In this document: in pieces, positions 1-64,000 of the stretch | Position numbering within the stretch: the first letter of the stretch is position 1 | How the letters are laid out: each line of letters starts with the position of its first letter | Assembly: GCA_048885525.1 (NCBI GenBank) | Contig: JBHLLP010000012.1 | Span: 1 to 64,000 of the forward strand | Direction of reading: 5' to 3' | Origin: Candidatus Hermodarchaeota archaeon | GTDB lineage: Archaea > Asgardarchaeota > Lokiarchaeia > Sigyniarchaeales > SOKP01 | DNA length: 64,000 nt | Notes under the pieces: generated by a model | The model's database searches: none | What the model saw: the letters and a program-made list of their open reading frames with translations, nothing else | Told to the model about the DNA's origin: nothing | Program-made: the position numbers and the translations under genes

Positions 1-98
1 GCTTGAAAAAGCGACGCTTTCCCGACGAAGAAACTTTAAGAAATGAAGTTCAAGCTAGTTTGATTTTTAAACTTTCACTTCCCCTTATTTCATTATAA
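1..98 (+). pseudogene. 3' end of an ORF entering the window; possible truncated IS630-family transposase fragment
   Basis: The frame from nt 3 reads LKKRRFPDEETLRNEVQA-SLIFKLSLPLISL*. The first part recalls the IS630 C-terminal C-L-x-R-R-x-P-D-x-E-T-L-x-x-E-V-x-A-W segment but stops matching before the W. Confidence 0.3.
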
Positions 99-190
99 TT
101 CAGTTTTATCTCAATTCATTTTCTAAAAATATTGATAAATTATGCTTCTAATATTATATCAACAAGCTTTTAAAAGAAGTTTAATATAAA

Positions 191-2527
191 ATGAAAAGGC
201 TTCCCTCAAAAAGGTTAATTCTTGTCATATTTTCATTATTGGGTATATTATTAACGACAGGATCAATATTTATATTAACTGAGAAATCATATCTTCTAAA
301 AACGCCGAAAAAGACCATTGCCCGTTCGATTTGGTTCATTCATCCTACCGACGAAAGACCGGCTATAGTAATAGTAAGGGATCATTATGAATCATATAAT
401 CCCGATGAGAACTTCACATTACTTGTACATGGATTGGGTGACATGAATATTTCAGAGAGGGGAGCGATTTGGAGTAGGGGAGTACAAGGAATACAAGTTG
501 AGATTTTTAATGATAATTTAGTTCTTACTGAAAAAGAAGGTTATAATGCAGAATTTGAATCAATGGAACCTTATTTAGAAGTTAATTTTGGAGATAAAGG
601 TTTAATTGACATTGTATGGCTTGCAATTGTTATTAAAAACAATAAAACAGTTCCTTATGCCTATCAAAATAAACAAGTCATAATTAATAATTCCTTGATT
701 ATTAGCATTCCTGAAAATGATAAAGATAAACTAATAATTGATTCAAGTTATGGCAGTAAAAGTCCATTTGAGTTTTGTGGAGACATATTTATAGAGGCGA
801 ATGATTCCAATCCTTTTGTCATGGGAGCAAATATATATGATTTAACAAAGGAACCCGCATCTCTAGAAACATTCGAATTTTCGGATAATGAGCGAATCTT
901 AGCAGAGCAATATACTGTAGAATGGGAATTGGATAAAAATATAACAATTCTTTCGATTTTGGAAGAAAGTGAAATTGAAACAATTTTAAATAAACTTCCA
1001 GAAATAGGACCGTGCCTCTACACTAATGATTCTGAAAGAAATGTCATTAAAAACAGGTTGATAGTACCTCCAAATACTATTTATAACCTATTATCAAAAG
1101 CTATCAATCATTCGGCTAAAGTAGCAATGTCCCATAATTTTAATAATGGCAGCATTGAAAATGTAAGGAGTAGACCTCCGCGGGCAAGAGATTTAGCATT
1201 TCACGCGTGGTTATATGAAGATCCAACTGAGGTTTTGCAGGTTTACAAATTAATGGAGTATATAACGGAGCATATTCTTAGATATTATGAACAGCCATCA
1301 ATGCTATGGCATGGGATTTATCTTGCGGATTATGCAATTGCTTGGGATTTCGCACAGTCAATGTTTAATACATCTCAAGAAACTAAAATTAGGGAAAACA
1401 TGATTTTATATGGTCAATTCGTTAGGGATTATTTACCAGTTTGTGGAAAAAATAATTGGGAAACGGTTGTATCTTCAGGAGTCGGTTTAGCAGGATTGAA
1501 ACTGAAAGATTCAGATATGATTCGGGTTACCCTTGAAAAATTAGATCATTATTTAACAGAGAATGTGAGAATTGAAGGAGGAATCTTCGAGGGACAGGAT
1601 TATATAGGTTTCGCATTTGATTCGTATAAACGCTTTATGATAGCATGTGCCCAACATGAAAGTCTCGGCCTACCGAATTATTTCAAGGATGGCAGGTTCC
1701 AATCAATTTTTCAATTTTTCACAAGATGCATTACTCCCGATGGGTTTTTTCCGTTATTTGAGGATGCAAATCCAAGTACATCAGGGTCTACAAATGGATT
1801 CATTGTTGCACCTTTTTTTTCAAATGCTAATAACACTCAGCTTGCAAAAGAATTGGTTTGGGCATATAATTTTCATGATGTAAATTCAACCAGTCAAAGT
1901 ATTGAAAAAATTTTATTCGCAAATTATTCAATAATACCTTCTGAGCCGATTTTACCCGAAAAATATGATAGTGAAGAGATTTATACAGGTGCAAGTTATG
2001 TTGCTCAGGATTCGGGACTTGCCATGTTTAGAAATAACTGGTCTACTAATTCAGCTTACCTTACAACTTCTGCTAAAACATTTGATCAATCACATGTTCA
2101 TTATGATGAATTCAGTTTCGAATTTTGGGCAAATGGCATTAAATTGTTAGCAAATCCGGGTTATCCTGGCTGGAAGCAGGAACATTACTTGTGGACAACT
2201 TCCACCCGTGCTTCAAATGGTGGAGTATTATTTTCGGGGAAGGGGCAAACTAAGGAAGATTGCTCAACAGGAATAGTGCAATGGTTAAGAGGCAAATATA
2301 TAGATTATATTCAGATGAACGATGATAATCTTTATTCGCCTCCATTTTGGGACTATTCTAGGAACTATTCTAGGGACTATTCTAGGAACTATTCTAGGGA
2401 CTATTCTTGGGACTATTTCTGGTTGATAATAATATGGTCGTCTTTAGGCATTGCCTTTATCATTACAGGCTACATGTTGATTAAAAGAAGAACATTATTA
2501 TTTAGACGGAAAGAGAACTTTAATTGA
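191..2527 (+). CDS. Membrane-anchored heparinase II/III-like polysaccharide lyase
   Basis: N-terminal TM/signal; helical region with NNW and EGxxY; C-terminal motifs GLAMFR..W, SHVHYDEFSFEF..NG..LLANPG; C-terminal TM followed by a basic tail. Confidence 0.7.
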   Translation: MKRLPSKRLILVIFSLLGILLTTGSIFILTEKSYLLKTPKKTIARSIWFIHPTDERPAIVIVRDHYESYNPDENFTLLVHGLGDMNISERGAIWSRGVQGIQVEIFNDNLVLTEKEGYNAEFESMEPYLEVNFGDKGLIDIVWLAIVIKNNKTVPYAYQNKQVIINNSLIISIPENDKDKLIIDSSYGSKSPFEFCGDIFIEANDSNPFVMGANIYDLTKEPASLETFEFSDNERILAEQYTVEWELDKNITILSILEESEIETILNKLPEIGPCLYTNDSERNVIKNRLIVPPNTIYNLLSKAINHSAKVAMSHNFNNGSIENVRSRPPRARDLAFHAWLYEDPTEVLQVYKLMEYITEHILRYYEQPSMLWHGIYLADYAIAWDFAQSMFNTSQETKIRENMILYGQFVRDYLPVCGKNNWETVVSSGVGLAGLKLKDSDMIRVTLEKLDHYLTENVRIEGGIFEGQDYIGFAFDSYKRFMIACAQHESLGLPNYFKDGRFQSIFQFFTRCITPDGFFPLFEDANPSTSGSTNGFIVAPFFSNANNTQLAKELVWAYNFHDVNSTSQSIEKILFANYSIIPSEPILPEKYDSEEIYTGASYVAQDSGLAMFRNNWSTNSAYLTTSAKTFDQSHVHYDEFSFEFWANGIKLLANPGYPGWKQEHYLWTTSTRASNGGVLFSGKGQTKEDCSTGIVQWLRGKYIDYIQMNDDNLYSPPFWDYSRNYSRDYSRNYSRDYSWDYFWLIIIWSSLGIAFIITGYMLIKRRTLLFRRKENFN
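2351..2422 (+). repeat. In-frame 12-bp tandem repeat (RACTATTCTAGG x4 plus 2 degenerate units) encoding DYSR/NYSR
   Basis: Units read directly: gactattctagg aactattctagg gactattctagg aactattctagg gactattcttgg gactatttctgg. Confidence 0.95.
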
Positions 2528-2675
2528 AGGAATAGAGCTGTTGAGTGAGAGGTTTAATGACGCTGTAAATGTTTATATCACTTGTGGAAATAAGATTTTA
2601 AATTTTTTTAAGTTAATCATTTCAATTAAAGAAACAAAGTTTAATTTATAGTAAAAAGATTTTAAAAGTCAACTT

Positions 2676-4037
2676 TTACTTTTTTTTCTGATCCAATTTT
2701 GTTTTTTCTTTTTCTTTCTCGAGGATTTGAGAAGGTCTCGCCTTGTCTATGGGCGATTCACATGTCCAACAAGCATTTTCGATCTCAATTACAGCTTTTG
2801 CACACCCTTTACAATATATGGAATTACAGTGTGGACACACATATATATTGAATCCTACCGCACTTCCCTTACATACGATGCATGTTTTTAATTCATCATA
2901 AACAGTTATTTTTTGTCCAATAACTTGTTCTTGTTCTAAATCTACTTCTCTCTTCCAAAGTTGACCGCTCAATTTTTCATTTAACTTTGCTAATTTAATG
3001 CGTTCGGATAAAGGAGCATTTATTTGTTTCAAATGTTCCCACTCATCTAATTTCCCTTTTAAATCTTCATGAAGACGCGCAATTTCATTTGCGAAACTCT
3101 TATATCCGCGTCTTTCTGCAATCCTTTGACCTTGAATCAGAAATCGTCGAGCAATTTTTATGTCAAAAGTAAGTAATGCTAATTTTCCTTGTATTACATA
3201 GGCTTGCATTAAGAGTAGATCGGATTCCCTTTCTTGAGCTAAATCGATGAGTTGCTCAAGTATAGGTTTAATTTCATCGATTATTTCAATTTCTTCTGTT
3301 GATTTCAATTCAAGAAGCAAAAGTTCACAGCGTTTAATAAGAGCTTTGGTAAAAAACCAACCAGGTGTTATTCCATCTTTACAAACCTTTTGTAGCAAAG
3401 CTTCTGCTTTAGCTCTGTCTCGAATTCTCTTACTTAATGTTAGATAGATAGCTTTACACAACATATACATTTTGTGCAATATAGGATCATTTGGTTTAAG
3501 TTCTTTAATTTCTTTTAAGCGTTGTATGTATTTTCTTGCTTTTTCAAACTCTTTCCTTTCAATTGCTATTTCAATAGCATGATAATATATTTCTGTTAGC
3601 CAATAAAGTTGCAAATCTTCGTCGTTATTGAAGTATTCTTCTATTAATTCGATTGCACTTTCGATATATACGATAGCTTTATCTAAATCTCCAGAACGCC
3701 AATAATAATTTCCAAAAAGATAAGTAGAAAGAGCAATATGCTTTTTAATGTCGTATTTTTTTGCTGCTTTTAAGTATTCGTTATTCAGTTTAAGAAAAAG
3801 TTCTAAGTATCCCTTCTTTACATAAGTGATTGTTCTTATATATAATAATTCACACCAAGGTTCTTCAAGTTCTTTAGGCAAGTTTTCTTGAAAAGGTCTA
3901 ATTAACTCATTCCCTATTTCAATTAGCTCCATTGATTCCTTCAGTTTTCCTGTAGCATTGATCAATAAAGCTCTACCAGCTAATCTTTTAAATTTTTTAA
4001 TGATCTTATCTGTAATGGTTTTTTCTTTCTGAATCAT
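2676..4037 (-). CDS. TPR-repeat protein with C-terminal 8-Cys zinc finger
   Basis: TPR-like helices (GNYYWRSGDLDKAIVYIESA); C-terminal CxxC..CPHC..YCKGC..CWTC. Confidence 0.75.
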   Translation of the reverse strand: MIQKEKTITDKIIKKFKRLAGRALLINATGKLKESMELIEIGNELIRPFQENLPKELEEPWCELLYIRTITYVKKGYLELFLKLNNEYLKAAKKYDIKKHIALSTYLFGNYYWRSGDLDKAIVYIESAIELIEEYFNNDEDLQLYWLTEIYYHAIEIAIERKEFEKARKYIQRLKEIKELKPNDPILHKMYMLCKAIYLTLSKRIRDRAKAEALLQKVCKDGITPGWFFTKALIKRCELLLLELKSTEEIEIIDEIKPILEQLIDLAQERESDLLLMQAYVIQGKLALLTFDIKIARRFLIQGQRIAERRGYKSFANEIARLHEDLKGKLDEWEHLKQINAPLSERIKLAKLNEKLSGQLWKREVDLEQEQVIGQKITVYDELKTCIVCKGSAVGFNIYVCPHCNSIYCKGCAKAVIEIENACWTCESPIDKARPSQILEKEKEKTKLDQKKK

Positions 4038-4409
4038 TTCGCTCTCATTATTTTACTTTTATTTATCGTAGTAATACCTAGTTCACATTAAATTTTGGAT
4101 TAATGCTATTAAAACCACATTTTCTTTTAAATTTACTTATCAAATATTCAGATTAATTGCGAATATTTAACACTATTATCATGAACTTTGCTTGAAAACT
4201 AGAGGTTATTAATACTTGATCTTTATAGTCCTGATTCCACATTCGAAATATTCAAATATTTCGGGAGAAAATTTATATTGCAATCTCTTTATATGTCTAT
4301 TTAATTCATCAATATAGTGTTTTGATTGTAAATTTCTTCTTAAATTTACCATTACATTCTTGTATTTATTTAAAAACTGTAGAATAGCTTCAATTGTGTT
4401 CCATGAGGA

Positions 4410-5516
4410 TTAGATAATGCTCCCTATGATAAAGGTTCTTATAATATAGTCATATGGTGCGATATAGGTATAATCGGGGATTTCTGCTGTAAAAATTACG
4501 ATAAAATCATAATCTGGAATCACTGTTATCCATTGACCGCTGTATCCTGCTGCAAGATAATACAAAGGATTTACCCACCATAGATATCCATAATCACCAT
4601 TACTGCCAGGATTAGGTGATGTTGATTCAATTGTCCATTCTTTAGGAACTATTTGGTTACCATTCCAAGATCCATTATTTAAACATAGAATTCCAATTTT
4701 AGCCATCACCCTAGGTGTGAAACAAATGCCATATGCTCCATTAGTAATTCCTTGATAATCCTCTATCCAAGACCAATCTTTCTGAGAAATCCCAATTGGT
4801 TCAAATAGGTAATCTCTAGCAAATTCTGAAGTTTTCATACCTGTTGTTATATTGATTATTGCAGATAAAAGGAAACAACCTGTATTACTATATAGCCAAC
4901 CTTCTCCAGGATCAAATAAGAGAGGTTCGCTAAGAGATTCTTGAATATAAGATTGATAAATACTGTAACCTCCATAAGGAAATCCTGAAGTTTGAGTTAA
5001 TAGATGCCAAATAGTTATGTTTTTTTTCCGTTCATCATAGCTAGGGCTCCAATAATCCTCAAAAAATTCATAAATTGTTTGATTGAGGTTGTCAATATAT
5101 CCCATTTCCATTGCTATACCAATTAGTAGGGATACTATACTTTTTGTACAAGAATACACTTGATGCATATGATCAGCTTCCGTAGGCACCATCCAATGTG
5201 GAGCAAAGCTTTTTTCCTCACGGCGAACATAGTTTTCTAAGAAATTTTCATCAACAATATAGTTGTTACGTACGATTAATACACTATGTAAGTTTATTGA
5301 GTTATTTTGAATGTAATCATACATATCCTCAAATTTACTTGAGTTCAAACCTTGATCTTCTGGATTGACCGTACACCAATAGTCCGTTGGCCAATACATT
5401 CCTCTGCATTGAAATGTTAACATCATTATTGGGATACTGATACCTAAGACTGTTATTAATGATGCACCAATGATTACTGTTATCGCCCAAATGTATTTCT
5501 TTTCCATTATACTCAT
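4410..5516 (-). CDS. Serine hydrolase, beta-lactamase class C/AmpC-like, with N-terminal anchor
   Basis: SxxK (SCTK), HLLTQTSG, YSN, YGYLWW, AAGYSGQ. Confidence 0.9.
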   Translation of the reverse strand: MSIMEKKYIWAITVIIGASLITVLGISIPIMMLTFQCRGMYWPTDYWCTVNPEDQGLNSSKFEDMYDYIQNNSINLHSVLIVRNNYIVDENFLENYVRREEKSFAPHWMVPTEADHMHQVYSCTKSIVSLLIGIAMEMGYIDNLNQTIYEFFEDYWSPSYDERKKNITIWHLLTQTSGFPYGGYSIYQSYIQESLSEPLLFDPGEGWLYSNTGCFLLSAIINITTGMKTSEFARDYLFEPIGISQKDWSWIEDYQGITNGAYGICFTPRVMAKIGILCLNNGSWNGNQIVPKEWTIESTSPNPGSNGDYGYLWWVNPLYYLAAGYSGQWITVIPDYDFIVIFTAEIPDYTYIAPYDYIIRTFIIGSII

Positions 5517-5701
5517 CTATATTATTAATTTTTATATAAATATTAGGAAGAAAAAAACGCTCATAATACAATTTTTAGTCACTTATGAAATATCTTTACT
5601 ATATTTTAGTCATATAGATCTCGGCAGTAGGGAAAAATGCTTCTCCAGGATTAGATCAATAAGATAAAGATTTTTTTCTTTAAATGCTATAATATTGATC
5701 C

Positions 5702-6808
5702 TCATTTGATAAAAAATCTCCTTATTAAGTCATCTGCTTTACTAAAAGGAGTTGTATTTCCTTTCCAATTTAGGAGTACATCACTAAATTGGTTTTCAAA
5801 TGATAAATGAAACATTTCAAGGCGATATCTAAATTCCTCAGCATGTCCTGCTGTAATTAAAATACTTTTTGTTTTGATACCATGAGTGAAAAATACTTTT
5901 TTATCTCCGTGATCAATTTCTTTTATATGACCTTTATCTGATAATATTTCACCAAGAAGTATATCTACTCCTCCCATTGCTGATCCTGCTATATCACTTT
6001 CTACTTGTTTCACCTTATTTTTGTTTACCCCTGACTGAAAATTATACTCATACAAAACTCCAGATGAGGCACTATCTATTACAAACAATCTTTCCATTTT
6101 TAACATCCAGTTTAGTTCTGATAACCTTGGTAAGCGATTCCACACATGTGTCATTAAAAGAGCACCAGTTAATATACATATATACATCAAAACAAACATC
6201 CAATTTCCAAAAATAGGTGTAAGGAGTATAAAGTAAGTTGAAAATCCAGAAAGTGCAAAACCAATTATAAACCATACGATTGGGTTAGATTGTTTTACAA
6301 CCTCGAGCTTCATAAATTTATCCATAAATTTACCACATGAAATCGCTAGAGGTACAACTATGACGATAATATCTATTATTAAACTTTCCAATCCAAAAAT
6401 GCCAAGGATTATTATAGTAATAATGCCACCTCCAGAAAAAATAGAGAGTGTAAATGAAAATCTTTTTTTCTCTTGAATGGGACTATGTAAGTAACTATCC
6501 AATTCGTTCATGAATACAAAAAGAAAAATTCCTATTGCCATGGAAAGGTTGATAAAAAGGGCAAAAATGGGATCATATTCAAGATCTGGATAGAATCGTG
6601 GTAATGATGAAAAAAACAAATTAAGTGCAAAGCATAAAAGATAGAGAGTAAATCCCGTTGTTGAGGAAGCTATTTTACCTTCTCGAATTCTTCTAATTGA
6701 TTGAAGTGCTAAATAAAATATTCCAATTGCAGCTAAAGAATGAAGTAGAAGAATAATATCTCTTTCAAAACCGAGTATTATTGTTTGGAATATCATCTTG
6801 ATTACCAT
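5702..6808 (-). CDS. 7-TM membrane protein with C-terminal longin/roadblock-like domain
   Basis: Seven hydrophobic segments, then a cytoplasmic domain (RLFVID..SG.LYEY, IKEIDHGDKKVFF, RLEMFHLSFENQF) of the Asgard longin-like pattern. Confidence 0.65.
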   Translation of the reverse strand: MVIKMIFQTIILGFERDIILLLHSLAAIGIFYLALQSIRRIREGKIASSTTGFTLYLLCFALNLFFSSLPRFYPDLEYDPIFALFINLSMAIGIFLFVFMNELDSYLHSPIQEKKRFSFTLSIFSGGGIITIIILGIFGLESLIIDIIVIVVPLAISCGKFMDKFMKLEVVKQSNPIVWFIIGFALSGFSTYFILLTPIFGNWMFVLMYICILTGALLMTHVWNRLPRLSELNWMLKMERLFVIDSASSGVLYEYNFQSGVNKNKVKQVESDIAGSAMGGVDILLGEILSDKGHIKEIDHGDKKVFFTHGIKTKSILITAGHAEEFRYRLEMFHLSFENQFSDVLLNWKGNTTPFSKADDLIRRFFIK

Positions 6809-7149
6809 AAAAACTCTTTATTTTTAAAGTTAATCTTCAAGCTTAGTTATTAGTATTATGGTGCTCACAGATATTCCAGAACCCAAATTTATGAATAAGC
6901 GAAAAGAGTAATTAAGGCTCGATCAAATTTCAGTCGTAACTTTATTCTATTTTTTCATTTCAGGATGAATAGAGAAAATAAATGTTTTTGAACAATGCTA
7001 GAAGAAGTTTGAATCTATAAAGTTTAAACAATCTTCAAAACTCCCCTTTTCGAAAAATGTTGTCACTAGCTGGTATTAGATCCAATATTTTAAAAGGAAA
7101 GTAGAATTAATCTTTAAAATCTATAAAGATTCTAAAAAATGAATTTTTT

Positions 7150-8301
7150 ATGAAGAATACAAAACTATCTGTATTTATATTAATATTTAGCATCGGTTTT
7201 TTATTTACGAATATTTCCATCCCACAAGGGTTAAGTATCGCCAATCTCGGTAAAATTCCTGAATCCTGTACAATTTTTACTGCTGCAATTGGAGATAAAG
7301 TGTTTTTTGGTAACAATGAGGACTTCCTTCTTGATGGAACATATATGTGGTTTTTTCCGAGTCAAGAGATTGAAATCCCTAATGGAACATTACTGACGCA
7401 TGGGTCGATATTTTTCGGATTTGATAATAATTATAATCATCCCGCTGATGGACGGGTCATGGGAGGGATGAATGATCAAGGCTTATGTTTTGATATAAAT
7501 GGACTATCTGATATTATTAAGTTAAACTTATACCCTGAGCGAGAAGAAATTTACTCGTGGGCTTTAGGGAACGAAGGTCTCCAAGTGTTGTGGGAATGTA
7601 GTACTGTTAATGATACAATTGAATGGTTTGAATCTCATCATCCCTATAGTTATATTGCATGGCAGATACATTTCGCTGATGCTACAGGGGATGCTGTAGT
7701 TATCAGTGGAGGAGACGATGGAGAGCTCGTATATACTAGAAAAGGAAATTCAACTTACTTAATTTCAACTAATTTTAATGTCGCAAATTTTTCTAGTTGG
7801 CCACATGAATGTTGGCGTTATGATACGGCGAAATCCTATCTCGAAGCCCTCTCTGACGAAGAAAGCCTTACTGTTGACTACTGCCGGGACATATTAGATG
7901 CTGTATCTACGTCTGAGACCTCATATAGCAATATTTTTGATCCTATTCAATTTGATATTTATGTGTACTATGAACATAGATATAGTAAAGTTATTAAACT
8001 GAATTTAGAAGAAGAACTGGCAAATATCACGACAGGAATTAATGGAGAACCAACCACACTTGGTGATATGCTGTCGTATTGGGGAGAATTTACTTTAAAA
8101 GCGATTCGCATTGCAGATCTATTTCAAACTGATTATTCCTGGAATTATTACCCTGATACTCCAGAACCATCTTCTTTAAATCTCTGGCTTTTAATTCCAT
8201 TAATTCTTGGTATTACGGGTTTAGCAATAGGTTCAGTGGTGGGTGTGATTTATGGCTCTAAGCACTTAATTAGATATTTTAAAAAGCTTAGAATGAAATG
8301 A
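7150..8301 (+). CDS. Secreted, C-terminally anchored Ntn-hydrolase (choloylglycine hydrolase/C45-like), paralog 1
   Basis: Signal peptide, nucleophile SCTIF, FGNNED, GGMNDQGL, HFADATGD, STNF, C-terminal TM. Confidence 0.8.
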   Translation: MKNTKLSVFILIFSIGFLFTNISIPQGLSIANLGKIPESCTIFTAAIGDKVFFGNNEDFLLDGTYMWFFPSQEIEIPNGTLLTHGSIFFGFDNNYNHPADGRVMGGMNDQGLCFDINGLSDIIKLNLYPEREEIYSWALGNEGLQVLWECSTVNDTIEWFESHHPYSYIAWQIHFADATGDAVVISGGDDGELVYTRKGNSTYLISTNFNVANFSSWPHECWRYDTAKSYLEALSDEESLTVDYCRDILDAVSTSETSYSNIFDPIQFDIYVYYEHRYSKVIKLNLEEELANITTGINGEPTTLGDMLSYWGEFTLKAIRIADLFQTDYSWNYYPDTPEPSSLNLWLLIPLILGITGLAIGSVVGVIYGSKHLIRYFKKLRMK

Positions 8302-8382
8302 TAATAATATTATAAAATTCCTATATCCATTTGGAACTCTTAAGATATTAGAAATTTCTGATTAAATGAGAATTCACGAGAC

Positions 8383-9255
8383 TTAAAGAATTTTACAACC
8401 GTGAATATTCTTTTTCCTCTGTTTTCTTTTATATAGTAGTATTAATATTATAGACACTCCAATAAAAGACCCAAAAATGATAAAGGGAGATAATCTGGTA
8501 AGTACCATTATCCAGTAATTGCTATATGAGATAAACACACCATTTATATTAATAATTTCATTTTTCCATTCCCACACATAACTTTTACCGTTCACAATAT
8601 TGGTTATCGTACAGTTATAATCTGAGTATGATTTAGGTTGCTTTCCAATTACCCTAAATTCAACTTTTTCTGTTATTGGCCCATTCCAAGCACGGGAAGT
8701 TCCTATATCATAATAGATGTATATATAATCACTTCTAAAGTTTGGATTAGAGATATATGAATCAAAAATATATCTAATATTAAGAGAATTACTCCCAGGA
8801 ATAGATAGATTGACAACTATAAATTTTCTATTGAATTGGCCTTGATAATAGAAATCATGATATTTATCCCAAGGAGCATCCCAAATATCTTGCTGAATAA
8901 CATTAAAAGGAATTGAACTTTCATTTACTTTTATTAAGCAAGAGTCTTTTATATTATTAAAAGCTGAAGAAAAAGGAGCTCCAAGTGTTATGTATTTGGA
9001 CTCATTGGGATTATAGATTGTATAATTCGCTTCTATATGAAGATATATCTTATTAGCAGATTCCCGATAATTAATATCAAAAACAACATTAGCGTTTGTT
9101 AAAATTAAATGATCATTTTCTACGGGAACAAATCCAGCGGTTCCTCTATAATCAATAGGTATAATATCAGCTTTAGCACTACTTATATAGTTTGGAGAAA
9201 TTAAGAATATTATCAAAAAAGTGTATAAATATGCTTTAATTCGAGTTTGTCCCAA
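8383..9255 (-). CDS. Secreted hypothetical protein with C-terminal TM anchor
   Basis: Signal peptide (..SSAKA), YYDIGTSRAWNGPI motif, C-terminal TM followed by KRKQRKK. Confidence 0.7.
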   Translation of the reverse strand: MGQTRIKAYLYTFLIIFLISPNYISSAKADIIPIDYRGTAGFVPVENDHLILTNANVVFDINYRESANKIYLHIEANYTIYNPNESKYITLGAPFSSAFNNIKDSCLIKVNESSIPFNVIQQDIWDAPWDKYHDFYYQGQFNRKFIVVNLSIPGSNSLNIRYIFDSYISNPNFRSDYIYIYYDIGTSRAWNGPITEKVEFRVIGKQPKSYSDYNCTITNIVNGKSYVWEWKNEIININGVFISYSNYWIMVLTRLSPFIIFGSFIGVSIILILLYKRKQRKKNIHGCKIL

Positions 9256-9457
9256 TATAGATGCTCCAGTCTTATTTTTTCCTTGTCTAATTAATTATTG
9301 GCGGTTATCTTTAAATATTAATTTATAAGAAATTTGATCATTTAAATATTACAATAAATTAAAAAAATCTCTAGAAGTAGGGGGCACCGCTTTTATTTGA
9401 ATTAATTTATACAAAGCTAAATTTGAAAAGAATAATAAAATGAAGGAAAATTTTTAA

Positions 9458-10378
9458 TCACATTATTTCTTTGCTAAAAACAGTAATCGGATCTTCAATA
9501 ACAGGACTTTCTATGATTATAACCATTTTATTTACTCCTAAATTTTCAAATTCCTGTATTTTTTCTTGAATATCTTTAATAGTACCCATGAAATGGTATT
9601 TTATATTGGATTTAAAGATTCCCTTCTCTTTTCTTATTCTTTCAAGCGTTTTTTGGTTGTCTACAATTGTAATATTAGTATAAATAGAGGTCTCAAACTC
9701 CATTGGATCTCGACCGTATTCCTTTAATTTTTCATTAATCGTAGAAATACTCTCTCTGAATTTTTTTTGATCTCGAGGAATTTGATATGCTAGATTTACT
9801 CCATCTGCTTCTCTACACGCAAGATCGATCATTCTCTTCCCATTGTTAGTTCCAACAACAATCTGCGGGTAAGGTTTCTGAATAGACTTTGGAAAATTTA
9901 TATGGGTTTCTAGTTTCCAAAATTTTCCATCAAATGTAGTTTCATCTTCTGTAAATATCTTCTTGTAAATAATAAGGGATTCTTCTAACTCATCAACTCT
10001 CCTTTTTGGGGAATAAAATGGATAACCATAGGCCTCAAATTCATCTTTAAGCCACCCTGCTCCTACCCACAGTAAAATACGGCCATTAGAAATATGATCC
10101 AATGTCAATATTACTTTAGCTAAATAAGCTGGATTGCGAAATGAATTACACATAACGATATGGCCTAATTTTATCCTATTTGTTTCCGTTGCTAAAGCAG
10201 CCAATATTGTATTAGATTCTAAAAATGGTATTTTTTTCTTTTGTACATCTCCTAAACTAAAGAAATGATCTGTAACGTGAACAGATTCAAATCCTAATCT
10301 TTCAGCTTTTACTGTTAAGTCTCTAATTTCAGAATATTTTTGATTTGAAGGATCTCTCACAACATACCCAAATCTCAT
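9458..10378 (-). CDS. LLM-class flavin/F420-dependent oxidoreductase
   Basis: MRFG start (ATG at 10378 preferred), AERLGFESV.VTDHF, RNPAYLAK..TLDHISNGR, GAGW..EF.AYG. Confidence 0.9.
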   Translation of the reverse strand: MRFGYVVRDPSNQKYSEIRDLTVKAERLGFESVHVTDHFFSLGDVQKKKIPFLESNTILAALATETNRIKLGHIVMCNSFRNPAYLAKVILTLDHISNGRILLWVGAGWLKDEFEAYGYPFYSPKRRVDELEESLIIYKKIFTEDETTFDGKFWKLETHINFPKSIQKPYPQIVVGTNNGKRMIDLACREADGVNLAYQIPRDQKKFRESISTINEKLKEYGRDPMEFETSIYTNITIVDNQKTLERIRKEKGIFKSNIKYHFMGTIKDIQEKIQEFENLGVNKMVIIIESPVIEDPITVFSKEIM

Positions 10379-10450
10379 AGGATTAAAAAAAAACATGAAC
10401 TAAATTAAGTTTTATCGTTTTTACCGAAAAATGTACATATACGTTATTTT

Positions 10451-11044
10451 TTAAAATGGTTTTTTAAATATTTTAGTTATCCTTTTTCGCGTCATATAAG
10501 CTGAGATCCCAATAATAGACAAGAATATAATTATATGAGAATAACCTGGAATATCATTTGGTTGATATAAATCCCATGAAGTAAGTATTAAGGTACGTTG
10601 AGGATGGTCAGCTTCTACTATGATTCCCGTGGCTATGTCAATAATTTCATATTCTTCGGGATTGATCATAAAGGTTTTACAGACTGTTATCAATCTCAAT
10701 GCGTAAGTATGGTTGTATGTTCCATATATAGAACTCATTGTTGCTGTCCAAGTGTCATCATGAATAAAATCATTAGAAATTATCTGATTTGAATTAAAGG
10801 CTCCATTTACGTAATTATCTGCTCGAACTTCTGTTGTTGAGATGCTTGTTACATTAAAGCTATAATAATCTTTACTATCAATTCTAACTGTCCACTTAAA
10901 CCCTATTGATATCCCTTTATAATCCGCTGTTCTTAATCGAGAAAAAGTGTCTTCATATGATCGAATATTTCCAATATTGCTGAAAATACATAAAAAGATT
11001 ATGATCGGGATTATATTAGGAAGAAATTTTCTGAGTTTTTTCAT
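10451..11044 (-). CDS. Secreted protein with Loki-CTERM-type (IPGY-TM-basic) sorting signal
   Basis: N-terminal signal; C-terminus DIPGYSHIIIFLSIIGISAYMTRKR. Confidence 0.7.
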   Translation of the reverse strand: MKKLRKFLPNIIPIIIFLCIFSNIGNIRSYEDTFSRLRTADYKGISIGFKWTVRIDSKDYYSFNVTSISTTEVRADNYVNGAFNSNQIISNDFIHDDTWTATMSSIYGTYNHTYALRLITVCKTFMINPEEYEIIDIATGIIVEADHPQRTLILTSWDLYQPNDIPGYSHIIIFLSIIGISAYMTRKRITKIFKKPF

Positions 11045-11298
11045 TTTAAATTACTTTCCACCTTTTTACTTTCTATTATTAACTAGATGGTCTTTAGATA
11101 TATATTTAGATGTATATAACTTCTATCGAACAATTTAAATAATGTCTAAATATTTCATTAGGTTAATAATTTATGAATTAAATTGCAAACAGAATTTAGC
11201 TCATAAATACTTCGATTTAAATTGAAGTTAATGTACTTTTTTTTGAGCATTTCCATATCTGATTATGTTCTTTAGTTATAATTGCAATTTTTTTTTTA

Positions 11299-11748
11299 TT
11301 ATAGATAAGGTAAAAATTTATCTAGAGTTATTTTTGCCCCTATTTTCGATGGAATTTCAACTGCTTTCTTTACATCATTATAAGAATAACCCTTATTATA
11401 TAAATTTTCTATTACTGGAGAGAAAACCTTTTTATAATATTTATCTCCAATTTTATTAATAATTTTATCGAATTCCTTGGTTGCTATCCATTTCTCTTGT
11501 TTTCTATGAGTAATTGATACCCCTTTCTCCTTTCCTTTTTGTTCTAATTTATATTTCTGGGGTTCTTTTCCTAGCCGCGCTTGATATCCAACAATAGCAA
11601 TCACAATTCCATGGATCTTTGCCTCTTCTTCATTATGTCCAGCTTTAAGCCAATCAATACGATGATATTCGGAGATTATATCCCATTTACCTATCTTAAT
11701 TAATTTCATTTCTTCTATTTCTTTTGAGTTAAAGCCGTTAGGTATCAT
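11299..11748 (-). CDS. Hypothetical protein
   Basis: 149-aa ORF with ATG start and normal composition; no recognised motif. Confidence 0.6.
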   Translation of the reverse strand: MIPNGFNSKEIEEMKLIKIGKWDIISEYHRIDWLKAGHNEEEAKIHGIVIAIVGYQARLGKEPQKYKLEQKGKEKGVSITHRKQEKWIATKEFDKIINKIGDKYYKKVFSPVIENLYNKGYSYNDVKKAVEIPSKIGAKITLDKFLPYL

Positions 11749-12027
11749 GTAATTAGCTATAATTTTTACTGTACACTTTTAAAAATAAATAAGTAATTTG
11801 CTATTTTAATTCTTTTAGTTGTGTGTTAAAATAATATATATTATTTTAAGAATGAAGCGAGTAGTGATTAAGATTACTTAAAGAGTGCTGATGCAGATTC
11901 TCGGGAATTAGCCAAGAAAATTAGGAATATTTTATAGTATAAGGTTTTTTTCAATCTTTTCTACTAATTTTGAAAAAAGTTAAATATATTTTTTATAGTT
12001 CTGAGCATCTTTTTCAAATTAATTCAT

Positions 12028-12699
12028 TTATTTCTTAAGAATTATTTTCATCCAACCATCAGTCAATATCAATTGGAATTTTTTATTAAATTTTGTGTGT
12101 TCAAGAAGCCTTTTAATTTTGGTATTGTATAATTTCCATGGAAAGCCATGTGCTTTCTGGATTTGGCTAACAATATGATATTTAAAAGATCCATATTGAC
12201 GTTTTAATTTAAGAATTTCATCCTTAGGGGGATTTGAGCATCCATCATAAATCCAAGCTTCGCTACCATGTTTTAACACACGATAACACTCATTGAAAAC
12301 CTTGAGAGGGTGCTTCCAGTGATGAAATGAACCCGTGCTAGCGATAAAATCGACAGAATTGTTTTCAAAAGGAATATTTATAGCATTTGCTAATTTAAAA
12401 TTTACATTTTTAAAACCTTTTGCATTACTCGTAGCAATTTCAACCATTTTTCTACTCAAATCAATCCCATAAATATTTAACTTAGGTGCTCTTTTTGCGA
12501 TTTCTATTGATAAGAAACCGGTACCTGACCCTACATCAATAAGAATTCCTTTATCTATTTTTTGAACAATATCTTGGGCAATTCTTAATTCCGGTTTACT
12601 CAAAATTATTTTTACAAGAGCATTATAAAGAATTGCACCAGGGGTAGGGATTGCTTCAAATTTTACTTGGATATCTCTAATAATTTTTGCTAAACCCAT
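12028..12699 (-). CDS. Class I SAM-dependent methyltransferase
   Basis: IDVGSGTG, GIDLS, IPFENNSVD, SFHHW, RVLKHG. Confidence 0.9.
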   Translation of the reverse strand: MGLAKIIRDIQVKFEAIPTPGAILYNALVKIILSKPELRIAQDIVQKIDKGILIDVGSGTGFLSIEIAKRAPKLNIYGIDLSRKMVEIATSNAKGFKNVNFKLANAINIPFENNSVDFIASTGSFHHWKHPLKVFNECYRVLKHGSEAWIYDGCSNPPKDEILKLKRQYGSFKYHIVSQIQKAHGFPWKLYNTKIKRLLEHTKFNKKFQLILTDGWMKIILKK

Positions 12700-12964
12700 T
12701 TGTGTATTCTCTTTTATGATTATAATTATACTTTGAATTTTCTTTCGTCATATATCACATTTTCTCTTGAAATAATGATTTACTTCTGAAATAGTCTTTT
12801 TTGCATCTACTCTTTGTTTTCAATATTTCGATAAGTTATTCAAATATTTAAATATTGGAATTAGTCAACAAAATCAAGAGAAGATTAAAAAAAGATTATA
12901 ACTAAAGAATAATTTATCATCAATCTTGTTTATATTGATAAATCCCAAAATTAAATGAAAAATA

Positions 12965-13357
12965 ATGTCGAGCAATCAATCTGAAAATATTGAAGATATT
13001 GAAATTAAATCTATAAAAAAGGCTATTATGGATTATTACCATGAAGGGCATGTTAAGAGCGATCCAGAACTCTATAAAAAAATCTTGCATGATGAATGGA
13101 AGTTTTTTCTATTCAATGAGAATAATCAATTAAGAATAGTTGATAAAGAAGAGTATTTATCTTGGTATGATCCAGAAAAAGTGAATAAAGACTTAACTTG
13201 GACTACTGAGTTTTATAATATTGATGTAACTGGGAATAATGCTGCTGTAAAATTAAGAATAGAATGTGAGGAAGTTGGATATATTGATTACTTTAACCTA
13301 ATGAAAATTAACGATAAATGGTGGATCGTCCATAAAATTTCACATAAAATCAAATAA
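12965..13357 (+). CDS. NTF2-like (lumazine-binding-2-type) protein
   Basis: IDVTGNNAAVK..YIDYFNLMKINDKWWIVHK. Confidence 0.8.
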   Translation: MSSNQSENIEDIEIKSIKKAIMDYYHEGHVKSDPELYKKILHDEWKFFLFNENNQLRIVDKEEYLSWYDPEKVNKDLTWTTEFYNIDVTGNNAAVKLRIECEEVGYIDYFNLMKINDKWWIVHKISHKIK

Positions 13358-13384
13358 AATTATTTCAAAATATTTTCTTTTTTT

Positions 13385-14329
13385 TTAAGAGAAATTAAAT
13401 TTTTTAAAAATTTTAGCTATATTCTTTATGTGACGATGATTTGTGCCACAGCATCCCCCTAGGATTCTGACATTTGAGTTTAAATATAAATCTATCATCC
13501 TTTTCGCCCAAGTGCGTGGGTTTTCAGAAACCGTTTTGTTAAGTAATTCTAATTCTTCAGGACTCTTAGCAGAACCATTCGCTTGTAATCCCATAAGTCG
13601 AGTTCTTACTAGTTCCGTATTATTAGGGTCATTATTTATTGTACTTATACAATGATTTGGATGAATGCAATTTAGCATATAATAGAACGGTTTTGGTGAA
13701 ACAGAATTATCAATTACTGAAATTGCTTCATTAAGGGATGTTCCATCTAACAAAGTCCCATTTGGGCGAATAACAAAACTCAAAACATAATCAATATTTG
13801 ATTCTGCCATAGCTTTAGCCATACCTAGAGCCTCTGAAGAAGCTGGTAAAGTGGACCCAAGTAAGAAGTCCACACCTGCTTCAGTTAGCTCTTTTACTTG
13901 AAATTTATGAAAATCGTGTGCCTTATCAGTTGGAAGAGCTTCTTCTGGATTATAGGCATCCCCTTTACAAGCCATTGGTCCTCCTATTGATATTTTATTA
14001 GCAAATTCCCCGTATTTCTCACGAATGTCAAATAAAAATTTAACACAATCAGCATTAACGTTTTTATTTTTTAATCCAGCTAATTCTATACGCTCCTGAT
14101 TTGCTCGCCAAGTAGGAGTAAGAATTAGAATTGGTAAGTTAAATTTATAGGCTACAGAGATATACTGATTATAGATTTTATCAAGTATTTTTTTTCCAAT
14201 AGTATCATAAATCATACCAGCATTCGCGATGTATTCGTCCAACTCAAATTTGAATTCTGTTTTTACTCTTTCGATAACAGCTCCTTCAGCAAGGATTAAA
14301 GGATTTTCTGAAATTAATTTTCTTAACAT
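13385..14329 (-). CDS. Homocysteine S-methyltransferase family protein
   Basis: EGA, TPTWRAN, MLNC and GGCCGT zinc ligands. Confidence 0.9.
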   Translation of the reverse strand: MLRKLISENPLILAEGAVIERVKTEFKFELDEYIANAGMIYDTIGKKILDKIYNQYISVAYKFNLPILILTPTWRANQERIELAGLKNKNVNADCVKFLFDIREKYGEFANKISIGGPMACKGDAYNPEEALPTDKAHDFHKFQVKELTEAGVDFLLGSTLPASSEALGMAKAMAESNIDYVLSFVIRPNGTLLDGTSLNEAISVIDNSVSPKPFYYMLNCIHPNHCISTINNDPNNTELVRTRLMGLQANGSAKSPEELELLNKTVSENPRTWAKRMIDLYLNSNVRILGGCCGTNHRHIKNIAKIFKKFNFS

Positions 14330-14474
14330 AATTCCTTAGCTTCCTAACATTAAGTTTTAAAATTTACTTATTAACATAAAAGAATCATAAAGAATTTTAA
14401 AGATAGGAATTAATAAATATTTTGCTAGAGGACAAAAAATAATTGTAAATACTTTAGATTAATTTTAAAAGAGT

Positions 14475-15635
14475 TTAGTACACTAAATTGGAATCATGCT
14501 CTTTTAAAGTATCTGTAAGAACCAAACAGACTTTCTCTAAAATTTTTGAATCAATTTTGTCGATGGTATCATTAGGAGTATGCATAAAAGCATATGATTC
14601 TACACCACCTATTTCAAATCCCTGAAGCCCCCTATCTCCTAAAAAGCCTCCATCGGAATGTGTACCGAGGACTCTTTCCGTAAAGTAGTGTCTGATTGGA
14701 AGATTTCTTTTATTATTCAATAGTAAATGATTAATATGTCTAGCGTGATCTCCTTCATTTTCTCCAGGAAATAGAAATACTTGTTTAGCTATAGATTCAA
14801 AATTAAAGATTATTGATTTTTTGGGATCAAAATCCTTTAAATTATTATAAAATTGTCTTATACCCATTGTTCCGCATTCCTCAGCTCCAGTAAAAAGAAA
14901 CCACATGTTATAATTTTGTAATCTGTTTTCAGGGATGCTATAATAGTTTAATAGCTCTAAATTGCACGCGATACCTGACGCATTATCAATAGCGCCATCA
15001 GAACTATTATCCGTAGTGTTAATAAGCAGTATTATTGAGGTAAATATGTTAAATGTTAAAGGAACCAACCCGATAACATAAAATATGATTTCAAATCCTA
15101 TAAATATCAAATTTTTAAAGACTACATTAATAGCTAAAATAATTGAGGTAGCGATCCAAAGTCTTATAATTCTTATACGTATTCTAATCTTGAATCTTTG
15201 TCCTTTAGAATCCAGATGACTTATAAACAATAAAATTCTGTTATTATTCTTTATTTTATTAGTTAAGGATTTAACTTTTACTAAAAGGTTTTGTGAATTG
15301 AATTTTGGTCTAAACTGAATTTTTTCGGGTTTCCTCGTCAATATAATAGATGTAATCAATATACTAAGTAAAATAAATATTAAAATCATAGACGCAATCA
15401 GATCTACCTTCATATAAAGTAAAAATAATATTAATGAAGTAGATAAAAATGATATTTTGGGATATATTCTTGAATAAAATGAACTATATGTAAATTTTTG
15501 CATTTCAAATTCCAAATTTAAATTCTCTACTTCTTCTTTTACCTTATTAAACGCCTTAAGTTCGAATTCCGTGCCAGATAATCGAGGAAAAGAGAATTTT
15601 TTAAGATTCTTTTTAATGCGGGCTTCTTCAATCAT
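14475..15635 (-). CDS. Membrane-embedded M28 family peptidase
   Basis: SHLDS, GAIDNASG, GAEECG, HSD, HTPNDT, with inserted TM helices. Confidence 0.85.
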   Translation of the reverse strand: MIEEARIKKNLKKFSFPRLSGTEFELKAFNKVKEEVENLNLEFEMQKFTYSSFYSRIYPKISFLSTSLILFLLYMKVDLIASMILIFILLSILITSIILTRKPEKIQFRPKFNSQNLLVKVKSLTNKIKNNNRILLFISHLDSKGQRFKIRIRIRIIRLWIATSIILAINVVFKNLIFIGFEIIFYVIGLVPLTFNIFTSIILLINTTDNSSDGAIDNASGIACNLELLNYYSIPENRLQNYNMWFLFTGAEECGTMGIRQFYNNLKDFDPKKSIIFNFESIAKQVFLFPGENEGDHARHINHLLLNNKRNLPIRHYFTERVLGTHSDGGFLGDRGLQGFEIGGVESYAFMHTPNDTIDKIDSKILEKVCLVLTDTLKEHDSNLVY

Positions 15636-15887
15636 AATAATCGTAAAAATTTTTAAGAGATGTAGTATAAAAGAGTAAAAAATCTATATAGAGTATCATT
15701 GTACATTACCTATTAATATAGAGATTTTATGGTTTTTTATCTGGTTTTGTTTAATTGTAAGATTACAATTTAAAACAGATTAAGAACTTTCCTAAATATT
15801 TTGTCACTATGATTATTTGAACTTATATTTTATAAGGACATTAGAATTAAACTTTTAAATCAAAGCAGTCTATAATAAGTAATTTTT

Positions 15888-17027
15888 ATGAAGATCACGA
15901 AGTTACCTATTTTTATATTAATATTTAGTTTTGGTTTTCTATTTACTAATATTAGCATTCCAATAGGAGTAAGTATGACCCATTTCGATAATATACATGG
16001 ATCCTGTAGTATTTTTACCGCTGCAATTGGAGATACAGTACTTTTTGGTAATAATGAGGATTACCTTCTTGATGGAACATATATGTGGTTTTTTCCAAGT
16101 CAGAAGCTTGAGACTTCCAATGGAATAATGCAAACATATGGAGCAGTATTTTTTGGTTTTGATAATAATGATCATCCTGCTGATGGATATGTACAAGGAG
16201 GGATGAACGATAAGGGTTTATGTTGGGATGGGAATGGATTACCAGTTCTTCCCATGATTCCACACCCAGAACGAGAAGACACACATCAATATTTTCATTT
16301 TTTCATGGAAATTTTATGGGAATGTAGTACTGTTAATGAAACAATTGAATGGTATGAATCTCATTATCTCGGTGATGCTATTGCATGTCAGATGCATTTT
16401 GCTGACGCCACAGGGGATGCCGTAGTTATTAGCAGAGGACTTGATGGTGAGTTGGCTTTTACACGAATAAGTAACTCAACCCATTTAATTTCTACTAATT
16501 TTAATTTAGCAGATTATTCAAATGGATGGTATCCTTGTACACGATATTCTGCGGTAGATTTTTATCTTGAAAGCCTTTCTTCTGAAGAAGATCTCACTGT
16601 TAGTTACTGTGAGCATATATTGGATGTTGTATCTACTTCTCAAACCTCATATAGCAACATTTTTGACCTTCCTCGGCGCGATATTTATGTATATTATGAA
16701 AGTAGTTTTAATAGAGTTGAGAAACTAAATCTTGATGAAGAATTAGAAAATTTAACTACTGGAATGAATGGAGAACCTACTACACTTGGTTATAATACCT
16801 GGATTTTAGGGAATCTTACTTCAAATGCGATTCGAATTGGAGATCTTTTTCCATCTCAATATCCTTGGTTTCCTGAAACTCCAGATCCAGAAAATGTCTC
16901 ACTAAATCCTTGGCTTTTAATTCCATTCATTTTTGGAATAGGCAGTCTAACAGTTGGTGCAGTTACTGCAAGTATTTTTGGCTCTAAACGTCTTATAAGG
17001 TATTTCAAAAAACATAGAATTGAATAA
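15888..17027 (+). CDS. Secreted, C-terminally anchored Ntn-hydrolase, paralog 2
   Basis: SCSIF nucleophile, FGNNED, GGMNDKGL; co-linear with 7150..8301. Confidence 0.8.
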   Translation: MKITKLPIFILIFSFGFLFTNISIPIGVSMTHFDNIHGSCSIFTAAIGDTVLFGNNEDYLLDGTYMWFFPSQKLETSNGIMQTYGAVFFGFDNNDHPADGYVQGGMNDKGLCWDGNGLPVLPMIPHPEREDTHQYFHFFMEILWECSTVNETIEWYESHYLGDAIACQMHFADATGDAVVISRGLDGELAFTRISNSTHLISTNFNLADYSNGWYPCTRYSAVDFYLESLSSEEDLTVSYCEHILDVVSTSQTSYSNIFDLPRRDIYVYYESSFNRVEKLNLDEELENLTTGMNGEPTTLGYNTWILGNLTSNAIRIGDLFPSQYPWFPETPDPENVSLNPWLLIPFIFGIGSLTVGAVTASIFGSKRLIRYFKKHRIE

Positions 17028-17132
17028 AATATAATAGAGATTTTATGTTAATTACTGGACTCCATTTTATTAATTTATGTTAATTTATTACTCTTCTTTA
17101 AAGAGGATATAAGACAAATAAGGATTTGCAAA

Positions 17133-17597
17133 ATGAAAAAATTAGAATTGAAAGATGTAATTGATACAACCCTTCCTGAAAATGAAATCTTTGATAGAAT
17201 CATGGAGTTTTTTAGTCAAAACCAAATTAAAATAAAACAATTGAATAAAAAAAGTGTGATTGGTATGTATGGTTCTAGATTAAAAGCTCACACAAGAGGC
17301 ATTCGAGCTGATTCGTCAATTTTACCTGTAAAGATTACGATTAATTTACAAGATAAGGAGAACGCTACAGAATTGAGTATTCTTATGAAAAAAGGGTACA
17401 TTGGAATACCTCCGTTAGGGTTAAATAAGAAATATCTAATAATATTTGCAAGGTTAATGAATAGTTTAAAATTACAATTTTATAAACAAATGTACCTAAA
17501 AAAAGAAATAAGTAAATGTAGTAATTGTGGTAAGGATATTCTTTATGAAAATCAAAGATTCTGTGAATTGTGCGGTATCGACTTATTAGAAACTTAA
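17133..17597 (+). CDS. Hypothetical protein with C-terminal zinc ribbon
   Basis: CSNCG..FCELCG. Confidence 0.7.
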   Translation: MKKLELKDVIDTTLPENEIFDRIMEFFSQNQIKIKQLNKKSVIGMYGSRLKAHTRGIRADSSILPVKITINLQDKENATELSILMKKGYIGIPPLGLNKKYLIIFARLMNSLKLQFYKQMYLKKEISKCSNCGKDILYENQRFCELCGIDLLET

Positions 17598-17654
17598 TAT
17601 CACATTAAATCTTATTCTTTTATCTTTAACGATATTCAAATTATTTAACAACTA

Positions 17655-18581
17655 TTATAATTTTAACTCCCATTGTTCTTCGGTTAAATCTTGCCCCCAT
17701 ATACAATGAGTTTTTGATTCTACTAATTGAAATCCATACTTTTCATATAATTTCCGCGCTATTATAAGATAACTAAATGTCCCTAAAATAACTTTTTGAT
17801 AACCTCGATTTTTACAAAAACTTAGAGCTTCAAGCACTAATTTATTGCCGATTCCTTTATTACGTTCATGAGGTTCAACAAGTAGCCAACGTAATTGTGC
17901 GATTTTCTCTTCAAATTTCACAATGGCAATCGAACCGATAATCTCAGTTCCCTTCTCTACAATCCACAAAGATTCTTTAAAGGGATCATAGTTTTCAATA
18001 AATTTTGCCATGTATTTAGCCACATAAGCTTCAAATGTTTCATCAAGCTGATATTCATTAGCATAAATCACTCCATGTCGATACGTAATATATCCAATAT
18101 CACCAGGTTTGTGAGAACGTATACTATAAAATTTTGATTTCTCTGTCTCAGGCTTTAAAATTCTTTCAATAGTTCCCATAGCAGCAACAAGTCGATTCTT
18201 ATCCTCATCTGTTATATTATCAAGCAGCGTTTTAATTTGTTCATTTGCTTTTTCTTGTAGTTCTGAAATAAGTTCTTGCCCTTTAGAAGTTAATGAAAGC
18301 AATTGTTTACGCATATCGTTGGTTGATTGCTCTTTTCGAATTAAATCTTTCTTTTCAAAACTACTTAATATTCGACTAAGATAAGCTGGATCTAGATTAA
18401 GCAGTTTGACAAGTTCAGTCGCAGTTGAGGTTGATAAACGATTAAGTTCGAACATAATTCTCACCTCAGTTAAAGAATGCGCACTCTTTAATAGGGTTCT
18501 ATCTAGGAGCCCTAGCAAATTAGTATAGAACCGATTAAAACTTCGTATTTTTGCAATTCTTTCTAAATTAGTTTTCATCAT
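17655..18581 (-). CDS. MarR-family HTH/GNAT acetyltransferase fusion
   Basis: IRSFNRFYT, LDPAYLSRIL, D.R; GNAT RWLLVEP..RNKGIG, ARKLYEKYGF. ATG at 18581 (or 18578) preferred over TTG at 18629. Confidence 0.9.
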   Translation of the reverse strand: MMKTNLERIAKIRSFNRFYTNLLGLLDRTLLKSAHSLTEVRIMFELNRLSTSTATELVKLLNLDPAYLSRILSSFEKKDLIRKEQSTNDMRKQLLSLTSKGQELISELQEKANEQIKTLLDNITDEDKNRLVAAMGTIERILKPETEKSKFYSIRSHKPGDIGYITYRHGVIYANEYQLDETFEAYVAKYMAKFIENYDPFKESLWIVEKGTEIIGSIAIVKFEEKIAQLRWLLVEPHERNKGIGNKLVLEALSFCKNRGYQKVILGTFSYLIIARKLYEKYGFQLVESKTHCIWGQDLTEEQWELKL

Positions 18582-18616
18582 TCTATATCTAATAAAATGA
18601 TTTTTGAATTTAAATC

Positions 18617-18653
18617 TTGACAAAATCAACTAAATACTTGATATTATCAAGTA
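18617..18653. promoter_or_regulatory. Two TTGA-N5-TCAA palindromes, putative MarR autoregulatory operator
   Basis: TTGAcaaaaTCAA at 18617-18629 and TACTTGATA-t-TATCAAGTA at 18635-18653; the cores are 21 bp apart. Confidence 0.6.
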
Positions 18654-18803
18654 GTTTTTTATTATAAAAATTCCAATTTTATAGAATAAGGGCTTGTTTT
18701 ACCATTTTTATATGATGTATCTTCGGATAAACAAATCTTTTTTCAACTCCTGTAATCTCATTAAAAAATTGGTTTTTAAAAATGTACTTTTAGAAGTATA
18801 TTC

Positions 18804-19397
18804 ATGATTATAGATCACTGTGATAAAACACTCAGCATAAAAATAGTGTATTTTGGACCCGCATATTCGGGTAAGACTACTTCCATTAAATCATTATTCT
18901 CCCATTTTGGAAAGGGTGATGCGCTGCAAAGCATCGAAAGTACAGTTAAAAGAACCTTATTTTTTGATTATGGTACAATTACTTTCCAAAATGAAGAATG
19001 GAGGTTGAAGCTTCACATTTATACTACAACTGGTCAGGATTTCTATTTAATAACCAGACCAATTACTTTACGAGCAGTTGATGGCATTATACTTGTGCTG
19101 GACTCTCAAGAGGATGTATATGAACGTAACCTTACATCATGGAATGAACTTCTATCATATTTTAGAGATTGTATCGAAGATATTCCTATAATAATTGCAT
19201 TTAACAAACAGGATTTACCAGATAAATTTAATCCAAGAAATTTCTTAACAGAGATTGATTTTGATAAATATAAGAATATGGATTCACGATATACTATTGC
19301 AGTTAGTGGAGAGGGAATACTTGATTGTTTTGAGGATATATTAAGATTGGTATTAAGGAAGTTTTGCAAACATCGATTAATTTCAACTATAAACTGA
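18804..19397 (+). CDS. MglA-like small GTPase
   Basis: KIVYFGPAYSGKTT, RTLFFDY, YTTTGQ, NKQDL. Confidence 0.85.
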   Translation: MIIDHCDKTLSIKIVYFGPAYSGKTTSIKSLFSHFGKGDALQSIESTVKRTLFFDYGTITFQNEEWRLKLHIYTTTGQDFYLITRPITLRAVDGIILVLDSQEDVYERNLTSWNELLSYFRDCIEDIPIIIAFNKQDLPDKFNPRNFLTEIDFDKYKNMDSRYTIAVSGEGILDCFEDILRLVLRKFCKHRLISTIN

Positions 19398-19400
19398 TAC

Positions 19401-20327
19401 TTAATTTTCTGATTCAGCTGCTCGGTTAATGAGGTCTTTTATCCATGTAAATTTTGCAGGATTGTGTTTCATGGTTTCTCTAAGTAGCTCTTGAGCTTTA
19501 TCATTATTGGGTTCAATTTCTAACAAGTAATTACAAAAATCCAATGCCATTTCATAGAACTCAAGTTCATAAGAGATTGATGCCAAATTAAATAAAGCAT
19601 TTACATCGGATGGGTTTTCTAATACAACTATATTAAGATTTTTATTAATTTCCATATACGCTTCAATATACTTCAGTACCTTTTCTGCTGGTTCGATAAT
19701 TTTCTCGTGACCTTCGCAAAGAATATCAATTGCAAGGTTACGGTTTAATAATTTCTTCATTGAGTTAATATAAATTTCTAAATTCCCTCCTTGAAAATTA
19801 ATAGCTATCCCTGGTAGGTCTCCAGCAAAAAGGATCCTTTTATCATCCGTTTCTAAAAGATATGCTACAGATCCCGGAGTATGTCCTGGAATGTGAATAC
19901 ATTTAAACTCATAATTTCCAAATCTTAAAATCTCATTATCATTTTTCAGTATTCTATTAATTTTAACGGGTTCATATTTATAATCTGGAAATATTTGTTC
20001 AATATTAGGATTTCTTATCTTTAGCTCATTATCTTCAGCATCTAGCTCATGGGCATAAAATTTGATATTCGTATTAAATTCTTTAAGTTTATAACATATA
20101 CCATAATGGTCTATATGACCATGTGTAATAAGACAGTGCTTAATATCTTTCAAATCAAACCCTTCTTTCTCTATAACTTGTATCGGTTCAATATCCAATC
20201 CCGCGTCTATCAATACTAACCCATCATCACTTTTAGTATCGACCATGTAAACACAACACCCTCGAACATTAGGGTCATATGGTTTAACAATATACACATT
20301 ATCTACGATGGTTTTCATTTTCACCAT
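19401..20327 (-). CDS. MBL-fold metallo-hydrolase with C-terminal TPR
   Basis: THGHIDH, PGHTPGS, FAGD, GH; TPR-like segment ..LEIEPNNDKA. Confidence 0.85.
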   Translation of the reverse strand: MVKMKTIVDNVYIVKPYDPNVRGCCVYMVDTKSDDGLVLIDAGLDIEPIQVIEKEGFDLKDIKHCLITHGHIDHYGICYKLKEFNTNIKFYAHELDAEDNELKIRNPNIEQIFPDYKYEPVKINRILKNDNEILRFGNYEFKCIHIPGHTPGSVAYLLETDDKRILFAGDLPGIAINFQGGNLEIYINSMKKLLNRNLAIDILCEGHEKIIEPAEKVLKYIEAYMEINKNLNIVVLENPSDVNALFNLASISYELEFYEMALDFCNYLLEIEPNNDKAQELLRETMKHNPAKFTWIKDLINRAAESEN

Positions 20328-20517
20328 TAATTCATCTTTGATTTAAAGTGAAGTTAAATATTTATTTTATTTTAAAAGACTTTGGATAATACTGATTTTT
20401 TGTGGAGATATTGAGCCTAATATTCTGATTTTTTCAAAATTTTAAGTAGAATAAATCTTTCTTAGTATTAATTTTGAAATAGCAAAACTAATAAAAATTA
20501 GTTTAAGGGCGGTTTTT

Positions 20518-21693
20518 GTGAAGTTTATTGAAGAAACTTGCGAACAATGTGGAAATTGTCTTTTTGAGTGTCCATTTTTAAAATTATCACGAGAGAGTGC
20601 TAAGGAAGCGATAATCCATATGATTGATAAAAGAATGAAGAATGAATCACTAAAGAACTGTATAGGATGTGGATATTGCGATAATGTCTGCCCTACAAAT
20701 TCAAACCCTAGTGAACTTATAAAAGAAATAAATGTAAAAGAGATTAGTAATCGAGGCTTACCACGTTTCTATTTTATTTCTGAAGAAATTCCTTTTAATT
20801 CAGCTACAATTGCTATGCAAATCGAAACTAAAACAAAAGAAAAAAAACTTAGAGAATACCTAAATCCACCCAAAAGTGAAGAAATGTTTTATCTCGGATG
20901 TAGTCTTTCTTATATCCAAACAGATTTACTAAACACCAGATTATTAGAAGGATTACCAAAAATAGGGGGAGCAAAATATTGTTGTGGGGGCATTGTAACT
21001 TATTTTGGTGATGAAGAAGTTAAAATAAAAGGTAAAGCATTATTAGAGGAATTCACTCGACTTGGCGTTAAAAAATTAATAATGTTCTGTCCTGGATGTT
21101 TAGGAATGATGAAAGGAGTTTATTCAAATCTTTTACCGGAGTTTAGGAATAGTATCGAATTTCAGACGTTTAGTCAATATCTTATAGAGAAGTATCATAA
21201 GGATGAAATTCGATTTACCACTAAAATTAATGAAAGGATAACATTTCATGATCCTTGTGCTTGGGTTGGTTTAGATGAAGAGGTCTTTAACGCTCCACGT
21301 GAATTACTGGAAATACTAGGTTATGAGGTAGTAGAAATGAAACATAATAGAAAAATGACTTTATGTTGCGCAGCTTCAGTTTCAGATTCAAATAAAGAGC
21401 TATATAACGAAATTTCAGGAATGAGAATTGCAGAAGCTGAAGAGATTGATGCTAAAAGGATGGTTGTTAGTTGTACTGGATGCTTATCCTTAGCAAAACC
21501 GGCACGAGAAAGGAATATAGAAACATATCATATGTTAGAATTAGCTCAAATGGCAATCGGTGAAAAACCAGCTCATAGAACGATTGAATTAAGGGAAAAC
21601 TATAAAAAACTTCTTACAAAAACAATAAAGGAAAACCCAAATCTACTTAAAGATAAAGTAATAATCAAGAATGGAAAAATCCAACACTTATAG
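20518..21693 (+). CDS. Fe-S oxidoreductase, GlpC/HdrD-like (two ferredoxin motifs plus CCG domains)
   Basis: CxxCxxCxxxCP twice, LGC, CCG, CPGC, HDPC, CC, SCTGC. Confidence 0.85.
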   Translation: MKFIEETCEQCGNCLFECPFLKLSRESAKEAIIHMIDKRMKNESLKNCIGCGYCDNVCPTNSNPSELIKEINVKEISNRGLPRFYFISEEIPFNSATIAMQIETKTKEKKLREYLNPPKSEEMFYLGCSLSYIQTDLLNTRLLEGLPKIGGAKYCCGGIVTYFGDEEVKIKGKALLEEFTRLGVKKLIMFCPGCLGMMKGVYSNLLPEFRNSIEFQTFSQYLIEKYHKDEIRFTTKINERITFHDPCAWVGLDEEVFNAPRELLEILGYEVVEMKHNRKMTLCCAASVSDSNKELYNEISGMRIAEAEEIDAKRMVVSCTGCLSLAKPARERNIETYHMLELAQMAIGEKPAHRTIELRENYKKLLTKTIKENPNLLKDKVIIKNGKIQHL

Positions 21694-21702
21694 ATGTCTT
21701 GT

Positions 21703-22368
21703 TTATTTTTTCCATTCAGTTTTTTCAATAGGATACAAATAATCTAAGATTAATCTAATAGGTAACAACATCATTCCTCCATAATATGGATTTTCATCGC
21801 TTTTACTCTCTACTTCATCAGGAATTTCTTTATATAATGCACGTGTCTTTTTATAAAACAAGGTTGCATTTTCAGGAGTATAAAATGCAATTGAATGATA
21901 AGAAGTTCTATTTTCTTTAAACATCTTTTTAAAAATGCTAATTACGTTCTCCAAATTTCCCATATCAATCTCTTTTTCCAAGGATCCTAGGAAATCAATC
22001 CAGTTTTTTAGAATACTTTGGTTTAAAACAGCAAAAGATCTTAGAGTTTCAATTTTAGATCTGCAATATTCTTCACTGAATTTCTCTGGTTTTATTATTT
22101 CCGAGTCTTTTTCAATCCAAGAATAATACTTTCTATAAATATTGCTACGAGATTTTTCTTCACGAGATACTTTTACAAATCCTGCATCCATCATTTTTTT
22201 TAGATGCTCATAAATTGTACTTTTAGATTTACCCATTCTTTTACTTAAATCTAATATACTTAATTCTCTGTATATAATTAAAAAATTGCATATTTGAAAT
22301 CGCGTTTTAGAGCGTAAGATATCGGTTATAGATAGTTTCTCAGATTTTTGTTTTACTTTTTTTGTCAA
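21703..22368 (-). CDS. ArsR-like winged-helix transcriptional regulator
   Basis: RFQI..L..ELSILDLSKRMGKSKSTIYEHLKKM.DAGFV..RKYY. Confidence 0.85.
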   Translation of the reverse strand: MTKKVKQKSEKLSITDILRSKTRFQICNFLIIYRELSILDLSKRMGKSKSTIYEHLKKMMDAGFVKVSREEKSRSNIYRKYYSWIEKDSEIIKPEKFSEEYCRSKIETLRSFAVLNQSILKNWIDFLGSLEKEIDMGNLENVISIFKKMFKENRTSYHSIAFYTPENATLFYKKTRALYKEIPDEVESKSDENPYYGGMMLLPIRLILDYLYPIEKTEWKK

Positions 22369-22403
22369 ATAACCACCTTATGAGAAATTATTAAATGATT
22401 GGT

Positions 22404-22458
22404 TTCGTTAGAAAAAAACGAACATTTAAATGATCGGTTTATTTATAATAAAACGATC
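22404..22458. promoter_or_regulatory. Inverted repeats in the divergent regulator/MFS promoter
   Basis: TTCGTT-N7-AACGAA at 22404-22422; GATCGGTTTATT-tat-AATAAAACGATC at 22432-22458 (1 mismatch). Confidence 0.5.
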
Positions 22459-22512
22459 GTTTGGAATAATATAAATTTTCCCACTAAAAGGAAAATAATA
22501 GATTGAAAGATA

Positions 22513-23769
22513 ATGCTAAAAAAAGAATTAGAGAAAACTGAATCAATAGAAATTATTGCTAGTAATCAAAAGTTCACAAGTTATATTCTTTTTTGGGTTG
22601 GCCAGTTAATTTCATTGTTAGGCTCATCAATAGTGCAATTTGCGATAATTTGGTGGATTACTCTTGAAACAGAAAGTGCAGTTTTTCTATCGATTGCCGC
22701 AGTTATTACATTTCTCCCACAAGTTATTATCATTCCTATTGCTGGGGTATTTGCTGATAAATGGAATCGGAGATTAGCTCTCATTGCAATAGACTTTTCA
22801 CAAGCATTCTTCACATTTATCTTACTCTTAATATTTCTTGGAGGAGGTGGGACAGTGTGGATAGTTGTTTTATTCAATTGTATTCGTAGTATTTTTCAAG
22901 CATTCCACATGCCCACGGTTGACGCTATTGTCCCAGCTATGGTTCCAAAAGAAAAATTGACTCGGATAAATAGTTTTAATAATCTTTTTACTGGTTTAAT
23001 TAGATTTATTGGTCCTATTATTGGTGCGATTGTAACCGCTTTTTGGTCATTAGATAAAATTCTTTGGATTGATGTAATAACATTTATCATAGCAGTAATT
23101 CCTTTGTTATTTATATCAATACCCTCTGTTGAAAAACACCAAGAAAAGGAAGAAGATTATTCATTCATAAAGGAATTTAAAGAGGGTATTGGTTTATTAA
23201 AAACTACACCTGGTTTTCTTATACTAGCACTCTGGTCGCTCTTAATGAATTTTCTTTCAGTTCCTTTCGTTACTTTATTGCCATATTTTGTAAAGGTCAC
23301 ACATTTCGGAACAGAATCTCATTTTGCTATGCTATTGGTGTTTCTACAAGCAGGTTCAATAGTGGGGGCTTTAGTTATTTCTATTAAAAAAGACTGGAGT
23401 AAGAAAATATTAATTATAATGGGGGGGAGTACTATAACATTTATAGGTTACTTTTTTGTGTCGTTAGCACCAACAGGATTATTTCTAATGATGGGAATAG
23501 GGGAATTTATTATAGGGTTCACTTTAGCTACTGGACTCCCTGTATATTTTACCATTTTACAAACAGCTGTTCCTCCTGATAAACAAGGTAGAATATTTTC
23601 AATTGATGCAACATTATCTTTTGCTATAATGCCTTTTGGAATGTTAGTAGCAGGTCCATTAGCTAATTTGATGGGAATTGTCAATTTCTTTGTTTTACTC
23701 TCTTTTTTAGGGATTTCTGTTAGTCTAGGAACTTATTTCCTTACAGGAATTAGAAAAATAAAATATTGA
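22513..23769 (+). CDS. MFS transporter (Mef/DHA3-like efflux)
   Basis: About 12 TM; FWVGQLISLLGS, AGVFADKWNRR, VPPDKQGRIF. Confidence 0.9.
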   Translation: MLKKELEKTESIEIIASNQKFTSYILFWVGQLISLLGSSIVQFAIIWWITLETESAVFLSIAAVITFLPQVIIIPIAGVFADKWNRRLALIAIDFSQAFFTFILLLIFLGGGGTVWIVVLFNCIRSIFQAFHMPTVDAIVPAMVPKEKLTRINSFNNLFTGLIRFIGPIIGAIVTAFWSLDKILWIDVITFIIAVIPLLFISIPSVEKHQEKEEDYSFIKEFKEGIGLLKTTPGFLILALWSLLMNFLSVPFVTLLPYFVKVTHFGTESHFAMLLVFLQAGSIVGALVISIKKDWSKKILIIMGGSTITFIGYFFVSLAPTGLFLMMGIGEFIIGFTLATGLPVYFTILQTAVPPDKQGRIFSIDATLSFAIMPFGMLVAGPLANLMGIVNFFVLLSFLGISVSLGTYFLTGIRKIKY

Positions 23770-23777
23770 AAAGATGT

Positions 23778-24242
23778 TTATATTATTCGACCTTCAGATT
23801 GTGACACTTTGATAGGACGAAGAACTACACATACCCGTTCAACACTTTTCACATCAGCACGGGCACGAAATGATTCTATTAATGCATCTAGTTCAACAAT
23901 TTCAGGTACATTCACTTTCACTAAAACCCCACATTCCCCCGCAAGAAAATAGACTTCTTCACATTGAGGAAGAATCTGTGCTTCTCTCAATAACTCTTTA
24001 GTCTCGGCTTGAGTTTTTGGAATAAGTGTAAGGAATGCAATAATACATCTTTCATCTTCACGGCAGATCTTTATTGTAAATTTTTCAATTACACCTTCCT
24101 CTTGAAGCTTAATAACCCTTTTTCTCACGGTTGATTCAGATAATTGAACATTTGGATCTGCTGCGATTTCGTGGTATGGTCTCCTAGAATCCTCAAGGAG
24201 CATTTCAAGTATTCTTTTATCTTTATCATCAAGATTTTTCAT
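23778..24242 (-). CDS. Lrp/AsnC transcriptional regulator
   Basis: LDDKDKRIL..L..DSR.PY..SESTVRKRV.KL.EEGVI. Confidence 0.9.
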   Translation of the reverse strand: MKNLDDKDKRILEMLLEDSRRPYHEIAADPNVQLSESTVRKRVIKLQEEGVIEKFTIKICREDERCIIAFLTLIPKTQAETKELLREAQILPQCEEVYFLAGECGVLVKVNVPEIVELDALIESFRARADVKSVERVCVVLRPIKVSQSEGRII

Positions 24243-24316
24243 AATTCTTCCTCATGCTTATTATTTAAAATTAAAAAAATATAAAATTTGATAAAAAAAT
24301 TTTTATTATCTGTTAC

Positions 24317-25270
24317 TTATTTTACATATTCTGGATAATCTCCCAGAAGGGGTGCGAAAAGTCTTTCGTATTCTACTGCCATACAATGAATACCCGCAGC
24401 TTTAGTAGTTTTTTTGATTTCATCTATAAATGGTTTGAAATATTCGATATTAATTTTATCGATAGCCGCATATTTAGCCGGTTTGTTTCCTTTGTTATCT
24501 TTCTCTGCTTTCTTAAGGGATTTAAGAAGTTCCTTTGGTACCGAGACTCCTGGAATAAAATTATCGAAATACCATGCAATCCCATGCGATTTTAAGGGAA
24601 AGACGCCCAACAAAACAGGAACATTAAATTGCTCAAGTTCTTTGAGAAATTCTTTTGCTTGGTCTATATCAAATGCAGTCTGTGTTTGGATGAAATCAAC
24701 ACCTTTTTCTACTTTACGGCCTACTTTGAGGATCTCGGGTTCGCGTGGGTTACTATTAGGGTTTGCGACACATCCAAAATTCATCTCTATTTTACCACCT
24801 TCAAGTTCATTACCTTCATAATCAGTACCTTCATCAATCATTATAGAGAGCATTTCAGCAAACTGAGTACTATCGATATCATATACTGGACGGCCTTTTT
24901 TATGATCTCCAAGTGCTGTATGGTCTCCTGTAAGTGTAAGAATATTTTTTAATCCAAGAACGGCTCCCGCGATGACATCACCAAAGAGAGCAACGCGGTT
25001 TCTGTCTCTTACGGTTACTTGCCACACAGCTTCAATGTTTGCTTTTTCTTGAACAAGATAACTTGGTACCATTGAAGACATATAGGCATCACCTTGGGGA
25101 CCATCTGTTACGTTGGCAGCTACTATCCTACCTGTTTTTTTCATCTCTTTAGCAGAATGAATAATTTCATCAAGGCTTAAGATTTTTTTAGGCTCAAGTT
25201 CTCCAGTAAACACAAAATGGCCGGCCTCAATTGCTTTACATAAATTGCTATATGCTGTTCTTTTTGCCAT
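24317..25270 (-). CDS. metF: Methylenetetrahydrofolate reductase
   Basis: TGELEP, NVTD, TVRDRNR, LTLTGD, DFIQTQ, GIH. Confidence 0.9.
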   Translation of the reverse strand: MAKRTAYSNLCKAIEAGHFVFTGELEPKKILSLDEIIHSAKEMKKTGRIVAANVTDGPQGDAYMSSMVPSYLVQEKANIEAVWQVTVRDRNRVALFGDVIAGAVLGLKNILTLTGDHTALGDHKKGRPVYDIDSTQFAEMLSIMIDEGTDYEGNELEGGKIEMNFGCVANPNSNPREPEILKVGRKVEKGVDFIQTQTAFDIDQAKEFLKELEQFNVPVLLGVFPLKSHGIAWYFDNFIPGVSVPKELLKSLKKAEKDNKGNKPAKYAAIDKINIEYFKPFIDEIKKTTKAAGIHCMAVEYERLFAPLLGDYPEYVK

Positions 25271-25966
25271 TTATTTGCTCTCCTCCTTTTTTTCTTCAAT
25301 ATTAGTATAATCTTTGTAAATATTGTTATATCCTGGGCTTGTTGAGGTTCTAAAATCTCTTGGACCTCTATATTTTTTGAAAAGATCGATTCTACCAAAT
25401 TCTTTTAACCGTTGCCAAATACTTACCCATGCACAAGGAATTGTATATCCACCAACTTCACACATTCCTTCAACCATTCCTCCACAAGGACCGTTACTCA
25501 AATGTTTAGCACATCCTGCTCGAGGACATATCCCACCAGTCTCACCAATTATACAATCTCCACAAGATTCACAGAATTCGATATAATTATTTTGACTGTT
25601 GTCTTGAGCTCCACCGAACATACTGTTTTGAGCAGGGTATGTTAAAATCTTCGGAAGAACTCTGTTCATCATAACAACACCAAGACCGCACGCTAGAGTA
25701 ACTATAGCATCAAAATCCTCTTCATAAGGACGACATGTCGTGGCAGCAATCCTATCATCGCATTGTCGTAGAACTGTTATTGCTTTCCATTTTAATTCTT
25801 TACCTTCAGTTCTAGCTTTTAATTCTAAAAGTTGTCCTAGCACCTTTGCTTCATTAAGCGATCGAGGAGGTTGGCAACAACCGTCGCAACCAGTAATTAA
25901 AATCTTATTGTATGGCTTTATTAGCTCATATATTTCGCTTATATCTTTTTGTTGCGTAATTATCAT
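25271..25966 (-). CDS. metV: MTHFR partner subunit (Zn/Fe-S, MTHFR_C)
   Basis: GCDGC, RQC, LACG.G, CESCGDC..GGICP..CAK..NGPCGG..G.CEV..CAW. Confidence 0.9.
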   Translation of the reverse strand: MIITQQKDISEIYELIKPYNKILITGCDGCCQPPRSLNEAKVLGQLLELKARTEGKELKWKAITVLRQCDDRIAATTCRPYEEDFDAIVTLACGLGVVMMNRVLPKILTYPAQNSMFGGAQDNSQNNYIEFCESCGDCIIGETGGICPRAGCAKHLSNGPCGGMVEGMCEVGGYTIPCAWVSIWQRLKEFGRIDLFKKYRGPRDFRTSTSPGYNNIYKDYTNIEEKKEESK

Positions 25967-26061
25967 ATTACTAAACTCCTTTTTTTACATTTTTGTATTA
26001 ATTTTTACTTTTAAATTTAATTTATTAATAGCTTTATTAGTGTTTAAAAAATTCACACATC

Positions 26062-26943
26062 TTAGGTTGTTAATTTCTGAATTAACTTATTCGGTTTAAC
26101 ACTTCTGTTCTTCAAACTGAGATCTTGAAGATCAACTCCTAAAGCGACCGCAATAATTTCGGGTAAATATAGGATAGGAATATCAAGTTCCTTTCCCGTC
26201 TTTCGAGAAATTAATTTTTCCTTCCTATCATATTGAGTCACACAAGCGGGGCATACCGCAATTAGGGCATCAACATCTTGCTCAAGTTCACATAATTCCG
26301 TCATCTTATCCTCAACAAGTTTTTCGCCTATTTCTTCTTGTAATCGGGCGCAAAAACCGCAGCATTCTAATTTATTTGCAAACTCAATCGTTTTAGCACC
26401 AAGTGCTTGAAGAATATTATCGATTTTTTCAGGTTTCTCGGGATGATCAAACTGCATAATTTTACTTGGTCTAACAAGATGGCAGCCATAATGCACAGCG
26501 AGAGTTAAGTCGTCAAGGGGTTTAACTGTTAAATCTTTAAGTTTTTCTATCCATTCTGGCTGACTAAACAGTTCTACAAAATGATACACTTTAGTTTTTC
26601 CAGTATAGTGATAGTTAATCTTCTTTAATATCCTATCTATTTTTTCCAAATATTCTTCATCTTCTTCTAATAACACACTTACCGTTTTTAATGTTTCATA
26701 GCAACCTGAACAGATGGTAAGGATATCCAAACCCATTTTTTCAGCAATGGCTAGATTTCGTGCTCCTAAAGTGACCCATGTATCAATATTTAATGATTGA
26801 AGAGATACAGGTTCAGGGCAACAACTTACTCCTTCCATTTCTTTCAATTTCATATCTAAAATGCTTGCGACATCTCGAAATGCTTTCTCTAAATGAGGCA
26901 TCTTTAAAGGTATTGTACATCCTAAATATAATGCAAGTTCCAT
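26062..26943 (-). CDS. hdrB: Heterodisulfide reductase-like subunit B
   Basis: YLGC, SCCP, CSGC, HYGCH, CCG, CPAC. Confidence 0.9.
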   Translation of the reverse strand: MELALYLGCTIPLKMPHLEKAFRDVASILDMKLKEMEGVSCCPEPVSLQSLNIDTWVTLGARNLAIAEKMGLDILTICSGCYETLKTVSVLLEEDEEYLEKIDRILKKINYHYTGKTKVYHFVELFSQPEWIEKLKDLTVKPLDDLTLAVHYGCHLVRPSKIMQFDHPEKPEKIDNILQALGAKTIEFANKLECCGFCARLQEEIGEKLVEDKMTELCELEQDVDALIAVCPACVTQYDRKEKLISRKTGKELDIPILYLPEIIAVALGVDLQDLSLKNRSVKPNKLIQKLTT

Positions 26944-26945
26944 TT

Positions 26946-27476
26946 TTAATCATCCTCCTTTTTTTTTGCGAGATCTCCTAATCCCGTTTCTTCTATTATA
27001 TATCTAATTTCATCTAGATTAGGGGGTATAAGTTGGGGTAACCCCATCCTACTTCTTCTTCTATCAATATTATCTTTTAAGCCACCAGTATAAGGTACTA
27101 CATATCCATTATCATAGATTGTAACAACAGTTCCTGAATATTCTTTGGGAATTTTTCCCAATTTAACTGCCATGTTACGAAGAAGAGCAAGAATAAAAGA
27201 GTAATCTACATTCTTTGGACATCTTTCAGTGCATCTATGGCATAAAGAACACGTCCAAATTGCTTGACTTGAAAGAACTTCATCTTTTAAACCTAAAAGA
27301 CAGGATGCAACAACTCTATGTGGTTGCATATCAACATATTCCGTTACAGTACAGCCTGAGCTACATACACCACATTGGATACAGTTTAGAAGTGATTTTG
27401 CACCAACTTTTTGACTAATTTCATAACGAAAATTATGATCTAAATTTTTAGCATCTTTTTTCATCATTTCTGACAT
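26946..27476 (-). CDS. hdrC: Heterodisulfide reductase-like subunit C
   Basis: CIQCGVCSSGC and WTCSLCHRCTERCP. Confidence 0.9.
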   Translation of the reverse strand: MSEMMKKDAKNLDHNFRYEISQKVGAKSLLNCIQCGVCSSGCTVTEYVDMQPHRVVASCLLGLKDEVLSSQAIWTCSLCHRCTERCPKNVDYSFILALLRNMAVKLGKIPKEYSGTVVTIYDNGYVVPYTGGLKDNIDRRRSRMGLPQLIPPNLDEIRYIIEETGLGDLAKKKEDD

Positions 27477-27478
27477 TT

Positions 27479-30400
27479 TTAAGCAGCCTCCTTAGCTTTT
27501 TGTTTTTTTTCAATTTTATCACCTGTTTTAGGAAGTGGTCCTAATTCTTTAATTTGATTAACAAACTCAGTGATAACTTGAGAAAATCGTTTTCCTTCTG
27601 AAGCGCTTATCCATTCAAGATGATATCTATCGGAATTGATGCCAACACTTTCAAGTATATCTTTAAGCTCATTGTAACGTTGTAACATGTCATAATTTCC
27701 TTCTAAATAGTGACAGTCACCGATATGACATCCTCCAACAAACACACCGTCAGCACCTTCCAAAAATGCTTGTAAAATAAAGCTTTTGGGTATTCTGCCA
27801 GTACACATCACTCGTATTGGTCGAATATTAGTTGGATATTGAAAGCGGCTTACACCACATGTGTCAGCACCAGCATAACTACACCAATTACATAAGAAAG
27901 TTACGATTCTAGGCCTTTCATCTAAATATTCACCCTTGACAGCTTCACGGATCATAGGATAAATTTGATTATCTGCGAAATGACTCATTGTTATCGCTCC
28001 TGCGGGACATGCAGCCGAACAATCGCCACAACCTTTACATAAAAGAGGATTAGTTTCTGAAACTAAAACATTTTTATCAAAGTTAACTCCTATAGCTCCA
28101 AAGTTGCAAACTTCTTCACATTTTTGACATGCAATACATAGTGCTGGATCAACAAGCGATACGAGCGGTTCATTTTCCACTTCTCCTGAGATTAATGGAA
28201 TTAAAGCATGAGCTGCCGCACCTCTACCTTGTGAGATTGAATCTGCAATTCCTTTGGGACCATGGCAAGTTCCTGCTAGGTATATACCATCAGTTGCAAA
28301 ATCTACTGGTCTTAATTTAATATGAGCTTCTAAGAAAAAACCATTTTGATCTCGAGCACATTTTATCATCTCACCTAATTTTTGAGTATCATGAGGTATT
28401 AAGGGTGTAGATAAAACTACTTTGTCAGTCTCAATAGTAAGGTTAGTTTGAGTTAGAATATCTTTAACCATTACATTCAATTTACCATTTTTAACATCAA
28501 CAGTAGGATATTCGTTAAAACGTATATAGTTTACATTCTCACGTGCTTCCCAGTAAAAAGGTTCTTCATTGGTCCCTACTCGGATATCTCTATATAAAAC
28601 ATAAATAGTTGAGTGTGGATATGTTTCTCTTACGTATAAAGCATGTCTGATTGACTCTGAACAACAAATTAATGAACAATATGTGACCCCATTTCCACCT
28701 TCTGGTTGTCTAGAACCCACACAATGGATAAAAACAAGAGTTTCTCCATCTTTTAGTTCATTATTCCTAAGTTTTTCAGATAATTCAAGTTGTGTCATAA
28801 CATTATTATTTTCACCATAATGAAACCATCCAATGGGTTTATACTCATAAGCACCAGTAGCAGCTATAATTGTACCAATATTCAAACTAATATCTTTCCC
28901 TTCAAAATTGTTTGTAACTCTGACTTTAAAATCTCCAATAGATCCTTTCACATCAGTAACTTCAGAATTTAAATAAATAGTAACATTCTTATGTTCATTG
29001 AATTCTTTTAACTCTGCTTCTATAAACTCCTTTGAGTCAATTCTATCGAAATTGATTTTATAGATTGAGTTTAATTGCCCTCCTAGTTTATCATCTTTTT
29101 CTATTAAATGCACTTTAAAGCCCTTATTGGCGATTTCCAGAGCTGCACTCATTCCAGCTATCCCTCCACCTATTACCATTGCTTCGGGAATAACATTACC
29201 TTTAATTTTTAACTCTGCTTTTTGTGCTGCTACACGAGCAACACCCATTCTGATAAGGTCCTTTGCTTTATCGGTTGCTTTAGGGTTATCATTCATATGT
29301 ACCCATGAATCTAACTCTCTAATACTTACGAAATTAAACAAATATTCATTTAAACCTGCTTCCCTAATGGTCTTTTGGAATAATGGTTCGTGAGTTCTTG
29401 GTGTACATGCTGCAACTACAACCCTATTTAAGTTTAATTCTTCTATCTTTTCTTTTATAATGTCTTGGGTTAATTGTGAGCAGCTATACTTATTTTCCAT
29501 TGAATAAACTACATTTGGAAGTGTTTTTGTATAATCAACTAATTTAGGAACATCCATATATCCTGCAATATTAACACCACAGCGACATATGAATACACCA
29601 ATTCGAGGTTGATCCTTTGGATTTATGGGTTTAAGAGGAGGAAGATCTACTTTCGTTTCTTCGGCACTTAATGGAACAGCATGAGTTGCTGCTAAAGCTG
29701 CTGCTCCACCCGCCTTTGCCACCGAATTTGCAATATCATCAGGAGATTGGCATGAACCAGTCACATATATTCCTTCTCTTGTAGAACATAGATCTTCTAT
29801 AGAATCTTTGGTTTTGAAAAACCCGAAATCATTTTGTTCAATTCCTAGTATCTTCGCTAATTGTTCAGTGTCTTTTCGGGGAGTAACAGCATTTGCAAGG
29901 ACAACTAGGTCAAATTCACTAACTTCAACCTCACCGGTATCAAGGTTTGCATGCTTAACATATAGATTATGATTTTCTGGATTTTCACGGATATCTCCAG
30001 GAATTCCTCTATAATACAATATATTATACTCCTCTTTAGCTCTTTCAATAAACTCCTCTTGATTTTTTCCTATAACTCTAGTATCGTTGAAGAAGATCGT
30101 TACATTTGTATCGGGAGCATGCTCTCTCGTAACTACTCCTTCTTTAGTTTGATACATACAACAAAATTTAGAGCAATAAGGACATAAATCTATGTTTCTC
30201 GAACCTACACAACTAATAAAACCTATATTATACGCATGCTCCTTATCTGAGGGTCTTAATATTTCACCTTCAGTAGGACCAGATGCACTTAGTAATCGTT
30301 CATACTGCATCGCAGTAATAACATTTGGATATTCCCCATAATGATAACGATCAAGAACACTAGGGTCTAGTTGATCATATCCAGTAGCACAAATGATAGA

Positions 30401-30961
30401 TGCTACGTTATACTCAACAATTTCATCTTTCATATCCCAATTAATAGCTCCTGCCTCACATTCTTTTTCACAGAGTTTGCAAGCGTTTTTCGTAAAAAAT
30501 AAGCATCTTTCTGCATCAATGACTGCTTTTCTTGGTACTGCTTGCGGAAATGGAATATAAATAGCTGTACGATAACCCATACCTTCTTCAAATTCTGAAG
30601 GTATTTTTTTCATAGGACATTTCTCCATACATTGTCCACAACCAGTGCACACATCCCAATCAACATATCTAGACTTTTTAAGTACTTTTATGTTAAAATT
30701 TCCAGCTTCACCTGAAATTTCCTGTATTTCTGAATATGCTATGAGTTCTACATTAGGATGCCTAGACACTTCTACCATTTTAGGAGCCAGAATACATATA
30801 CTGCAGTCTAATGTTGGAAAGGTTTTATCGAGTTGTGCCATTCGGCCTCCAACAGAAGGAGTTTTTTCAACAAGAATTACTTTATATCCTTGTTCAGCTA
30901 AAGTTAATGCTGCTTCGATTCCACTAATACCTGCACCGATAATTAATATTTTACTATTCAT
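27479..30961 (-). CDS. hdrA: HdrA (two FAD modules) fused to C-terminal MvhD
   Basis: IIGAGISG..LDKTFPTLDC, ferredoxin insert, CVGSR..CS..CC, internal RIGVFICRCG.NI, second VIGGGIAG module, ferredoxin, then MvhD motifs FLCNWCSYAGAD, RVMCTGR, GGCH.GDCHY, WISASEG. Confidence 0.92.
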   Translation of the reverse strand: MNSKILIIGAGISGIEAALTLAEQGYKVILVEKTPSVGGRMAQLDKTFPTLDCSICILAPKMVEVSRHPNVELIAYSEIQEISGEAGNFNIKVLKKSRYVDWDVCTGCGQCMEKCPMKKIPSEFEEGMGYRTAIYIPFPQAVPRKAVIDAERCLFFTKNACKLCEKECEAGAINWDMKDEIVEYNVASIICATGYDQLDPSVLDRYHYGEYPNVITAMQYERLLSASGPTEGEILRPSDKEHAYNIGFISCVGSRNIDLCPYCSKFCCMYQTKEGVVTREHAPDTNVTIFFNDTRVIGKNQEEFIERAKEEYNILYYRGIPGDIRENPENHNLYVKHANLDTGEVEVSEFDLVVLANAVTPRKDTEQLAKILGIEQNDFGFFKTKDSIEDLCSTREGIYVTGSCQSPDDIANSVAKAGGAAALAATHAVPLSAEETKVDLPPLKPINPKDQPRIGVFICRCGVNIAGYMDVPKLVDYTKTLPNVVYSMENKYSCSQLTQDIIKEKIEELNLNRVVVAACTPRTHEPLFQKTIREAGLNEYLFNFVSIRELDSWVHMNDNPKATDKAKDLIRMGVARVAAQKAELKIKGNVIPEAMVIGGGIAGMSAALEIANKGFKVHLIEKDDKLGGQLNSIYKINFDRIDSKEFIEAELKEFNEHKNVTIYLNSEVTDVKGSIGDFKVRVTNNFEGKDISLNIGTIIAATGAYEYKPIGWFHYGENNNVMTQLELSEKLRNNELKDGETLVFIHCVGSRQPEGGNGVTYCSLICCSESIRHALYVRETYPHSTIYVLYRDIRVGTNEEPFYWEARENVNYIRFNEYPTVDVKNGKLNVMVKDILTQTNLTIETDKVVLSTPLIPHDTQKLGEMIKCARDQNGFFLEAHIKLRPVDFATDGIYLAGTCHGPKGIADSISQGRGAAAHALIPLISGEVENEPLVSLVDPALCIACQKCEEVCNFGAIGVNFDKNVLVSETNPLLCKGCGDCSAACPAGAITMSHFADNQIYPMIREAVKGEYLDERPRIVTFLCNWCSYAGADTCGVSRFQYPTNIRPIRVMCTGRIPKSFILQAFLEGADGVFVGGCHIGDCHYLEGNYDMLQRYNELKDILESVGINSDRYHLEWISASEGKRFSQVITEFVNQIKELGPLPKTGDKIEKKQKAKEAA

Positions 30962-31530
30962 AATTATTCTATTTCAATTTTTCTTTAGATTTTATTGTAA
31001 TTTATTAATTTGTTAGAAATATTCAATCAAATTTGAAAATTGTTTTTAATTTTGATAAGACATTTATATATTTTTTAATGACTATCTACGACAAAAATAT
31101 TAATAAGGCTTTCTATTTATAACTAATTTCAAAAATTCAAGGTTTATACTTTTTAGAAAAAGTTACTCATAGATCAAGCTTTCTAAAAAAGTTATCGAAT
31201 ATAGGAACCTTTTGTATAAAACTTGAAAGTTAAATAAATGACAATTTTCGTAAATAAGAATACTTTTTTGTGATAATTTTTTTTTTTTTGAAAAATTAGC
31301 AATATACGTTAAGCATCAGAAGAATAACGTAAAAATCTGTTAATCTAATTGTTCATTAATTTCCTTATTTATATACGAAAACTTGAAAAAATACTTAAGA
31401 TTTTAATATTTAAAGCATAAAATAACTTATTAATAAAAAATTAATTAATATCTTGGTAATATTCTACTATATAAATATTTAAAGTAAAATCTAAATGTTC
31501 ATTGCATTATTAAAATTTTGGTGAAAAAGT

Positions 31531-32211
31531 ATTAAAATTCTTGTTTCTGGGCCACTTCAATCAGGAAAGTCAAGTTATATTAAAGCTTTAGACGATAATG
31601 CATTGAATGTTGAAGCACAAGGTAAAGACCAGAAGTTTTATACAGTTGCGATGGATTTAGGATGCGTTAAATTAAATGGATTTGAATGTTACTTATTTGG
31701 TACACCGGGTCTTTTGCGGTTTTCTGTAATGAGAAATATCGTTACTAATGGTAGTGATGGATTAGTTTTTATATTCGATGCTGCTGCTCCTGAAAAAGAT
31801 GATAGTGCAATTATGATATTAAATTCTATTAGAAAAATATTACCGACCAATATCCCAACTGTTTTTTTGGCAAACAAACAAGATGTTGAAGGTGCTCGAA
31901 CCCCAGAAGTTATCCGATCACAGAATTATTTACCCGAAGATAGTAGAATCTTTCCAACAAGTTCAAAAACAGGATTAAACATAAGAGAATCTATTACACA
32001 CTTAGTTAATCATATATATGAAAAATATTCATCATTACTACAAACTCTTCGTGTGTATGAGAATGATATTGAAGGTTTAGCTGAAGAATTAAAAAAAGAT
32101 ACAATTCAAATGCGAGATTTCTTAAATAATTTAGAAATTAAACGATTTATTGAAATAGATAGGATTTCTAAAACATATAAGGTACGACAAGGATTAAAAT
32201 ATTTAGTATAA
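31531..32211 (+). CDS. Small GTPase (MglA/conservon-like) with C-terminal winged helix; start probably ATT at 31531, not TTG at 31603
   Basis: The in-frame upstream extension reads IKILVSGPLQSGKSS (Walker A), followed by TVAMDLG, LFGTPGL, ANKQD. GGTGA lies at 31520-31524. Confidence 0.75.
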   Translation: MKILVSGPLQSGKSSYIKALDDNALNVEAQGKDQKFYTVAMDLGCVKLNGFECYLFGTPGLLRFSVMRNIVTNGSDGLVFIFDAAAPEKDDSAIMILNSIRKILPTNIPTVFLANKQDVEGARTPEVIRSQNYLPEDSRIFPTSSKTGLNIRESITHLVNHIYEKYSSLLQTLRVYENDIEGLAEELKKDTIQMRDFLNNLEIKRFIEIDRISKTYKVRQGLKYLV

Positions 32212-32221
32212 TTAGCTCTTT

Positions 32222-34108
32222 TTAATTAGCTCTTTTTCTAAATAACAACGGGGAAATTTCTTCTCTGCCATAGTCTTTTATTAAGTTCGCTAATTCTATC
32301 CTGTGGTTATTAAGAATATCCCAAAAAAATTCTGGTACTCCCTCTTCTTTTTTATAAATCGCTTCAATGCGATCAAATTTTTCTAAAACTTTTTTGGGTT
32401 TTATAGAAAATTGTTCAATATAATGCTCTTCTTGATAATCTTCATTAAGATATTGTTTAAACAATGTTCTTAAATCCATATACTCTGGAATATAACCAAT
32501 GGGTGTTGTTATAGCTTTAAAATCATTATGAATTCGCCCTTCAGCCCAGATTACCCAACATAATTTATCTAAAATCCCGTTTAAATATTTTCCTTCTTTA
32601 TTTTTAAGAAAATAATTAGTAGCAAATACTTTTGGGGGATGTTCTAATCTATTGCCAAATTTTTGATGATTTTTGAGGTATTTTCCCAAACTAACAACCA
32701 TGAAGTCAAGATTGGCCATGGGTTGTTGCATCCTCACCCCTTCAGCACCTAGAGTTGCAGAGGTTGTTTCAGATTCAATTGAAGCCCCTAGAAAAACTCC
32801 ATGCTCCCAATTTTTACTTTCTAGTACAGGTGGCATAGTATCGCTATCTCGCCCTCCATAAAGAATACCATGTACTGGTACTCCATCTGGGTTATGTAAA
32901 TTGGGATCTGCGTTATTTAATTGTTCAATACCAATTGTGTAACGAGCGTTTGGGTGTGCATGAGGAATTTCTTTACCATCTCTATCTTTTTTTCCTTTAA
33001 ACCAATTTCCTGAAAAATTGAATCCATCATCTGGGGTTGACCTTCCATCTCCAATCCAATAAGGAGTTCCATCTTTTAATAAAACATTTGAAAAGATAGT
33101 TTCCCGAGGTGTTGTAAGGGCTTCAAAAATTACTGGATCATCTTTTGCATTTACATCTTTAATGATTCCAAAGATACCCTTCTCAATATTTACTGCATGT
33201 GCATAACCGTCATTCCAAACTCTAAGATATGCAATATCATCTCCTATTATACTTTGCCCCGGTAACATAGCAGTACTAGTTTTACCACATGCAGAAGGAA
33301 AAGCACCACAGAAATATGAAACTCTAGATGTTCCTTTTGGATGAACACCCATTAAGAAGTAATGTTCTGATAACCAATCTTCATTGTTAGCCTTGTAAAT
33401 TGCTAAACGTAAGGCGAGCTTTTTTAATCCGAGCGAATTTCCAGCATATTGATTATTTACTGAAAGCACACATCCTTCTTTTAAATCTATATAAACTCTT
33501 CTTTTATCAAGATTTTTAGTTACTGGAGGATCTCCAGTTAGTTCACCCGAAGAGTGAATGAAATAGAAGAAATTATTAGACCCATTTAATCTTTTGAATT
33601 CCTCATACCCTGCTCTATATAGAAGATCTTCTGAATGAGCAACATAAAAAGAATCGGTTAATTGAAGAGCAAGTATTGAGAATTCTGAATTTTTTGGACC
33701 TAAACAAAAAAATCGTACTACACACTCATGGTCTTTCATACACCCATCCATGATTTCTAAGATTTCTTTTAATCCTTTTTCTCTTTCCATCGTATTTATC
33801 CAAGGGTATGCATCTATTTCATCTTTAGGCACTAAAACTTGAGTATTATCTTTATCTCTTGCTTGATCATGATTTGACATTGTAAAAAATCCATCAAAAT
33901 GGTTTGTGTGCCCCTCAATTGCTAATATTAGCTCTTCCCCGAGATTAATTGCTTTTTGTCTGCAGTAATCAATATCGTCTTTAGAATCCGTTATAACTGT
34001 CACTTTAGATGGTTTACATAAAGATACAAATTCGTTTACGATTTTTAAGATATGTTTATTATTTAAAGTCTTAATCTTTTCAAGATTATTGTTATCAATA
34101 ACTTCCAT
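32222..34108 (-). CDS. pckG: Phosphoenolpyruvate carboxykinase (GTP)
   Basis: YAGN..GLKK, AFPSACGKTS.AM, IGDDIA, HPNARY, YGGR. Confidence 0.95.
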   Translation of the reverse strand: MEVIDNNNLEKIKTLNNKHILKIVNEFVSLCKPSKVTVITDSKDDIDYCRQKAINLGEELILAIEGHTNHFDGFFTMSNHDQARDKDNTQVLVPKDEIDAYPWINTMEREKGLKEILEIMDGCMKDHECVVRFFCLGPKNSEFSILALQLTDSFYVAHSEDLLYRAGYEEFKRLNGSNNFFYFIHSSGELTGDPPVTKNLDKRRVYIDLKEGCVLSVNNQYAGNSLGLKKLALRLAIYKANNEDWLSEHYFLMGVHPKGTSRVSYFCGAFPSACGKTSTAMLPGQSIIGDDIAYLRVWNDGYAHAVNIEKGIFGIIKDVNAKDDPVIFEALTTPRETIFSNVLLKDGTPYWIGDGRSTPDDGFNFSGNWFKGKKDRDGKEIPHAHPNARYTIGIEQLNNADPNLHNPDGVPVHGILYGGRDSDTMPPVLESKNWEHGVFLGASIESETTSATLGAEGVRMQQPMANLDFMVVSLGKYLKNHQKFGNRLEHPPKVFATNYFLKNKEGKYLNGILDKLCWVIWAEGRIHNDFKAITTPIGYIPEYMDLRTLFKQYLNEDYQEEHYIEQFSIKPKKVLEKFDRIEAIYKKEEGVPEFFWDILNNHRIELANLIKDYGREEISPLLFRKRAN

Positions 34109-34344
34109 TTTATCTTTTTTTGCTCATTATATTGTTGAATCAATTCATTATGACTCTAGAGGTGTTACAAGAAAAGTTTTGAACTTTTTTAATTTTTGTT
34201 TTTTATTCTGTTATGGTTGTTAGCTTCAGTTAAAGAATTGGGAAGATATAAATCTCGAAATCGTGCTAAATTTGAATTTAGTTCATTCAATAGATATTAA
34301 ATTGATAATAAAACAAAAAAGAAATAAAAAAGATTTAGTAGTTA

Positions 34345-35937
34345 TTAATCTAAGCCTGCAGGTTTACTACCTTTAGCACTTATTATTCTATCAACTCTTA
34401 AGATTAAATTGGCCAGCTCGCTCCCAGATTTAATAATGTGATTTATTAATTCCGCTGGTTCAACAATTCCTCTTTGAAAGTTATCTCCTATCGTGTTAGT
34501 AATAGTATCAATGCCAATCCATTTATCATCTATTGTTTTATGCGATGCTCTTAATTCTGTTAACATTTCTATTTCTTCTAATCCAGCATTTTTGATTAAA
34601 GTTTTAGGTATTTCTTCAAGTGCTAAGGCAAAAGCATTTACAGCAAGTTGTTCTTTACCACTAATTTCATTCGCATATTCTCTTATTCTTTTGGCAAGTT
34701 CAATATATATTGCTCCTCCTCCAGCAACAACAGTTTTTGTATCAATTATTTTAGCGATAACTGACAACACATCGTTCAGAGAAACTTCAGCTGTACTTAG
34801 AATCTTATCAAGACCACCTTTGAGTAAAATTGAAACAGATTTAGGATTTTTACATTCTGAAAATAATGTATATTCATCATCTCCTAATTTTTCAAAATGG
34901 ATTTTTGCAGCAAATCCTAAATCATCTTCTGAAAGCGAAGTTAAATCATCTACAAGTTTTGCTCCAACAGCTTTTAGTATCGATTTATAATCACTTTCAC
35001 CAACATTTTTAATACCAGCAATACCTTCTCTTGCTAAATAAGCACCAAATTTATCTGAGATATCACTACTATTAACAACCATATTGACCCCAAGATTCTT
35101 AAAGATCTTCAAATAATCCATTAGTATTTTGTCTTCTTGATCGAGAAATTTTTGAATTTCAGAGGGACTAGAAATTCGAACCTGAGCATCGAATTCTGTT
35201 TTTTTAACATCTAACTTGCGTCGAATAACAGCGATTTTTGCGTTTTTTATAGTATCTGGCATCATCGAATTTACTTTTTCTTTTTGAGTATATACTCCAT
35301 TAATCAATTCTGTTTCTCTAAGGGATTTACCTGGAGCTTTTACGATTTTTACATTGCTAACTTTTGCAAATGTATTTCCCTTATCATCAGCTATATGTTT
35401 AATTGCTTTTAAAGCAAGATTGGCAAAGAAATCTTTTAATGGAGCAATATCTTTGGCATTCATTGCAGTTTTGGCAGCATTTTTAAGAAGATTATCATCA
35501 TCACTCGATATTTTTGCCGCAATTTCTTTAATAATTGAAAGGGCTTTATCTCCTGCTAATTTATATCCATGAGTAATAGGTTTAGGATGAATATCTTGTT
35601 CAATCAATTCTAAAGCATTATTTAGTAAAGCAGCAGAAAAAATTACGGCAGAAGTAGTACCATCACCAATATCTTCATCAATTGACTTTGCTACATTAAC
35701 CATCATATTCGCAGCTATATTTTCAATGTCAAGATTCTTCAAGATTTCTGCTCCGTCATTAGTAATGGTAACATCTCCCATAGAATCAACGAGCATCTTT
35801 GACATGCCTTTTGGGCCAAGAGTAGACCGAACAGTCTCCGCAATTGCAACCATTGCTGTAATATTCTGCTTTCGAGCTTCTCTCTCACGAACTTCCTCTG
35901 TTCCTTCTTTTAAAATAATTATTGGAACATTACTCAA
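34345..35937 (-). CDS. Thermosome (group II chaperonin) subunit
   Basis: STLGPKG, TITNDGA, GDGTTS, AGGGA; SD AGGTGA upstream of TTG. Confidence 0.95.
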   Translation of the reverse strand: MSNVPIIILKEGTEEVREREARKQNITAMVAIAETVRSTLGPKGMSKMLVDSMGDVTITNDGAEILKNLDIENIAANMMVNVAKSIDEDIGDGTTSAVIFSAALLNNALELIEQDIHPKPITHGYKLAGDKALSIIKEIAAKISSDDDNLLKNAAKTAMNAKDIAPLKDFFANLALKAIKHIADDKGNTFAKVSNVKIVKAPGKSLRETELINGVYTQKEKVNSMMPDTIKNAKIAVIRRKLDVKKTEFDAQVRISSPSEIQKFLDQEDKILMDYLKIFKNLGVNMVVNSSDISDKFGAYLAREGIAGIKNVGESDYKSILKAVGAKLVDDLTSLSEDDLGFAAKIHFEKLGDDEYTLFSECKNPKSVSILLKGGLDKILSTAEVSLNDVLSVIAKIIDTKTVVAGGGAIYIELAKRIREYANEISGKEQLAVNAFALALEEIPKTLIKNAGLEEIEMLTELRASHKTIDDKWIGIDTITNTIGDNFQRGIVEPAELINHIIKSGSELANLILRVDRIISAKGSKPAGLD

Positions 35938-36163
35938 TTTTTTTTTTCACCTATAAATTTGATTTAAGATCTAAAAATTACTTTAAATAGATCTCTATGT
36001 CATAAAAATTTTATCAAATTTCTTTGAAATTTTGAACAACTTTAAATACGAAACCTATTAATCAGGAATTCTAATTGAAATTTTTCTAAACTTTTATATA
36101 GTTCTCAAAATAAAATATATTGATCTTAGTAGTTCATTATAATTTTTTCAGAGTTGATTCTTC

Positions 36164-36622
36164 ATGAAAAAGGAGAAAGTTCTTGACGAAATCGATAGAA
36201 ATATCCTTAGAATATTACAAAACGATGCTCGTACAAGCTATAGGGAAGTTCAAGATCAATTAGGTATATCAATCGGTACAATACATAATAGGATTTCAAA
36301 GCTCAAAAAAAGAGGAATCATCGAGGGATACACTTTAAAGCTTAATAATGAGAAACTTGGTTATAAACTTTCTTTTTTGATAAGAATTAACTGCGATGGC
36401 AAATTTACTGAAGAGATACTTAATGAAATTGCTGAAATACCTGAGGTATGTAGCGTTTTCCATACAACTGGAGATCAATCTGCTGCTTTAATTTGCAGGT
36501 TTAAAGAATCAGCAGATGTACATAGTTTCATTAGAGAATTAAACCAAAAAGAATATATTACGAGAACAAATTCCAATATGATCCTTAAAGAGTATAAAAA
36601 CGCTTCTTTTGTGCAAATTTAG
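36164..36622 (+). CDS. Lrp/AsnC transcriptional regulator
   Basis: LDEIDRNIL..LQNDAR.SY..LGIS.GT.HNRI.KL. Confidence 0.92.
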   Translation: MKKEKVLDEIDRNILRILQNDARTSYREVQDQLGISIGTIHNRISKLKKRGIIEGYTLKLNNEKLGYKLSFLIRINCDGKFTEEILNEIAEIPEVCSVFHTTGDQSAALICRFKESADVHSFIRELNQKEYITRTNSNMILKEYKNASFVQI

Positions 36623-36783
36623 TCATTCTAAAAAAATTTTAACATTGAAAATTTTTTAGATATTATTTTCTTGATTATTTCTAAGATTATCAGTTTTTAT
36701 ACTTTTTATTTTGAAATGAAATCAAAATTTATTATGCTAGATATATTTCTATTATTATCAAACATTAACTGTAGGAGAAAAGC

Positions 36784-37884
36784 ATGACTGAGGATTTCAA
36801 AATAGATCCGTGGGGGGCTACTTCACTTGAGGAGGAAGATTACTCTAGATTAATAAAAGAATTTGGTATCAATGAAATAACAGAATCTCTTAGACAGAAA
36901 ATGATCAAAAATAGATTTGTAAGGAGGAAGATCATCTTCGGCCATCGTGATTTAGGTCTTATTTATAAAGCTATAGAAAAAGGCCAACCCTGGGCAGTAA
37001 TGAGTGGCATTAAACCTTCTGGGCCATTTCACTTAGGTACAGCAACTACAGCCTTAGAGATTGTTGAATTTCAGAAAATGGGAGGTAAAGCTTATTATGG
37101 AATCGCAGATATTGAAAGTTGGGAAGATAATGGAATACCATGGGAAGAAGCAGAAGAAACCGCGGTAGATAATATTGCTGATATATTGGCTCTAGGTTTG
37201 GATCCGTCTCCAGAAAAAGCATATATTTGGAGACAATCAAAAGAGCCAAAAGTAAAAGACATTTGTTTTAAGGTTAGTAGACTAGTTACCCAAAATATGT
37301 TGACCGCTATTTATGGCGAGCGGACATTTGGACTTTACATATCTTCTTTAATACAAGTAGGAGATATCGTACTCCCCCAAGTAGTAGAAGGACCTCAACC
37401 AACTATAGTACCTGTAGGAATAGATCAAGATCCTCATATTCGTCTAACTAGAGATTTAACTCGTAGAAATTACAAGAATTTTTTTTTACCAGGGGCAACA
37501 TATCATTATTTATTAGCAGGAATTGATGGTTCAGAAAAGATGGCTAAGAGAAGCCCTAACAGTTATTTTACATTCAATGAATCGCTTGAGTCAATTGAGA
37601 GAAAAGTTAAGGGTGCTTTAACTGGAGGTAGACGAAACTTAAAAGAGCAACGTGAATTAGGCGGTGAACCTCAAAAATGCATGGTCTATAAAATGTTAAT
37701 GTATCATTTTGAGGAAGATGATGAAAAATTATCGAGAGATTTTGAAATGTGTGTGAAAGGAGAATTGATGTGCGGAGAGCATAAACAAGAATGCGTTGAG
37801 AAAGTTCTGAAATTCATAGAAAACCATAGAATGAAAAAAGAAAAACTAATAGATAAGGCAAAAGAAATTTTAAATATTGATTAA
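36784..37884 (+). CDS. trpS: Tryptophan-tRNA ligase (archaeal type)
   Basis: IDPW, FGHRD, SGIKPSGPFHLG, VPVGIDQDPH, KMAKRS, ALTGGR. Confidence 0.95.
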   Translation: MTEDFKIDPWGATSLEEEDYSRLIKEFGINEITESLRQKMIKNRFVRRKIIFGHRDLGLIYKAIEKGQPWAVMSGIKPSGPFHLGTATTALEIVEFQKMGGKAYYGIADIESWEDNGIPWEEAEETAVDNIADILALGLDPSPEKAYIWRQSKEPKVKDICFKVSRLVTQNMLTAIYGERTFGLYISSLIQVGDIVLPQVVEGPQPTIVPVGIDQDPHIRLTRDLTRRNYKNFFLPGATYHYLLAGIDGSEKMAKRSPNSYFTFNESLESIERKVKGALTGGRRNLKEQRELGGEPQKCMVYKMLMYHFEEDDEKLSRDFEMCVKGELMCGEHKQECVEKVLKFIENHRMKKEKLIDKAKEILNID

Positions 37885-37897
37885 TAACTTCTAAATC

Positions 37898-38821
37898 TTA
37901 TATTAATTGTTCTAAAATCTTAACCAAACTATCAAGAAAAACTGGGAACTTTTCAAAGAATTTTTCTTTATATTGGTCTTTAAGTACTGCTGAAATGAAA
38001 AACGTGTCATTTTTAATTTTCTTTTTTAGTAGATATGAAAAGAGCTTACCTTCAGTTGAGGTAAAATCAAAATTTCCTTCATATTTTTCCTCTTCCATCC
38101 GTTTAAGTAAAAAGAGATGCTCTTTAATGGATTCTAACAACTCAACATATACTTCGGCTTCTATATCGCTGTAATATTCAGAAACAATAATTCCATTCCG
38201 ATCGAATAAAATAAGAGCTTGACTTTGAAATATTTCTAAATAATATTCTAATAATTCTGAAAGCTCAAAGAATTTTTTATCAAAAACAGATAAGCCATAT
38301 GAGACTAACTGAACGATCGAAATGATATCATAAATTGATGATTGTTGAAATAAAATATTGAAATTCGGATAATCATTCAAAATTTTTTTTCTTAATTTTT
38401 CAATATTAGCTAAAATTTTAACATCAGCTTTTAAATCTGGATCATATTTATGAAAAGTGATAATAATGGGGACATTCATTTCGCTTTTTTCAAAAAAACT
38501 TAGAATTGCATTTAAATATTCAAGTGAGTCATCAAATCGATCTGGATCTTGAATATCGATAACATAGATAAGTAAATCAGTAGCATCAAAATACACATCT
38601 TGATAATTGACGTAAATCTCTCTATAAGTTTCTTGTCCTCCCATATCCCAGAATACAGTATTACTTTTTAAAAAATTCATCTTATGGTATTCTACTCTAA
38701 TAGTAGGTTTAAGTTGGACAATATCCTTTTCAAAATCATATTTTTTATCTAAGGCTGTTAAGATTGAAGTCTTTCCGGCGTTATCAAGTCCTGAAATTAT
38801 ACACTTTAATAGACCTTCCAA
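37898..38821 (-). CDS. Rag/Arf-like small GTPase with C-terminal roadblock/longin-like domain
   Basis: GLDNAGKTS, PT, WDMGGQ, FHKYD, SIYD; C-terminal ALILFDRNGIIVSE. Confidence 0.85.
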   Translation of the reverse strand: MEGLLKCIISGLDNAGKTSILTALDKKYDFEKDIVQLKPTIRVEYHKMNFLKSNTVFWDMGGQETYREIYVNYQDVYFDATDLLIYVIDIQDPDRFDDSLEYLNAILSFFEKSEMNVPIIITFHKYDPDLKADVKILANIEKLRKKILNDYPNFNILFQQSSIYDIISIVQLVSYGLSVFDKKFFELSELLEYYLEIFQSQALILFDRNGIIVSEYYSDIEAEVYVELLESIKEHLFLLKRMEEEKYEGNFDFTSTEGKLFSYLLKKKIKNDTFFISAVLKDQYKEKFFEKFPVFLDSLVKILEQLI

Positions 38822-39135
38822 TTGTTTTCAGCTCTTATTTATTTTAGCAAATAGTTGAATTTAATAAAATAATAGATTCATTTAAATTTAAAGTTCTGGG
38901 AATAGCAAAAAGAGTTTTTCAAATTTAACCTTGAGATGACTTAAGATATTGTTTGCTATAATATCAAGGAAACATTCAAATATTACTCTTATGTTTATAA
39001 TTTCAATTTCTTGATGGAAATTACTAAAAGAATAATGATTTTAGAGTCATTTCGATGACATTTATATGATATTTATATTTTTTAAACCAGATCTATTGAT
39101 TTTACTTAAGAATATAATTCATAAAAGAGGATGAT

Positions 39136-39372
39136 GTGTTTTTGATAGAAGTTGAAAATAAATTTTTAGAATTTTTAGAGTATCAAATTAGTCTAAAAGA
39201 AAATACTTATAAAACAATGAAAAAGATTCCAGTTTTCTCTGAGCAGGTGAAACAGTTAGATAAATCTGTTATTGACCTTACAGAAAAATTTGATAGAATT
39301 CGTCTTCGGGATAAATATCGGATAATCATAACAGAATTGGATAATTTAATAAAAAGCGCTAAATTAAAATAA
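39136..39372 (+). CDS. Small helical hypothetical protein
   Basis: 78-aa ORF with GAGGA upstream of GTG; fills the intergenic gap. Confidence 0.55.
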   Translation: MFLIEVENKFLEFLEYQISLKENTYKTMKKIPVFSEQVKQLDKSVIDLTEKFDRIRLRDKYRIIITELDNLIKSAKLK

Positions 39373-39402
39373 ATTTAAATTTTTTTTTATATTCCTAAAA
39401 TA

Positions 39403-39825
39403 TTACTCGCCAACAATCATACAATAGATTTTTCTTGATCTTGCTTTTTCATCGCATTCGATAAATATAATCTGCTGCCACGTACCTAATATCAATTTTT
39501 GATTACTAAAAGGAAATACTTGAGATGTTTTAATTAAGAAACTACGTAAATGTCCAGCTCCGTTATAATCATGCCATGTTTCATGATGCTTATAGCGATC
39601 ATCATATGGTATAAGTTTTTCTAAAAGATTTTTGATGTCATACTTAACAAGACCTGGTTCGTATTCTACAGTAGAAATTGCTCCTGTGGATCCAGCTACA
39701 TGCAAATTTACAATTCCGCTGTTTATTTGACTATCGCTTATGCATTGCTGAACTTGGTCTGTTATATTAATGACATCGCAATAGGCTTTAGACCTTAAAT
39801 CAAAGGTTTTTAATACAACTGTCAT
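39403..39825 (-). CDS. yjbQ: YjbQ/UPF0047 family protein
   Basis: GSTG.I..EYE, Y.HH..NGAGH, LGTWQQI..ECD..R.R. Confidence 0.9.
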   Translation of the reverse strand: MTVVLKTFDLRSKAYCDVINITDQVQQCISDSQINSGIVNLHVAGSTGAISTVEYEPGLVKYDIKNLLEKLIPYDDRYKHHETWHDYNGAGHLRSFLIKTSQVFPFSNQKLILGTWQQIIFIECDEKARSRKIYCMIVGE

Positions 39826-39828
39826 TTT

Positions 39829-40872
39829 TTATTTCTTAAATCGCTCACATTTGTTTAAATTTTTAATTTGCTTTAATACTGATTTAGGTAAAGTATTTTG
39901 ATTTCCCTCTTTTAACGCAAGTATTTTAGTTATGATAAGAAGTTCATTTTGATCAAATCCATCAATATTAGTCCATCCTGTCGATTCTCCCGCTTCAATA
40001 CATATAAAAAATGGGGCTTTTTTGCATTTCAAGCATCTGCTGTCCATACATTTCTTACATATTTTAGGATAATAATACACATTCCCATTTTTAAGGAAAA
40101 TTGAAAATTGACCAAATTCTTTGTTATTAACTCTAAGCCAATTAGTAGATTCAAATTGAACGTCTAACTTTAAATTTAAAATAAACTTAACTAATTGTTC
40201 TGTATTTATAGTTTGAGTGAGATTTGCATTGTGAGATTCAGGTTCATAATAATCATTACATTCATCACTTATATTAGAATGAGAGAAGAGAAGGTTTAAG
40301 GGAATAAAGTCGATTATGTAAACATTATCTATTTCTTTACATTTAGATTTTTTAAAAAAAAATGAACAAATTTGGTATAATATGTTTGAGGGTTTAGATA
40401 TTTCATTAATTTCAATATTGTTTGATTTTATTAATGAGTTAAAATTCTCGTTATTAAAATACCTATTACTAATCTCAGCTTTTGTGGATTGCTCAAGAAT
40501 TATGCAAAATATTATAGTAATTGATGGTAAACGGGTCTGGATTTCATTAAAATATTGTAGAATCTGATCTATTTTTGTTTCAGATATGAATATTATTATA
40601 GCTTCAGCCCCATTGTAAAATACTGTACGCAAATAAGATCTCTGTTGTCTACAATCAATATTCCACAAAAGAAATTCAAATCTTTCATATTTTTTAAATA
40701 AATAATCAATTTTACTAATATTTACTCCAATGTTTACCTTATTTTCTAAAGGTAAGGAATTTGAACTTAATTTCTTTTGAAACTCATCTTTATAATTTTC
40801 CATCCCTCCAAGGATGCAGATTTTTTTTTTAATGAGGGGATTACTTAAAAGTGGAGTTTCTAATGAGCTCAT
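39829..40872 (-). CDS. Degenerate Rab/Ras-like domain protein with Cys-rich C-terminal domain
   Basis: KKICILG, NIGVNI, FLLWNI, FYNGAEAIIIF keep the Rab framework but GKS/T and DxxG are lost; CKKC..CLKC..C. Confidence 0.65.
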   Translation of the reverse strand: MSSLETPLLSNPLIKKKICILGGMENYKDEFQKKLSSNSLPLENKVNIGVNISKIDYLFKKYERFEFLLWNIDCRQQRSYLRTVFYNGAEAIIIFISETKIDQILQYFNEIQTRLPSITIIFCIILEQSTKAEISNRYFNNENFNSLIKSNNIEINEISKPSNILYQICSFFFKKSKCKEIDNVYIIDFIPLNLLFSHSNISDECNDYYEPESHNANLTQTINTEQLVKFILNLKLDVQFESTNWLRVNNKEFGQFSIFLKNGNVYYYPKICKKCMDSRCLKCKKAPFFICIEAGESTGWTNIDGFDQNELLIITKILALKEGNQNTLPKSVLKQIKNLNKCERFKK

Positions 40873-40987
40873 TTTACAATCTTCTAATTAATAAAGAATT
40901 TAAGCTAAATCTATTAAATAATAAATTTATTTATGAATTTTAATTTATCTATCTAGCTTTCAACTATATCAACTTTTTGAATCAACT

Positions 40988-41410
40988 ATGAGTAAAAGAC
41001 TTGATGAATTTTATAAGAAAATACACAACCCGAAAAATTCCATTCCTGAGTATGCCAGTATAATCATTCGCCCGGGTAAAAAGTTAATCGACTTTAAAAT
41101 TAGAAAAGAAGATGCTAATATCTTGAAAGTGATTGGCCATGAAGAGAAAAAAACTGGTTGGTTCCTACATTCTGTTCACATTCCATTAAAAAACTTAGGT
41201 TTATCTGAGGATTCAAAAGATAAAGAAATATTAGAATATTTATCAGAACCTAGCAGAATTACAAGTAATAAAATAACTAAAGAATACGTTGAAGATTTAT
41301 TAAGGAAATATGTAGAAATTTTACCTGAAAAAAAGAAGCATTTCTTTAGAACTGAAAGGTTTAAGAAAAAGAGAGAGTTTAAAACTGGGACTCAGTTAAA
41401 AGGCTTTTAA
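40988..41410 (+). CDS. Hypothetical basic protein
   Basis: 140-aa ORF with ATG start. Confidence 0.65.
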   Translation: MSKRLDEFYKKIHNPKNSIPEYASIIIRPGKKLIDFKIRKEDANILKVIGHEEKKTGWFLHSVHIPLKNLGLSEDSKDKEILEYLSEPSRITSNKITKEYVEDLLRKYVEILPEKKKHFFRTERFKKKREFKTGTQLKGF

Positions 41411-41743
41411 CTACTTTATTTTAGATCCAGGTGGAATTGGTTTCCTCTCATCGATTTTTAATAAGAATGGTTCGTTATTAAGATCAACAGCAAGGAGCAT
41501 ACCTTGACTATCAAAATTCATAAATTTTCTTGGTTTTAAATTTGTTAACACAATAATCTTTTTATTAAGTAATTCTTCTATTGAATAAAATGGTGCTATC
41601 CCAGTAATAATTTGCCTAAAGTTTTCTTCTCCACAATCTACCATTAATTTATAGAGTTTTTTTGATTTTGGTACTTTTTCACAGCTTTTAATTAATCCAA
41701 CTCGAATATCCAATTTTGAAAAATCTTTATAATCAATTTCCAT
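41411..41743 (-). CDS. Stand-alone tRNA-binding OB-fold (MetRS C-terminal/Trbp111-like)
   Basis: DFSKLDIRVG, KLYKL.VD.G, NLKPRK, SQGMLL. Confidence 0.9.
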   Translation of the reverse strand: MEIDYKDFSKLDIRVGLIKSCEKVPKSKKLYKLMVDCGEENFRQIITGIAPFYSIEELLNKKIIVLTNLKPRKFMNFDSQGMLLAVDLNNEPFLLKIDERKPIPPGSKIK

Positions 41744-41749
41744 AAATTT

Positions 41750-42616
41750 TCACTTTCTTAAGGGCATTCCATTCATATCTATCTTTTGATTTCCTATTGG
41801 CTTTTTTTCTCTATAGGGATTTCTTATATCATTAATTTTTCTACAAAAAGTTAAATACCCTGTATGACCAATCATTCTCACTTCTGGTCTTGTTGCATTT
41901 TCTTTTACTTGTATCTTTCTTTTTATTAATTCATAGGTATTTATCTCAATAAAATCATTTTTTTTCATTGATGAAACAGTCTTTTTAACTTGTTCAATTG
42001 TGGGTGAGAAAGATACCAAGGTACCACTAAATTTTAAATATCTCTTAACTTTTTCGATCACGTGCCAAGGAGTAGCTAAATCTAAAACAATAGCATCCAC
42101 ATTCTCGTGTTTTAGATTGTCTTTTACTAAATCTCCATAATTAATTGTTACTATATCTTCTAACTTTACTCTGACTACATTTGCACTCGCTCTTTTAAGT
42201 GATTTTTCACTGATATCATATGAGTAAATATGCCCATTTGGACGAACATAATTACCCAAAATACATGTTAGAGCTCCAGAACCACATCCCGCTTCAATAA
42301 CAACACTTCCTGGTCCGATTCCTGAATAAAGTAAAATCATACCAGCATCTTTAGGATAAATAATTTGAGTTTTCCTAGTCATATGAAGAATATAATCAGA
42401 CGGTAACGGTTTTAGTACATAAAATTTATACCCTTGAGTTTCAAGAGGCTTTGAAAAGACTACTGATCCAAAATTCTTTCCAATTATGTCATCGAACTCA
42501 ATAATTCCTTTATGTGAATGAAAATTTTCACCGGGTTTCACCTGAACAAGCCATCGCCTTTTATCGTCAAGAATTAAAAAGATTAAGTCGTTCTCTTTAA
42601 CAATTTCTGAGCCCAT
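41750..42616 (-). CDS. trmI: tRNA (adenine-N1)-methyltransferase
   Basis: TQIIYPKD, EAGCGSG, LDL.TPW, FSPTIEQ, GHTGYL. Confidence 0.95.
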   Translation of the reverse strand: MGSEIVKENDLIFLILDDKRRWLVQVKPGENFHSHKGIIEFDDIIGKNFGSVVFSKPLETQGYKFYVLKPLPSDYILHMTRKTQIIYPKDAGMILLYSGIGPGSVVIEAGCGSGALTCILGNYVRPNGHIYSYDISEKSLKRASANVVRVKLEDIVTINYGDLVKDNLKHENVDAIVLDLATPWHVIEKVKRYLKFSGTLVSFSPTIEQVKKTVSSMKKNDFIEINTYELIKRKIQVKENATRPEVRMIGHTGYLTFCRKINDIRNPYREKKPIGNQKIDMNGMPLRK

Positions 42617-42788
42617 TTTAAATGCAATCTTTTTTTATTTCTAAAGTATCTAAATCTTTAATTGGATATAAGAAGGCTTTCTTTTATTATTAATTTATTT
42701 ACAAAAAATATATAAAAAATCTATAACTCTCAAATATATTAAACATATAAAAAAGCTTTTTCATAAATACTTTCTAATAAGATAAGTT

Positions 42789-43706
42789 ATGAGTAGAGAG
42801 AGACAGCATAATACTCAAACATCTCGAACATCTGTTAGATCCCTTCAGACTCAGATTGAAGATTTACGACAAAAAAGGGATGAATTAAATAAGAAAACAA
42901 AGCAATTTATCAACGATCTCCAGAACATTGAAACTGAAATTGCAAATTCACTGAAAATCGCCAAAGAAAAACACAAAAAAAAAAGAGACTACTGGAATAA
43001 TAAAGTTAAACAATTAAAGGAAAAGAAGATTGAGTATAAATCGCTATTGGATAAATTTGTAGAGGAAAAGAAAATTTTACAAAAATCAGACGCTAAAGAT
43101 CAAGAAAATACTCAAGTTCTCTCAATAAAACAAATAGAACGGAAAATAGATAATTTAGAGAGAAGAATTGAAACAGAAAAGCTTGATATTACTGAAGAAA
43201 ATGCAATTATTGATAAAATAAGAGAATTAGCATCAATAAAACAAGAATATTTGTCAGAGCAAAAAAACACTGAAATTTTGAAAATCGAGAGAAAAATAGA
43301 AATAGTTAAAATTAATCTGAATAAGATTTATGAACAATTAAATAAATGGTCAGATAAATCTCAAGAAAATCATGCAAAAATGCTACAAGAGTTCCAAAAC
43401 ATTGATAAATTGAAGGAAGACAAAAAAAAACTGGAAGAAGAATTAATTGAAAATAAAAAAACTGCTGATCGATATCATGAACAATATTTACTCGTAAAGA
43501 ATCAAAGAAAGAAAATATATAAAGGTAAAAAACCTTATAGACCGATCAAAAAACCTCCACCAAAATTAGATCAAATTTCGAAAAAGAATGAAATGATAGA
43601 AAAGATTAAACAAGATAAATTAGCAACAGCATTAGAAAAGCAAAAAGCTGGAAAAAAATTAAATCTATTCGAAGCTAGGCTGATTCTTGAGAAGTCTAAG
43701 GAATAA
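42789..43706 (+). CDS. Archaeal coiled-coil protein (COG1340-like)
   Basis: Heptad-rich; KRDELN, LE..IET..L.I.EE, GKKLNLFE. Confidence 0.75.
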   Translation: MSRERQHNTQTSRTSVRSLQTQIEDLRQKRDELNKKTKQFINDLQNIETEIANSLKIAKEKHKKKRDYWNNKVKQLKEKKIEYKSLLDKFVEEKKILQKSDAKDQENTQVLSIKQIERKIDNLERRIETEKLDITEENAIIDKIRELASIKQEYLSEQKNTEILKIERKIEIVKINLNKIYEQLNKWSDKSQENHAKMLQEFQNIDKLKEDKKKLEEELIENKKTADRYHEQYLLVKNQRKKIYKGKKPYRPIKKPPPKLDQISKKNEMIEKIKQDKLATALEKQKAGKKLNLFEARLILEKSKE

Positions 43707-43885
43707 TTACTTTTTTTATATTTGGATATTTTTTATATTCCTCCAATTTAAAGCAATTTTAATTAATTTCGTAATTTATTTAAAGATATCTTATCAAAAA
43801 ATTAAGAGAGCTGAATAAGGTTTAAAAAAATTGTATATTTATTATTTAATTAACGTTTAAAAATAATGGAAAGGATTGATTAAAT

Positions 43886-45214
43886 TTGAAGAAAAAAATA
43901 GCTGAAATCCGAAATCTATTACTTGAACATCATGAATGGTTTCAAAGATCAATACCTCTGATTGCTTCTGAAAATATTACGAGTCCAGCAGTGGATGAAG
44001 TTTGTGCATCAGATTTCTCACATCGATATGCAGAAGGATGGAGTGGACAAAGAGTTTATGCCGGATGCACCTATATTGATAAGGTTGAAGATATTTGCAT
44101 GGAACTTACAAAAGAGTATTTTAAATGCTTACATGCCGATGTAAGACCTGTTTCCGGCGTTGTAGCAAATTTAGTTATGTATAATGCATTTACTTCAGAT
44201 AATAATGGTAAAATGTGTTGCATGTCTATCGTTAGGGGGGGCCATATTTCACATGGTCCTAGATTTGCTAAAAGTGGGAGAGAAATATTTGGTACTGCTG
44301 GAACAACAAGAGGAATAGATGTTGAATATTTAGCGTTTGATAATGATGAAATGAATCTTGATATTGACGCTTCAGCAAAAATTATTAGAAAATTTGAACC
44401 TGAATTAGTTTTGTTTGGAGGTTCTGTATTTTTATTCCCACATCCCGTTAAAGAGCTTGGTGATGTAGCAAGAGAAGTTGGAGCTTATGTTGGTTATGAT
44501 GCCGCTCATGTGGCGGGCTTGATTGGTTCAGGATATTTCCAAGATCCATTAAGGGAGGGGGCAGATACCATGACAATGAGCACTCATAAGACACTTCCAG
44601 GACCTCAACATGGGACTTTAGTATCAAATAGAGAAGATTTAATTGAAACTCTGAGATCTTGTGCCTTTCCTGCTCTTTTATCTAATCATCATTTACATAA
44701 TGTTGCTGGATTAGCGATCGCATTAGCAGAAATGCTAGAATTTGGAAAGGATTACCATAAAAATGTTATTCAAAATGCAAAGGCTCTTGGTCAAGCTTTA
44801 TCTGAGCATGGTTTGAAAGTTTTAATGGAACATAAAGGTTTTACTGAATCTCACCAGATAATAGTTGATGTTACTGAATTTGAGAAAACTATCGGGTTAG
44901 GTGGAGATATTGAGAAATTATTAGAACAAGCAAATATCATACTTAATCGTAATCTATTGCCCTATGACATTGCTCAAGGCAGACATTATCAAAATCCAGG
45001 TGGTTTAAGAATAGGCACATCTGAAATTACTAGACTTGGTATGGGTAAAAGTGAAATGATCGATATTGCTGAATTTTTTAAGAAATTATTAATTGAAAAA
45101 AAAGACCCTAAAGAAGTTAAAGATGAAATAATGGATTTTAGAAAAGATTTCCAAGAAATTAAATATTGCTTTCAGTCTTCAAATAAGGCTTATGAATATT
45201 TAAAATTTTATTAA
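43886..45214 (+). CDS. glyA: Serine hydroxymethyltransferase
   Basis: LIASEN, RYAEG, GGHISH, DAAH.AGL, STHKTL.GP, G.RIGT. Confidence 0.97.
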   Translation: MKKKIAEIRNLLLEHHEWFQRSIPLIASENITSPAVDEVCASDFSHRYAEGWSGQRVYAGCTYIDKVEDICMELTKEYFKCLHADVRPVSGVVANLVMYNAFTSDNNGKMCCMSIVRGGHISHGPRFAKSGREIFGTAGTTRGIDVEYLAFDNDEMNLDIDASAKIIRKFEPELVLFGGSVFLFPHPVKELGDVAREVGAYVGYDAAHVAGLIGSGYFQDPLREGADTMTMSTHKTLPGPQHGTLVSNREDLIETLRSCAFPALLSNHHLHNVAGLAIALAEMLEFGKDYHKNVIQNAKALGQALSEHGLKVLMEHKGFTESHQIIVDVTEFEKTIGLGGDIEKLLEQANIILNRNLLPYDIAQGRHYQNPGGLRIGTSEITRLGMGKSEMIDIAEFFKKLLIEKKDPKEVKDEIMDFRKDFQEIKYCFQSSNKAYEYLKFY

Positions 45215-45300
45215 TCTTCTTTATTCTTGTTTTTTCTTTAGAATAAATAATAAAACTTATCTTAAACGATTCATTTCAGACTTATTATAATTTTGAATTA

Positions 45301-46143
45301 ATGAAAGTCATGAATCTCGAAGTTCTTGAAAAAAGTGATAGAAAACTCATATTTGTAGTTGAGGGGATATCAATTGAGATGGCTAATGCAATTCGTAGAA
45401 TTATTATTTCTGAAATTCCTGTTATGGCTGTAGATGAAATTATCATTCTGAAAAACGATAGTCCATTATATGATGAAATAATATCACACAGGCTCGGATT
45501 AATCCCTTTGACAACAGATTTAGAGGTTTACAAATTACCACGTGAATGTGAGTGTGGTGGATATGGTTGTCCTCTCTGTCAAGTTTCCTTAACATGTGAA
45601 GTTACTAACACATCAACCGCTCCTCTAGAAATTTACTCGGGTGACCTCAAATCAAATGACCCTAAGATAATTCCTGTTGATCCAAATATTCCAATAGTAA
45701 AAATAGATAAAAATGATAAAGTAATAATTGAGGCTTATGCTATACTAGGTTTAGCAAAAGATCACGTTAAATGGCAAGCAATTTCAAATATATTTTACAG
45801 ATTTTATCCCCAAATCGATTTTAATAATAGTAAGTGTGCTAAATGCCCGGATAAATGTATAGTATCAAGAATGTGTCCTGAAGATTTATATGATTTCTCA
45901 AGTAAAAAAACTACAGTGTTAATAGAAGATTATTGGAAAAAATGCACATTATGTAATTCTTGCCAGAATGATTGTCCAGAAGAAGCTATTAAAGTAGGTT
46001 GGAAAGAAAATACTTATATATTTTCAATTGAAAGTGATGGAGTTCTTCCATTTGAGACAATTATTAAGAAAACATTTGATATTTTTTTAGAAAAGATTGA
46101 TGAATTTGTAGAAAGACTTGAAGAAGCAGAGATAGAATCGTGA
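45301..46143 (+). CDS. rpoD: DNA-directed RNA polymerase subunit Rpo3 (D) with ferredoxin-like insert
   Basis: ANAIRR..SEIP.MAVD, LYDEIISHRLGLIPL, CECGGYGCPLC, H.KW, C-terminal CxxCxxCxxxCP. Confidence 0.95.
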   Translation: MKVMNLEVLEKSDRKLIFVVEGISIEMANAIRRIIISEIPVMAVDEIIILKNDSPLYDEIISHRLGLIPLTTDLEVYKLPRECECGGYGCPLCQVSLTCEVTNTSTAPLEIYSGDLKSNDPKIIPVDPNIPIVKIDKNDKVIIEAYAILGLAKDHVKWQAISNIFYRFYPQIDFNNSKCAKCPDKCIVSRMCPEDLYDFSSKKTTVLIEDYWKKCTLCNSCQNDCPEEAIKVGWKENTYIFSIESDGVLPFETIIKKTFDIFLEKIDEFVERLEEAEIES

Positions 46144-46213
46144 TTTATCAAAAAATTATTTAAATATTATAAATTTAAGATATCAGAATTAATAAATTAG
46201 AGCGTCGTTTTAC

Positions 46214-46570
46214 ATGTCTCACAAGGTAACTGGTCCATCAAATTATTACGTTAGAAAGCTAATTAGAGATTTATGGAAGACAAAGATAAATATATGGAAA
46301 ACTGTATCAAAAAAATTAAGTGGTCCAAGAAGAAATAGAGTAAAAGCAAATTTATATCGTATTAATAAGAAGACAAAGAAGAACGATATAATTGTAATTC
46401 CCGGAAAAATTTTAGGACTAGGAGAATTAGATCATACTCTTACTATAGCATGCTTAGATTATTCAAAATCAGCGAAGAAAAAAATTGAATCCTCTGGAAG
46501 CACGTTAATGACAATTGAAAAATTATTAGAACAAAACCCTAAAGGTAGTGGTGTAAAGATCTTATATTGA
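46214..46570 (+). CDS. rpl18e: 50S ribosomal protein eL18
   Basis: IW..V..L..PRRNR, VIPGKILG.G, NPKGS. Confidence 0.95.
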   Translation: MSHKVTGPSNYYVRKLIRDLWKTKINIWKTVSKKLSGPRRNRVKANLYRINKKTKKNDIIVIPGKILGLGELDHTLTIACLDYSKSAKKKIESSGSTLMTIEKLLEQNPKGSGVKILY

Positions 46571-46603
46571 AATAACAAATATCTTATTTAAAAGTGATAA
46601 AAC

Positions 46604-47077
46604 ATGGTAGTTGAATATCAATTATATGATGCTTCGAATAAAATTTTGGGTCGTTTTTGTAGTCACATAGCAAAAAAAGCTTTATTGGGTGAGTATATAG
46701 TAATTATTAATGCGAAAGATGCAATTGTCAGTGGAACAAAAAGAAATATTCATGAGAATTATCTTGCTAAATTAAAAATTTCAACAGCTACTAATCCACG
46801 TAGGGGACCATTTCATGAAAGGAGACCAGATACTTTTATGAGAAGAGTTGTAAAACAAATGTTACCAAGAAAGAAACTGCGAGGAAAGGAAGCTCTTAAG
46901 AGAGTCCACGTTTATATATCGGATATTCCAGAAAGATTTAAGAAGAGATATCAAACCTTAGTACCTAATGAAATTAATAATGTAGACAAGAAGAGACTTT
47001 CATATTACAATCGATATATCACTTTAGAAAATTTATGTCAAAGAATAGGTTGGAAGAAAACCGAGGTTGAAGTTTAA
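46604..47077 (+). CDS. rpl13: 50S ribosomal protein uL13
   Basis: DA..ILGR..S..AK..L.GE, GPFH.RRPD..RR.V..MLP. Confidence 0.95.
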   Translation: MVVEYQLYDASNKILGRFCSHIAKKALLGEYIVIINAKDAIVSGTKRNIHENYLAKLKISTATNPRRGPFHERRPDTFMRRVVKQMLPRKKLRGKEALKRVHVYISDIPERFKKRYQTLVPNEINNVDKKRLSYYNRYITLENLCQRIGWKKTEVEV

Positions 47078-47080
47078 AAT

Positions 47081-47491
47081 ATGTCAATGAAAGTTATTCA
47101 AGCATCAGGAAAAAGAAAATCTGCTATTGCAAGAGCTGTTTTGAGACATCCTGCTAAAGGTCAAATAAAAATAAATAATACACCTCTACAATTATATGAA
47201 CCTGAAATAGAGCGATTAAGAATCCAAGAAGTAGTTGAAATAGTAAACCATCCAAAAGTTGATAAATGTGACATTAATATTAATGTGAAAGGTGGTGGAA
47301 AGAGTGGACAAACTGATGCTGTACGTATGGCTATTGCGAAATCAATATTTAAGTTTTTAGGTACAAAAACAATAGAAAGAATTTTTAGAGAATATGATGA
47401 CTCCTTATTAAGTGGAGATTCGAGACGAACAGAACCAAAGAAATTCGGAGGCAAAAAAGCTAGATCTCGAAGACAAAAAAGTTTCAGATAA
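47081..47491 (+). CDS. rps9: 30S ribosomal protein uS9
   Basis: GKRKSAIARA, VKGGG..GQ, R.EPKKFGG..AR..QKSFR. Confidence 0.97.
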   Translation: MSMKVIQASGKRKSAIARAVLRHPAKGQIKINNTPLQLYEPEIERLRIQEVVEIVNHPKVDKCDININVKGGGKSGQTDAVRMAIAKSIFKFLGTKTIERIFREYDDSLLSGDSRRTEPKKFGGKKARSRRQKSFR

Positions 47492-47504
47492 AATTTTAAA
47501 AATC

Positions 47505-48821
47505 TCAAAGAATTTCGATATTTGCTCCTAATTCTTTCAAATCCTCATAAAAGCTAGGATATGAATCTTTTACGATATTACTGTTATGAATAGATGAACT
47601 TGAATCAGCAAATAAAGCTGCTATGCTACAAGCCATAGCTATTCTATGATCATTATTATGATTAATTTTTATTCCCGAAATTTTATCACAGTGAAAGATC
47701 GTCAATTTATCTTTCTCTTCAATAACTTTAACACCCATTTTAGTTAATTCTCGAGCCATTGCAGCAATTCTGTCAGTTTCTTTCAATCTTTGGTTAGAAG
47801 CGTTGTAAAGAACGGTTTTTCCTTCTGCGAAAGCACCAATGACAGACAAAATCGGAAATAAATCGGGAATTTCAATACAATTAATCTCAATGCCATTTAA
47901 AGGTGAGTTTCTATTATCTCCGTTTATGAGTACCCAGTCGTTTTCTTGGTCAATTTTAATTTTTGCTCCCATTTGTGTAAAAATCTCAAGAATTATTTTG
48001 TCTCCTTGGTAATTATTAATATTAAGGTTTTTAATAATTATAGATGATGGTTTATTAGATAGAACTGCAGCTGCTAAAATGTATGCGGCAGAACTAAAAT
48101 CTCCCGGGATTGTAATTGATTGTGATCTATAAATCTGTTCATTTGTTATATAGAACTTTCTATCTTTGAAATTAGCTTGAATATTAATTCCAAATGACTC
48201 TAATATATCTAAGGTAATATTAATAAAAGGTTTAGAGGATAATGGAGTTAATGATTCAATTTCAATATAGTCTATGTTTTTGCATTTTATTAAGGGACAC
48301 AATATTAACAACGCAGTTATAAACTGTGAGCTTATATCGCCTTGAATCTTAATTTTATTGCAAACAACTTTTTTACGTTTTATTTTAAGTTTTTTATCTG
48401 TTAATTTGAAAACTCCTCCTAATTGTTCAAGTGCATTGAGAAGTGGAAGAATAGGTCGTTTAAAGTTAAAAAAATCTCCTTTTAAAGTTAATCCTCCCTC
48501 AATAAGCAAACCTAAAGCACTGAAAATTCTGACTGTTGTACCTGAATTTCTGCAATCTATTGCTTTTTTATAAGATCTATAGGCATCTTTAACTCGTTTA
48601 ACGATGTAAGTGTTACCATCTTTTTTAAGAATTCTCACTCCTAATAATTGTAATAAATTCATTGTAACAGCTACATCTCCACTCGTCAAGGGATTTTTAA
48701 TTATTGAAATGCCATCAGCTAAACTAGCAGCAATAAAAGCTCTATGGGAATAACTTTTAGATCCAGGTGCTATGACTTCACCATTTAAACCGTTTTTTAT
48801 CGGAGTAATTTTGAGATTCAT
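47505..48821 (-). CDS. aroA: 3-phosphoshikimate 1-carboxyvinyltransferase (EPSP synthase)
   Basis: PGSKS.SHRA, NSGTT.R, SSQF, GDFSSA, R.KETDR, DHRIAM, SYP.F. Confidence 0.95.
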   Translation of the reverse strand: MNLKITPIKNGLNGEVIAPGSKSYSHRAFIAASLADGISIIKNPLTSGDVAVTMNLLQLLGVRILKKDGNTYIVKRVKDAYRSYKKAIDCRNSGTTVRIFSALGLLIEGGLTLKGDFFNFKRPILPLLNALEQLGGVFKLTDKKLKIKRKKVVCNKIKIQGDISSQFITALLILCPLIKCKNIDYIEIESLTPLSSKPFINITLDILESFGINIQANFKDRKFYITNEQIYRSQSITIPGDFSSAAYILAAAVLSNKPSSIIIKNLNINNYQGDKIILEIFTQMGAKIKIDQENDWVLINGDNRNSPLNGIEINCIEIPDLFPILSVIGAFAEGKTVLYNASNQRLKETDRIAAMARELTKMGVKVIEEKDKLTIFHCDKISGIKINHNNDHRIAMACSIAALFADSSSSIHNSNIVKDSYPSFYEDLKELGANIEIL

Positions 48822-48911
48822 TAAATAATAAATAGAAACTTATAGATATAATATTATTTAAATAATCATATAAGACTATTGTTAAATAATTCCTTAGAGA
48901 ACGTGAAAAAG

Positions 48912-50018
48912 ATGCATAATTCATTGGGTACCATCTTTAGAATAACTTCATTTGGAGAGAGTCATGGAGAATTAGTTGGAATTATATTAGATGGAGTACC
49001 AGCGGGATTAGACTTTGATTTAAGTATAATTCAAAACGAACTCGATAGAAGAAAACCGGGTCAAACACTAATTAGTACTAACCGTTTAGAGGAGGATCGC
49101 GTTAAATTATTATCTGGTGTTTTTGATAATAAAACAACAGGAGCTCCCATTTGTTTAATAATTGAGAATAAAGATGTAGATTCATCAATATATAAAACAT
49201 ATAAAAATTTCTTGCGTCCATCACATGTAGATTACTCTGCATTCAAAAAGTATGGTGGTTATTCAGATTATCGAGGATCGGGTAGGTTTTCTGGTAGAAT
49301 AACTGCAGGGTTTGTTATGGCTGGAGCCATAGCGAAACAGATATTAAAAAAATATAATATCTTGATATTTGCCTATACAAAGAGTATCGGGAATATTATT
49401 GATGAACAAAATTATTCTTCAAATGAGCTTAAAGAATTATATAAAATTAGAGAAGAAAATACTGTTAGAGCTATTAGTTCCAAAAAGGCCAAATTAATGG
49501 AAGAACTAGTTAAAAATGTGAAAAATCAAAATGATTCTATTGGAGGAACAGTTAGATGTATAGTAATAAATTTTCCAGAAGGAAAAGGGAACCCTATTTT
49601 TAACAGTATTGAGTCAAATATAAGTAGCGCGATTTTTGCAATTCCGGGAATAAAGGGTATAGAGTTTGGAGCTGGTTTTAAGGGAACTAGAATGAAAGGC
49701 TCGGAGCACAACGATCCATGGGTTTTTAAGGATGGAAAAATCCAAACAACTAAAAATGACTCCGGGGGAATTATTGGGGGGATTTCTACAGGAATGCCAA
49801 TTGAATTTACAGTTGGAATTAAACCAACTGCTTCCATAGCTATTCGACAGAGAACTGTTAACATTGAAACAATGAAAAATGTAGAAGTTGAATTTCCTGG
49901 TCGTCATGATCCATGTATAGTCCCAAGGGTGGTGTCAGTAATTGAAGCTATGACCGCCAATGTTTTACTTGATTGTTTATTAATTGAGGGTTATATTCCT
50001 AGAATTTTAAATTCTTAA
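48912..50018 (+). CDS. aroC: Chorismate synthase
   Basis: FGESHG, RR.PGQ, RPSH.D, G.SEHND, KPT.SI, GRHDPC; ATG at 48912 preferred. Confidence 0.95.
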   Translation: MHNSLGTIFRITSFGESHGELVGIILDGVPAGLDFDLSIIQNELDRRKPGQTLISTNRLEEDRVKLLSGVFDNKTTGAPICLIIENKDVDSSIYKTYKNFLRPSHVDYSAFKKYGGYSDYRGSGRFSGRITAGFVMAGAIAKQILKKYNILIFAYTKSIGNIIDEQNYSSNELKELYKIREENTVRAISSKKAKLMEELVKNVKNQNDSIGGTVRCIVINFPEGKGNPIFNSIESNISSAIFAIPGIKGIEFGAGFKGTRMKGSEHNDPWVFKDGKIQTTKNDSGGIIGGISTGMPIEFTVGIKPTASIAIRQRTVNIETMKNVEVEFPGRHDPCIVPRVVSVIEAMTANVLLDCLLIEGYIPRILNS

Positions 50019-50113
50019 AAGAATAACCTAATTATAATTTGTCATAAGATAGAATAAAAATTAAAAATTATTAATTATAAATTGAGTATAATAAGAAGTA
50101 AATTGAGTTAATA

Positions 50114-50353
50114 GTGTCTATACAAGAAAAATTTATTAAAGACGTAATTAAAGTAATAGATAGATGGTCTTTTGAGCAGTGTGCTTTTTGTGAAAATGGG
50201 ACAATGGTATCAATTGAAGGGATGGTTGATTTCAAATGTAGCAAATGTGGAAATACCATGAACCCCCTTAATTATTTAGGAGAGATTGCTAAGTATGTTT
50301 TTAATTATAGAGAACAAAATCCACATCTTAATAATGAACCCGGGTATGATTAA
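50114..50353 (+). CDS. Small zinc-ribbon protein
   Basis: CAFC..FKCSKCG. Confidence 0.65.
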   Translation: MSIQEKFIKDVIKVIDRWSFEQCAFCENGTMVSIEGMVDFKCSKCGNTMNPLNYLGEIAKYVFNYREQNPHLNNEPGYD

Positions 50354-50450
50354 TCTCATCTAAAATTAGGAAATTATTAATTAAATTGCATAATTTATAA
50401 TTATAAACTCAATTCTTTAAAAAATTAAATAAATTTCTTAGGTATTTAAA

Positions 50451-51875
50451 ATGGAATTACCTATTACAGCAGTTTTATTAGGAGCAGGTAGGAGAGGATT
50501 TCATGTCTATGGTAATTATGCTCTAAAAAATAAAGAAAAAATAAAATTTGTAGCTGTAGCAGAACCTATCAAAAATACACGTGAAAACTTTGCCAAATTA
50601 CATAATATCCCTACTAATAGATGTTTTGAAAGCTGGGAGGATTTGCTTATTAAGGAGAAACTAGCAGAAGTTGCTTTTGTGTGTACTCAAGATCAAATGC
50701 ACACAGCACCTACATTATTGGCATTAGAGAAAGGATATCATATATTACTAGAAAAACCCATGGCACATAGATTAACTGATTGTATTAAAATAGTGAAAAA
50801 AGTAGAGGAAACGGGTAAAATTTTAGGAGTTTCTCATGTATTAAGATACACCGAATTTTTTTTAACGATTTTAAAAATTATTAATAAAGGATTGCTTGGA
50901 GATATTGTTAATATCTCACATCGAGAAAATGTTTCATGGTATCACATGGCACACAGTTTTGTCCGAGGACCATGGGCAGTTAGAGAAAAATCTTCACCCA
51001 TGATTTTAGCAAAAGCTTGTCATGATTTAGATTTATTATATTGGATGGTGGGGTCCATTCCGAAAAAAATTAGTTCTTTTGGTAGCTTATTCCATTTCAA
51101 AGCAGAGAATGCACCTCAAGGAGCTCCAAAATTTTGTTTAGATGGATGTCCTGTAAAAAATACATGTAAATACTACGCTCCAAGGACTTATATTGATATA
51201 ATCCCAATAATTCAAATTATGCAAAAAGGAAAAAACAGAGGACTTAAATTTTTGAGTAATTTACGTAAGAATTATATTAAATTATATACGTTCTTAGCTA
51301 AAATAATTCCTGCATTTAAGAGATTGAGATACTGGAGTGAATGGCCTGTTTATTATTTATATTCTGGACAACAAGAAGACTATTCAGACCAGGCAAAATT
51401 AAAAATTCTTAAAACAAGTCAATATGGGAGGTGTGTGTATTTTAGTGATAACAACGTAGTTGATCATCAAGTAGTCAATATAGAGTTTGAAAATGGTGTT
51501 ACAGCTAATTTTACTATGCATGGATTTAGTGAGAGAGAAGGTAGAACTCTGAGAATTGATGGTACAGAAGCAACTTTAATAGGAGAATTTCATGATTCCA
51601 ATAAAAAGTTAACTCTCTATAATCATTTTTCTGGAGATAAAAGAATTATTTTAGATCAAAAACTTACACTTAGTACAGCTGAACATGGTGGAGGAGACCC
51701 TAAATTAATTGATGCTTTTATCGAATCATTGAATAACCCAAACTTTGTTCAACCTTTAACAAATGCTAGAGCTTGTCTTGAAAGTCATTTAATGGCTTTT
51801 GCCGCTGATGAATCTCGAATAAAAGGAACCGTGATTAATATGGATGAATATCGCAAGAGATCAGATAATCTTTGA
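50451..51875 (+). CDS. Gfo/Idh/MocA oxidoreductase
   Basis: LGAG.RG, EKPM, HVLRY, HSFVRG.W, LAKACHDLD, HGGGD. Confidence 0.92.
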   Translation: MELPITAVLLGAGRRGFHVYGNYALKNKEKIKFVAVAEPIKNTRENFAKLHNIPTNRCFESWEDLLIKEKLAEVAFVCTQDQMHTAPTLLALEKGYHILLEKPMAHRLTDCIKIVKKVEETGKILGVSHVLRYTEFFLTILKIINKGLLGDIVNISHRENVSWYHMAHSFVRGPWAVREKSSPMILAKACHDLDLLYWMVGSIPKKISSFGSLFHFKAENAPQGAPKFCLDGCPVKNTCKYYAPRTYIDIIPIIQIMQKGKNRGLKFLSNLRKNYIKLYTFLAKIIPAFKRLRYWSEWPVYYLYSGQQEDYSDQAKLKILKTSQYGRCVYFSDNNVVDHQVVNIEFENGVTANFTMHGFSEREGRTLRIDGTEATLIGEFHDSNKKLTLYNHFSGDKRIILDQKLTLSTAEHGGGDPKLIDAFIESLNNPNFVQPLTNARACLESHLMAFAADESRIKGTVINMDEYRKRSDNL

Positions 51876-51988
51876 ATATTTTACTAGAGATAAATGTTAA
51901 TATTGTGAAAAAAATATAGATAATTTATTATTATTAATAACATAAAATATCTTATAATTAAAACTAAATTTTGGTCTGTTAAAATAGA

Positions 51989-52216
51989 ATGGATAAAAAA
52001 ATTGACACTTCTCAGCAATTTATCGAATTCTACAAAAAAAAGGGTGACTACTTAGTATCTCTTTCAGAAAATCATTTCAAGAATATAGAATATCGTAAAT
52101 GTCTTGAATTATTAAATCAAGCATATGGAATGTACATGAAGGGAAATTATATTGAACTTGCTGAAAAAACTAAACAAAGATTCTTAGAAATCAAAAAAAA
52201 ATATATTAAAAAATGA
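51989..52216 (+). CDS. Small TPR-like helical protein
   Basis: 75-aa ORF; EY.KCLELLNQAY..Y.KG..ELAE. Confidence 0.6.
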   Translation: MDKKIDTSQQFIEFYKKKGDYLVSLSENHFKNIEYRKCLELLNQAYGMYMKGNYIELAEKTKQRFLEIKKKYIKK

Positions 52217-52221
52217 ACTTA

Positions 52222-52728
52222 TTAATTAATTTCTAAAGAATTACCTAATTTATATTCAATATCTTCAATATGAGAACCTTGCCAATATACTTTTTTACAT
52301 TGAAGATTTGAACATTGATAAAATTCAGTATAATTATTATATGTTTCTTCTAAAACGTACATTTTTATAGAATTCTTATTTTGTACTCTTTCTAACTGTG
52401 AATTACACATTGAACATCTCGCCTGTTTAAGATTAAATTTAAAATTTAAACCTAACTTTTTATTGAGTTGTTTTAAGTAGTTATATATGCCTTCTCCACT
52501 GAGAAAAATACTCTTATCTTCATAATGCTTGTATAAGACATAATCTTTAGTAACGATAATTCTTCTATTTCTTTTTGCATAATCTATTAACTTTTCATCA
52601 GGAACTGGATCTATATTAAAATAACCAATTAAATCATTGGCATAAATTGTGTCAAAACCAAATATTCTAAGGAATCTTGATAATTTACCTAACATCGCAT
52701 CGACTAAAAATTTCATATTATTTATCAT
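52222..52728 (-). CDS. Mut7-C (PIN-like) RNase domain protein
   Basis: FLVDAMLGKL.RFLRI.G.DT, TKD, RCSMCN, C..CKKVYW.GSH. Confidence 0.92.
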   Translation of the reverse strand: MINNMKFLVDAMLGKLSRFLRIFGFDTIYANDLIGYFNIDPVPDEKLIDYAKRNRRIIVTKDYVLYKHYEDKSIFLSGEGIYNYLKQLNKKLGLNFKFNLKQARCSMCNSQLERVQNKNSIKMYVLEETYNNYTEFYQCSNLQCKKVYWQGSHIEDIEYKLGNSLEIN

Positions 52729-52814
52729 ACGCTTTTTTTATTTATTAATAGGATAAATATATTTAAAGCATCTTATTATTTTACTTAAACCAAATAAAAA
52801 TCATATAGATTTAA

Positions 52815-53342
52815 ATGGAAGCTAAGGAATTAATGGAAAAAGCTGCAAGATTTCATGGGCATATTTGTCCGGGTCTTGCAATTGGTGTTTTAGTTGCTAA
52901 ACATGTCTTAGAGCATGGATATAATTATTCTCCAAATGAAGAGTTAGTTGCTGTCGTTGAGAATGATAATTGTAGCGTTGATGCTCTCCAAGTAATTTTG
53001 GGCACAACATATGGGAAGGGTAATCTTGTGCATAGAGATTATGGGAAGATGAATTACTCTATTTATGATAGAAGAACTCAAAAAGGTATAAAATTAGCAT
53101 TAAAAAGTAGACAACTTAATGGTGAAAAATTAACAAGAGATGAAAAAATTCAATTTTTATTGAAATCAAAACCAGAAGATGTATTTAAAATTGATAAGAT
53201 TGAATTTAATCCTCCAGGATTAGCCCAGATTGAAGAATCTGCACCATGTGAGATATGTGGAGAAATTACTATGAGTAGTCGACTTATGATATATAATGAT
53301 TCTGAAATGTGTGTTCCTTGTTATAAAAAAATAAGGGGATAG
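52815..53342 (+). CDS. FmdE family protein
   Basis: FHGHICPGLAIG, END.C.VDA.Q, GKGNL, C..CGE..C.PC. Confidence 0.92.
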   Translation: MEAKELMEKAARFHGHICPGLAIGVLVAKHVLEHGYNYSPNEELVAVVENDNCSVDALQVILGTTYGKGNLVHRDYGKMNYSIYDRRTQKGIKLALKSRQLNGEKLTRDEKIQFLLKSKPEDVFKIDKIEFNPPGLAQIEESAPCEICGEITMSSRLMIYNDSEMCVPCYKKIRG

Positions 53343-53457
53343 ATAAAAATAATATCATTTCATGTATTAGATTTTATGGTATATTTCTTAATGCTTCTTT
53401 CAATATGAAGAAATTTACTTATTATTTGATTGAAACTAAATAATGATGTAAAATGAA

Positions 53458-54222
53458 ATGGTTGATAAAAATCTGATGATAATGGATGGTGCGGGTCCTT
53501 TTCTTTTTGAAGGAAATAAAGTTGGAATCCTCATGATACATGGAGGTGGTGGAGGAACATGTGCAGATTTAAAACCTTTAGCAGAGTATTTGTATGCAAA
53601 AGGAGGTTATACTGTAAAAATTCCCTTACTTCCTGGTTTTGGAACTTCGCCTGAAGATTTAAAAAACATTAAGATTAATGATTGGAAATCAGCTTTAAAG
53701 GAAGAAATAACAATATTAAAGGATACTTGCGATAAAATAATTGTAGGGGGGCATTCTATGGGGGGTCTTTTAACTTTAATATTAGCAGCAAATTATAATT
53801 TTGATGGAATTTTTACGATTAGTGCCCCCGCAGGAGTTCAATCATTTTTGATTAACTTAGTTCCTTTATTCCAAATTTTTGTAAAATATCATAAAACCCC
53901 TTCTGAAAAATTCAGAAAAGACACAAATGGAAAGTGGGTTGGGTATGATAAGATTCCCGTAAATATTGGAATAAAAGCAAAAAAATTGATGATAGAGATG
54001 AAACAATCTTTATTCAAAATTAACTGTCCAATAATATTATTTCAAGGTCGATTAGATTCTGATATTAAAAAAAATAGTATGGATTATATTTTCAGTAAAA
54101 TCAGTTCTAAAACTAAAAAAAAGATATGGTTGGAACATAATGATCATCCAATATTAGACAGCCCCGATTACAATCAAATTGCGTCTGAACTTTTTAATTT
54201 TATTCATGAAATTTGTCCTTAA
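53458..54222 (+). CDS. Alpha/beta-fold carboxylesterase
   Basis: IHG, LPGFGT, GHSMGG, QG..D, H. Confidence 0.88.
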   Translation: MVDKNLMIMDGAGPFLFEGNKVGILMIHGGGGGTCADLKPLAEYLYAKGGYTVKIPLLPGFGTSPEDLKNIKINDWKSALKEEITILKDTCDKIIVGGHSMGGLLTLILAANYNFDGIFTISAPAGVQSFLINLVPLFQIFVKYHKTPSEKFRKDTNGKWVGYDKIPVNIGIKAKKLMIEMKQSLFKINCPIILFQGRLDSDIKKNSMDYIFSKISSKTKKKIWLEHNDHPILDSPDYNQIASELFNFIHEICP

Positions 54223-54334
54223 ATTATTTATTTATGATTAAATTACTAAAAATATCGAAGAGTAGACTTTAGCAATTTTAAAAAGTTAAACTTATGAGAT
54301 TTTTTAACGCTTTCAAATATGAGAGGAATCATCC

Positions 54335-55558
54335 ATGATTAAGAATATAAATAAAGGGAATACTTTATTAGTTAAAGGTCCAGCAAGAATAACTTTACTA
54401 GAAGGAAAAGTAGATGTTATTGGTAAGATATTTTCTCAGGATAAAAATATCCAGTCTGCTAATTCTACCGATAAAAATACATTAATTGTCCCTAGTGCCC
54501 AAGTTTATCCTCTATATGCCCTAGTTAAATCAAAGTTAGAAATTTATACTAATAATGAAGAAAATCTTAAAGAAATCCAAGAAAACACGATCTCCTCCAA
54601 GTGGAATGAAATTAAAGACTTGATAATAAACGAATTGAAAATAACTACAAATAAGCCTTTAAAAATAATGGTGTTAGGAATTAGTAGTGGAAAAACAACA
54701 TTTATCAAATACTTAGCAAATAACTTTCTTAAAGAAGGACTGAAGGGTGCATATTTAGATTCTGATTTAGGTCAACAAATTATATATATACCCACAACAA
54801 TTAACATTGGTACAATTGATGATTATATCATTTCAAGTGAGGATATTATATCTGAAAAAACCATTTTTATTGGTGCTACGTTCCCGAAAGGAGATAATAA
54901 ATTTATTATCTCTCTTTCCTGTAAAGGTTTAGTCTCTGATTATGTTGCAAAATATAAAGATGTTGATTTTATTCTTATTGATACAGATGGCTGGATTAAG
55001 ACTGAGGCAGGGATCATTTATAAGAATTTTTTTATTAAAGTATTAGATCCAGATATCATAATTGTGTTTCACGATGAGACAATTGAAGAATTACTCGCTA
55101 TAGAGAAGAGTTTCTCGAATTTAAGAAAAGATAGAACAATGTATTTAATTAAGGAGAAAAATATATATTTTTATGAAAAAGATAAGGAAGAAAGAAGATT
55201 TTTACGCCAAAGTCAATTCTCTAAAAAATTTGAGGTGTTTAGGAAAATATCAATCCCTTTAAATGACACGAAATTTATAAAAACTGAATATGATAAAGAA
55301 AGAGATCAAATTATCGAAAAGAAAATTGATGTTAATGACCTTGTTACGCTTCCTTACCATTATGTAATAATAGGTTTAATGACTGAAGAATCAGATTTAT
55401 TAGAAATAGGTCTCTTATTTACAGTAAATATTGAAAAAAACTATATTTTATTATATTCAAACATTTCATATAAAGAACAACTAAAAGTAAAAAAGATATT
55501 GCTTGGAAGCTTAAGACTTAGCACGAAGGGTAACCATCAAGGATATCTATATCTTTAA
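54335..55558 (+). CDS. Clp1/Grc3-family polynucleotide 5'-kinase
   Basis: LLVKGPA N-terminal domain, SGKTT, DSDLGQ, IDTDGW, R..LR lid. Confidence 0.85.
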   Translation: MIKNINKGNTLLVKGPARITLLEGKVDVIGKIFSQDKNIQSANSTDKNTLIVPSAQVYPLYALVKSKLEIYTNNEENLKEIQENTISSKWNEIKDLIINELKITTNKPLKIMVLGISSGKTTFIKYLANNFLKEGLKGAYLDSDLGQQIIYIPTTINIGTIDDYIISSEDIISEKTIFIGATFPKGDNKFIISLSCKGLVSDYVAKYKDVDFILIDTDGWIKTEAGIIYKNFFIKVLDPDIIIVFHDETIEELLAIEKSFSNLRKDRTMYLIKEKNIYFYEKDKEERRFLRQSQFSKKFEVFRKISIPLNDTKFIKTEYDKERDQIIEKKIDVNDLVTLPYHYVIIGLMTEESDLLEIGLLFTVNIEKNYILLYSNISYKEQLKVKKILLGSLRLSTKGNHQGYLYL

Positions 55559-55573
55559 TTTTTAATTTTTTCA

Positions 55574-55627
55574 ATGAATCCCTTATTATTTCTTAATTTT
55601 GAAAAATCATGATATGAATCCCTTATT
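55574..55627 (+). repeat. 14-bp direct repeat ATGAATCCCTTATT x2 upstream of the ATP-grasp gene
   Basis: Identical copies at 55574-55587 and 55614-55627. Confidence 0.85.
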
Positions 55628-55685
55628 CAATTTTTACAAACATGGGATAAAATTTATTTAAATTATGATGTAATTATAATAAGTT

Positions 55686-57128
55686 ATGGACGAACTTCTC
55701 ACAAAGTTTTTAAAATTGATGTCCGCAAGAATTACAGATTCAGATTTAGAATTAATTAATTTAGGAAAATCTTTAGGATTAGATTTAGTATCTTTTGCCG
55801 ATTTAAGAGCCTCACAAGAAGATATATTTGCTGATGAAGTAAGACAAAAAGCTTTAGAGATAATGGAAAAAAATAAGGATAATGTTTTAAGTACTTTAGA
55901 TTCATTTTATGCTGGAAGTATTGATTTTATGGTCTCAGATGAAGCCGAAGAGAAAAAGTTTTTTTTATTAGAAACTAATGGAGGATCTCATCGAGGACTT
56001 TCAATAATTACTGAAAAACAACAAATTCTTCTATATGATGGATATTTAGAAGCTATTAAACAAGCAATTAAAAGAAAAGAGAATACTATAGATAATGTAT
56101 TTGTAATAATTGGAGTACCAATTAACGATGGATTAATTCATGAAAAAGTTATAATGATTGAATATTTCAGAAAAACACTTAAAGCTAATGGGTATTCTGT
56201 AAAAATTTTTAATACGGATAATTACAATAAGGACTTTAAAGCTGAAATCATTGTTTTAATAGCTGATTATCAGCAACTATCCTCATCTCTTTCATTTTCT
56301 AATAATTGGATTAAATATAAAGGAGAGAACGTAGGAGTATTAATAGGAGATGGTATTACAAGACGTTTTAAGAATAAAAAATTTTCAAAATTAGTGAAAA
56401 AAGAGTTTCGAGAAATAAAATCAATTTTAGTTAACCCTATATTTCATATAACAGATGATAAATCTCTAACATATTTAGCAAGCTATTTTAGTAAAGATCT
56501 CCTCAAAAAATATAATTTAAAATATCTTTTATTCACAAAAGCTTTTAATGAAAAGGATTTGATCGATAAATTAAAATATCTTATTAAGGAATATAAAAAA
56601 TCTTTTATTATTAAACCTAGTGGGGGTTCTGGAGGAGCTGGCGTCATTCCCGTTTCTAAGGATGAAGATCCTCTTAATATTAAAAATATTGTTGAAGAAA
56701 GTAAAAAGGAATTTTTTGCTAAGTTCATGAAGTCGCGCGATCCTTTTCCATATACGATTCAAGAAATGGCCGATTTCTCATTAATAGAGTGGCAGGAAGG
56801 GAAACACACATTTGATTTACGGATTTATTTAGCTCAAAGAGATGGTAAAGTTATCCCAATTGGAGGGTTAGCTAGAATTGCCCGAGAAGAATTTATTCAT
56901 AAAAAAAGACTGAATAAGCAAGAATTTGTAGTCAATCTATCTGGCTACAATGGTCAAATTGAAGTTAAACGTGGAATAGGTTTCTCGGAAAAAAACTGTA
57001 AACTATTAAACTTAACAAAAGATGATTTTACAAATATGTTTTGCATAGGTTGTGTTTTATTTTCGGGAATGGTTAAAAATTATCATAAAATCATCAATTT
57101 TACAAATTGGGAAGAAATATTCGATTGA
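55686..57128 (+). CDS. Circularly permuted ATP-grasp ligase (TTL/YheCD-like motifs)
   Basis: The metal-binding D..E-x-N segment (SIDFMV..FFLLETNG) is at the N-terminus, followed by VNP..DDK, IIKPSGGSGGAGV, IQE, FDLRIY, GGLARIA, VVNLS. Confidence 0.8.
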   Translation: MDELLTKFLKLMSARITDSDLELINLGKSLGLDLVSFADLRASQEDIFADEVRQKALEIMEKNKDNVLSTLDSFYAGSIDFMVSDEAEEKKFFLLETNGGSHRGLSIITEKQQILLYDGYLEAIKQAIKRKENTIDNVFVIIGVPINDGLIHEKVIMIEYFRKTLKANGYSVKIFNTDNYNKDFKAEIIVLIADYQQLSSSLSFSNNWIKYKGENVGVLIGDGITRRFKNKKFSKLVKKEFREIKSILVNPIFHITDDKSLTYLASYFSKDLLKKYNLKYLLFTKAFNEKDLIDKLKYLIKEYKKSFIIKPSGGSGGAGVIPVSKDEDPLNIKNIVEESKKEFFAKFMKSRDPFPYTIQEMADFSLIEWQEGKHTFDLRIYLAQRDGKVIPIGGLARIAREEFIHKKRLNKQEFVVNLSGYNGQIEVKRGIGFSEKNCKLLNLTKDDFTNMFCIGCVLFSGMVKNYHKIINFTNWEEIFD

Positions 57129-57129
57129 G

Positions 57130-58290
57130 ATGAATGCTGAAACCCTAAAATCATTATTAGATATTTCTAAACGTTACAATTTATATACAAAGATTCTGAA
57201 AGAATTAGATATTGTAAGAAATTTAGAATATACCAGCTATCGAATTTATAATACTTCTGAAGGCATTATTCCTCTAATAAAAATTGCTAAAAATTCCAAT
57301 TTTGATGAATTAAAACATATTAAAATCTTTATTGGTGCACAGCAAAATGAATATAATGGTTTATTTAGTATCCTGAAATTTTTTAAATTAATACAAGATA
57401 ATAAAATTCAAATCAATAAATTAATCAGAGAAGATCAAGTTCTTTTCTTTTTGCCATTATTAAATCCTTATGGGTTTTTGAATCCTAGTAAAAATAATAA
57501 ATCTGGTTATTATTTAAAAAATGGTTCAAATCTTAATAGATTTTGGGTTAGAGCTTTCGTCCCTGAATATAAAAATGGGATTATAGATTTAGATACAATT
57601 AAAACACCCGAACAAGTTATTATTGTGAAAGAATTACTTCAAAAATATTGGGATAACGAAGATATTCATATATACATACTCGATTTCCATGAGACTTCTT
57701 TATTGAATAGATTTCCAGTTGAATTAAGTACAAATCTAAATCCCTTTTATAAATTTGATCATTGGTTAAAAGAGGGTATTATACTAAATATTATTAAGCT
57801 ATACGATATCCCTTATTATCGAAAACCTTTATTCTTTAAATGTAATCCTTCCGCCGATCACACGCATCTAAATTTAACTTATAAACAAATTGAGACCGTT
57901 CATGAAAAACTTTATGACTATATATCAAGGAATTTGGGGATGGGCAAATTACCTTTCTATTTTTGCTACAGCGACAAGAGTAGAGATTTCTGTCTAAAAC
58001 TTGCAAATAAAGTTTATAATAAACTGAAAGACAAATTATGGGAAACTTACTTTCCTGCTTTTGATCATAGTTTTAAAAATCATGGTTGTTTTGTAAGAAT
58101 GAGTGATGCGACATCTCGAGCTAGAGTTTATAGCATGGAATTAGAATCTCAAAAACATTTCTTCAACATCTTTGAAGAAATAAAAAAATTAAAATCAGTT
58201 CCTAATTACATTGAAAATAAACTTGATCTCATTAATGTGAGTATTGAATTAGCACTTGAGACTATAAAGGAGATGATAGAATTATTTTAA
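57130..58290 (+). CDS. M14/AstE-fold zinc carboxypeptidase-like protein
   Basis: GAQQNE, PLLNPYG, NLNR.W, LDFHE, SMELE; ATG at 57130 is 1 nt after the upstream TGA. Confidence 0.75.
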   Translation: MNAETLKSLLDISKRYNLYTKILKELDIVRNLEYTSYRIYNTSEGIIPLIKIAKNSNFDELKHIKIFIGAQQNEYNGLFSILKFFKLIQDNKIQINKLIREDQVLFFLPLLNPYGFLNPSKNNKSGYYLKNGSNLNRFWVRAFVPEYKNGIIDLDTIKTPEQVIIVKELLQKYWDNEDIHIYILDFHETSLLNRFPVELSTNLNPFYKFDHWLKEGIILNIIKLYDIPYYRKPLFFKCNPSADHTHLNLTYKQIETVHEKLYDYISRNLGMGKLPFYFCYSDKSRDFCLKLANKVYNKLKDKLWETYFPAFDHSFKNHGCFVRMSDATSRARVYSMELESQKHFFNIFEEIKKLKSVPNYIENKLDLINVSIELALETIKEMIELF

Positions 58291-59285
58291 TTGTTTATAA
58301 AACTGAGAATTGCCCCAACTAAAATACATTCATTTTTTTTATTTGAATGACCACCTTTTTTTAATATTAGTATATTCTTCGCTGGTGATTCTAAAATTAG
58401 TTTATTTTCTATTAAATTTTTGAATTTTGTTACTTTATCGTTTTTACAATGGATTAGCATAACTTTTTTAGATAATTCTTTCCATTCTTCTGATGTTAGT
58501 TCCTTTTTAGCATTTTTTATCAATAAATAAGGAGATAATTGACTATTCTCTTCCAAAGTTGGAAATAATTTCACCCCCTTAAATAAATAATTTAGGATAA
58601 CAACTGGATTGTATTTTGGAATGTTTTCTTTATAATGTGATATAGAAGCAATTGCAATAATTTTCTCAACATCTATATTCATAAAACCTCCTGATAAAAC
58701 GGTAATAGCACCTATACTAAAACCAATACAAAAAATCTTCTTATTTGAAAATTTTTCTTGATTTTTTACCCATTGAATTATTTTTTTAAAATCTTCAATT
58801 CTTTGTAAAAAATCGCTTCTCCTTCCTGTTTTTTTTGATTTTCCCGTACCTCTTGCATCATAAGCTAAAATAATATAACCTTGATAAGCAATTGGAAAAT
58901 ATAAATATTGAAGTCTTTCTTTTGTGTCAGAAAAACCATGACAAATTATAATTACTGCATTTTTTGAATCAATTTTAGCTTGCTCCCTACTTTTTACTAG
59001 ATTTACCGATAAAAATCCATCAGAGACATTAATTTGTAAATTTAAGACTTGCAAATCCTTGAGAAAAAGCTTTCTCCACCGATCGAACCAGAGATCTCGA
59101 AAAGACCAATAAATTTCGAATGGTGTGTAGACAATTAAAAAAGTTGTTAAAGATAAGATAAAACACTGTGAGAAAGCCGTTGTATAACAAGGATTTCCTA
59201 ATGAAATATTGACCTGCCAAATATACCAGCTAAATAAAATATCAATAAAAATTAAAATTATACGTTTTAGAGTATTTCTTATCAC
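58287..59285 (-). CDS. Membrane-anchored alpha/beta hydrolase
   Basis: Two N-terminal TMs, CHGF, YDARG.G.S, GFSIG, H..ND, GGH. Confidence 0.85.
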   Translation of the reverse strand: MIRNTLKRIILIFIDILFSWYIWQVNISLGNPCYTTAFSQCFILSLTTFLIVYTPFEIYWSFRDLWFDRWRKLFLKDLQVLNLQINVSDGFLSVNLVKSREQAKIDSKNAVIIICHGFSDTKERLQYLYFPIAYQGYIILAYDARGTGKSKKTGRRSDFLQRIEDFKKIIQWVKNQEKFSNKKIFCIGFSIGAITVLSGGFMNIDVEKIIAIASISHYKENIPKYNPVVILNYLFKGVKLFPTLEENSQLSPYLLIKNAKKELTSEEWKELSKKVMLIHCKNDKVTKFKNLIENKLILESPAKNILILKKGGHSNKKNECILVGAILSFINN

Positions 59286-59426
59286 AGATTTTCACAGCAA
59301 TAACTTATCTTAAGAAATCTATACTTTTAATTTTTAAAAGATAGAAATGGTGTAGAAATAAAATATTTTTCTTAGTAAAATAGGAAGAGATTTATAATGT
59401 CTCTTCTCAGATTGATTTATTGTGTG

Positions 59427-59747
59427 TTATTTTTTAGCTTTATCTGGAGGACATCCGAAATCATCCCTTACTTTACAATTTCTTTTGCTAGAACTGCCTG
59501 GGCATGGAGCACATTTAACTTTTCGCATAAGAGCTTCAACTTCATCTATCTCATAACCAAAAGATTCCTCCTCTGTCTCATCTACTAGCATATCATCCTT
59601 AATTTTACTCAGATCATAATCTATATCTTCTTCTAGATTATCTTTCCAATCTTCCAAATCTAAAATCTCATCCCCATCTTCATCAATTTTTCCTGATGGA
59701 AGTTCTAAATCTTCATCCTCAACAGGAGCACTCTTTTTTTTAGCCAT
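59427..59747 (-). CDS. Small acidic protein with C-terminal 4-Cys motif
   Basis: MAKKK start (ATG at 59747), long D/E-rich tract, then CAPC-x8-C-x7-C. Confidence 0.75.
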   Translation of the reverse strand: MAKKKSAPVEDEDLELPSGKIDEDGDEILDLEDWKDNLEEDIDYDLSKIKDDMLVDETEEESFGYEIDEVEALMRKVKCAPCPGSSSKRNCKVRDDFGCPPDKAKK

Positions 59748-59902
59748 GTTATTCACATATATTAAAAATATATTTTTACAATTGAATTTTTTTTATATAT
59801 AATATTTGCTAAAATTTAATTTTATTAGTTTTAAGTATGGTAAATTCAAAAACACCATGACTATCTAATCGTATATAATAAAAAATTAATAGAAGAAGTG
59901 TC

Positions 59903-61993
59903 CTAGGATACATCTTTAATATAGATCTGATTAATTTGATCCAAGAGAGGTTCATTCTTGTATATAATGTTGAATATGTTCTTAATTTCATCTAAAGTAG
60001 GCTCCAGCTCTTCTATTAAGTACGTTTCATAATTATCAATCTTATATCGCGGTATGAGGTACTTAAATTGAATGTTTTTCAGTTCTATTTTCGAGTATAA
60101 GAATTCTCTTATAAAACTGAAATCAATATTAGATTCTAAATATAACTCATCTAAATATATTAGTTTTACTAAGGAATTACATAATTTTATAAAAAATCGT
60201 AATAATCTTTTAAGTTCCAGTTGATATTTTTGATTTAGAAATTTTAGATCTAGAGTTCTATAGATAAATTTTGAACTTAGATCATAATGCAATTGAGATA
60301 AAATTTGAATAATTTTTCCACAATTGGATAATGATAAAGGAAGATTTTTTGGTATTGGCAATCTTCTTATAAAACTTCCATTGAATCTTAAATAGCCACC
60401 GGCCATGTGAAGAGAACTAAATAATGTTTTAAATACAGTATCTAATAGTGTTGAGTTCAATAATGCTAAGAGACAATATAACTGCTGAGTATTTATCGAA
60501 GGGATCCTCATTAAATATAAACCAGTTATATTAGCAAAGATTCCAGGGTCATACACACAGGTTAATTCTTTGGCAATTTCTCTAAAAATAATTTTTTCAT
60601 TTTTTAGGTCCTGCCAAATAGGATTAAAAGTAGGATTATAATTAAAATAACAGATTTCAAGATCTCTCTTAGCTATCTTTATCCTTTTATTAAATTTAAG
60701 ATAATATTTGTCGACATTTCCTGTCCCAATTAATAGTAAATCAAGATCAGATTGGGGTTCATCGCTGATATTATCAAAATATTTGCCATATTTTAAAAAA
60801 CCAAAAGGGCGATATATAATTTTCAAATCTTTGAAAGTTTCAGATAACGTTTTAAAGTTTCTAAACAAGTATGAAATTATGTTAATATTTCCTGAGATCG
60901 GTATTACTTTTGACGGGAATATATTGATTAGATTTTGATTGAATTTTATTATCTTTATACTATTATTTTCATTTAACTCATTTAGGTTATTAAAAGCTTT
61001 AACATTCACCTCATGTTCCTTTTTTTGCTTAACCTTTTTTAGCGATAAAATAATTGGATATGTAGCTACATTTTGAAATATAGATATCGACGATATATTT
61101 ATGATTTCTTTAATTTCTGATTTATTTAATATTAACTCTCTAATTTTGATACCATAATCAGCAGATAAGAATTTATTAGGTAAAATGAATGAAAGATATC
61201 CATTACTTTCTAATAATTCTAACGCTCTCTCAATAAAGAGGATTGAAAGATCAAATAAACGATAGGCTGTTTTATATCTTTTAGTTAAATTGTTCTTGAA
61301 TTCAATTGGTTTTATCTTTTTATTTTCTACATAAGGAGGATTTCCAATTATTATATCGAATTTATCAGAATTAAACTCTAAAAGAAAATCTAAATTAAAA
61401 AGATTAAAACTTAGATTTAAGAGCTCAATGATTTGGTTAAAATTTGTGATTTTTATGTTTTTAAAATTATCATTTTGAAATGTAAAGTTATTGTTATCTG
61501 TTATTAAAAGCCATTTAATTAATCGCAGTTTTGAGATAAGAATACCTGATTTTTCAATTTCAATTCCATACAGATTTTTTTCAATTATTAATTTCTTTAT
61601 ATCAAAATCAGATAATTTTGGCTCTAACATTCTATAAATATAATACAATTTTTCAGCTATAGATACTAAAAATCTCCCAGAGCCACAAGAAGGGTCTAGA
61701 ATCCTTATATTTTTAATTATTTTAATTAAATTCTCTTTAGTTTTTAGATTTTTAATTAGTGTATGAATAACTTCTTCTAAATCCGATCCATTTTTAATTT
61801 CTTTATTAAAAGAAACAAATTTTTCGAAATAGATTCTAAAGATCTTAGTTACTATATAATCTACAACTTGGTTCGGTGTATAGATTATTCCAAGATTCCG
61901 ACTCTTATCCTTTTCGAGAAATTTTTCATTTTCAAATCTCTCAATTCGTTTCTCAATATTATTTAATAATTTTTTAACTACTGATCCTTCCAT
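59903..61993 (-). CDS. N6-adenine DNA methyltransferase (Eco57I/TaqI-like gamma class) with target-recognition domain
   Basis: YTP, LDPSCGSG.FL, IIGNPPY, F.ER..LL..G..FI.PNKF, LLALLNS. Confidence 0.9.
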   Translation of the reverse strand: MEGSVVKKLLNNIEKRIERFENEKFLEKDKSRNLGIIYTPNQVVDYIVTKIFRIYFEKFVSFNKEIKNGSDLEEVIHTLIKNLKTKENLIKIIKNIRILDPSCGSGRFLVSIAEKLYYIYRMLEPKLSDFDIKKLIIEKNLYGIEIEKSGILISKLRLIKWLLITDNNNFTFQNDNFKNIKITNFNQIIELLNLSFNLFNLDFLLEFNSDKFDIIIGNPPYVENKKIKPIEFKNNLTKRYKTAYRLFDLSILFIERALELLESNGYLSFILPNKFLSADYGIKIRELILNKSEIKEIINISSISIFQNVATYPIILSLKKVKQKKEHEVNVKAFNNLNELNENNSIKIIKFNQNLINIFPSKVIPISGNINIISYLFRNFKTLSETFKDLKIIYRPFGFLKYGKYFDNISDEPQSDLDLLLIGTGNVDKYYLKFNKRIKIAKRDLEICYFNYNPTFNPIWQDLKNEKIIFREIAKELTCVYDPGIFANITGLYLMRIPSINTQQLYCLLALLNSTLLDTVFKTLFSSLHMAGGYLRFNGSFIRRLPIPKNLPLSLSNCGKIIQILSQLHYDLSSKFIYRTLDLKFLNQKYQLELKRLLRFFIKLCNSLVKLIYLDELYLESNIDFSFIREFLYSKIELKNIQFKYLIPRYKIDNYETYLIEELEPTLDEIKNIFNIIYKNEPLLDQINQIYIKDVS

Positions 61994-62104
61994 TGAAATT
62001 ATATTATGTATTTTAAATTTCTTTATTTATAAAAAGAAAAGTAACTATAATAAAAATAATAGAGTTATTAAAAAGATAATTAAAGGAAAACAACCAGATC
62101 AATT

Positions 62105-63010
62105 TTGAATTTTGTAGACAATTCAGCTTTATATGAATTAATAAATAACCCACAGAAAATCTCTGCACTAAAATTTGATATTATTTTAAATATCATAAAG
62201 ACATTTAAATGTATTTTAGAAAAAGAAAATTTACTCTTGGAGGTTAATTTTAAAGAAAAAAAGGAAGAAGCTTATGTAATAGGGGATATACATGGAAATT
62301 TGGAGACTTTAACAAAATTGATTGAAATAATTAACCATAAAAATCCAAAAATCATCATTTTTTTAGGAGACATTGTCGATCGTGGACCAAAACAATTTGA
62401 ATGCTTAATGATAGTCTTAATTTTAAAGATTCTTCACCCATCAAAATATTATTTATTAAGAGGAAATCATGAAACATTAGAAATGAATGAATATTACGGT
62501 TTCTTTCAGGATTTTATTTCAAGATTTAAAAATCAGAGCAAATTCAATGAAATTTTGAGTATTTATAATCTAATACCGATATGTGCATTAATTAATAAAG
62601 CAATATTATGTTTGCATGGAGGGATTCCAGAGGATTTTGACATTTTAAAAAAATTGCAAGGTCAAAGATGCATGAACTTTAAAGAAGTTTTCAATTTAAA
62701 TATGCAAGGGATTTATCAAATTATGTGGAATGATCCTAAATCTGGATTAGAAGGATTTTCAGACAGTTTTAGAGGTCCAGGAATTAAATTTTTTGGATAT
62801 GATGTTTTTGAAAATTTTATGAAATATAACAATCTTAAATACATAATTAGATCACATGAATGTTTTTCTGAAGGATATCGATGGTTTTTTAACAAAAGAT
62901 TATTATCTATATTTTCATCCGCAAATTATCGAGGATTTTATAGTCCAAATCCCGCATCTTATGCAATAATAAGAAATAATGAAATAGTTCCAAAATTATT
63001 GGTTTTATAA
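62105..63010 (+). CDS. PPP-family Ser/Thr protein phosphatase
   Basis: GDIHG, GDIVDRG, RGNHE, LHGG, WNDP, RG.G..FG, IRSHE, FSSANY. Confidence 0.95.
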   Translation: MNFVDNSALYELINNPQKISALKFDIILNIIKTFKCILEKENLLLEVNFKEKKEEAYVIGDIHGNLETLTKLIEIINHKNPKIIIFLGDIVDRGPKQFECLMIVLILKILHPSKYYLLRGNHETLEMNEYYGFFQDFISRFKNQSKFNEILSIYNLIPICALINKAILCLHGGIPEDFDILKKLQGQRCMNFKEVFNLNMQGIYQIMWNDPKSGLEGFSDSFRGPGIKFFGYDVFENFMKYNNLKYIIRSHECFSEGYRWFFNKRLLSIFSSANYRGFYSPNPASYAIIRNNEIVPKLLVL

Positions 63011-63092
63011 AACTATGATAAATCATAGATTCATTAATTTGGGAAATTTGATGCTAAACATAAGGAATAAGTAACACAAATTCCCTATAAGA

Positions 63093-63356
63093 TTAAGTAA
63101 TTTGAGAAGCATCTGGCTTAATAAATAAGAGATTATTACCTCGAATAAATATCTCGTTGTATTTAGCCACAGGAGTTCCTTCTAATAACTCCGTAGCCTC
63201 TTCAAGAATCATATTCATGTATGCATCTATTTCCTTTAATAATCCTCTATATTCAGTTCCATCTTTTAATCTGAGAAGTATAGTTGAACCTTGCGCATTC
63301 TGGAGTATTGTTAACGGATTCTTTGACCTTTGCTGAGTATTATTTTTATTTGACAT
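63093..63356 (-). CDS. Sm/LSm-like protein (SmAP)
   Basis: P..L..G..I..LKDG.EY.G.L..D.YMN..L, IFIRGNN. Confidence 0.93.
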   Translation of the reverse strand: MSNKNNTQQRSKNPLTILQNAQGSTILLRLKDGTEYRGLLKEIDAYMNMILEEATELLEGTPVAKYNEIFIRGNNLLFIKPDASQIT

Positions 63357-63479
63357 TTTTAATTCTTATATCAAAAAATTATTATTATATTTATTGAAAA
63401 GATAATTTAAAGATAGAATTTTTTGAATTAAAACCTTACGACATAAAAAATAAGAGCTAAAATTTATTTGGTTATCATT

Positions 63480-64000
63480 GTGGAAGAACACTTTAAAAAT
63501 AAAAATAAAAAGAAAACCATAATAGAAAAATACAATTCATCATCGCATTTTTATGACAAAAGGTACAAGGCACTACAAAAAGAAAAATATGAAATAATAT
63601 TAAAAAACTACATAGCTAATGGAAAAACTATCTTAGATCTAGGGTGTGGTACTGGTTTATTTTTTGAATATATAGTATTATCGTTAAAGAAGCAACATGA
63701 AATAAGAATTAACTACATAGCATTAGATATCTCTAGGAATATGCTATTACGTTTCAAATCCAAGGTTATATTTCATAATATAAAATCTATAAATTTGATA
63801 CTATCAGATATTGAACATTTACCTTTCAGAGATAATATTTTTCATTCAATTTTTTCAATTACTTCTTTCCAAAATTTACCACATATTCAGATTGGAATCA
63901 GAGAATCATTTAGGGTAAGTAAAAATAATGCAGAGTATAAATTTTCAATATTAAGAAAAAAAATAGAATTGCAATTGTTATTAAAAATATTTAAACCTAA
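63480..64000 (+). CDS. Class I SAM-dependent methyltransferase (runs off the window end)
   Basis: Translated by hand from GTG at 63480: ..YDKRY..ILDLGCGTG..LDIS.NML..DIEHLPFRDN.F. Absent from the ORF track because it is incomplete. Confidence 0.85.
   Translation, partial: MEEHFKNKNKKKTIIEKYNSSSHFYDKRYKALQKEKYEIILKNYIANGKTILDLGCGTGLFFEYIVLSLKKQHEIRINYIALDISRNMLLRFKSKVIFHNIKSINLILSDIEHLPFRDNIFHSIFSITSFQNLPHIQIGIRESFRVSKNNAEYKFSILRKKIELQLLLKIFKP

What the first reader, a model, noticed from the sequence alone, without database searches (positions are those of the whole stretch)
23778..30961. hdrA::mvhD-hdrC-hdrB-metV-metF-lrp operon: acetogen-type Hdr-coupled methylene-THF reductase in an Asgard archaeon
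Seen: six co-oriented genes, with 2-bp gaps between hdrA, hdrC and hdrB and abutting metV and metF. Established: HdrCBA-MvhD-MetV-MetF is the hexaheteromeric methylene-THF reductase of Moorella thermoacetica, proposed to bifurcate electrons. Inference: this Hdr set serves folate-type C1/Wood-Ljungdahl chemistry rather than CoM-S-S-CoB reduction. No hydrogenase (mvhAG) is adjacent, so the electron donor or acceptor is open. glyA and a homocysteine methyltransferase are also in the window.
Basis: partly seen in the sequence, partly recalled or inferred. Interest (0 to 1): 0.7.

Follow-up and report, generated by a model that had tools for sequence, protein, structure and literature searches.

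The report
Asgard Hdr-coupled MetVF methylene-pterin reductase operon
A Loki-type Asgard archaeon keeps the genes for a two-subunit methylene-pterin reductase (MetV/MetF) directly behind an electron-splitting heterodisulfide-reductase module; this conserved archaeal variant of a bacterial enzyme probably supplies the step left open by the missing Mer enzyme in its carbon-fixation pathway.

Summary
Six co-oriented minus-strand genes lie at the stated coordinates: hdrA(tandem)::mvhD, hdrC, hdrB, metV, metF, lrp. The same order recurs in about 55 of 66 Lokiarchaeia species loci.

HdrA is a fused pseudo-dimer. Copy 1 keeps the bifurcation signature (E221/K273), the Cys197 equivalent and the inserted ferredoxin domain. 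[quoted passage not shown]

A complex model docks MetV on the C-terminal ferredoxin/MvhD end of HdrA (score 0.70, best control 0.03).

The "folate-type" reading is only partly supported:
- The genome has the H4MPT branch (Ftr, Mch, Mtd, RFAP synthase) and CODH/ACS.
- No Fhs was found in any of 61 family genomes, and no FolC in this genome.
- No bona fide Mer was found in any of 41 family genomes sampled.

The most likely substrate is therefore methylene-/methyl-H4MPT, coupled to ferredoxin and an unknown disulfide.

One caveat: in other Asgard families MetVF sits beside Mer, and once Hdr-MetVF and Mer share a cluster. "Replacement" is therefore too simple.

This is a new variant of the known Hdr-type (type IV) MTHFR. 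The scan has already reported it in at least 41 other genomes.

The parts
30962..31602 (.). 640-nt AT-rich intergenic region between hdrA and a divergent Ras-like GTPase gene; presumed promoter region of the operon
   Evidence: Sequence read; ORF map; Ras family hit for 31603-32211. No promoter was mapped.
27479..30961 (-). hdrA(tandem)::mvhD, 1160 aa: two HdrA copies and MvhD fused in one chain
   Evidence: It is collinear with the solved HdrA 5ODC_A in three pieces and with MvhD 5ODC_D.
29627..30961 (-). HdrA copy 1 (residues 1-445): FAD/thioredoxin-reductase domain with the inserted 2x[4Fe-4S] ferredoxin domain. It has Cys53/Cys56 (= Cys194/197 of 5ODC) and the E221/K273 bifurcation signature. 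It lacks the N-terminal and C-terminal domains.
   Evidence: The alignment to 5ODC_A pairs residues 144-518 with query 3-382. Cys map. These residues are invariant in 24 orthologues.
27926..29626 (-). HdrA copy 2 (residues 446-1012). It has the N-terminal cluster domain (C459, C461, C494, C519) and a degenerate FAD domain, followed by the C-terminal 2x[4Fe-4S] ferredoxin domain. The FAD domain lacks Cys197 and the inserted ferredoxin domain, and has S728/R772 in place of E/K.
   Evidence: copy 1 against copy 2: 30% identity, with the insert missing.
27521..27916 (-). MvhD domain (residues 1016-1147), [2Fe-2S] adaptor, fused to HdrA
   Evidence: PF02662 matches residues 1019-1141. PDB MvhD chains match at E 1e-46 to 1e-51. 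Its Cys residues are invariant. It forms part of the modelled MetV interface.
26946..27476 (-). hdrC, 176 aa, two [4Fe-4S] motifs; 2-nt gap to hdrA
26062..26943 (-). hdrB, 293 aa, both CCG motifs intact; collinear over residues 1-291 with solved methanogen HdrB
25967..26061 (-). 95-nt AT-rich hdrB-metV spacer. A T6 run begins 14 nt after the hdrB stop, and AGGAG lies 8 nt before the metV start. Partial termination or an internal promoter is possible.
   Evidence: Sequence. A spacer of similar length is kept in relatives (coordinates).
25271..25966 (-). metV, 231 aa, Fe-S subunit with 12 invariant Cys; its N-terminal part is modelled against the HdrA C-terminal ferredoxin/MvhD end
   Evidence: No PDB relative by sequence.
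24317..25270 (-). metF, 317 aa, flavin (beta-alpha)8 methylene-tetrahydropterin reductase; abuts metV
23778..24242 (-). Lrp/AsnC-family regulator. It is always downstream in relatives but stands behind a 74-nt T-rich spacer, so it probably has its own transcript.

Best explanation
The five genes hdrA(tandem)::mvhD-hdrC-hdrB-metV-metF encode one enzyme complex: an archaeal Hdr-type methylene-tetrahydropterin reductase.

Proposed mechanism:
- MetF (flavin) interconverts the methylene and methyl forms of the C1 carrier.
- MetV (Fe-S) wires MetF to the C-terminal ferredoxin/MvhD end of HdrA.
- The fused HdrA is a built-in heterodimer with a single complete wire set, centred on the copy-1 FAD that keeps the bifurcation signature.
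[quoted passage not shown] The other runs through HdrC to the intact disulfide site of HdrB.

In this organism the carrier is most likely H4MPT. [quoted passage not shown] The step would be tied to the ferredoxin pool and an unknown thiol/disulfide pool rather than to F420. Lrp is probably its regulator.

Shown: the genes, domains, cofactor motifs, conservation and pathway context. Modelled: the MetV-HdrA contact. Inferred: complex formation, the carrier, the redox partners and the direction.
For: (1) Gene identities and tight spacing.

(2) The order hdrA-hdrC-hdrB-metV-metF-lrp is kept in about 55 of 66 species-level Promethearchaeota loci, at 62-95% protein identity. A second order, metV-metF-hdrA(tandem)::mvhD-hdrC-hdrB, occurs in other Asgard lineages (L084; L091 = G025). 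A bacterial Wood-Ljungdahl cluster has a collinear tandem HdrA (41% identity over 1004 residues) upstream of metV-metF.

(3) The two HdrA copies are complementary, and every cofactor residue is invariant in 24 orthologues, including two at 48% identity. This is the pattern Chadwick et al. describe for the Moorella HdrA (PMC9012536). The E/K signature is as described in PMC9430772.

(4) HdrB is collinear with solved methanogen HdrB, with both CCG motifs.

(5) The model supports binding of MetV to HdrA 446-1160. The score is 0.70 and the best of 3 controls is 0.03. That mark was reached by 58 of 80 solved complexes and 2 of 110 mismatched pairs; these counts hold only roughly because my own alignments were used. 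The runs agree in at least 97% of contacts, and the partner's pLDDT is at least 85. The interface is HdrA 941-947 and 985-988 (C-terminal ferredoxin Cys motifs) plus 1058-1067, 1102-1108 and 1145-1147 (MvhD), against MetV 8-64, which lies around Cys27/Cys30. MetV has no PDB relative by sequence, so the pass is not a recalled complex.

(6) Pull-downs in Sporomusa ovata show that MetV and MetF contact HdrA, HdrB and MvhD (PMC9430772).

(7) H4MPT context:
- Ftr, Mtd and Mch, RFAP synthase and CdhC are present.
- Mch is found in 59 of 61 family genomes and CdhC in 52 of 61.
- Mer passes its cut-off in 53 of 201 Asgard genomes but in none of the 41 in this family.
- The Hdr-type MetF (at least 65% identity) is found in about 35 of the 41 family genomes and in only one genome outside the family.
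- No Fhs in 61 family genomes and no FolC in this genome.
- Loki-3 MAGs were already reported to lack a typical mer (PMC8027215).
- Related archaeal MetVF genes lie beside mer or beside cdhC.
Against:
- The hdrB-metV spacer carries a T6 run, so metVF may be partly or wholly a separate transcript.
- In Asgard families that have Mer, MetVF sits next to mer. In G025 the whole metVF-hdr unit is followed by two mer genes. MetVF therefore does not simply replace Mer and may act on another carrier or use another redox partner.
- Genus g2 of this family has Mch and CdhC but only the Hdr-free MetVF. The Hdr-linked copy is therefore not indispensable for the pathway.
- FolD, SHMT and a homocysteine S-methyltransferase exist, which would suit a small folate pool.
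- The FolC control did not ring in Methanosarcina acetivorans. Chadwick et al. infer H4F use for biosynthesis in the Methanosarcinaceae (PMC9012536), so the missing FolC is weak evidence.
- No disulfide substrate is known in this organism.
Confidence: 0.6

Rival explanations
1. One reading: the complex is a true methylene-tetrahydrofolate reductase. It would serve a folate pool fed from serine/glycine (SHMT, FolD), for example to make methyl groups for methionine or to move amino-acid-derived C1 units. The H4MPT gap would be filled by something else.
For: - MetF and MetV belong to families whose tested members use H4F.
- FolD, SHMT and a homocysteine S-methyltransferase are present. The best NCBIfam hit of MetF is the bifunctional homocysteine methyltransferase/MTHFR model.
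- The neighbouring regulator is of the amino-acid-sensing Lrp type.
- MetVF coexists with Mer in other Asgard families.
- Methanosarcinaceae use MetVF with H4F for anabolism (PMC9012536).
Against: - No Fhs in 61 family genomes and no FolC in this genome.
- FolD stands alone beside an actin gene, with no folate gene cluster.
- An anabolic trickle hardly needs a dedicated 1160-aa bifurcating module that is kept at 75-91% identity across the 21 family orthologues aligned.
- The MetF lies in the archaeal group that also includes MetVF copies beside mer and cdhC.
- Chadwick et al. argue for H4MPT use in the ANME-1-type MetF clade, which they report includes Asgard sequences.
Confidence: 0.25
2. These are two independent enzymes that are merely neighbours. 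One would be an HdrA2B2C2-like soluble disulfide/ferredoxin oxidoreductase with its own donor (for example F420H2). The other would be a stand-alone ferredoxin-dependent MetVF like that of Clostridium ljungdahlii.
For: - The HdrA passes the NCBIfam HdrA2 model (1179 bits against a cut-off of 1100), and like HdrA2 it has MvhD fused.
- A 95-nt spacer with a T-run separates hdrB from metV.
- MetVF works alone in some acetogens (PMC8760232 and PMC8515935, abstracts listed).
- A second MetVF pair in this genome has no Hdr neighbour.
- One relative (L026) lacks hdrCB between hdrA and metV.
Against: - The HdrA2 score is inflated by the tandem duplication: it sums three matched stretches.
- The linkage of a tandem HdrA with metVF recurs in two different gene orders in Asgard archaea, in a contig labelled Bathyarchaeota and in a bacterial Wood-Ljungdahl cluster.
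- The complex model supports a MetV-HdrA interface that places Fe-S motifs face to face.
- Pull-downs in S. ovata show the contact.
Confidence: 0.1

Closest known systems
Hdr-type (type IV) methylene-THF reductase MetFV-HdrCBA-MvhD of Moorella thermoacetica and Sporomusa ovata (Mock et al. 2014, as described in PMC9430772 and PMC9012536)
   Same: It has the same six protein modules in one cluster. Its HdrA also has two thioredoxin-reductase-type FAD domains, with the bifurcation signature in only one (as in S. ovata). HdrB and HdrC are intact, and no hydrogenase is attached.
   Different: - The Loki HdrA keeps the inserted ferredoxin domain, which both bacterial enzymes are reported to lack.
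- It has no GltD/NAD(P)H module (Moorella has one).
- MvhD is fused to HdrA rather than encoded separately.
- The gene order differs.
- MetF belongs to an archaeal group, about 35% identical to the bacterial rows sampled.
- The pathway context is H4MPT, not H4F.
- A collinear tandem HdrA with the inserted domain does exist in one bacterial metVF cluster (L086).
MvhADG-HdrABC of hydrogenotrophic methanogens (PDB 5ODC, 8RVU, 7BKB)
   Same: HdrA copy 1 aligns along its whole length to the solved HdrA FAD and inserted-ferredoxin domains (422 bits over 380 residues). HdrB is collinear. [quoted passage not shown] All cluster ligands are kept.
   Different: The homodimer is replaced by one fused chain with complementary losses. 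No MvhAG hydrogenase is attached; in the model MetV contacts the C-terminal ferredoxin/MvhD end. No Mcr was found in the genome, so CoM-S-S-CoB is unlikely to be the disulfide.
MetFV of ANME-1 and 'Ca. Syntrophoarchaeum', and the MetFV-HdrA-MvhD clusters of Syntrophoarchaeum (Chadwick et al. 2022, PMC9012536)
   Same: Archaeal MetF/MetV has been proposed to stand in for a missing Mer on H4MPT. That MetF clade is reported to include Asgard sequences, and clustering with HdrA and MvhD is reported.
   Different: Here the full hdrACB set is present, and the architecture, distribution and MetV docking were examined. In other Asgard lineages the Asgard MetVF coexists with Mer.
HdrA2B2C2 of Methanosarcina acetivorans (Yan, Wang and Ferry 2017; listed as reference 29 in PMC9430772)
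   Same: It is an HdrA with a fused MvhD domain that works without a hydrogenase, and the title of that paper describes it as an electron-bifurcating enzyme dependent on ferredoxin and F420H2.
   Different: HdrA2 is a single HdrA. The window's protein passes the HdrA2 model only because two copies add up. Here MetVF, not F420H2, is the candidate partner at the MvhD end.
Mer, F420-dependent methylene-H4MPT reductase
   Same: It catalyses the pathway step proposed here, and it shares the (beta-alpha)8 fold class with MetF (PMC11094777, abstract listed).
   Different: It is a different family and uses F420 directly with no energy coupling. It was not found above its cut-off in this family, but it lies next to MetVF in other Asgard families.

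Membership tests
Hdr-type (type IV) MTHFR, MetFV-HdrCBA-MvhD | MetF (PF02219) and MetV (PF12225) encoded side by side | tested here: met
   The genes abut.
Hdr-type (type IV) MTHFR, MetFV-HdrCBA-MvhD | hdrA, hdrB, hdrC and mvhD in the same co-oriented cluster as metVF, conserved across species | tested here: met
   Conserved in about 55 of 66 loci.
Hdr-type (type IV) MTHFR, MetFV-HdrCBA-MvhD | Enlarged HdrA with two FAD/thioredoxin-reductase domains | tested here: met
Hdr-type (type IV) MTHFR, MetFV-HdrCBA-MvhD | HdrA lacks the inserted ferredoxin domain, and in Moorella carries a GltD/NAD(P)H module (PMC9430772) | tested here: not met
   Copy 1 keeps the inserted domain, with 8 invariant Cys. 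The 1160 residues are fully accounted for by HdrA and MvhD segments, leaving no room for a GltD module.
Hdr-type (type IV) MTHFR, MetFV-HdrCBA-MvhD | Physical contact of MetVF with the Hdr/MvhD proteins | tested here: inconclusive
   The model supports binding: score 0.70, best of 3 controls 0.03. The mark was reached by 58 of 80 solved complexes and 2 of 110 mismatched pairs, roughly, because my own alignments were used. It is a model, not a measurement.
Hdr-type (type IV) MTHFR, MetFV-HdrCBA-MvhD | One transcript for hdrCBA-mvhD-metVF | not testable with these tools
The 95-nt spacer with a T6 run leaves the question open.
Hdr-type (type IV) MTHFR, MetFV-HdrCBA-MvhD | Substrate is methylene-tetrahydrofolate | not testable with these tools
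Methanogen-type HdrABC (CoB-CoM heterodisulfide reductase) | HdrB with two CCG motifs and HdrC with two [4Fe-4S] motifs | tested here: met
Methanogen-type HdrABC (CoB-CoM heterodisulfide reductase) | NCBIfam equivalog scores for HdrA, HdrB and HdrC | tested here: not met
   HdrB scores 265 against a cut-off of 345, HdrC 98 against 160, and HdrA (NF041778) 743 against 1400. Only the HdrA2 'exception' model passes, through summed duplicate stretches.
Methanogen-type HdrABC (CoB-CoM heterodisulfide reductase) | Organism makes CoM-S-S-CoB (has Mcr) | tested here: not met
   No McrA (PF02249) was found in a genome that is 99.3% complete.
Archaeal MetF group (the group holding the rows from Asgard and Bathyarchaeota-labelled contigs in the trees built here) | MetF branches with archaeal MetF sequences, apart from the bacterial rows | tested here: met
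   The group of 34 rows has support 96/98; in the FastTree of 144 rows its support is 95-97. Named members are from Lokiarchaeota and Bathyarchaeota. ANME-1 sequences themselves were not included.

The most novel reading that the evidence does not exclude
The complex is a flavin-based electron-bifurcating methyl-H4MPT:ferredoxin/disulfide oxidoreductase.

The methylene/methyl-H4MPT couple (about -320 mV) lies midway between ferredoxin (about -500 mV) and a heterodisulfide-type couple (about -140 mV). These are textbook values recalled from my own knowledge. On those figures, oxidation of methyl-H4MPT could be split reversibly between the two. That would make the 'Mer step' of the Lokiarchaeial Wood-Ljungdahl pathway an energy-coupling site that involves a still unknown thiol cofactor in a non-methanogen.
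Probability: 0.3. Interest if true: 0.75.

Novelty: new variant of a known kind. Interest (0 to 1): 0.52.

Why it matters
Lokiarchaeia are read as hydrogen-dependent or syntrophic acetogen-like organisms in models of eukaryote origins. Yet their archaeal Wood-Ljungdahl pathway has a repeatedly noted hole at the Mer step (PMC8027215).

A conserved, Hdr-wired MetVF is the best genomic candidate for that step. If it is the enzyme, the energetics of the pathway change: ferredoxin and a disulfide take the place of F420.

It also raises the question of which thiol/disulfide an Hdr serves in an organism without methanogenesis. Finally, it offers an archaeal version, with a ferredoxin-binding domain, of a bacterial enzyme whose mechanism is still unsolved.

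Tried and rejected
- **Complex job.** The first complex-prediction request did not complete. The same request was repeated and ran.
- **HdrA2 membership.** I rejected the NF040770 pass as evidence, because the score sums the duplicated copies.
- **MetF duplication.** The quick tree joined the Hdr-type family MetF with the clade holding the paralogs (96). The finished careful tree leaves that node unresolved (81/78). I therefore do not claim a within-family duplication or a single origin of the Hdr linkage.
- **FolC.** Its absence is weak evidence, because the control did not ring in Methanosarcina acetivorans either.
- **HdrD-like gene.** The gene at 20518-21693 was considered as a partner. 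It is on the other strand and is conserved in only one of the fetched loci, so I rejected it.
- **Promoter/terminator scan.** The bacterial sigma-70 scan was not used, because it does not apply to archaea.
- **Moorella and Sporomusa sequences.** They could not be fetched by name, so the comparison with them rests on PMC9430772 and PMC9012536.
- **Residue-level carrier specificity.** I did not attempt to infer H4F versus H4MPT specificity from residues.

Full report
**1. What is there**

The minus strand of 23778-30961 carries six ORFs exactly as described. Pfam and NCBIfam identify them as follows:
- a 1160-aa HdrA-type flavo-iron-sulfur protein ending in an MvhD/FlpD domain
- HdrC
- HdrB, with two CCG domains
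- MetV (PF12225)
- MetF (PF02219)
- an Lrp/AsnC regulator

The gaps are 2 nt (hdrA-hdrC), 2 nt (hdrC-hdrB), 95 nt (hdrB-metV), 0 nt (metV-metF) and 74 nt (metF-lrp).

Both longer spacers are AT-rich with T-runs. A T6 run starts 14 nt after the hdrB stop, AGGAG precedes metV, and T7 runs precede lrp. Lrp is therefore probably a separate transcript, and co-transcription of metVF with hdrACB is likely but not shown. Upstream of hdrA lies a 640-nt AT-rich region shared with a divergent Ras-like GTPase gene.

The window is contig C12 of a 3.58-Mb genome that is 99.3% complete. It belongs to a Lokiarchaeia/Promethearchaeota archaeon, as the source names and the many small GTPases show.

**2. It is not an assembly accident**

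The MetF query found 66 species-level loci. Wherever the contig reaches far enough, the order hdrA-hdrC-hdrB-metV-metF-lrp is kept. This holds for about 55 loci, with proteins 62-95% identical, and usually with PEPCK and the Ras-like gene upstream.

There are two exceptions. L026 lacks hdrCB between hdrA and metV. L078, a short contig labelled Bathyarchaeota, has metF followed by hdrA.

The genome holds seven other HdrA paralogs and other HdrB/HdrC sets. Its only NiFe hydrogenase lies on C64 beside two of those paralogs. The Hdr set in the window is therefore a dedicated one.

**3. Anatomy of HdrA**

Against the solved HdrA of Methanothermococcus thermolithotrophicus (5ODC_A), the protein matches in three pieces:
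- residues 3-382 match 144-518 (FAD domain plus inserted ferredoxin domain)
- residues 450-616 match 2-168 (N-terminal cluster domain and the start of a second FAD domain)
- residues 870-1005 match 512-647 (C-terminal ferredoxin domain)

Residues 1016-1147 are MvhD.

Copy 1 (residues 1-445) has:
- the DCSIC motif, Cys53/Cys56, equivalent to Cys194/Cys197
- eight Cys of the inserted ferredoxin domain
- the residues equivalent to E356 and K409, here E221 and K273, which mark bifurcating HdrA flavins (PMC9430772)

Copy 2 (residues 446-1012) has:
- the N-terminal domain Cys (459, 461, 494, 519)
- no Cys197 equivalent and no inserted domain
- S728/R772 in place of E/K
- the C-terminal ferredoxin domain

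All of these residues are invariant in 24 orthologues, including two at only 48% identity.

This is the "complementary Cys197/N-terminal domain" pseudo-dimer that Chadwick et al. describe for fused HdrA and for the Moorella enzyme. It gives one complete wire set per chain.

HdrB is collinear with solved HdrB and keeps both CCG motifs. The pass of the NCBIfam HdrA2 model is an effect of the duplication.

**4. Does MetVF bind the Hdr module?**

A complex model of HdrA 446-1160 with MetV supports binding:
- The score is 0.70, and the best of 3 controls is 0.03.
- That mark was reached by 58 of 80 solved complexes and 2 of 110 mismatched pairs. The counts hold only roughly, because my own alignments were used.
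- The runs agree in at least 97% of contacts, and the partner's pLDDT is at least 85.

The interface joins two surfaces. One is formed by the Cys motifs of the C-terminal ferredoxin domain (941-947, 985-988) and the MvhD domain (1058-1067, 1102-1108, 1145-1147). The other is MetV residues 8-64, around Cys27/Cys30.

MetV has no relative in the PDB by sequence, so this is not a remembered complex. It is a model, not a measurement. It agrees with the pull-downs in Sporomusa ovata.

**5. Which C1 carrier?**

Present in the genome:
- Ftr, Mtd and Mch
- beta-RFAP synthase, the committed step of methanopterin synthesis
- CdhC

Not found:
- Fhs
- FolC
- McrA
- Mer above its cut-off; the best hit scores 163 bits against 348.7

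Also present are FolD, standing alone beside an actin gene, SHMT and a homocysteine S-methyltransferase.

Across the family, Mch is found in 59 of 61 genomes, CdhC in 52 of 61 and Fhs in none of 61.

Across 201 Asgard genomes, Mer passes its cut-off in 53, but in none of the 41 of this family. The Hdr-type MetF (at least 65% identity) is found in about 35 of those 41 and in only one genome outside the family.

Yin et al. had already noted that Loki-3 MAGs lack a typical mer. The papers I could search do not mention the hdr-metVF operon of Lokiarchaeia. H4MPT is therefore the more likely carrier, but this remains an inference.

**6. Complications**

- The genome has a second metV-metF pair on C60, with a MetF 45% identical and no Hdr neighbours. 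In many relatives this pair lies about 7 kb downstream of the first.
- Genus g2 of the family has Mch and CdhC but only this Hdr-free pair.
- In Asgard families that do have Mer, MetVF lies 0.3-4 kb from mer (G007, G012, G038 and others).
- In G025 the cluster reads metV-metF-hdrA(tandem)::mvhD-hdrC-hdrB-mer-mer.
- Another Asgard contig places metF-metV beside cdhC.

MetVF thus belongs with the H4MPT/CODH-ACS genes, but it is not a simple substitute for Mer. The two may be isoenzymes that use different redox partners.

**7. Phylogeny**

In a tree of 144 representatives and in a careful tree of 45 rows, the window's MetF lies in an archaeal group (support 96/98). The named members of that group are Lokiarchaeota and Bathyarchaeota. 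The family's Hdr-type forms a tight clade (100/98) on a long stem. Its relation to the Hdr-type of G025/L084 and to the paralogs is unresolved.

A bacterial-type Wood-Ljungdahl cluster (L086) has a tandem HdrA that is collinear with the window's (41% identity over 1004 residues) and includes the inserted ferredoxin domain. It has an in-frame TGA at the Cys197 position. The architecture is therefore not restricted to archaea.

**8. Verdict**

This is a real, conserved, archaeal variant of the Hdr-type (type IV) methylene-tetrahydropterin reductase. It differs from the two studied bacterial enzymes in four ways:
- it keeps the ferredoxin-binding insert
- it lacks an NAD(P)H module
- MvhD is fused to HdrA
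- it sits in an H4MPT context

The scan has reported the same cluster in at least 41 other genomes, with the same reading. New in this report are the residue-level HdrA anatomy, the Mer/MetF distribution across 201 genomes, the Mer-MetVF adjacency, and the MetV docking model.

Noticed in passing
L091 (G025:C12:47000-66000), L088 (G007:C1), L089 (G012:C1), L090 (G038:C1): In Asgard families that have a bona fide Mer, a metV-metF pair lies 0.3-4 kb from mer. In G025 the cluster reads metV-metF-hdrA(tandem)::mvhD-hdrC-hdrB-mer-mer. MetVF and Mer are thus co-located rather than mutually exclusive outside the window's family.
   Followed up: partly
G000:C60:11233-12814 (L014 9216-10821): A second metV-metF pair in the same genome (MetF 45% identical, MetV 41%) has no Hdr neighbours. 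In many relatives it lies about 7 kb downstream of the Hdr-linked pair. Genus g2 of the family has only this type.
   Followed up: partly
L086 2455-5523: A bacterial-type Wood-Ljungdahl cluster (acsB, cdhD-fused metF, acsE) carries a tandem HdrA collinear with the window's. It has one in-frame TGA exactly at the Cys197 position (DCSLU), which is a likely selenocysteine.
   Followed up: partly
L026 4841-9951: One Lokiarchaeial relative has hdrA followed directly by metV-metF, without hdrC and hdrB between them.
   Followed up: no
window 20518-21693 (+): An HdrD-like protein (two [4Fe-4S] motifs plus one CCG domain, 391 aa) lies 2 kb beyond lrp on the other strand. Among the fetched loci it is conserved only in L021.
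   Followed up: partly
window 9458-10396 (-) and G000:C55:16551-17384: These are luciferase-like (COG2141) paralogs that match the Mer model weakly (89 and 163 bits against a cut-off of 348.7). This is the kind of gene proposed elsewhere as a 'distant mer alternative' in Loki-3.
   Followed up: no
window 18804-19397, 31603-32211, 37898-38821; L101 3901-4872: There are several Ras/Arf/Roc and Gtr1/RagA-type small GTPases. One of them is always divergent from hdrA in relatives.
   Followed up: no
G136:C450 (L097): A genome of another Asgard family (f22) carries a 2.6-kb contig with lrp (94% identical) and the Hdr-type metF (74%). This is probably a binning stray or a recent transfer.
   Followed up: no

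Follow-up and report, generated by a model that had tools for sequence, protein, structure and literature searches.

A circularly permuted ATP-grasp ligase gene joined to a divergent M14-fold hydrolase gene in Lokiarchaeia

A circularly permuted ATP-grasp amide ligase and a divergent M14-fold, carboxypeptidase-like hydrolase are encoded by two directly joined genes on the plus strand of a 64,000-nucleotide stretch of Lokiarchaeial DNA (the window, to which all coordinates refer). We read the pair as a synthetase for a small peptide or amide, accompanied by an accessory hydrolase, and give this reading about an even chance of being correct. The pairing of an ATP-grasp amidoligase with a peptidase is a known design; unusual here is that the permuted family is uncurated, near-universal and very strongly conserved in one Lokiarchaeial family, and that its partner is an M14-fold enzyme whose metal motif is non-canonical. 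Lokiarchaeia rank among the archaea most closely related to eukaryotes, and no paper that connects Asgard archaea with ATP-grasp and carboxypeptidase was found in a literature search. The product, once found, would be new to archaea as a peptide, thiol or polyamine conjugate of low molecular weight; less probably, it would be a protein modification new to Asgard archaea.

Gene junction and permuted fold of the ligase

The ligase gene (55686-57128, 480 aa) is followed by the hydrolase gene (57130-58290, 386 aa). The link by TGA-G-ATG (57126-57132) is exactly as the sequence-only reading had described it: the stop codon (57126-57128) and the start codon (57130-57132) are separated by a spacer of 1 nt, the G at 57129. 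Such a junction implies that both genes would be co-transcribed, and their translation is probably coupled. Upstream, a TATA-like box (TTTATTTAAA, 55653-55662, plus strand) was read 24-33 nt 5' of the ligase ATG, and the block TTT(T/A)TTTAAATTGTG.T.TAATTAT..TAA.TT-ATG is kept by the closest relatives 5' of their ligase genes. Judged from sequence, the box is likely an archaeal promoter that would yield a near-leaderless transcript of ligase and hydrolase. Neither open reading frame is a chance one, as 413 ligase and 217 hydrolase homologues were retrieved in a search of 5.8 billion proteins; among Lokiarchaeial MAGs the homologues show identities of 55-84%.

The ligase displays the hallmarks of ATP-grasp enzymes, namely a lysine on a beta-strand with a glycine-rich loop, a Mg acid with E-x-N and a three-domain fold, and all motifs previously quoted for it were found. 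Residues 74-99 (FYAGSIDFMVSDEAEEKKFFLLETNG; 55905-55982) comprise two beta-strands with the Mg-binding acid D80 and E96-x-N98, corresponding to strands 76-85 and 90-98 in the AF2 model (pLDDT 91.9). The ATP-binding lysine K310 and the glycine-rich lid are located in residues 307-319 (FIIKPSGGSGGAG; 56604-56642; IKPSGGSGGAG at 308-319), a stretch with which the equivalent motif in TTLL7, biotin carboxylases and PurD aligns. Residues 376-399 (FDLRIY...GGLARIA; 56811-56882) form central-domain strands with R379 and belong to the longer FDLRIY..GGLARIA..VVNLS (376-419). Across 73 sequences with identities down to 16%, conservation reaches at least 90% at D80, E96, N98 and G99 as well as at K310, P311, G317 and G319; R379 is near-invariant in the ligase homologues, and D80/E96/N98 and K310/G317/G319/R379 remain so even at 16-20% identity.

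Classical ATP-grasps carry the Mg-binding (D / E-x-N) segment C-terminally. In the ligase, D80/E96/N98 come first, ahead of the pre-ATP-grasp part, followed by K310 with the G-loop and then by R379, and in the ligase-family profile the 74-99 segment matches 'GxDFxV...xIExN', a C-terminal motif that in TTL, pyruvate carboxylase (PC) and MCC lies downstream of the Lys/Gly-loop. The best structural matches of the model, over residues about 19-471, were permuted ATP-grasps, and a full-length sequential superposition on solved permuted ATP-grasps was obtained; for classical ATP-grasps, the alignment began only at ligase residue about 125-138 and took in no more than the first about 220-300 residues of the classical chains. 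The circular permutation proposed from the sequence is thus borne out by the order of conserved residues, by the AF2 structure matches and by the order-inverted profile matches to TTL, PC and MCC. The same permutation occurs in eukaryotic glutathione synthetase, glutathionylspermidine/peptide-spermidine synthetases, CP_ATPgrasp_1/2 and PF08886 'GshA'.

Scans of the ligase with Pfam and NCBIfam yielded sub-threshold ATP-grasp matches only. Residues 295-399 weakly match the C-terminal end (280-374 of 374) of PF14403 (CP_ATPgrasp_2) with 16 bits at a gathering threshold of 32, and the same model is matched by 2 of 47 ligase relatives (best E 0.002); PF04174, PF03917, PF03738 and PF08886 gave no listed match for the ligase in the Pfam scan. 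Since no curated permuted-family model reaches threshold, the ligase is regarded as a separate, uncurated family that shares the permuted topology. Taken on its own from 10 family members, the N-terminal Mg-binding segment gave no ATP-grasp match with Pfam, where short segments are filtered out, and an HMM of this segment matched solely the ligase itself among all ORFs of the genome. A search for fused or longer ligase forms found none, which is weak evidence. With profiles A1 and A2 nothing significant was found among PDB sequences, the meaningful weak matches being PurD and carboxypeptidase N only.

That the ligase might group with small-molecule enzymes, which had been named beforehand as an outcome speaking against a role in protein tagging, is partly what was observed, as glutathione, glutathionylspermidine and peptide-spermidine ligases come nearest to it among solved structures. 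All characterised structural neighbours make small amides (GSH, hGSH, Gsp, peptide-spermidine and, for Cp1B, the E-64 precursor), and the ESM Atlas neighbours carry PF04174, PF14403, PF08886, PF03738 and PF03917, with clusters of CP_ATPgrasp_1/2 reaching TM 0.54-0.55 over ligase residues 19-436. The identity to every characterised ligase is 9-17% and no permuted Pfam model reaches threshold; therefore, structural proximity says little about the substrate. Eukaryotic glutathione/homoglutathione synthetases (2hgs, 1m0t/1m0w, 3kaj/3kal, 5oes; PF03917/PF03199) are 9-14% identical to the ligase with an rmsd of 4.5-7 A by VIA, and neither of their Pfam families matches it; we know of no dedicated hydrolase partner of glutathione synthetase. 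GspSA (2io7), the E. coli peptide-spermidine ligases YgiC/YjfC (7uka, 7uk6), trypanothione synthetase and fungal Cp1B (9cjn) show 11-12% identity and the ligase has no GSP_synth match; the hydrolase of GspSA is a fused CHAP-type cysteine amidase, whereas here it is a separate M14-fold protein. The 'putative gamma-glutamylcysteine synthetase' of Methylobacillus flagellatus (PDB 3k1t) is 12% identical to the ligase, which lacks a PF08886 match in the Pfam scan. From the GshA row of the Atlas, which spans similar model residues, we infer that 3k1t belongs to PF08886, a family whose biochemical assignment is thin and for which, as for 3k1t, no M14 partner is known to us. CP_ATPgrasp_2 (PF14403) and CP_ATPgrasp_1 (PF04174) have the permutation in common with the ligase and are described in Pfam as predicted peptide-synthesis ligases adjoining peptidases; the ligase differs from them by its M14-like partner. 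In agreement with the absence of alpha-E, transglutaminase and proteasome-like peptidases noted earlier, no alpha-E, transglutaminase or NTN-hydrolase was present among the ligase neighbours.

The M14-fold hydrolase and its metal site

The hydrolase has a carboxypeptidase A-type alpha/beta fold and contains the motifs PLLNPYG (109-115), NLNR (134-137), DFHE (185-188) and MELES (336-340). Its assignment to M14 is upheld by the fold, by NxNR, by the second metal-binding histidine and by a glutamate on the catalytic strand, but the canonical zinc ligands HxxE ... H are incomplete: His187 is present as second ligand, while the position of HxxE is taken by Q71-Q72-N73-E74 (57340-57351). The family consensus at this position is Q-H-N-E, with Q71 and N73 in all 120 sequences and H72 and E74 in 119 of them; the exception at H72 is the protein of this genome, which alone has Gln72. 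H72Q is also its sole deviation at 79 highly conserved columns (at least 97.5% in 120 sequences), which include NxNR, DFHE and ExE.

The remaining active-site elements are in place. N134-L-N136-R137 (57529-57540), invariant or nearly so, is the counterpart of the M14 'NxNR' that binds the free C-terminal carboxylate of the substrate; HMMER placed it opposite 'DLNR' of carboxypeptidase N, and it reads NTNR in a 29%-identical homologue. D185-F-H187-E188 (57682-57693) contributes the second metal-binding histidine, H187 and E188 being present in 120 of 120 sequences and DFHE in the 29%-identical homologue. E337-L-E339 (58138-58146), located on the last core beta-strand (333-341 in the model), contains the candidate general base at the position of CPA Glu270; E339 occurs in 120 and E337 in 114 of the 120 sequences, and the distant homologue has E-I-E. 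The 79 conserved columns and the persistence of the motifs at 29% identity indicate purifying selection on the active site. Since the metal site is non-canonical and the His72 of the family is absent, activity of the hydrolase in this genome is uncertain.

No match at all was obtained for the hydrolase with Pfam and NCBIfam, including PF00246; a PF00246 search of the genome found nothing at the locus, and a precomputed PF00246 match exists for 1 of 120 hydrolase homologues. In comparison to M14 metallocarboxypeptidases (CPA/CPB, CPT, CPN/CPM and the bacterial CCP-like 4a37/4b6z/3l2n), the hydrolase family is about 80 residues longer and adds invariant H211, H244, H313, H318 and C320. In hhalign, one canonical Lokiarchaeial M14 protein gave a weak alignment of 55 columns (probability 1.5%) that places AQH-NE opposite AQHHARE, a hint of a possible one-residue deletion within HxxE of the hydrolase family. 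The model aligns from residues 79/80/81 of the bacterial CCPs 3l2n, 4a37 and 4b6z onward; the first about 80 CCP residues are unmatched, so that the N-terminal beta-sandwich domain of CCPs has no counterpart in the model, the N-terminus of which is helical. All M14 subfamilies are matched equally by the hydrolase.

Distribution and gene neighbourhoods

In one Lokiarchaeial family the ligase is present in 121 of 134 genomes, single-copy and with a mean column identity of 77%, and the hydrolase in 87. Whenever present, the hydrolase is encoded directly downstream of the ligase (53/80 loci); in 53 related loci analyzed by tblastn, its alignment starts 5-61 nt, mostly 5-26 nt, past the end of the ligase alignment. 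About one third of the ligase-bearing genomes lack the hydrolase, and at least 7 independent losses were placed on the ligase tree, in addition to 3 remnants (L003, L012, L016); elsewhere, clean deletions recur. In the 27 hydrolase-less loci, the ligase has kept every one of its 16 key residues. Judged from these gene contents, the hydrolase would be the accessory part, with a ligase that apparently works without it in many related species. Among 400 genomes searched, no genome with the hydrolase but without the ligase was found. The pair is also kept in the sister family and, at 41%/29% identity and with a spacer of 20 nt, in a distant Lokiarchaeial lineage with entirely different neighbours. 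Conservation of the pair, on which the earlier proposal depended, therefore holds for adjacency wherever both genes occur, including the distant lineage, but not for the hydrolase in about a third of the ligase-bearing genomes. A complex prediction for ligase and hydrolase gave a score of 0.00, which speaks neither for nor against binding.

The locus is part of a block (Mut7-C, FmdE, hydrolase, Clp1-like, ligase, M14-fold hydrolase, hydrolase, acidic protein, methylase) that is syntenic across 80 species-level genomes, and adjacency within the family could thus be due to inheritance alone. Together with the glutamine that replaces the canonical first zinc ligand in all members, the lack of His72 in this genome, the repeated clean deletions and the three remnants, this would fit a ligase that acts alone beside an M14-like neighbour that is decaying or repurposed within the block, so that adjacency carries little functional meaning or the hydrolase is non-catalytic or otherwise employed. 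We consider this improbable in view of the sequence constraint on the hydrolase described above, the adjacency of the pair amid different genes in the distant lineage and the failure to find the hydrolase apart from the ligase. The 109-aa acidic Cys-rich neighbour was considered as a LysW-like carrier and rejected, as its C-terminus is basic, it is encoded on the opposite strand and it is an ordinary member of the synteny block.

A Clp1-type P-loop polynucleotide-kinase-like protein is encoded upstream in 73 of 80 loci with a Mut7-C RNase nearby, and in three deeper Lokiarchaeial lineages the ligase is found near the same 402-aa protein, the gene order differing in all three; in two of them (L105, G128) the 402-aa protein travels with Metallophos and HD phosphohydrolase genes. 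These neighbours would suit a ligase in an RNA-end or translation-related process, modifying a factor or a nucleic-acid-linked carboxylate together with RNA-processing enzymes. Such a role is very unlikely: synteny kept among relatives counts for little as evidence, no family could be detected for the 402-aa protein, and in this genome its gene and those of Metallophos and HD are on contigs other than that of the ligase. Moreover, we know of no ATP-grasp of the permuted clade that acts on RNA.

Proposed reactions and the tagging alternative

In the favoured reading, one transcription unit would provide a cytosolic ATP-grasp carboxylate-amine ligase and a divergent M14-fold metallo-carboxypeptidase-like hydrolase. 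The ligase is predicted to hold ATP among K310, the glycine-rich lid and R379 and Mg2+ by D80/E96/N98, and to phosphorylate the substrate carboxylate to an acyl-phosphate, which would be attacked by an amine (amino acid or polyamine) to give an amide, ADP and Pi. The product would most likely be a low-molecular-weight peptide or amide. The hydrolase may recognise its free alpha-carboxylate via N136/R137 and take the terminal unit off again, presumably for turnover, recycling or editing. Such a pairing would resemble that of synthetase and amidase in GspS.

We lean towards a small molecule on account of the small-amide structural neighbours, of distant bacterial ligase relatives (17-19% identity) that overlap an MFS transporter gene and adjoin Ddl-like ligases, and of one Lokiarchaeial ligase-hydrolase pair that, in a single genome, follows genes for arginine decarboxylase and deoxyhypusine synthase. 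In the contexts of distant ligase homologues (L081-L086, L090) neither an M14-like partner nor a single conserved neighbour was found. A GCS2-type gamma-glutamylcysteine ligase was not found in the genome search, hence a glutathione pathway gains no support.

The sequence-only reading had proposed that the pair reversibly adds amino acids (e.g. glutamate) to a protein or cofactor and could be an analogue or relative of the tubulin-code machinery. In protein tagging of this kind, amino acids such as Glu or Tyr would be added by the ligase to the C-terminus or a Glu side chain of a protein and removed by the M14-like enzyme, in analogy to TTL/TTLL and CCP (M14D). The permuted ATP-grasp, the M14 fold and their coupling stand; nothing was found that ties the pair to protein tagging of this kind, and we regard it as rather unlikely. 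In both systems an ATP-grasp writer would be combined with an M14-fold eraser, and the FDLRIY, GLxR and GxDFxV..ExNG motifs of the ligase resemble those of TTL/TTLL, 'KFDLRIY...GLVRMG' of TTLL7 aligning with the R379 motif. Counter to the small-molecule reading, the protein-modifying TTLL7 is the best PDB sequence match of the ligase-family profile (partial, E 1.7e-4), and 2 of 47 ligase relatives touch Pfam TTL (E 2.7e-5). The hydrolase has the fold used by CCP deglutamylases and keeps NxNR, and the strong conservation of the single-copy ligase would also be compatible with tagging. However, the resemblance of the ligase itself to TTL/TTLL goes no further than short motifs and comes with weaker structural scores, with no TTL (PF03133) match at E <= 1 and a domain order that is not classical. 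A PF00091 search of the genome revealed two FtsZ genes only and no detectable tubulin; a Tubulin_C search was negative with uninformative controls. A more specific version is unlikely, namely that tagging and de-tagging of a C-terminus or Glu side chain arose within Lokiarchaeia from a permuted ATP-grasp and acts on a cytoskeletal or translation-related protein, e.g. the FtsZ tail or another acidic C-terminus. If this version were true, archaea would have invented a writer/eraser pair in the style of the 'tubulin code' independently.

A green-algal homologue was observed, as was a structural cluster from Mucoromycota that reaches TM 0.71, and in a variant reading the family may be shared with eukaryotes. 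A further ligase homologue, WP_086636686.1, is encoded in the cultured Methanonatronarchaeum thermophilum; together with the naturally occurring species that have or lack the hydrolase, it makes the system experimentally approachable.

Organisation of the LIG-PEP gene pair

The candidate circularly permuted ATP-grasp amide ligase (LIG, 55686-57128, + strand, 480 aa) and the divergent M14-fold carboxypeptidase-like hydrolase (PEP, 57130-58290, + strand, 386 aa) are encoded by intact open reading frames. As the sequence-only reading had stated, they are joined by TGA-G-ATG (57126-57132, +), the PEP ATG lying one base past the LIG stop, and all motifs quoted there are present in both proteins. 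Relatives share the 11 N-terminal residues of LIG, though many database entries begin at Met12. A TATA-like element, TTTATTTAAA, is located 24-33 nt upstream of the LIG ATG on the + strand, within a block that is conserved in the most closely related loci, and its placement suggests that a near-leaderless transcript would start the pair. At its 3' end PEP meets a convergent alpha/beta-hydrolase gene, and the stop codons of the two genes overlap. In the 127-nt intergenic region preceding LIG there is a 14-nt exact direct repeat, ATGAATCCCTTATT, with two copies 40 nt apart (55574-55587 and 55614-55627), which showed no conservation in related loci.

Fold and conserved residues of LIG and PEP

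LIG is barely detected by curated family models: its best Pfam match, YheC/D ATP-grasp, is below the cut-off (E 1.5e-5, 24.8 bits, residues 280-402), and residues 295-399 weakly match the C-terminal end of CP_ATPgrasp_2. The family is small: of 1.84 billion representatives searched exhaustively with a profile, only 85 matched at E <= 1e-3. In an alignment of 73 sequences with identities as low as 16%, R41, Q44, D80, E96, N98, G99, G104, E153, D222, N250, K259, Y263, L292, K310, P311, G317, G319, S339, P355, Y356, T357, R379 and N417 are near-invariant. These include the ATP-grasp catalytic residues in permuted order: residues 80, 96 and 98, which form the Mg-binding acid and E-x-N, come first, ahead of the ATP-binding Lys with its Gly-rich lid (310-319) and of the DxR strand (379). 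When the family profile was compared with PDB sequences, the inverted order was directly visible in three enzymes (TTL, pyruvate carboxylase, methylcrotonoyl-CoA carboxylase), where the match to family positions about 58-89 (GxDFxV...xIExNG) falls downstream of that to positions about 270-430, each match being weak by itself.

The AF2 model of LIG is confident (pLDDT 91.9, pTM 0.92), and its top Foldseek match is human GS (E 4e-13). Full-length sequential alignment was obtained only with known permuted ATP-grasps, namely 3k1t (score 15.7, 331 aa aligned, model 57-471), GS-like 5oeu (13.8), yeast GS 1m0t (13.5), YgiC 7uka (13.0), GspS 2io7 (12.7), 3n6x (12.0) and Cp1B 9cjn (10.1). Classical, non-permuted ATP-grasps aligned only from residue about 125-138 of the model onward: ArgX and LysX (12.9 and 11.9), Ddl (12.3), TTLL11 (10.7), TTL (9.6), RimK (9.5), TTLL6 (9.1) and TTLL7 (8.0). 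Their alignments end about 50 residues short of their own C-termini, and the C-terminal ~50 residues of classical ATP-grasps are the site of their Mg ligands. ESM Atlas clusters with CP_ATPgrasp_1/2, GshA (PF08886), GSP_synth and GSH_synth_ATP matched LIG residues about 19-471 (TM 0.51-0.58). Residue order, inverted profile matches, structural fit and ESM Atlas neighbours thus bear out the proposed permutation; support for the label 'TTL-like' is limited to a few shared motifs.

PEP gave no Pfam or NCBIfam match and is also missed by a PF00246 search of the whole genome. In 120 homologues PxxNPxGF, the carboxylate-binding NxNR (N134-L-N136-R137), D185-F-H187-E188 and E337-L-E339 are kept. The assignment of the second gene as an M14-fold partner holds. 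The HxxE position is Q71-H72-N73-E74 (Q71 in 120/120, H72 in 119/120), and a 29%-identical homologue retains QHNE, NTNR, DFHE and E-x-E. PEP combines an M14 fold with a variant metal site, for which Q71 and H72 are both candidate ligands. The sole exception at H72 is the PEP of the window (codon 72, CAA, 57343-57345; QHNE to QQNE), its only deviation across 79 highly conserved columns; the protein with Gln72 is recorded on three contigs. This copy may be impaired, and Q72 could be an inactivating change en route to the gene loss known from related species.

Distribution, coupling and loss

Close homologues of both proteins all derive from Promethearchaeota (Lokiarchaeial) MAGs and are all annotated 'hypothetical'. 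In a survey of 400 genomes of the phylum, LIG was found in 121/134 genomes of the window's family and PEP in 87/134, some merely as fragments with stops; each was found in 2/14 genomes of a sister family, and another family of the class has LIG in 1/2, with PEP not found. The rest of the phylum gave only three weak partial LIG matches (E 8e-6 to 7e-4).

PEP lies directly downstream of LIG in 53 of 80 fetched loci, with 5-61 nt between the tblastn alignments, and is cleanly absent in 27; remnants were detected in L003, L012 and L016. Absence needs at least 7 changes on a ligase tree and all 27 LIGs without PEP have the 16 key residues intact; PEP is dispensable. Since the whole 12-kb neighbourhood is syntenic within the window's family, adjacency there is weak evidence. 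Yet LIG and PEP lie side by side in a distant Lokiarchaeial MAG as well, amid ubiquitin-system and ribosomal genes, and in a sister-family genome; together with the 1-base spacer and the 53 loci, this upholds the tight coupling first claimed, which looks functional.

About 80 Lokiarchaeial genomes at species level share synteny of the surrounding block (52222-63010), which encodes a Mut7-C RNase, an FmdE-like Zn protein, an alpha/beta hydrolase, a Clp1-type P-loop kinase-like protein, LIG, in some genomes PEP, an alpha/beta hydrolase, a 109-aa hyper-acidic Cys-rich protein, an Eco57I-type methylase and the ORF that follows it (62105-63010). In a few genomes LIG carries in-frame stops (two in L054; one TGA in G147:C27:435935-437353). 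In L054 PEP is absent as well, and the whole system may be decaying.

Putative function and distant relatives

The characterised structural neighbours of LIG are all enzymes of small-amide synthesis: their products are GSH, hGSH, glutathionylspermidine and peptide-spermidine, and Cp1B carries out a step in E-64 biosynthesis (PMC12568646). GCS2 was not found in the window's genome. The best explanation, in which we place about even confidence, is that LIG would act as a small-peptide or amide synthetase and PEP as an accessory carboxypeptidase-like hydrolase, a logic analogous to that of the GspS synthetase/amidase. That the pair is instead a protein tagging system, as proposed with the peptide-tag writer/eraser, appears rather improbable; the tubulin-code analogy found no support, TTL likeness amounting to those few motifs and the genome's tubulin superfamily being FtsZ-type only. 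In one genome only, of the sister family (L106, G139:C101, 2268-6703), genes for pyruvoyl arginine decarboxylase and deoxyhypusine synthase immediately precede LIG-PEP on the strand that encodes the pair; from this adjacency a polyamine link is possible, and GspS/YgiC-type relatives ligate spermidine. What is novel about the pair is the uncurated ligase family, the unusual metal motif of PEP and a distribution centred on Lokiarchaeia.

Further LIG relatives occur in Hodarchaeales, a cyanobacterial MAG, the green alga Tetrabaena socialis (PNH11051.1, profile E 1e-4) and the cultured methanogen Methanonatronarchaeum thermophilum, whose 33%-identical homologue (WP_086636686.1, mis-named 'TIM barrel enzyme' in one record) offers a practical experimental handle. 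The closest non-self ESM Atlas structure, matching the whole LIG model, is an unnamed cluster with 86% eukaryotic members, most of them Mucoromycota, and its TM of 0.71 exceeds that of every named permuted ATP-grasp family; the family has eukaryotic relatives. Bacterial relatives (17-19% identity; L087:5001-8256, L088:6001-8732) have genes that overlap an MFS transporter gene at its start, and one of these relatives has an N-terminal GPP34 (GOLPH3-like) fusion and lies between two Ddl-like ATP-grasp genes; the arrangement resembles a cluster for small-molecule biosynthesis and export. In a class-level relative without PEP (L107, G128:C1, 5189-8055), an M20/M25/M40 peptidase gene converges on the LIG 3' end, 30 nt apart, possibly as a non-orthologous replacement of PEP.

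A 402-405-aa protein without Pfam, NCBIfam or PDB sequence match is encoded near LIG in three deeper Lokiarchaeial lineages, each with a gene order of its own (L105:11223-12431; L107:8098-9306, - strand; L106:1013-2230; copies 49-68% identical), and in the window's genome on a contig other than that of LIG (G000:C63:2277-3497). Metallophos and HD phosphohydrolases accompany it in two of the three lineages. By eye, its motifs NACG, GNHFID, HGS and PHGGGY presumably recall RtcB-type RNA ligases.
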